Assembly: GCA_963748825.1 (NCBI GenBank)
Contig: CAVVKN010000020.1
Span: forward strand, 1 to 21,454
Origin: Methanotrichaceae archaeon
Lineage (GTDB): Archaea; Halobacteriota; Methanosarcinia; Methanotrichales; Methanotrichaceae
Direction of reading: 5' to 3'
DNA length: 21,454 bases
In this document: positions 1-21,454 of the stretch, in pieces
Numbering within the stretch: position 1 is the stretch's first letter
How the letters are laid out: the number at the start of each line of letters is the position of its first letter
Position numbers and translations under genes: made by a program
Notes under the pieces: model-generated
Told to the model about the DNA's origin: nothing
What the model saw: only the letters and a program-made list of their open reading frames with translations
The model's database searches: none

Positions 1-2
1 CG

Positions 3-2525
3 ATGTCTGCATCAGATCTGGAAACGATTGCATTATTAGAGGCTGGTGAACCACTCACTCTTTGGAAGTACGCATGTGCTAGCGATAGAATCCGAGACAT
101 TACATCTATTACGAGAGTTGATGAGCTTGATGAATTTCAACTTTATCGCAATCACCATTATAGCTACTATTTTTCTGATAATGCTAAACCAACAGGTCTT
201 TTTATTTCTCCAGGTGGTGCAGGAGAGCTTCGCGTAGAAGCAGCAAAAATAAGAGATTTGCATGGTGCCGTATCATATATCAATGGTTATATAATGGACG
301 TTATCGCTCTTCATGGAGATAAAAAATTTCCGATTTATATTCCGAAAGCTAAATTAATTGATAACGGGCAGGTCGCAATATTGGTGGAAGGATTTTCTCT
401 TCCAATTTGGATTATCGGTCCATTATATAAGAATAAGGATCAAGCAAAATTACATAGTAGATACTGCGATTTTGCAGATGCCATCGGATATTGGTTATGG
501 CAATTTACGCCATCTCTCAGCTCTGTTTTGCAGTCTATTTACTCAAAATATAAATATATAATTATTAATATTAATCTTTTACCAAATGATCTTTGGCTAA
601 AAGATCAAAATCCACAGGATAGAGATAAAAATGAATATTTGGATATTTATGCTGATCTACAAAAAGGCCACATAAATATAATATTTAAAGTAAATATAAA
701 GGTGTTGCTAGAAAGAGCAGATAATATTGGGGAACGATATATTATGCAACAGATATTGAATGGCTTTAAAGATTTGTTGCCAGCAAATGAGAAACAAGAT
801 TTAGCGGATGAAGCCATTGCTGGAATAATTGATAACTACATGCCAATTGGTATTAAAAAGAAAATAATAAATATTTATTCCAATAATGCATTAGATCTCG
901 ATCCAAATGGTGTCCCTTCGTTTCGCAAGTTACAAGAAGCGGATATAAATGAGTTCTTAGATCTTCTTGGAGATAATATAATATCCACTAATGGGCTTAA
1001 GATAGGAAGAATCGATGATAAGCAACGAACATTTATACTTAATAAGATTGTTTCGGTATTTTACTTTGATGAATTAAAAAAATTAGTCTCATCGTTACGG
1101 CCGGAAGGATTATTAGAATGGTTGATTATGTATCATGAATCAATTATAAATAATTTAGCAGTGCACAAAGTAACAACAACAACGCGAATTGCGCTTTTTA
1201 ATACTGATTCTCAAGTAAAAGAGCTTCTTGCAAAAGAGTTTAAGGAAATCAATGAAGCTGCTATAGCCAGCCGCTTCGTCATAGAGTACATTGCAGCTCA
1301 GCCGCCTAATGGTCTTCGCCCAATGAGTTATAGCGTTTATGATCAACTCCAAGCTATTGCCAGTCATATAATTAACTTTGGGTTCATGAGCGATTTAATC
1401 CATAATAATCTCGCAGATATAAAACTAAATATTCTCCCTTCAAGACGGTTAGGTTCGGGGGCGAGTCAATTCGAAAAAGCGCGCGCATCCTACATACCGA
1501 GCTTTCTATCTGGTGAGATTGTCCGCCGTACAAATTACTTTGAATCTTATTGGAAAAAGCAGGAAACTGTTGTGGAAAAATCGGATTTTGAGAAAAGGAT
1601 TGATGAAGCATGTTCATTAGAATTTGGCCATTCTCTAGCAGAGATATTGGCCTTGATAACGGAATCTATCAGGATTGGACAAGAATTAAATCCAGTTGTT
1701 GCTTGCCTTCCGCTTAATGAGTTCGGAGATCAATTAGCGGAGAGGCTTGGATGGCAAAAAGATAAAGTCGTTCTGGCTATCGAATTACTATCACTTAAAC
1801 CTCGTATCGATTTCTTTGAATCCGAGATACCGTATAAAAAGGAAGATATCTATCCATGGCGATTTAATAGGTCTCTTTCTTATATTAGGCGACCTTTTAT
1901 TATTCGTAATTGCTGTGGTAAGGCTGAAGTTTTATGGGGGATTCGACATATTCATGATGCTGGGCATAATTTTCTTGCGCTAATCATGGGCGGTCGCTTA
2001 AAGGCCAATCGCAAAGAGATGAAAATAATATTAAGTGAAATTAACGATAATAGAGGCACAAACTTTAACAATAGAGTATCTAATTTGTTTAGTAAAAATT
2101 CAAATGTTATTGTTAAAAGAAATATTAAAAAAATAGGAAAAACGCACATAAGAGACTCTAAAGGGCTTGATCTTGGAGACATCGATGTTCTTGTTATTAA
2201 TCCTAAAAAACGATTAATCGAAGTAGTGGAATGCAAAGATTTGGCTCTTGCGCGTACTCCTCAAGAAATGAGGATTGAGCTCGAAAATCTATTTGAAGGT
2301 GGTAGACATAGATCTATTGTCGAACGCCATCAGAGGCGTACGGATTGGGTTCGCAGGCATCTAAACGAGATTTTATTGTGGCTGAAAATGGGATCGGAAT
2401 TTTCTGAAGGATGGAAAATAAAGCCTCTGATAGTTGTGGATATTGAGTTGATAACGCCCTATATCCGAAAATCTAAAATTGATGTTAAATCGTTTATAGA
2501 ATTAGAGGAAGAATTAGTGAAATGA
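3..2525 (+). CDS. Large uncharacterised protein (probably 5'-truncated) with a C-terminal PD-(D/E)xK/NERD-like nuclease domain
   Basis: 840-aa ORF that is open to the window edge. The C-terminal motif GDIDVLVI...IEVVECKD matches the D...(D/E)xK restriction-endonuclease fold. Much more AT-rich than the housekeeping genes downstream. Confidence 0.7.
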   Translation: MSASDLETIALLEAGEPLTLWKYACASDRIRDITSITRVDELDEFQLYRNHHYSYYFSDNAKPTGLFISPGGAGELRVEAAKIRDLHGAVSYINGYIMDVIALHGDKKFPIYIPKAKLIDNGQVAILVEGFSLPIWIIGPLYKNKDQAKLHSRYCDFADAIGYWLWQFTPSLSSVLQSIYSKYKYIIININLLPNDLWLKDQNPQDRDKNEYLDIYADLQKGHINIIFKVNIKVLLERADNIGERYIMQQILNGFKDLLPANEKQDLADEAIAGIIDNYMPIGIKKKIINIYSNNALDLDPNGVPSFRKLQEADINEFLDLLGDNIISTNGLKIGRIDDKQRTFILNKIVSVFYFDELKKLVSSLRPEGLLEWLIMYHESIINNLAVHKVTTTTRIALFNTDSQVKELLAKEFKEINEAAIASRFVIEYIAAQPPNGLRPMSYSVYDQLQAIASHIINFGFMSDLIHNNLADIKLNILPSRRLGSGASQFEKARASYIPSFLSGEIVRRTNYFESYWKKQETVVEKSDFEKRIDEACSLEFGHSLAEILALITESIRIGQELNPVVACLPLNEFGDQLAERLGWQKDKVVLAIELLSLKPRIDFFESEIPYKKEDIYPWRFNRSLSYIRRPFIIRNCCGKAEVLWGIRHIHDAGHNFLALIMGGRLKANRKEMKIILSEINDNRGTNFNNRVSNLFSKNSNVIVKRNIKKIGKTHIRDSKGLDLGDIDVLVINPKKRLIEVVECKDLALARTPQEMRIELENLFEGGRHRSIVERHQRRTDWVRRHLNEILLWLKMGSEFSEGWKIKPLIVVDIELITPYIRKSKIDVKSFIELEEELVK

Positions 2526-2687
2526 CATATCATGTATAATTAGTAGATATTATTATAATATAAAATATATTGATTAATATCCACACATGAAGCATTCCAT
2601 GATTCTTGAGCGCTAGAAACAGATCTATCTTAGTGTCTCTGCACCTTTTGGCCTTGCGATGAGTTGGCATAACCCGAATTGCCCCAT

Positions 2688-2703
2688 TAAAAAGCTATAA
2701 ATA
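2688..2703 (+). promoter_or_regulatory. Putative archaeal BRE/TATA promoter for the wHTH gene
   Basis: A-rich TAAAAAGC followed by TATAAATA (2696-2703), about 30 bp upstream of GGTGAT-ATG (2728-2736). Confidence 0.5.
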
Positions 2704-2782
2704 CCACCTCAGTTAACAATTGTGATTGGTGATATGAAAATGAGGGATCGCCTTTGCTGACGCGGAAATACAGCCGCATAGT

Positions 2783-3019
2783 TTGAACCTGGACCGCTTG
2801 CCGCCATCGGCCAAGCTGGTTATCAAGGTGCTGGAATCAGGAAGCCTTTTGACCCAAAAGGAGATCATAAACAGGACCTACCTTCCCGCCAGAACTGTCA
2901 GATACGCATTAACCAGGCTAGAGGAAGAGAACCTTCTTTCAAAAAGATTCTACTTCCCAGACGCACGCCAGAGCCTCTACGGCCTTAATGCCACATCCCT
3001 GGAGGTGATGACTGCATAG
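2783..3019 (+). CDS. Small winged helix-turn-helix transcriptional regulator (MarR/ArsR-like archaeal family)
   Basis: LPPSAKLVIKVLE...LTQKEIINRTYLPARTVRYALTRLEEENLL is a typical archaeal wHTH pattern. The real start may be the ATG at 2734, linked by a 1-nt frameshift near 2743. Confidence 0.8.
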   Translation: MNLDRLPPSAKLVIKVLESGSLLTQKEIINRTYLPARTVRYALTRLEEENLLSKRFYFPDARQSLYGLNATSLEVMTA

Positions 3020-3145
3020 TCATATTTTTTTACATATTTTCAACTATTATTTTTTTAAATTCGCGCAAAAAATGACTCGAAATGTCATGGGCAATTTAAT
3101 TAATCATGGCGTTCAGATAATTGATCTGAGAATGGGAGAAGTGAT

Positions 3146-3445
3146 ATGGAACACATAAAAATGCAGCTAACTGGAAAGCAGGCAGATGGATACGTGATAC
3201 CTCTTGGGCCAGTCAATCTAGTGAACGTCGTCACCGATGTGGGAATGGTAGGCTGCGGGGCTTTTGATGTTGCGGCCCTAAACAACTTCGGCTACCCTGC
3301 TGCAAAGGTCAGGCCCTCCCAAGGGAGCTCGATTGCCACCATCGAAGACCTTCTGCAGGGCATAGTCAAGGAAGTAAATCCCGCGGGAGAGTTGCTGGGA
3401 TTGAAAGTTGGCCAGACCGGCAGAGAAGCTCTTGAATTGCTGTAG
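3146..3445 (+). CDS. YunC family (DUF1805) protein
   Basis: 99 aa with GMVGCGAFDVAAL...AAKV...TIEDLL...VKEVN..G..LG.KVGQTGREAL, the DUF1805 pattern. Confidence 0.8.
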   Translation: MEHIKMQLTGKQADGYVIPLGPVNLVNVVTDVGMVGCGAFDVAALNNFGYPAAKVRPSQGSSIATIEDLLQGIVKEVNPAGELLGLKVGQTGREALELL

Positions 3446-3509
3446 CCGAAATTTTGATACCCAATGTCCCTGAAAAAAATTTTTTGGGCTAAAATGTAAG
3501 GCGCGACCA

Positions 3510-3566
3510 TCATCTGCACACGCTCACCAATCGGCTGACTGCGTCGCTTGTTATCATGCCTATTAC
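3510..3566 (-). pseudogene. 3' remnant of a CBS-domain protein, probably homoserine O-acetyltransferase (MetX) with C-terminal CBS domains
   Basis: The minus strand reads [18 protein letters not shown]-stop, the 'GxIT..D' end of a CBS domain, directly abutting the metY fragment. The MetX assignment is inferred from the metY-metX(CBS) arrangement in Methanomicrobia. Confidence 0.5.
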
Positions 3567-3815
3567 CCATAAGTGCCGCCGCAAAGGTTGTTGGCGGAAA
3601 CGATTTCATCCCCCACCTGGGTGATGGCTAGAAGCGCCAGGGAAATAGCGGCTTGGCCGGATGCCGCGGCCAGGGCGGCATTGCCACCTTCCAGGGCTGC
3701 AATGCGTTTCTCGAAGACATCACTGGTCGGGTTCACGATTCTGGTGTAGATGTTGCCCAATCCTTCAAGGCAAAGAGATTCGCAGCATGGTCTTGCTCCT
3801 AAAGACGTAGGACGC
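3563..3815 (-). pseudogene. metY: Fragment of O-acetylhomoserine sulfhydrylase (MetY/CysD family)
   Basis: [64 protein letters not shown], preceded in shifted frames by ASYVFRS and [10 protein letters not shown]. The start and about 80% of the protein are missing. Confidence 0.85.
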
Positions 3816-3820
3816 AGCCA

Positions 3821-3916
3821 GGTATAGACAGGATAGCGCCGGATAGGTTTGACTTGATAGGCAGCCTCATCGCCCTGATAGGAGTAATAATCATCATGTA
3901 CTGGCCGCTGGCTTGA
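3821..3916 (+). pseudogene. C-terminal fragment of a YnfA/UPF0060 small membrane protein
   Basis: The plus strand reads [31 protein letters not shown]-stop, matching the last helix of YnfA (PDrfDliG..ialiGv.iImywPR). No 5' part is present. Confidence 0.7.
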
Positions 3917-4010
3917 GCCAGGAGCTTGGGATCTGACTTGGCATCTTGGGCCTATTTTATGGAATGCGGCTCTTTGTGACATCTACCGCTACCATCAGAG
4001 CGACTCGGTT

Positions 4011-4496
4011 TCATACCTCTGCCAGGATAACCACGTAGTTCTTGCCATAGACTTTGGCGCACTTTGGGCAGGTTGTGTAGAAAACATACGTCTTCTTTGC
4101 TGTTTTCCCTTTTGATGTGACGAATGAATTCATATCTCTCATCCACTTGCTCACGTCCTTGTATGGTCCCTCAAATACTTTAGTCAAAAATGTTCCGGAA
4201 ATTTTTACTACGTCTGCTCCTTTGAAATCTTTCTCAACTGCAATATATAGATCAGATCCCCACATGGACTTTTCATCGGAGAGCACAATTGTCTCTTTGG
4301 CAGACGCTCCGGCCTTTTCGATCTTTTCCATATTCTTCACCATAACCTGCCCGAAATTGAGAGGAATATGAAGAAAGCTCCTGACCTTATCCTTGACAAA
4401 TAGTTTGTCGGTCCACGTTACCTCTTTTTCGTCCCACGCTTCAGGGTTGAATCTGGGGCAGCATCCGGTTTCGTTCGTCTCATTTTGTGTATCCAT
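4011..4496 (-). CDS. Conserved hypothetical protein with N-terminal CCP and C-terminal TCPKC motifs (GyrI-like fold suspected; often labelled 'hydrolase')
   Basis: 161-aa ORF, GCCPRFNPEAWD...FEGPYKD...YTTCPKCAKVYGKNYVV. A TATA-like TATATAAATA lies about 40 bp upstream (4536-4545). Confidence 0.7.
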   Translation of the reverse strand: MDTQNETNETGCCPRFNPEAWDEKEVTWTDKLFVKDKVRSFLHIPLNFGQVMVKNMEKIEKAGASAKETIVLSDEKSMWGSDLYIAVEKDFKGADVVKISGTFLTKVFEGPYKDVSKWMRDMNSFVTSKGKTAKKTYVFYTTCPKCAKVYGKNYVVILAEV

Positions 4497-4549
4497 ATCT
4501 ATACTTCCCGTTGAACAAACCTTTCAAAAAGTTAATATTTATATATTAT

Positions 4550-5557
4550 CGAGTACGAACCTGCCCAATTTTTGGCGTTCTCGGATTACAGATTCTTGAT
4601 CAATTTCGAGATCAGATTCAATCGCATACTGATAAATTCGCGCTTCATCCTTCTTCGGCCTACCCCTCTTTTTTTCTGCACGCTCTAAAATAGAAGAGGC
4701 CCCCAGGTCTTTAAGCTTGAATAGGGGATGATCCGAAATCCATTTCTTTGCAGCGGCTATGGCATCTGGTTCACAAGCGTACCGTTGACGTTTCAGAGAA
4801 TTGAGATCTTTCTGGGCATCATCCATCTTTTTTTGAAGGTTTTTATCAAAGGTCTTCTCCTTTTGCGCCTGCATCTCCTGGGACCAGAAAACCGCAGCTT
4901 TCTGAGGAATGCCTCCATAATTCAGATATGTAGTATGGAACGCATAGCGTGGATCCGTTGCAGGTATCATTTCCAATTCTGCTGAAATTAAAGCCTTTGC
5001 TGCCCCTACAGTTTCAGGAATACGAGTGATCCAATGCAGATCTTTTCCCAGTAGCTTGAGATTTTCTTCAGAATAGATAGCGCTATCTGCAACCCAATAA
5101 TTTGAATCATCGAAGGAAATGGACTCTCTCAGTCTCTGGATCATATCTGGCAAACTTTTTTTATCAGATTTGTTTCCGGAGAACGACTGCATAAAAAGAG
5201 GAACTCCATGTTGATTCACGACCATTCCCAGAACGAAACGCTTAAGGTCCATTCGGTTATCTTTGGCATGGCCAAAAGTAATTTTAATTGAATCTGTTCC
5301 ATCTGGAGCATCACCTTCATACTTTCCAAACATCGAGAAGTTTGTCGTATCCACATGTAGTAGATGCGTTTCCTCGGTCATTTTGTTCATGACTTGCAGA
5401 GCAAGCTCGTTAAACAGCTCCGTTGGACCATAGTCAAAAATTGTATCTAATGTTCGCGATAATGTGTCATCATTCAGGTTAGATGGCGAAATGCCTTCTC
5501 CCAATAAACTCTCGGTAGGAAGACCTATGAAAAAATTGGAGTAAAAATAGAGACGAG
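4550..5557 (-). mobile_element. Truncated IS1634-family transposase fragment (internal ~1 kb)
   Basis: DDE-type motifs HVDTTNFS, GHAKDNRMDLKRF and VADSAIYS. About 98% identical by eye (roughly 20 substitutions) to 20234-21241. Lacks the C-terminus and the cognate TIRs. Confidence 0.9.
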
Positions 5558-5829
5558 CTTGGATGGATTGAGCGGATATCTTCGTAGGATAAGTTTGACC
5601 ACCTAATTTCTTGGTTCGTTACCATTCAAAAAAATTTGTGGTTTGTCCCGGAGCAAAAGGCGTCTTTGTCTTTTCTGTCATAATTTTTCGGATCCTCTGC
5701 AGTGGGATGGGGAATGCAGGTTAATACCCCAGGGTCTATGAAGTCGATTTCGATAGTAACGCATTAGAAGTCAATGAATATCATTTGCGATCAGCTAGTC
5801 ATTCACTGAGGGCCTATTTAGGAAATATC

Positions 5830-6339
5830 TCAAATCCCCTGGGGAACTTGAAGTTGTCTTTGTCCCAGCTCCTTATCCGCTGCCTCCAAAGCCGCCCTGT
5901 CATTTCCTGCGGCTTTGACTTTGTTCAGCACGTTGTCAGAGGACTCTTCCTCTTCCACCTGCTCTTTCACATACCACTGCAGGAAGTCCTTCGTCACCTC
6001 GTCCTTTTCCTTCTCGGCCACCTTGACAAGAGTCTGAATGAGCCCGGTCACTACGCGCTCATGATCCCAGACATGCTGGAAAGCCTGTAGGGGCGAGGCC
6101 CAGGCGAACTGGGGTGCCTCCACAGCCAGCATCTTAGCTCTGCCGCCTTTTCCGGCTGCGTAGTCGAGCATCCTCATGGTATGAACCAGCTCCTCGCCGG
6201 CCTGCAGTCTCATCCAATGGGCAAAGCCCTTCATATTAATAGACTCGAAATAATAGGACATGGAGAGATAGAGATAGGAGGAGTACAATTCCCTATTCGC
6301 CTGAACATTCAAAGCTTCATTCATATTTTCACTGAGCAT
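5830..6339 (-). CDS. ftnA: Non-heme ferritin
   Basis: LNVQANRELYSSYLYLSMS...GFAHWMRLQAGEELVH...HERVVT...FLQWYVKEQVEEE contains the ferroxidase-centre residues of prokaryotic ferritins. Confidence 0.93.
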   Translation of the reverse strand: MLSENMNEALNVQANRELYSSYLYLSMSYYFESINMKGFAHWMRLQAGEELVHTMRMLDYAAGKGGRAKMLAVEAPQFAWASPLQAFQHVWDHERVVTGLIQTLVKVAEKEKDEVTKDFLQWYVKEQVEEEESSDNVLNKVKAAGNDRAALEAADKELGQRQLQVPQGI

Positions 6340-6381
6340 GGCAATACACCCTAATCCTCAATTCGCAAGCATTTTTCCTTT

Positions 6382-6543
6382 CTACTTCGCCTTCTCAAAC
6401 TGCTCTTTGCCTACACCGCATTCCGGACAGACCCAATCATCGGGAAGGTCCTCGAATGCCGTTCCTGGAGCGATGCCGGAGGTGGAATCTCCTTTTTCCG
6501 GATCGTAGATGTATCCGCAAACCGTACAAACATACTTATCCAT
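6382..6543 (-). CDS. rub: Rubredoxin (53 aa, not in the ORF track)
   Basis: Manual translation gives [53 protein letters not shown]-stop, with two CxxC motifs. A GGTGAG RBS lies upstream. Confidence 0.96.
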
Positions 6544-6557
6544 TTTTCACTCACCTT

Positions 6558-7412
6558 CTAAATGAAATTTTCCAGCAGCATCTTTATTTTGCTGTCTCTT
6601 TCCGATAAATTCTGCTTATATTCTGGAAATGACTGATCAAAGCGCGGCGCATCAATCTCGTAGAACTTGCCCAGAGGAATGGCAGCATCGGAGCGATCGT
6701 AGTTCCAGGAGCGAATGATCTTTTGAGCCTCCTCGAAGCTTGCAGCATCGTTGCCCTGCTCAGTGTAGGTCCACTTATTGTAGCTCTCGTACAGGTTGTT
6801 GTAAGAGACGCAGACCTGGAGAACATCCACAAAGGAAAAGCCCTTGTGCAATATCGCTTCCTTAAAGAGCTTCTGCAGCTGTTCAATGCCGTGCGTGTAG
6901 CCCCGGGCAATGTAAGACGCTCCGCTGACCAGCATCAGCTCTAGCGGATTCAAAGGATGCTCGCTTGTGCCCGCGGGCGTGGACTTGCCCTTGAAGCCCT
7001 GGGGTGATGTGGGCGTGTACTGGCCGGTGGTCAAGCCGTAGACGCGGTTGTCGTGCAGGATCATTGTAAGATCGATGTTCCTCTTGGCGGCGAAGATGAG
7101 ATGATCAAGCCCCTCTGCCAGGCTATCTCCATCTCCGGAAAAGCAGATCACCTTTAAATCGGGATTGGCGATCTTTATGGCCGAGGCCGCAGGCAGCGTT
7201 CGGCCGTGGATGGAATAGAAGCTGTTCACATTCATGTAGTCTACGATCTTGGCGTGGCAGCCGATGCCGGAGACCAGGACGACGTTTTCTATGGGGTAGC
7301 CTTCGCCGTCCAGCTCTGCCAGAACCGATCTCATGGCACTCAAGATGGAGAAGTTGCCGCAGCCGGGACACCAGGTGTTCTTAGCTGTGGTAGCCAGATC
7401 TTTAGGATTCAT
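6558..7412 (-). CDS. 2-oxoacid:ferredoxin oxidoreductase beta subunit (TPP-binding)
   Basis: WCPGCG, SGIGC, HGR, GDGD...DNRVYGLTTGQ and QVCVSYN motifs. Start overlaps the alpha-subunit stop (ATGA). Confidence 0.93.
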   Translation of the reverse strand: MNPKDLATTAKNTWCPGCGNFSILSAMRSVLAELDGEGYPIENVVLVSGIGCHAKIVDYMNVNSFYSIHGRTLPAASAIKIANPDLKVICFSGDGDSLAEGLDHLIFAAKRNIDLTMILHDNRVYGLTTGQYTPTSPQGFKGKSTPAGTSEHPLNPLELMLVSGASYIARGYTHGIEQLQKLFKEAILHKGFSFVDVLQVCVSYNNLYESYNKWTYTEQGNDAASFEEAQKIIRSWNYDRSDAAIPLGKFYEIDAPRFDQSFPEYKQNLSERDSKIKMLLENFI

Positions 7413-9142
7413 GCCAGGGCCCTCCCCAGCTGTGCCAGAAGATCTTCCACGGAAAAAGGTCTGCCGTCATATTTCAAAATTTGGTCCTGGGCCTGGATCT
7501 TGATGCCATAAAAGCCGGCCAGCCTGGCCAGTTGGCCGGTCGAGTTGCATTCTACTGCAAGGAGCCTCTCGACTCCCTGCAGGGCATCCTTTAGCTTTCT
7601 TTCCGGGAAGGGCGAGAGGACCAGCACCTGAATCACGCGTAGTCCCAATTTTATAGCCGCCTCCATGCATACTCCTTTATTCGAACCCCAGCAGAGCAGG
7701 GCGGTCTTGCTCTTTTCGTCCCCAAAGACCTTCACAGTCTCGTATCTCTCCAGATCAGCGGCCATGAATTGGGCTTTTCTCTGGCGTTTGTCGCTGGTCT
7801 CCCTGGTTATTTGTGGGTCCTCAGAGGTTATGCCACTTTCATCGTGAGTGTAGCTGTCCGTCTTAATCACCTGCCCTTTTTGAGGGGGGAAGGCCAGAGG
7901 CGAGACGCCCGTTTCCGTGTAAATGTAGCGCTTGTAAGTTCCCTGTCCATCCCAGAGCAGAGGAGCCTGCTGTGCTTGCTCTTTCAGCTCGCTTGTCAAG
8001 TCACCTGCATTATCAATGTCAAAGCTGTACTGGCTCTCGCTGACGGTCTTGTCGGTGAGAACGAATGAGGGCACCTGAAACTTCCAGGCCATATTCAGGG
8101 CCACGCAGGACCAGTAGTAAGCCTCTTCTGCGTCTCCTGGTGCGACTATAAATCTGGGAAACTCCCCCTGACCGGCATTGAGTACGAAGTGCAGATCGCC
8201 CTGCGCTGTGTAGGTGGGAAGACCCGTGGAAGGTCCCGTTCTCTGGGCCATGACCACTACCACCGGCATCTCCGCCATGCCTGCCAGGCTGAGGCCTTCG
8301 GTCATGAGGCAAAATCCGCCGCCCGACGTCCCCACGGCCGCTTTGACCCCGGCATAGGCGAACCCTTGGGCCATGAGCATCACTGCGATCTCGCTTTCCG
8401 GATGAATCACCTTGAGGCCGAACTGCGGGCCAAATTTTGCCATGAAGTCCAGCACGCTTGATGAAGGAGTCATGGGATAGGCGACGTAAGCCCCCAGCCC
8501 GGCTTTGATCAGTCCCAGGCTGATGGCCTGGTTGCCGGTTATGATAGGAAGAGGCTTTTGGTCTTGCTTCTCCAAATGACTATCTGCACGATCTGCACCG
8601 CTATCTATGTGACAGAACTCTGTCGCCTGGTCGTAGCCCTGCCGGGCCACAAGCAAATTCAGTTCCAGCTTCTTTGGCATATGTTTTTTTAAGACATCTT
8701 CCAGGACGGCCCAGTCTATGCCCACAACCTTGCAGTATCCGCCTATTATGCAGGTATTCTTCATGACCGCGGGGGCAGCCGCCTCCTTCAGGATCTGGGT
8801 GATGGTAAGGCCGCAGCCCTTATGCTTTGTATCGTCAAGTTTTACCTTATCTGCATCGTAAATCACAAAGGAGCTATCCTTGAGACGGCTCGTGTGCTTC
8901 TCTACAGTCTCCTGGTTGAGAGCTACCAGGACATCGATCTGGTCCATGTGAGCAGCGATCTTTTGTCTGGAAGCTCTGACTAAAGAGAAATTATGCCCAC
9001 CCCTGATAAGGGAGGGATAGTCGTAGTACATGTAAATGTGATAGCCAAGACGGCTAAAGAGGCGAGACACGGTTATTCCGGCCTCATTTATGCCGTCACC
9101 GGCTATACCACCGATAAGTGTAGAAAAATTATCCATCTTCAT
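7409..9142 (-). CDS. 2-oxoacid:ferredoxin oxidoreductase alpha subunit (fused gamma-alpha, KorA type)
   Basis: GGIAGDGI, YPSLIRGGHN, YPMTPSS, ESEIA, TSGGGFCLMTEG, QRTGPSTGLPT and KYDGRPF motifs. Confidence 0.93.
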   Translation of the reverse strand: MKMDNFSTLIGGIAGDGINEAGITVSRLFSRLGYHIYMYYDYPSLIRGGHNFSLVRASRQKIAAHMDQIDVLVALNQETVEKHTSRLKDSSFVIYDADKVKLDDTKHKGCGLTITQILKEAAAPAVMKNTCIIGGYCKVVGIDWAVLEDVLKKHMPKKLELNLLVARQGYDQATEFCHIDSGADRADSHLEKQDQKPLPIITGNQAISLGLIKAGLGAYVAYPMTPSSSVLDFMAKFGPQFGLKVIHPESEIAVMLMAQGFAYAGVKAAVGTSGGGFCLMTEGLSLAGMAEMPVVVVMAQRTGPSTGLPTYTAQGDLHFVLNAGQGEFPRFIVAPGDAEEAYYWSCVALNMAWKFQVPSFVLTDKTVSESQYSFDIDNAGDLTSELKEQAQQAPLLWDGQGTYKRYIYTETGVSPLAFPPQKGQVIKTDSYTHDESGITSEDPQITRETSDKRQRKAQFMAADLERYETVKVFGDEKSKTALLCWGSNKGVCMEAAIKLGLRVIQVLVLSPFPERKLKDALQGVERLLAVECNSTGQLARLAGFYGIKIQAQDQILKYDGRPFSVEDLLAQLGRALA

Positions 9143-9721
9143 CTCCTGAATGGATCTATTCCAGTTAATGCTGCCTTTTGCGATGCGGATTTATGTGTTA
9201 TTGCACAGCAGTACTATGCATATTATTGTGGCTAACCGTATTTAAAAACTTTGTAGCAATCGATGAATAATGCAATTAAAACGAAGTGAAAAGATCTTAA
9301 AGATATTCTATAACTTTGGAGAGATGAAACCAATCGACTTGATTTATTGACTTGGCATTGCTGGTTCGGGCGGCGTCTGCCAAATAGAGCATACGGCCTT
9401 CGATATCCGTTGGGACAGGCAACATCAATAGAAACCAAGCTACTGATCTACATAGTACCAAGCTTTTTATCAGAGTCGAACGATAATTATTAGGGCCTCT
9501 TCTCTCGCCAGTTAACCTTTTTAAATTCCAAAGTCTATTGTATTACTATTATCTTGGTAATCAAGTATAAATTTTTCGGTTTAATGATACGGATTTTTAA
9601 AATGCTGCAAGAAAATACTTATAGAATAAAACTCAATAATATCATCAGGCGAACAGAATGAATTCATTTTAGGGAAGAATTCCGCAAGCTCTGGCCAAAG
9701 AGCAATAAGAGATGGGAGGTT

Positions 9722-9970
9722 TTGAGAACGGATCAGAATTTAGCTCATGATGCTGAGCTTGACTGCGTGGGCCTCTTTTGCCCCATGCCCATCGCGAAGA
9801 CCAAGGAAGAGATTGAGAATATCGAGGTGGGACAGGTCTTGAAAGTAGAAGCGGACGATCCTGCTGCTGAGGAAGACATCACCCGGTGGGCCAAGCGAGC
9901 GGGCCATGAGGTCGTCAGGCTTGAGAAGTCCGGAAATATAATCACCTTTTGGATAAGAAGGAAGAAGTAA
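9722..9970 (+). CDS. tusA: TusA/SirA family sulfurtransferase
   Basis: LDCVGLFCPMPI (CPxP persulfide motif), GQVLKVEADDPAAEEDI..WA...GH. GGAGG RBS before a TTG start. Confidence 0.9.
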   Translation: MRTDQNLAHDAELDCVGLFCPMPIAKTKEEIENIEVGQVLKVEADDPAAEEDITRWAKRAGHEVVRLEKSGNIITFWIRRKK

Positions 9971-9990
9971 GAGTGCATGGTGATAGTATT

Positions 9991-10350
9991 ATGAGCAAAA
10001 TCCTTTATGTTCAGACCAGCGGCCTGGATACGCCGGAAAGACTTTACGCGCCCTTTATCCTGGGAATGACGGCTCGGGCGATGGACGTGGATGCCTCCAT
10101 CTTTTTCATGATCAAGGGCATAACCGCCATGAAAAAAGGTGAGGCGGAAAAGATCAAGATAGGAAGCTTTCCTCCCCTCAAGGAGGTCATCGACCAGGCC
10201 CTTGCCTCCGGCGTGAAGATGTACATCTGCGAGCAGAGCACACAGCTCCTCGGCATTGCCCGGGGTGATTTCATACCAGAGGCCAAGATCGCAGGTGCGG
10301 GAACCCTAAACGATCTGGCGCTGGATGCAGACTCGACGATCAGCTTCTAA
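9991..10350 (+). CDS. DsrE/DsrF-like family sulfur carrier
   Basis: PERLYAPFILGMTARAMDVDASIFFMIKG...GVKMYICEQS...AGAGTL is the DsrE fold with its conserved Cys. Start moved from 9949 to the ATG at 9991, which follows a GGTGAT RBS. Confidence 0.85.
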   Translation: MSKILYVQTSGLDTPERLYAPFILGMTARAMDVDASIFFMIKGITAMKKGEAEKIKIGSFPPLKEVIDQALASGVKMYICEQSTQLLGIARGDFIPEAKIAGAGTLNDLALDADSTISF

Positions 10351-10465
10351 GGATTTTTAAAGGCAAGAGCCTTGCCGGCAATAAGCATTCTTTGGGGCAA
10401 GAGTCAAGGAAACACAAAACCTAGATACAAGAGGCATTTTAAGTTCAAGAGGCGAAGAGGCAATT

Positions 10466-11620
10466 ATGTGTGGAATTAATCTCGACTACCAGTCCGCGTC
10501 TCCTGTGGATCCCAGGGTTGCCGAATTTGCAGAGCGCTTTCTTTCCAGTGATTTTGGCAATCCTTCTGCTCTGCATTCCCGGGGCCTGGCGGCAAAAGCC
10601 GCTCTGGAAGAGGCGCGGGCAAAAGTGGCGGAACTGATAGGCGCGGAAGGCCCGGAGACCATTGTCTTCACAGCAGGCGCCACCGAGGCCAACAACCTGG
10701 CCATCCGGGGAGCGGTGCTGAGGAACGCGGCAAAGGGCAAGAAGCTGCTGGCCAGCAGCATTGAACACATCTCCGTGCTTAATCCCCTGAAGGATCTGAA
10801 GAAGGGCGGCTTTGAACTAACCCTGGTCCCGGTGGACAGCATGGGCATCATCGATCTGGCGGCCCTGGAGGGGCAGCTCAGCAAGGAGACGGTCCTCACA
10901 TCGGTTATGTACGCCAACAGCGAGATTGGAACCATTGAGCCCATAAAAGAGGTGAGCGATCTTGTGCACGAGAAGGGGCTCTTCCTGCACGTGGATGCGA
11001 CAGCAGCGGCAGGTAAGATTGCAGTTGATGTGCAAAAGGACGGCATTGATCTCCTCACCCTTTCCTCTAACGATCTTTACGGTCCCCAGGGTGCGGGCGC
11101 GCTTTACGTGAAACCGGGTGTTCGCATTCAGCCAGTACTTTTTGGCGGCGGTCAGGAAAAAGGCCTGCGGCCCGGTACCGAGAATCTCTATGCTCTGGCG
11201 GGATTTGGTGAAGCGGCAAGGCTGGCGAAACTGGAAAAGGCAGGGGAGAGCGAGCGATTGCAGGCCATCCGGGATGGGCTGATTAAGGAGATCCTCAAGA
11301 TCGAGGAGTCACATCTCACCGGCCATCCGACGCGGCGGCTCCCGCATCATGCCAGCTTCCGCTTTAGCCGGATTGAGGGGGAGAGCATTCTCCTCACCAT
11401 GGATGTCATGTTCAACATTCAGGTATCCACGGGCTCGGCCTGCTCCTCACGCACCCTGGAGCCATCCCATGTGCTTTTGGCCATAGGCTTAAAGCATGAA
11501 GAAGCGCATGGCTCCATGGTCACGACCATGGGACGGGAAAATAGCTCCGACCAGATACCAGCCATCGCCAATGCGACGAAGAAGACAGTAGAAAGGCTGA
11601 GGGCTCTCTCTCCGCTTTAA
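10466..11620 (+). CDS. iscS: IscS/NifS-like protein (class V PLP fold) with Asp replacing the Schiff-base Lys
   Basis: FGNPSALH, GATEANN, IEHISV, STGSACSS (Cys326) and PSHVL are present. The PLP motif reads SSNDLYGPQG instead of SxHKxxGPKG. Confidence 0.92.
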   Translation: MCGINLDYQSASPVDPRVAEFAERFLSSDFGNPSALHSRGLAAKAALEEARAKVAELIGAEGPETIVFTAGATEANNLAIRGAVLRNAAKGKKLLASSIEHISVLNPLKDLKKGGFELTLVPVDSMGIIDLAALEGQLSKETVLTSVMYANSEIGTIEPIKEVSDLVHEKGLFLHVDATAAAGKIAVDVQKDGIDLLTLSSNDLYGPQGAGALYVKPGVRIQPVLFGGGQEKGLRPGTENLYALAGFGEAARLAKLEKAGESERLQAIRDGLIKEILKIEESHLTGHPTRRLPHHASFRFSRIEGESILLTMDVMFNIQVSTGSACSSRTLEPSHVLLAIGLKHEEAHGSMVTTMGRENSSDQIPAIANATKKTVERLRALSPL

Positions 11621-11632
11621 AGGTGAAAAGAA

Positions 11633-12085
11633 ATGGCACAGATTGGTTACTCCAAGAAAGTTATGGAACACTTCATGAACCCCAGGAATGTGGGGGTGAT
11701 TGAGAATCCGGACGGATATGGACAGGTGGGAAATCCCGTCTGCGGCGATCTCATGGAGATATTCATCACCGTCAAGGAAGACAAGGTAGACGACATCAAG
11801 TTTCGCACCTTCGGTTGCGGCTCGGCCATAGCCGTCTCCAGCATGGTCACGGAAATGGCCAAGGGCAAGACGCTGGACGAGGCCATCAAGATCACCCGCA
11901 AGGATGTGGCAGACGAGCTGGGGGGCTTGCCGCCCCAAAAGATGCATTGCTCCAACCTGGGGGCGGATGCACTGCATGCGGCCATCAAGGACTACTGGGT
12001 GAAGATCGGCAAGATCAAGCCGGAGGAAGCGAAGCCTGAGGAAGAAGGCCATGAGGGCGAAGAGGGAGAGAGCTGCGGGACGTAA
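11633..12085 (+). CDS. iscU: Fe-S cluster scaffold IscU/NifU-N
   Basis: YSKKVMEHFMNPRNVG, GNPVCGD, FGCGSAIA and LPPQKMHCSNL give three Cys ligands. Acidic C-terminal tail ending in CGT. Confidence 0.95.
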   Translation: MAQIGYSKKVMEHFMNPRNVGVIENPDGYGQVGNPVCGDLMEIFITVKEDKVDDIKFRTFGCGSAIAVSSMVTEMAKGKTLDEAIKITRKDVADELGGLPPQKMHCSNLGADALHAAIKDYWVKIGKIKPEEAKPEEEGHEGEEGESCGT

Positions 12086-12120
12086 ATGATTTAATGTTAA
12101 TCTTAATGGAATGACTATTT

Positions 12121-12675
12121 ATGAGAATTGAAGATACAATCTATTTTTCTCCATCATTTAAATTTAAGGATATTGATTGGGAAAATAAAGATCAATTGAT
12201 CGAAGCGTTCAGTGATCGAGTATGCGGTTTTTATCTTAATCCTGCTGAAAAACTTAATTCTAATAAAGATGGGTTTGCTACTGGCCTATTATGCATTGCG
12301 ACAATAGATTTTCTTGCGAGAATAGCTATAGGAAAAAGAAAAAGGCCAGGCCCCAGAATTAGAGAATGGATTGAGGGAAGTATCAAAGAATTTAAAGGGA
12401 AAAATTTATCTAGTCAAAAATTTTATGAAGATTTTCGTAATGGCCTTATACATGAAGGACGAATAAAGAATGGCGGCCAATTTACTTATGATGTTTCGAG
12501 AATTTATTGTGATGATGATGTTATGCTAATAAATCCAGGAATGGTTTTAAATAGTATAAAAATATCGTTTCAAAATTACATAAGTGTTATTCAAGGCGAT
12601 GAAGATAAATTCAAGGAATTTAAAGATTTATTAAAGGATGATTTTAAAAAAGAAATTGAATTAACGCACAAATAG
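12121..12675 (+). CDS. AT-rich hypothetical protein with a HEPN-like RxxxxH motif
   Basis: 184 aa, predicted helical, with FYEDFRNGLIHEG (R106-x4-H111). GC drops sharply relative to iscU. Confidence 0.6.
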   Translation: MRIEDTIYFSPSFKFKDIDWENKDQLIEAFSDRVCGFYLNPAEKLNSNKDGFATGLLCIATIDFLARIAIGKRKRPGPRIREWIEGSIKEFKGKNLSSQKFYEDFRNGLIHEGRIKNGGQFTYDVSRIYCDDDVMLINPGMVLNSIKISFQNYISVIQGDEDKFKEFKDLLKDDFKKEIELTHK

Positions 12676-12787
12676 CATCTAATTGACGTCATCTTTGACT
12701 ACTATTTAATTCAATCCATCAGCTTTCCTTGCACACAAATGGGGTTTTTTATGCCACAATTTACGCTGACCGCATCCAGTGACTTTT

Positions 12788-12856
12788 GATGCCCTATCAT
12801 CAAGCGCGTGTGTGTGCGGGAAAGAGCGCCGGAGCCTCAGAGTTGTGTAGGGCTTG
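12788..12856 (+). repeat. Degenerate GC-rich direct repeat, copy 1 (upstream of hicB)
   Basis: Shares the ordered blocks GATGCC, CAAG, GCGCGTGTGTG, CGGGAA, CGCCGGAGCC, CAGA and AGGGCT with 13388-13506. Confidence 0.65.
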
Positions 12857-12919
12857 CTTCAATTGGACTGTAGGCATGGTCTTTAATTAGAATGAAGATC
12901 CAAAGTTGATGGAAAATAT

Positions 12920-13135
12920 ATGCAGACATTTACAGCCGTCATCCACCGAGAAGAGGATATGTTTGTTGCCGAGTGTCCCGAAGTAGGAACTGCGAGTCAG
13001 GGAGCAACTATCGAGGGAGCGCTTGCGAACCTCAAAGAGGCTACGCAGCTTTATCTGGATGAGTTCCCCATTGATTTGAAACCTGCGCGTTCTTTTGTTA
13101 CCACCTTTGAGGTGGCCGAAATTGCCGGGACTTAG
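12920..13135 (+). CDS. hicB: HicB-family antitoxin (short form)
   Basis: FTAVIHREEDMFVAECPEVGTASQGATIEGALANLKEATQLYL is the HicB partial RNase H fold. Confidence 0.88.
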   Translation: MQTFTAVIHREEDMFVAECPEVGTASQGATIEGALANLKEATQLYLDEFPIDLKPARSFVTTFEVAEIAGT

Positions 13136-13352
13136 AAAGGTTTCGGGCGAGGAAACGGTTAAGATACTCTGCAACAAATTCGGATTTAACATTTCGGGCC
13201 AATCTGGGAGCCATGTCAGGCTCTCGAAAACGACGCCACAAGGCAAAGTGGGTACTGTAGTGCCAATGCATCCGGAGCTGAAGATTGGGACTCTCAAAAG
13301 TATTTTGAAGCTTGCCAGGATTTCTTCAGAAGAGTTCGCAGAATATCTCTAG
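13122..13352 (+). CDS. hicA: HicA-family toxin (mRNA interferase)
   Basis: VSGEETVKIL...FGF....QSGSHVRL...TVVPMHPELKIGTLKSILK. Likely TTG start at 13122 after a GAGGTG RBS, overlapping the end of hicB. Confidence 0.88.
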   Translation: MPGLRKVSGEETVKILCNKFGFNISGQSGSHVRLSKTTPQGKVGTVVPMHPELKIGTLKSILKLARISSEEFAEYL

Positions 13353-13387
13353 CAGAGTTCCTTTGCTTGAGTCCTAGCTAAACTAAG

Positions 13388-13506
13388 GATGCCGCTAACC
13401 AAGTCTCCCGCGCGTGTGTGCGTGCGTACGGACGCACGTGGACGCTCGGGCGGGCCCGCAGCAAGTACGGGAAGGGCCGCCGGAGCCGCAGAACTTTGAG
13501 GGCTCG
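13388..13506 (+). repeat. Degenerate GC-rich direct repeat, copy 2 (downstream of hicA), with an internal hairpin
   Basis: Same ordered blocks as 12788-12856, plus an insert containing the stem CGTGCGT-acgg-ACGCACG. Confidence 0.65.
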
Positions 13507-14111
13507 ACGAAAGGCCAGGGCATGATGAGTTTCTTCAATCTCTCAGATCTTAGGCTAAAATAACGACTAATTCATGTAATCAAAAAGTAACCATGAGTAA
13601 CTGGCCGGACGATCAAAGGGCTATCAGAGCAGAGTACGAAGCACAGCACCCGATCACAAAGAAGCTGGGCAGCATGCGGATGTTCAGGAGTTGCTTTAGG
13701 AAGAACATGGTTGACATACGCTCTTGCTCTAGCTTCTTTGAATCAGTGTATCCGGTGACGAGATGCTTTCAGGAGGATCAGGTAGATCTCTTACCGCCTC
13801 TAGCACCGTTTTCGCTGTCGAGCATCTCTCCGCCTACCGCCATCCGCTCCAGGTCCTCCACGTCTATTTGGTCCATCTTGAACTTTGTAACCAGGATGCC
13901 AGTCATGACGGCATCGCTATGCTTCGCTTTCTAGTCAATTTCCCCCCCTCCTAACTCGCCTGCCTGGATATCTCTGGCCTGGCCGCTTCCGGGCAGTCAA
14001 TGATTAAGTAATAGCTGTCCTCTCGACCGCCAACTACAAGTATCTATAACTATTATCTAGCAAGTTTGCCGCTTCATACGCTTCGCTAGAACAAATTTGG
14101 AGGCATATAAA

Positions 14112-15020
14112 TTGAATAAGAAATACATGATTCTTCCCCTAATGCTCGTATTCCTCTTCGCTACAGGCATGTCGCTGGGGCAGTCAGCCAACAATACTAG
14201 CATTACGGAGAATAATTCAACTGCTGCAGCGAACATCGTCTCTTCGAAAAATGTAACCGCAGCCACTAATCTGAAATTCATCTGGTTGGTTACTGGTATC
14301 GAGGCAGATCAGATCATTATGGTGCTAGACCAAGATGGCGGGGATCTCTTCGGCCAGGCTAAGTACGAGCCTCAAGGCGGCAAGCCCTGGAATGCTGAAG
14401 TCACAGGGTCCATCGCAAACGACAAGGTGGATCTGATCATCACCGCCAAAAAGGAAAACGAGCTGGTAAGTTCAAAGCTTTCCGGATTTTTCGATAACCA
14501 GAACGAAAGCATCAGTGGCAACTACACGCAGGTAAGCCTAGGTAAGATCGTAAATAAAGGCAGTTTCACCGCCTTGCAGATTAGCCCGGATACATCCAGC
14601 TATGCGCCTATTACCATCGAGGAGCCCAAGGTTGAAACATCTGCTCCTGCCATCGTTAACACTACTGCGACTGTAGCGACTACTGTGACTACAGGCATCT
14701 CCCAATACGAGCAGCAGTACGCTCCGGACGGTGTGGGATGGGTCCAGGGCAGAGTAGTAGATCAGACTGGTGCAGGCATACCCTCTGCAAGTATAACCGT
14801 AGACGGTCTAAGGACATCAGACGCTACCGATGAGCGTGGAAATTACCGGCTTGCGCTTTCCCCTGGATTGCACAGAATTGATCCCATGAAATCAGGTTAC
14901 GGCATTCCTCCACGCGTGGTCTTCATTTCTTCAAGGCAGACGACCAATCTCGACATTATTGCAAAAAGGACGGTTGCTTTGGGGGGTTCCTTTCCGCAAT
15001 CATATGATACTACCAAATAG
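14112..15020 (+). CDS. Secreted protein with a Thr-rich linker and a C-terminal carboxypeptidase-regulatory-like (Ig/transthyretin-like) domain
   Basis: Signal peptide NKKYMILPLMLVFLFATGMSLG and several N-x-S/T sequons. C-terminal GWVQGRVVDQTGAGIPSASITVDG...TDERGNY.L.LSPGLH.I...KSGY. TTG start at 14112 follows GGAGG. Confidence 0.75.
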   Translation: MNKKYMILPLMLVFLFATGMSLGQSANNTSITENNSTAAANIVSSKNVTAATNLKFIWLVTGIEADQIIMVLDQDGGDLFGQAKYEPQGGKPWNAEVTGSIANDKVDLIITAKKENELVSSKLSGFFDNQNESISGNYTQVSLGKIVNKGSFTALQISPDTSSYAPITIEEPKVETSAPAIVNTTATVATTVTTGISQYEQQYAPDGVGWVQGRVVDQTGAGIPSASITVDGLRTSDATDERGNYRLALSPGLHRIDPMKSGYGIPPRVVFISSRQTTNLDIIAKRTVALGGSFPQSYDTTK

Positions 15021-15088
15021 ATCTATCAAGTATACCCAAAGCTATTTGGTCAGTAACCATCTATAATTGCTCAAGGAGGAAAGAAAAT

Positions 15089-15385
15089 ATGAAACGAATA
15101 GATTTTGTAGTTATGGTAGCCGCGGTTCTTGTTGTATTGTTGATAGCAGGTTGCGTGAGTGCGCCACAAAAAGAGACATCCACGTCAGCAGAAACCACAT
15201 CCACACCAACACAACAACCACAAACAACAACATCAACTCAAACCACATATACATCACCACAACCACAACACAACCACATCAACTCAAACCACAGTGAATG
15301 GCGGAGGAAACAAATCGCCGAGATACTGAATCGATCCGGCAGTAAACTATTTTTTTGGAACCGACTGATGCGCTCGCGCTTCTAG
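15089..15385 (+). CDS. Short lipoprotein-like protein with Thr/Gln/Pro repeats, probably frameshifted or truncated
   Basis: MKR + hydrophobic stretch + lipobox LIAGC. A tandem ACATCAACTCAAACCACA repeat is read as TSTQTT in its first copy but out of frame (HINSNH) in its second. Confidence 0.6.
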   Translation: MKRIDFVVMVAAVLVVLLIAGCVSAPQKETSTSAETTSTPTQQPQTTTSTQTTYTSPQPQHNHINSNHSEWRRKQIAEILNRSGSKLFFWNRLMRSRF

Positions 15386-15388
15386 GAA

Positions 15389-15736
15389 CTATAATATCGC
15401 CTGATGCTTTCCATGCACATCAATTTTTTCAGGGCTTCTCTCGCCTGCAAGGAAGCTCGACAAACCTGACCGTATGTAAGCCTCTCGCCTGTGGTTCGGA
15501 CTAGCTTTCAGATAAATGCCCGTGGTAGCCAGAGATGCATGGCCGAGTTGTGCTTGTAGATCACTCAAAGGAATTCCTGCTCCAATCGAGAACATCGCAA
15601 AGCTATGCCGCAGCATATGGAGTTGTATGCGATATCGTCCTGGCCCCTTTCGACCAGGATGCACTATCTGCTGTAATCCAGACCTACCTGCTGGCACAGC
15701 TCGATCTAAGCAGCCGCGTTGCGCCAGTATGTGCAT
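15389..15736 (-). pseudogene. C-terminal remnant of a tyrosine recombinase/integrase
   Basis: HMLRHSFA (HxxR box), QAQLGHASLATTGIY (LGH and catalytic Tyr). The N-terminal core and first Arg box are absent. Confidence 0.82.
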
Positions 15737-16036
15737 TCCTACATCAATAATTAGAGTCAGTGATAAAGTACCCCGAAAACCGCTATGCCAAACTGCTCAT
15801 TGCCGTGGAGTGATTTATCGACAATTGCGCGATATTACTTTTTCGATAGCATTAGCATGAAAAGATGCTGCATAATCCATCGCGCAACATCTAAGGGGTT
15901 TGTTTGAGTCTGAAAGTGTCCTTATAATAATATCTTGTGGATTTATGCATATCGAAAAAAGAGAGGATGGATTACATGTTACACAGACTGCTTAGAGCAG
16001 GGATTAGCCCGTATACCATAGTTCCTCTTATCCAAT

Positions 16037-17624
16037 TTACCTGCTCACGGCTTCCAGATCCAGTTTGGTTGTTTGGTTCCTGTATACCATGACTGAAGAT
16101 GGCATAACGCTGTAATTTGATGACTGCGCCCCGATGCTATGCTGTCCTGGTTGGACCTTTACCTGGTAATTGCCAAGGGTGTCTGCCATTATTCTCATAG
16201 GGATATAATCCACCATTATCTCAGCCGAGGCCACTCCGAAACCGGTCTTCTGATCATATATTTTGCCTTCAACAAAGCCAAATGTCTCCTCTGGGACATT
16301 GTTTGGAGATGGCATTATCGACACATTCTGATCTTGGGCTTGCGTGGGAGGCATCTGCGGCATCTGGCCCGCAGCCACGTGGATGCTGCCCAGCAGACCC
16401 TCTGTAACATCCTGGGGATACGTCGAGGCGATGTTCACGAGTACTGTGCCAACAGAGACCGGGCCGCACTCACAGTCCTTGCTGTCCAGCCAGTACTGGG
16501 CCTGGTAGAACATGAATCCTGAAGACGCGTTGCCCATGCCGGTGAGAGGTATTCCAGAGAGCAAGAAACCGTTCATGTTGTCGATGACCATCTCCTCTGG
16601 GGCAGTGACGTTAAGGCCTCTGAGAGCCATTCGCAGGGCTGCGATCTCCACGTTCACTCCCAGAATTGAGGGTGTGAGATTGTTGTATTGAGTTATGCTT
16701 ATGGATGCACCCGTTGTATTATCCGTTTTTATCACGAGCGGATAGATGGTAGCAAAAGGAGTGACAACAGGATCTTGCATCTGGATCTGGTAGATCATAT
16801 CGGTGTTCATATTGAACGATACCGTATAAGGTCCGAGCTGATGTGTCTCGGTCGTGGGGGCTGCTGTATGTACTGGATTCGTTGACCCTGCTGGTGTCTG
16901 GGCAAACACATCCACAACGACCACGTTGCTGGGCTGGTTGTTCACCACAAAGTAGAGCATGTGTCTTCCAACCTTGTCAGCATTGAAGTTCATAGTGTTA
17001 TAACCCTGGTTGAACTGGTAAGTATTGTACTTAGAACTGGTTGTGTCGGTCTGGATCATCTCATAGAAGCCTGCTGGTCCTTCAGCGGGTGCGTAGGCAA
17101 TTAGCTGCAACCAGGTTCCGACTGGGCTTACCACATATTGTGTCCAGTTTGTTGCTCCTTGAATCCAGAGGTCATTGGTCTTGGATGGCACTGTGGATTC
17201 ATACTGGGTGTAATGGTAAGCCTACACCGGCACCGTAGTACACAGTGGAAGGTGTTTTCTGGGTTATATCGAACTTGGTAGGATTGCTTATTATCCCGCC
17301 CACGACAGGCGTACCAGTGGTTGTATAGTACTCTGTAAAGGGCGAGAACGTGACCTCGCTATACGGTTGGCTATAGAAGGAACCACCCGTTGTGTACCAG
17401 GGGAAGTTGGGGACTGGCGTATCGAGCCAATGCAACATGCCAGCCAGCCCCGGATCACTTGTACCGCGGTACATTTGGCCCATGTTGGGGCTAAGATAAT
17501 CTCCGCTAGATCCCATTGAGCTGCCACTGGAACCTGCGCCTAGAGGGTCCTGTGCGAATGCCTGAACTGCAAGGCAAACGAGCACTGTCAAACACAGTAA
17601 AATTTTGCTATATTTCATTTTCAC
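16037..17624 (-). pseudogene. Multidomain secreted/surface protein split by a 1-nt insertion (ORFs 17199-17624 and 16037-17191)
   Basis: Removing one A at 17212-17213 restores GLP-YTQYESTVPSKTNDLW, colinear with the paralog's ALPYSQYMSSLPSKTNDLW. Has a signal peptide, a shared core domain, a second domain with YWLDSKDCECGP, and a C-terminal carboxypeptidase-regulatory-like domain. The gene may be intact if the indel is a sequencing error. Confidence 0.8.
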
Positions 17625-18053
17625 ACCTACTTAGCTTCTTAGATTTCTAAATGAACTCAGAGTTTAAAGAGGAGGGACGGGAAGATAGCGAAAAGGATGT
17701 CAAAAGTCTTTTGAAGCCATTCTCAAATCGGCCTGAATTATTTATATATCTTTTATTTCAGTGCCTCAGCCGTCTTATTTCTTATGAGAGGCTTTCGCCT
17801 TTTCCGTATCATTATCAGTTTTTGATTGTCCCGTCTTTTTCCCTGCATCAGCCTTCTTCTCTACTTTCATCTATTATATTCTGAATCCTCTTTTTGTGAT
17901 TCTAGATCTAATCGGCTGCCATTGAATAAAAAGCTTTTGGTACCAAAATATTAACGTGCTATAAGCTGTGCCCACACAAATTCAATAACAAGAGTACGGA
18001 CTCAAAACTACGCACCCATTCATGGTAATGAATAATATCAAATCATTTTCCAA

Positions 18054-18488
18054 TTAGCACCTTCTCCTCAGAGCTACAAAGGTCACCGCCAGGAGCCCGG
18101 CTACGGCAAAGATCGCCTCAAAGCCCGGAGTCGTGCTAGTCGAAGTTGTTGATTTAGTCGTACTTGTAGGCTCAGTGGCAGGAGTCGAGCTTGTCGTTGT
18201 TGTCGTTGATTTTTCATCATCATGGCCGGGAGCTGCGCTAGTCCTAGTTGCAGTTGATTTGGTAACATCGGGGCTAGGAGTGGTGCTGGTCGCAGTTGTA
18301 GTAGTAGATTTAGTTACATCTGCTGGGAGCGGGTCGGGTTGATTGAGCCACCCTACCATTTCATCCCTCGCTTGATCTGGTCCGCGGGCACTTTCGCCTA
18401 GCGGGTCTGACTGTGCGTATGCCTGAAATGCAAGACAGACGAGCACCGTCATACATATTAAAATTTTACTATATTTCATTAGTTTCAC
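18054..18488 (-). CDS. Small Ser/Thr-rich PGF-CTERM surface glycoprotein (archaeosortase A substrate)
   Basis: Signal peptide, Thr/Ser-rich body, and C-terminal TPGFEAIFAVAGLLAVTFVALRRRC (PGF + transmembrane helix + basic tail). Confidence 0.88.
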   Translation of the reverse strand: MKLMKYSKILICMTVLVCLAFQAYAQSDPLGESARGPDQARDEMVGWLNQPDPLPADVTKSTTTTATSTTPSPDVTKSTATRTSAAPGHDDEKSTTTTTSSTPATEPTSTTKSTTSTSTTPGFEAIFAVAGLLAVTFVALRRRC

Positions 18489-18725
18489 CGAAGACTATTA
18501 TGCTCTATTTCCATTTAAAACTATTTAAAAACGGGAAAGCACTAAAATATACTAGCCTGACTAGATTATCCACGCTCATGAGCGGATAGCCTTGCATGGC
18601 TTGCGTTCTCGTATAGACGTGTGGGGGTCTTATCCCCCGCACGTAATCGCATATTCAGAAACAACATCTATAGGCATTGTTCTAGCTGGAAAAGCCCGTA
18701 ATATTTCCAGTAAGATCGCCGTGAT

Positions 18726-19772
18726 CTAAATGTAGACCGCCGTTCCTGGCTCCACATTGATTATCTTTTGGACACCCCCTTGGAAGAACATGGTCTTAGG
18801 GTAGTTGAACTGACCATCATAGACTCTAATGTCATGGTTCTGATTGCCAACAACGTTAAAGCTGAACCTTCCGTCGAGAGGATCTCCACCAGTTCCCTCG
18901 GTGCCTATGTAATTTCCATCCAGGAATACCTGATAACCTCTCATGCCTTGGGACTGAATAGTCACAGGCGTATCTCCGTTAACGGTAGGTGTTTGCGGAG
19001 GCATGGAAGCGATTGGTGTCGTAGTCGATGGGGCTTGAGCGAACACATCCACAACGACCACGTTGCTGGGCTGGTTGTTCACCACAAAGTAGAGCATGTG
19101 TCTTCCAACCTTGTCAGCATTGAAGTTCATGGTGTTATAACCCTGGTTGAACTGATAAGTGCTGTACTTTGTAACAGTTGTGCCGGTCTGAACGATTTCG
19201 TAGAACCCTGCGGCCCCTCCAACGGGTGCATTGGCAACCAGTTGCAGCCAGGTTCCAACCGGGCTTACCACATACTGGGACCAGCTTGTTGCTCCCTGGA
19301 CCCAAAGGTCGTTAGTCTTGGATGGCAATGAGGACATATACTGGGAGTATGGCAATGCCTGGCCTACGCCATAGTATATCGTGGTAGGCGTTTTCTGCGC
19401 AATATCGAACTTGGTAGGGGTGCTGATTATACCGCCCACTACTGGCATACCTGAAGTTGTATAAAACTCTCTGAAAGGAGAGAACGTGATGTCGCTATAT
19501 CCTTGGCTGTAGAAGGATGATCCACCCGTAGTGTACCAGGGGAAGTAGTTGTTTGGCTGATTGAGCCAACTCTCCAGGCTCGCCAGCCCCTGATAAGATA
19601 TGCTGTAGCTGGAACTTTCGACCTGGTCGTCTATTTTTTTTGCCTGTCCGGGGTTAGCTCCTGTCTGTCCTGGAGCTAAAGGATTGGCATTGTCTGAATT
19701 ACAGGTAGCAGTGCCGGCGAAAACGATGCCTAACAGAACCAACGATGCAATGAATAACACCATAACTCTCAT
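18726..19772 (-). CDS. Secreted protein, paralog of the 16037-17624 core, with a C-terminal PEGA-like beta domain
   Basis: Signal peptide, then the core FPWYTTGG...TNDLWVQGATSWSQYVVSPVGTWLQL...GRHMLYFVVNNQPSNVVVVDV. C-terminal GYQVFLDGNYIG...HDIRVYDG. Confidence 0.8.
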   Translation of the reverse strand: MRVMVLFIASLVLLGIVFAGTATCNSDNANPLAPGQTGANPGQAKKIDDQVESSSYSISYQGLASLESWLNQPNNYFPWYTTGGSSFYSQGYSDITFSPFREFYTTSGMPVVGGIISTPTKFDIAQKTPTTIYYGVGQALPYSQYMSSLPSKTNDLWVQGATSWSQYVVSPVGTWLQLVANAPVGGAAGFYEIVQTGTTVTKYSTYQFNQGYNTMNFNADKVGRHMLYFVVNNQPSNVVVVDVFAQAPSTTTPIASMPPQTPTVNGDTPVTIQSQGMRGYQVFLDGNYIGTEGTGGDPLDGRFSFNVVGNQNHDIRVYDGQFNYPKTMFFQGGVQKIINVEPGTAVYI

Positions 19773-19820
19773 AATTATGAATCCTCCATACTCTCAATAA
19801 GTACTTCATTGAATATAAAG

Positions 19821-21454
19821 CCCACATTTCGCATTAACACTCCAATCCATAATATTTTTTGCAGTCCTGCCCGAGTAGCTTCAGGACCAAGTCTTGAGTC
19901 TCGCTCAGCTTTATCAGCCGGCGAATCACATGTTGGCCCTCGGTTACTATTATTAATGTTACTCTCATAAAAAGCTGGAATATCCATCTCATGGTCGGTT
20001 TTTGAGTCGGTTTTTTGAGTTGATTTGGGACACTCTGCCCAGCCTCCTTTAGTTTTCTTCGAAGCTTCCACTCTGCATACGAATAGATCAATAGGCAAAG
20101 GACCATAATCATTGCCAAGGCCTCTATGCGTGGAAACTTTTGTCTTTCAAGAAGCGGAAGCCTCTCTCTACCGCTTGCTGCCCTTTGTAATAGTTCAGCA
20201 TGGTTTCAGAATCTAGATCCAAGTCATTGCTAGCGAGTACGAACCTGCCCAATTTTTGGCGTTCTCGGATTACAGATTCTTGATCAATTTCGAGATCAGC
20301 TTCAATCGCATACTGATAAATTCGCGCTTCATACTTCTTCGGCCTATCCCTCTTTTTTTCTGCACGCTCTAAAATAGAAGAGGCCCCCAGGTCTTTAAGC
20401 TTGAAAAGAGGATGATCCGAAACCCATTTCTTTGCCGCGGCTATGGCATCTGGTTCACAAGCGTACCGTTGACGTTTCAGAGAATTGAGATCTTTCTGGG
20501 CATCACTTATCTTTTTTTGAAGGTTTTTATCAAAGGTCTTCTCCTTTTGCGCCTGCATCTCCTGGGACCAGAAAACCGCAGCTTTCTGAGGAATGCCTCC
20601 ATAATTCAGATATGTAGTATGGAACGCATAGCGTGGATCCGTTGCAGGTGTCATTTCCAGTTCTGCTGAGATCAAAGCCTTTGCTGCCCCTACAGTTTCA
20701 GGAATACGAGTGATCCAATGTAGATCTTTTCCCAGTAGCTTGAGATTTTCTTCAGAATAAATAGCGCTATCTGCGACCCAATTATTTGAATCATCGAAGG
20801 AAATGGACTCTCTCAGTCTCTGGATCATATCTGGCAAACTTTTTTTATCAGATTTGTTTCCGGAGAACGACTGCATAAAAAGAGGAACTCCATGTTGATT
20901 CACGACCATTCCCAGAACGAAACGCTTAAGGTCCATTCGGTTATCTTTGGCATGGCCAAAAGTAATTTTAATTGAATCTGTTCCATCTGGAGCATCACCT
21001 TCATACTTTCCAAACATCGAGAAGTTTGTCGTATCCACATGTAGTAGATGCGTTTCCTCGGTCATTTTGTTCATGACTTGCAGAGCAAGCTCGTTAAACA
21101 GCTCCGTTGGACCATAGTCAAAAATTGCATCTAATGTTCGCGATAATGTGTCATCATTCAGGTTAGGTGGCGAAATGCCTTCTCCCAATAAACTCTCGGT
21201 AGGAAGACCTATGAAAAAATTGGAGTAAAAATAGAGACGAGATTCATTAAAACCCAGGCCATTCAGGGCCATTGCCTTTATAATTGCGGAATGATCAAAG
21301 ATCCCTGCTACTATCCCAAAATGCTCGATGGTATTTGTCGAGATATCCATGCCACTTCCCTTCATGGAAGCATATGGTTGAGCTATTAAAAAAGATTATC
21401 CATAAAAGTCAAGGGAAATTATGAAGTGTTCAAACCGTTAATGCGAAATGTGGG
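19821..21454 (-). mobile_element. IS1634-family insertion sequence with perfect 18-bp terminal inverted repeats
   Basis: CCCACATTTCGCATTAAC at 19821-19838 and its exact reverse complement at 21437-21454 enclose the transposase. Confidence 0.93.
19834..21365 (-). pseudogene. IS1634 transposase broken by internal deletions (ORFs 20124-21365 and 19834-20118)
   Basis: HFGIVAG, LNDDTLSRTLD, HVDTT, ADSA and VERGFRFLKD, then a frame switch to RIEALAMIMVLCLLIY...PNQLKKPTQKPTMRWIFQ. The usual linker between KDKSFHA and RIEAL is missing. Confidence 0.88.

Follow-up and report, generated by a model that had tools for sequence, protein, structure and literature searches.

Genes for two small sulfur carriers, TusA and DsrE, recur beside iscS genes whose products lack the PLP lysine. 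One such set is a tusA-dsrE-iscS-iscU cassette in the window, the 21,454-nucleotide stretch of Methanotrichaceae archaeon DNA that we analysed (Table 1). The Lys-less IscS-IscU pair was already known; we found no report in print of its link to tusA and dsrE. We put an even chance on the reading, taken as a whole, in which the four genes form one operon and an IscS-IscU pair acting only as scaffold receives persulfide sulfur from TusA and DsrE, giving a minimal (MIS-type) Fe-S module whose IscS would no longer make persulfide from cysteine.

Table 1. Features of the tusA-dsrE-iscS-iscU cassette (positions in the window)
Feature	Position	Strand	Description
Presumed cassette promoter region	9143-9721		Intergenic, between a divergent 2-oxoacid:ferredoxin oxidoreductase alpha gene and tusA; putative
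tusA	9722-9970	+	82-aa TusA-family sulfur carrier; C-P-x-P cysteine is Cys20
dsrE	9991-10350	+	119-aa DsrE-family protein, DsrE3A-like; one conserved cysteine, Cys80
Spacer, dsrE to iscS	10355-10465		111 nt; peculiar to the source genome
iscS (MisS-type)	10466-11620	+	PLP lysine absent, with Asn202-Asp203 for His-Lys; loop Cys326 retained
iscU	11633-12085	+	150-aa Fe-S scaffold; Cys37, Asp39, Cys62, Cys106; acidic C-terminal tail ending in a single Cys148

The initial annotation had described four co-oriented genes encoding a TusA with a C-P-M-P motif, a DsrE with its cysteine, an IscS that lacks the PLP lysine but keeps the loop Cys326, and a normal IscU. Each element was borne out, and all four plus-strand ORFs have family matches. 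The tusA product matches Pfam TusA (PF01206; 6.6e-26; 90.4 bits, cut-off 28.6) and falls below the NCBIfam TusA equivalog cut-off (55.9 versus 78). Its residues 20-23 read C-P-M-P, all 73 cassette orthologues have Cys20, and the closest solved structure is E. coli TusA (3lvj_C, 1.4e-9). The source genome contains no other PF01206 match. The dsrE product matches Pfam DsrE (PF02635; 6.3e-20; 71.9 bits, cut-off 22.7) and scores below the DsrE2 equivalog cut-off (NCBIfam NF047629; 36.1 bits versus 210). As listed, this ORF spans 9949-10350, with a TTG start at 9949 and an overlap with tusA; because the orthologue consensus opens MSKILYVQ, the start is probably the ATG at 9991. In the 119-residue form, Cys80 is the single conserved cysteine (98% of 61 orthologues) and aligns with the cysteine of the closest solved structure, 3mc3 (3e-17), which is reported to be the trimeric DsrE3A protein SSO1125 of S. 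solfataricus (PMC11094781). Elsewhere in the source genome, two DsrE-family ORFs lie in tandem (C22:66285-66976).

The iscS product matches Aminotran_5 (1.9e-67) and scores below the NCBIfam equivalog cut-offs for NifS (403.7 versus 530.75) and IscS (366.7 versus 643.2). Against A. fulgidus IscS2 (4eb5_A), it aligned over residues 6-384 with an E value of 2.8e-130. In this PDB alignment, which confirmed both the missing lysine and the retained cysteine, S-S-N-D-L-Y-G-P of the window IscS pairs with S-S-N-D-I-Y-G-P of IscS2 and S-S-N-K-I-Y-G-P of the D199K variant (4r5f). Asp203 occupies the PLP-lysine position, since it aligns with Asp199 of 4eb5 and Lys199 of the variant. Cys326, in the motif G-S-A-C-S-S, is unchanged in all 15 aligned relatives. 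The losses exceed the lysine. An Asp clade of 118 sequences was compared with 99 Lys-type sequences at five positions where conservation among the latter reaches 90% or more: in the Asp clade, Gln180 was replaced by Ala, His202 by Asn and Lys203 by Asp, and Arg352 and Asn152 had become variable. Judging from its residues, the window IscS is presumed inactive as a desulfurase.

Our homologue search gave no diversity, since the best 120 of 7875 matches were all 79-98% identical; most were named Methanothrix. In the trees, the window IscS falls inside the non-Lys clade, which has support of 100 in one tree and, as a 119-row clade, 96 in another. Together with loci L064 and L068, the latter of which matches 4eb5 at 3.4e-252, it forms one 75-row clade (support 100). 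By sequence, the window IscS is an orthologue of the crystallised, inactive A. fulgidus IscS2.

The iscU product matches NifU_N (1.4e-49) and exceeds the TIGR03419 cut-off (204.6 versus 187.9), in keeping with a normal scaffold. Each of its three cluster cysteines is kept by 93% or more of 114 sequences, and the acidic tail is conserved within the genus and at Archaeoglobus-type loci. The source genome has no second PF01592 match. In some lineages (loci L070 and L083), the cassette IscU is fused to a thioredoxin-reductase-like domain, which would fit a need for persulfide reduction.

A comparison of Asp-type with Lys-type iscS loci had been proposed beforehand, and its outcome favours a specific link. 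In a sample of the window's phylum, tusA and/or dsrE lay at most 1 kb upstream on the same strand at 74 of 78 non-Lys loci and at none of 59 Lys-type loci, and a global genome scan found the carriers at 44 of 45 non-Lys loci and 0 of 37 Lys-type loci; these are counts of loci, possibly descended from one event, since a single origin of all non-Lys forms was not rejected (AU test of a constrained single-clade tree, LG+G4, p-AU 0.711). The 74 linked phylum loci comprise 56 with both carrier genes, 12 with tusA only and six with dsrE only; thus dsrE is missing from 12 phylum loci, and neither gene is present at four of the 78. Labels in the global scan included Bathyarchaeia, Hadarchaeota, Thermoplasmatota, Asgard archaea and some bacteria. 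The TusA and DsrE search profiles were built from cassette members; in a check that is independent of them, the Pfam TusA and DsrE models matched none of 133 upstream same-strand ORFs beside Lys-type iscS. Gene order was tusA-dsrE-iscS in 83 cases and dsrE-tusA-iscS in three, with dsrE after iscU in two. The Methanosarcinaceae class in which Lys is replaced by Thr carried the carriers at eight of 12 loci and none at four. Locus L133, which has Gln for Lys and tusA adjacent, was considered as an independent lysine loss and set aside: it sits on a long branch outside the Asp clade, but the single-clade tree was not rejected.

The association also holds within the genus. We found TusA in all 13 genomes that have an Asp-type IscS and in one of the 11 that do not, whereas IscU persisted in nine of those 11. 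Two genomes (G005 and G009) have a lone iscU at the same place, beside oxidoreductase genes. Thus tusA, dsrE and iscS are gained and lost together in the genus while iscU stays, and the conserved four-gene unit that had been proposed is supported. The cassette is dispensable in the genus: genomes of 99, 95, 94 and 91% completeness yielded no copy of it.

The closest characterised relative is the A. fulgidus IscS2-IscU pair (PDB 4EB5, 4EB7 and 4HVK; D199K, 4R5F), which shares with the window the clade, Asn-Asp in place of His-Lys, the loop cysteine and an adjacent iscU, although its IscS2 is only ~53-55% identical to the window IscS. IscS2 is reported to be inactive, with its cysteine ligating a [2Fe-2S] cluster on IscU and with sulfide proposed as the source (PMC8918507, PMC13066941, PMC7585200). 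The initial annotation knew of no characterisation of the four-gene unit as a pathway. The Lys-less pair itself is not uncharacterised, since IscS2 has been solved and reported inactive; for the tusA/dsrE link, we found no paper joining these genes to a Lys-less iscS, and the gene context might appear in Garcia et al. 2022, in the TusA review (Tanabe, Leimkuhler, Dahl) or in Fig. S1 of PMC7585200. The published A. fulgidus work, in the portions available to us, treats the pair alone, whereas we find dsrE at the IscS2 locus and both carriers at a second. Genome G199 encodes a protein whose match to 4eb5_A covers its full length (3.4e-252); dsrE ends 13 nt before its gene and iscU follows it, and the second non-Lys iscS copy has both tusA and dsrE.

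Other known systems resemble the cassette in part. M. acetivorans isc1 (IscS1 MA0808, IscU1 MA0807) is comparable in that loci with its G-S-A-C-F-S loop motif have tusA and dsrE upstream in seven of 12 cases. It differs in having Thr for Lys with the His kept, an IscU fused to a DUF59-type domain and an IscS only ~40-44% identical to that of the window. The E. coli IscS-TusA-TusBCD-TusE-MnmA relay (3LVJ) likewise combines IscS, TusA and a DsrE-family carrier through Cys-to-Cys persulfide transfer, but its IscS is an active donor and its destination is tRNA; here the IscS is apparently dead and always accompanied by IscU, the cassette encodes no TusBCD heterohexamer and has neither TusE nor MnmA linked to it, and the proposed direction is reversed. 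Small TusA and single-Cys DsrE3-type proteins encoded by adjacent genes also occur in Metallosphaera cuprina (DsrE3A/TusA) and in the sHdr-associated TusA/DsrE3B/DsrE3C cascade. Loading of these carriers from polysulfide or tetrathionate, and mutual transfer in vitro, have been reported (PMC4175335, PMC11094781). They feed dissimilatory sulfur oxidation through the sHdr complex, whereas the partner in the cassette is an Fe-S scaffold and the organisms are strict anaerobes. Finally, the window's IscS/IscU pair resembles MIS in standing without chaperones or carriers: the other ORFs of the 21-kb window include no chaperone, ferredoxin or carrier families. MIS is described as having a functional cysteine desulfurase and as lacking additional components (PMC12192291), whereas the window's desulfurase is presumably dead and has two carriers attached. 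SMS is reported to take sulfide directly (PMC13066941, PMC12192291).

The recurrence of carrier genes at the dead-IscS loci sampled suggests a sulfur source for these enzymes. In the mechanism that we propose, TusA (Cys20) and the DsrE3A-like protein (Cys80) would carry sulfane sulfur as protein persulfides, most likely loaded by inorganic sulfane sulfur derived from sulfide (polysulfide, persulfides). The carriers would deliver it to Cys326 on the mobile loop of the dead IscS, opposite in direction to the E. coli transfer from IscS to TusA. The loop cysteine would reach the IscU site and double as a cluster ligand, as shown for the A. fulgidus orthologue, and an electron donor would reduce the sulfur to sulfide so that [2Fe-2S] forms on IscU. 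Both the way in which the sulfur flows and a role for (poly)sulfide are inferred. In vitro, TusA and DsrE3 homologues are reported to take sulfur from polysulfide and to exchange it (PMC11094781). A predicted complex of IscS with TusA, run without controls, scored 0.04 against a mark of 0.32, which weighs neither for nor against the pairing. A broader version, which we hold only tentatively and think more likely wrong than right, is that this is an ancient and widespread pathway of anaerobes in which a former desulfurase became a persulfide receiver, with clusters built from relayed sulfane sulfur, not from cysteine or free sulfide, and used mainly for back-up or repair under oxidants. It would explain why oxygen-defence genes are often found nearby and why IscU carries reductase fusions.

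One alternative is that cysteine is still the source, with a canonical desulfurase making the persulfide and TusA and DsrE carrying it to the dead IscS-IscU. The source genome encodes suitable enzymes, a Lys-type IscS with an S-A-H-K motif and no IscU beside it (C5:14340-15554) and a SufS-like protein (C9), as well as SufB. The term cysteine-independent, which the initial annotation applied to the relay, thus cannot be claimed for the source organism. Moreover, the cassette IscU is the genome's only one, E. coli IscS is reported to load TusA (PMC3397948) and forms a complex with it (3lvj), and SufS-like or Lys-type genes are also present in three of the five cassette genomes checked. In the other two (G199 and G082), however, no PF00266 match other than the non-Lys copies is strong; the remainder score at most 101 bits, and the two that we read lack the cysteine loop. 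A canonical desulfurase is therefore not an obligatory donor to the cassette, and Lys-type iscS adjoins tusA or dsrE in neither of our samples. We consider a cysteine-fed shuttle unlikely. Less likely again is that TusA and DsrE instead supply tRNA thiolation, molybdopterin or thiamine synthesis, with IscS-IscU as an upstream partner and not the destination. TusA and DsrE-family (TusBCD) proteins are reported to have this role in E. coli (PMC3397948), and no second TusA is available in the genome. Yet this IscS appears unable to make the starting persulfide, neither the cassette nor its listed flanks contain a TusE, MnmA or ThiI-type gene, and genus members without the tusA-dsrE-iscS trio have no TusA at all, yet would still require those cofactors. 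Together, these points make a thiolation donor a poor prospect.

The gene neighbourhoods bear on two further possibilities. The cassette could serve as a back-up for Fe-S assembly or repair, or for sulfane-sulfur handling, after oxidant exposure, a role like that of bacterial SUF, with TusA and DsrE capturing sulfane sulfur that arises where sulfide meets oxidants. By an eye count with no matched control, 10 of 45 non-Lys loci in the global scan have genes for rubrerythrin, peroxiredoxin, desulfoferrodoxin, superoxide dismutase, flavodiiron-type or hemerythrin/ScdA proteins within 1.2 kb, or 14 of 45 once pyridine-nucleotide-disulfide oxidoreductases and ferredoxin-thioredoxin reductase are included; the loci counted include close relatives of one another, and the Lys-type neighbour data cover upstream same-strand ORFs only. 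In the window, ferritin is encoded 3.4 kb away from the cassette, which is accessory in the genus, but none of these defence genes is adjacent to it. We judge such a stress module improbable, somewhat less so than a thiolation role and more so than the cysteine-fed shuttle. Alternatively, tusA and dsrE may have come to lie beside an ancestral non-Lys iscS by chance and stayed there with no joint function, which the AU result, a single origin not rejected, would allow. We find this very hard to credit: the link holds down to ~40-50% IscS identity and across labels from several archaeal phyla and some bacteria, it survives rearrangement of gene order, and the three genes come and go jointly while iscU stays.

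How the A. fulgidus IscS-IscU assembles a cluster without desulfurase activity is posed as an open question in a review, where sulfide is only guessed at (PMC8918507). A conserved and specific link to tusA and dsrE offers concrete candidate sulfur donors for dead IscS-IscU pairs, including beside the crystallised protein. If the transfer from TusA and DsrE to IscS-IscU is real, it would constitute a third sulfur route into Fe-S assembly, alongside the desulfuration of cysteine and the direct use of sulfide, and an instance of an enzyme converted into a sulfur acceptor. A. fulgidus-type proteins already express and crystallise, and the Methanosarcina isc1 cluster provides a genetically tractable host.

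We also examined the noncoding parts of the cassette. The region upstream of tusA holds no long ORF of a known family in the ORF listing, and GC content is 0.41 in the 9001-10000 bin. A GGAGG lies ~7 nt 5′ of the tusA TTG start. Rfam gave no match at E≤1 over 9100-12800. A sigma-70-type promoter scan stayed at shuffle level, with eight matches against a mean of 5.1; this model is bacterial and not applicable to an archaeon. Single contigs of 2221 and 2235 nt from RNA libraries of two studies span tusA to the end of iscU, which is not proof of one transcript because such libraries can include DNA. The gap between dsrE and iscS is 119 nt in the source genome compared to 0-56 nt in genus orthologues. 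The 111-nt spacer within it has no second copy in the source genome; close relatives have six different nucleotides there, and contigs from four of four RNA-library runs carry AATGAC in its place.

The initial annotation had claimed four co-oriented genes, and the ORF listing bore this out. The TTG start of tusA is preceded by GGAGG, and the orthologue consensus for dsrE begins at the ATG at 9991 rather than at the listed 9949; from that start, the intergenic gaps in the cassette are 20, 115, and 12 nt. The window makes up all of contig C20 in a 94.9%-complete genome, and near-identical proteins in public collections carry the name Methanothrix sp. Cys20 of TusA is kept in 73 of 73 orthologues and Cys80 of DsrE in 98% of 61. 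The closest solved relative of the window DsrE is 3MC3, identified in an excerpt of PMC11094781 as the trimeric DsrE3A of S. solfataricus. As described in excerpts of two papers, TusA and DsrE3 proteins take up sulfur from polysulfide or tetrathionate and then transfer it onward (PMC11094781, PMC4175335).

Features of the cassette and its surroundings in the window
Feature	Position	Strand	Profile match or remark
840-aa ORF	3-2525		open at contig start; no Pfam match at E≤0.001
Cys/Met-metabolism PLP enzyme	3563-3982		139-aa fragment
IS4-like transposase	4539-5504		DUF4277+DDE
tusA	9722-9970	+	Pfam TusA, 6.6e-26
dsrE (ORF as listed)	9949-10350	+	Pfam DsrE, 6.3e-20
iscS	10466-11620	+	Pfam Aminotran_5, 1.9e-67
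iscU	11633-12085	+	NifU_N, 1.4e-49; over TIGR03419 cut-off
184-aa ORF	12121-12675		low-GC stretch (0.37), directly 3′ of iscU
HicA toxin gene	12920-13352		with small upstream partner
Integrase fragment	15389-15736		
IS4-like transposase	20124-21365		DUF4277+DDE

RNA libraries from two studies yielded contigs of 2221 nt and 2235 nt that share about 96% identity with the window; both extend from within tusA to shortly beyond iscU, bridging all three junctions. They are in keeping with one transcript but are not proof, as such libraries may hold DNA. In four of four RNA-library runs, window positions 10355-10465 were absent, with six other letters in their place; thus, this 111-nt dsrE-iscS spacer is particular to the window's genome. 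The corresponding gap is 0-56 nt in genus orthologues. The word CAAGAG occurs four times in the spacer, which is single-copy in the genome and without an Rfam match.

The best solved relative of the window IscS is the A. fulgidus "cysteine desulfurase 2" (4eb5/4eb7/4hvk; 2.8e-130). The window motif S-S-N-D-L-Y-G-P lies over S-S-N-D-I-Y-G-P of that protein and over S-S-N-K-I-Y-G-P of its D199K variant, 4r5f; therefore, the earlier observation that the PLP lysine is missing was correct. In an NCBIfam scan, the protein fell under the NCBI NifS and IscS equivalog cut-offs. The change is wider than one residue. Where 99 Lys-type sequences, which keep the lysine, show conservation of at least 90%, the Asp clade (118 sequences) has Ala for Gln180 in 93%, Asn for His202 in 100%, and Asp for Lys203 in 95%, while Arg352 and Asn152 are variable. 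Loop Cys326 is invariant among aligned relatives. Excerpts of three papers call the A. fulgidus IscS inactive, have its own Cys ligate the IscU [2Fe-2S] cluster, and pose the sulfur source of this cluster as a question, with sulfide as a guess (PMC8918507, PMC13066941, PMC7585200).

An IscS search of 401 genomes of the window's phylum (E≤1e-90) gave matches in 184 genomes; the listing covered 150 matches, with 81 more beyond it. Among the matches listed, all with at least 50% identity were non-Lys, and all with 49% or less were Lys-type. We examined all listed matches at or above 50%, three at 48-49%, 40 Lys-type loci spread over genera, and 30 loci from a search for relatives. ORFs were scanned with profiles built from cassette members, and tusA and dsrE counted only if they lay on the same strand and no more than 1 kb upstream. 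Of 78 non-Lys loci (73 Asp, 4 Gln, and 1 Glu at the lysine site), 56 had both genes, 12 tusA only, 6 dsrE only, and 4 neither; none of 59 Lys-type loci had either. An adjacent iscU was found at 76 and 36 loci, respectively. The test of tusA and dsrE synteny with Asp-type as opposed to Lys-type iscS, proposed in the initial annotation, thus favours its reading (74/78 versus 0/59). As a control independent of the cassette-built profiles, 133 ORFs located upstream of iscS on the same strand at the 59 Lys-type loci were compared with Pfam, without a single TusA or DsrE match. In one genome, both kinds of iscS lie back to back, with 42 nt separating the divergent Lys-type gene from an Asp-type cassette's tusA (L078, G294:C105:3895-8040).

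All species genomes were then scanned with an alignment of 15 Asp-type proteins, giving a sample of at least 80 loci. Here, 44 of 45 non-Lys loci had tusA, dsrE, or both (32 both, 9 tusA only, 3 dsrE only), and the single locus with neither lay near a contig end; neither gene accompanied any of 37 Lys-type ORFs. Record titles for the non-Lys loci included Methanotrichaceae, Methanocellales, Methanomicrobiaceae, and Methanoperedens; other archaea (Thermoplasmatota, Bathyarchaeia, Hadarchaeota, Thorarchaeota, and one Promethearchaeota (Loki) archaeon); and bacterial bins (WOR-3, Deltaproteobacteria, Zixibacteria, Actinomycetota, and Bacillota). Labels of bins may be in error. A Methanosarcinaceae class has Thr for Lys and the loop motif of M. 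acetivorans IscS1; 7 of its 12 loci carry tusA and dsrE, 1 tusA only, and 4 neither. The linkage also covers the crystallised A. fulgidus-type protein: a protein of genome G199 matches 4eb5_A across all 382 residues (3.4e-252), its gene lying 13 nt after dsrE and ahead of iscU, and a paralogous locus in that genome has tusA, dsrE, and iscU.

Within the genus, the occurrence of TusA and DsrE tracks that of the dead IscS rather than that of IscU. Asp-type IscS occurs in 13 of 24 other genus genomes (broken by stops in G017). TusA was found in 13/13 of these and in 1/11 of the remainder, the lone exception being a fragmentary genome, 78% complete (G010); the search did not recover it in genomes 99, 95, 94, and 91% complete. 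IscU is present in 22/24, including 9/11 without the tusA-dsrE-iscS trio. In two genomes (G005, L268; G009, L271), iscU stands alone at the position of the cassette, next to the divergent 2-oxoacid:ferredoxin oxidoreductase and ferritin genes (compare window 5830-12085). At the trio's position, G005 has a 178-aa membrane-like ORF with a weak cytochrome b561 match. The G017 copy of iscS (L022, G017:C2:30137-31290) is interrupted by TGA and TAA, and a second, partial Asp-type copy in G021 (C5:42479-43060) contains TAG.

In a 141-row FastTree phylogeny, 75 non-Lys proteins formed one clade (support 100). In a 237-row tree, the Asp clade comprised 119 rows (support 96), with the Thr class as sister (support 89). 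A 56-row IQ-TREE analysis left the backbone without resolution; in an AU test, a tree constrained to unite all non-Lys forms in one clade was not rejected (p 0.711), and it was even better by 22 log-likelihood units. A single ancient event with later retention may therefore underlie the contrast, and we do not regard the loci as independent counts. Mere inherited synteny is nevertheless highly improbable: the link is kept down to about 40-50% IscS identity and through order changes (83 tusA-dsrE-iscS, 3 dsrE-tusA-iscS, and 2 with dsrE after iscU), which, with joint gain and loss in the genus, speaks for selection on the link. One Lys-to-Gln protein lay outside the Asp clade on a long branch (L133, G042:C1:105900-112033). 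It keeps His (S-A-H-Q), and Gln180 and Arg352 are replaced by Ala and Val, respectively; tusA is directly upstream and iscU downstream.

The initial annotation was aware of no characterisation of the four-gene unit as a pathway. The Lys-less IscS-IscU pair was already known, but its association with TusA and a carrier of the DsrE3 type, which is conserved and specific, is undescribed in the searchable literature beyond "genes of unknown function." The suggestion of cysteine independence does not follow for this organism, whose genome also has a Lys-type IscS without adjacent IscU (C5:14340-15554), a SufS-like gene on C9, and one SufB gene. G199 and G082, two of the five cassette genomes checked, have no strong class-V match other than their non-Lys copies; therefore, the cassette as such cannot require a canonical desulfurase as its donor. 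We prefer, at about even odds, a persulfide relay that would feed a scaffold-only IscS-IscU. A cysteine shuttle is a weaker candidate that we consider doubtful, and a thiolation relay is improbable. Two more DsrE-family ORFs lie in tandem on C22 of the window's genome (66285-66976) and might be TusBCD/DsrEFH-like.

A role as a stress module is unlikely, if somewhat less so than the thiolation relay. Of the 45 non-Lys loci in the all-genome sample (flanks of L149-L206), 10 have oxygen-defence genes (rubrerythrin, peroxiredoxin, desulfoferrodoxin, superoxide dismutase, flavodiiron-type, and hemerythrin/ScdA) no more than 1.2 kb away, or 14 when thiol-reductase-type genes are added, both counts made by eye without a matched control.

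IscU itself varies. In two lineages, it is fused to a thioredoxin-reductase-like pyridine-nucleotide-disulfide oxidoreductase (Pyr_redox_2; L070:1147-2478, L083:1161-2489, and L086), and in the Thr class to a DUF59-type domain, FeS_assembly_P (L229 and L230). Methanothrix and Archaeoglobus-type loci encode an acidic C-terminal tail with a single Cys a few residues from the end (window 12040-12085; L064, L068, L079, and others), which is rarer beside Lys-type IscS. The 184-aa ORF that follows iscU in the window has no Pfam or NCBIfam match and no counterpart in 29 other loci, including 13 genus cassette loci. Mobile and broken genes abound on the window contig.
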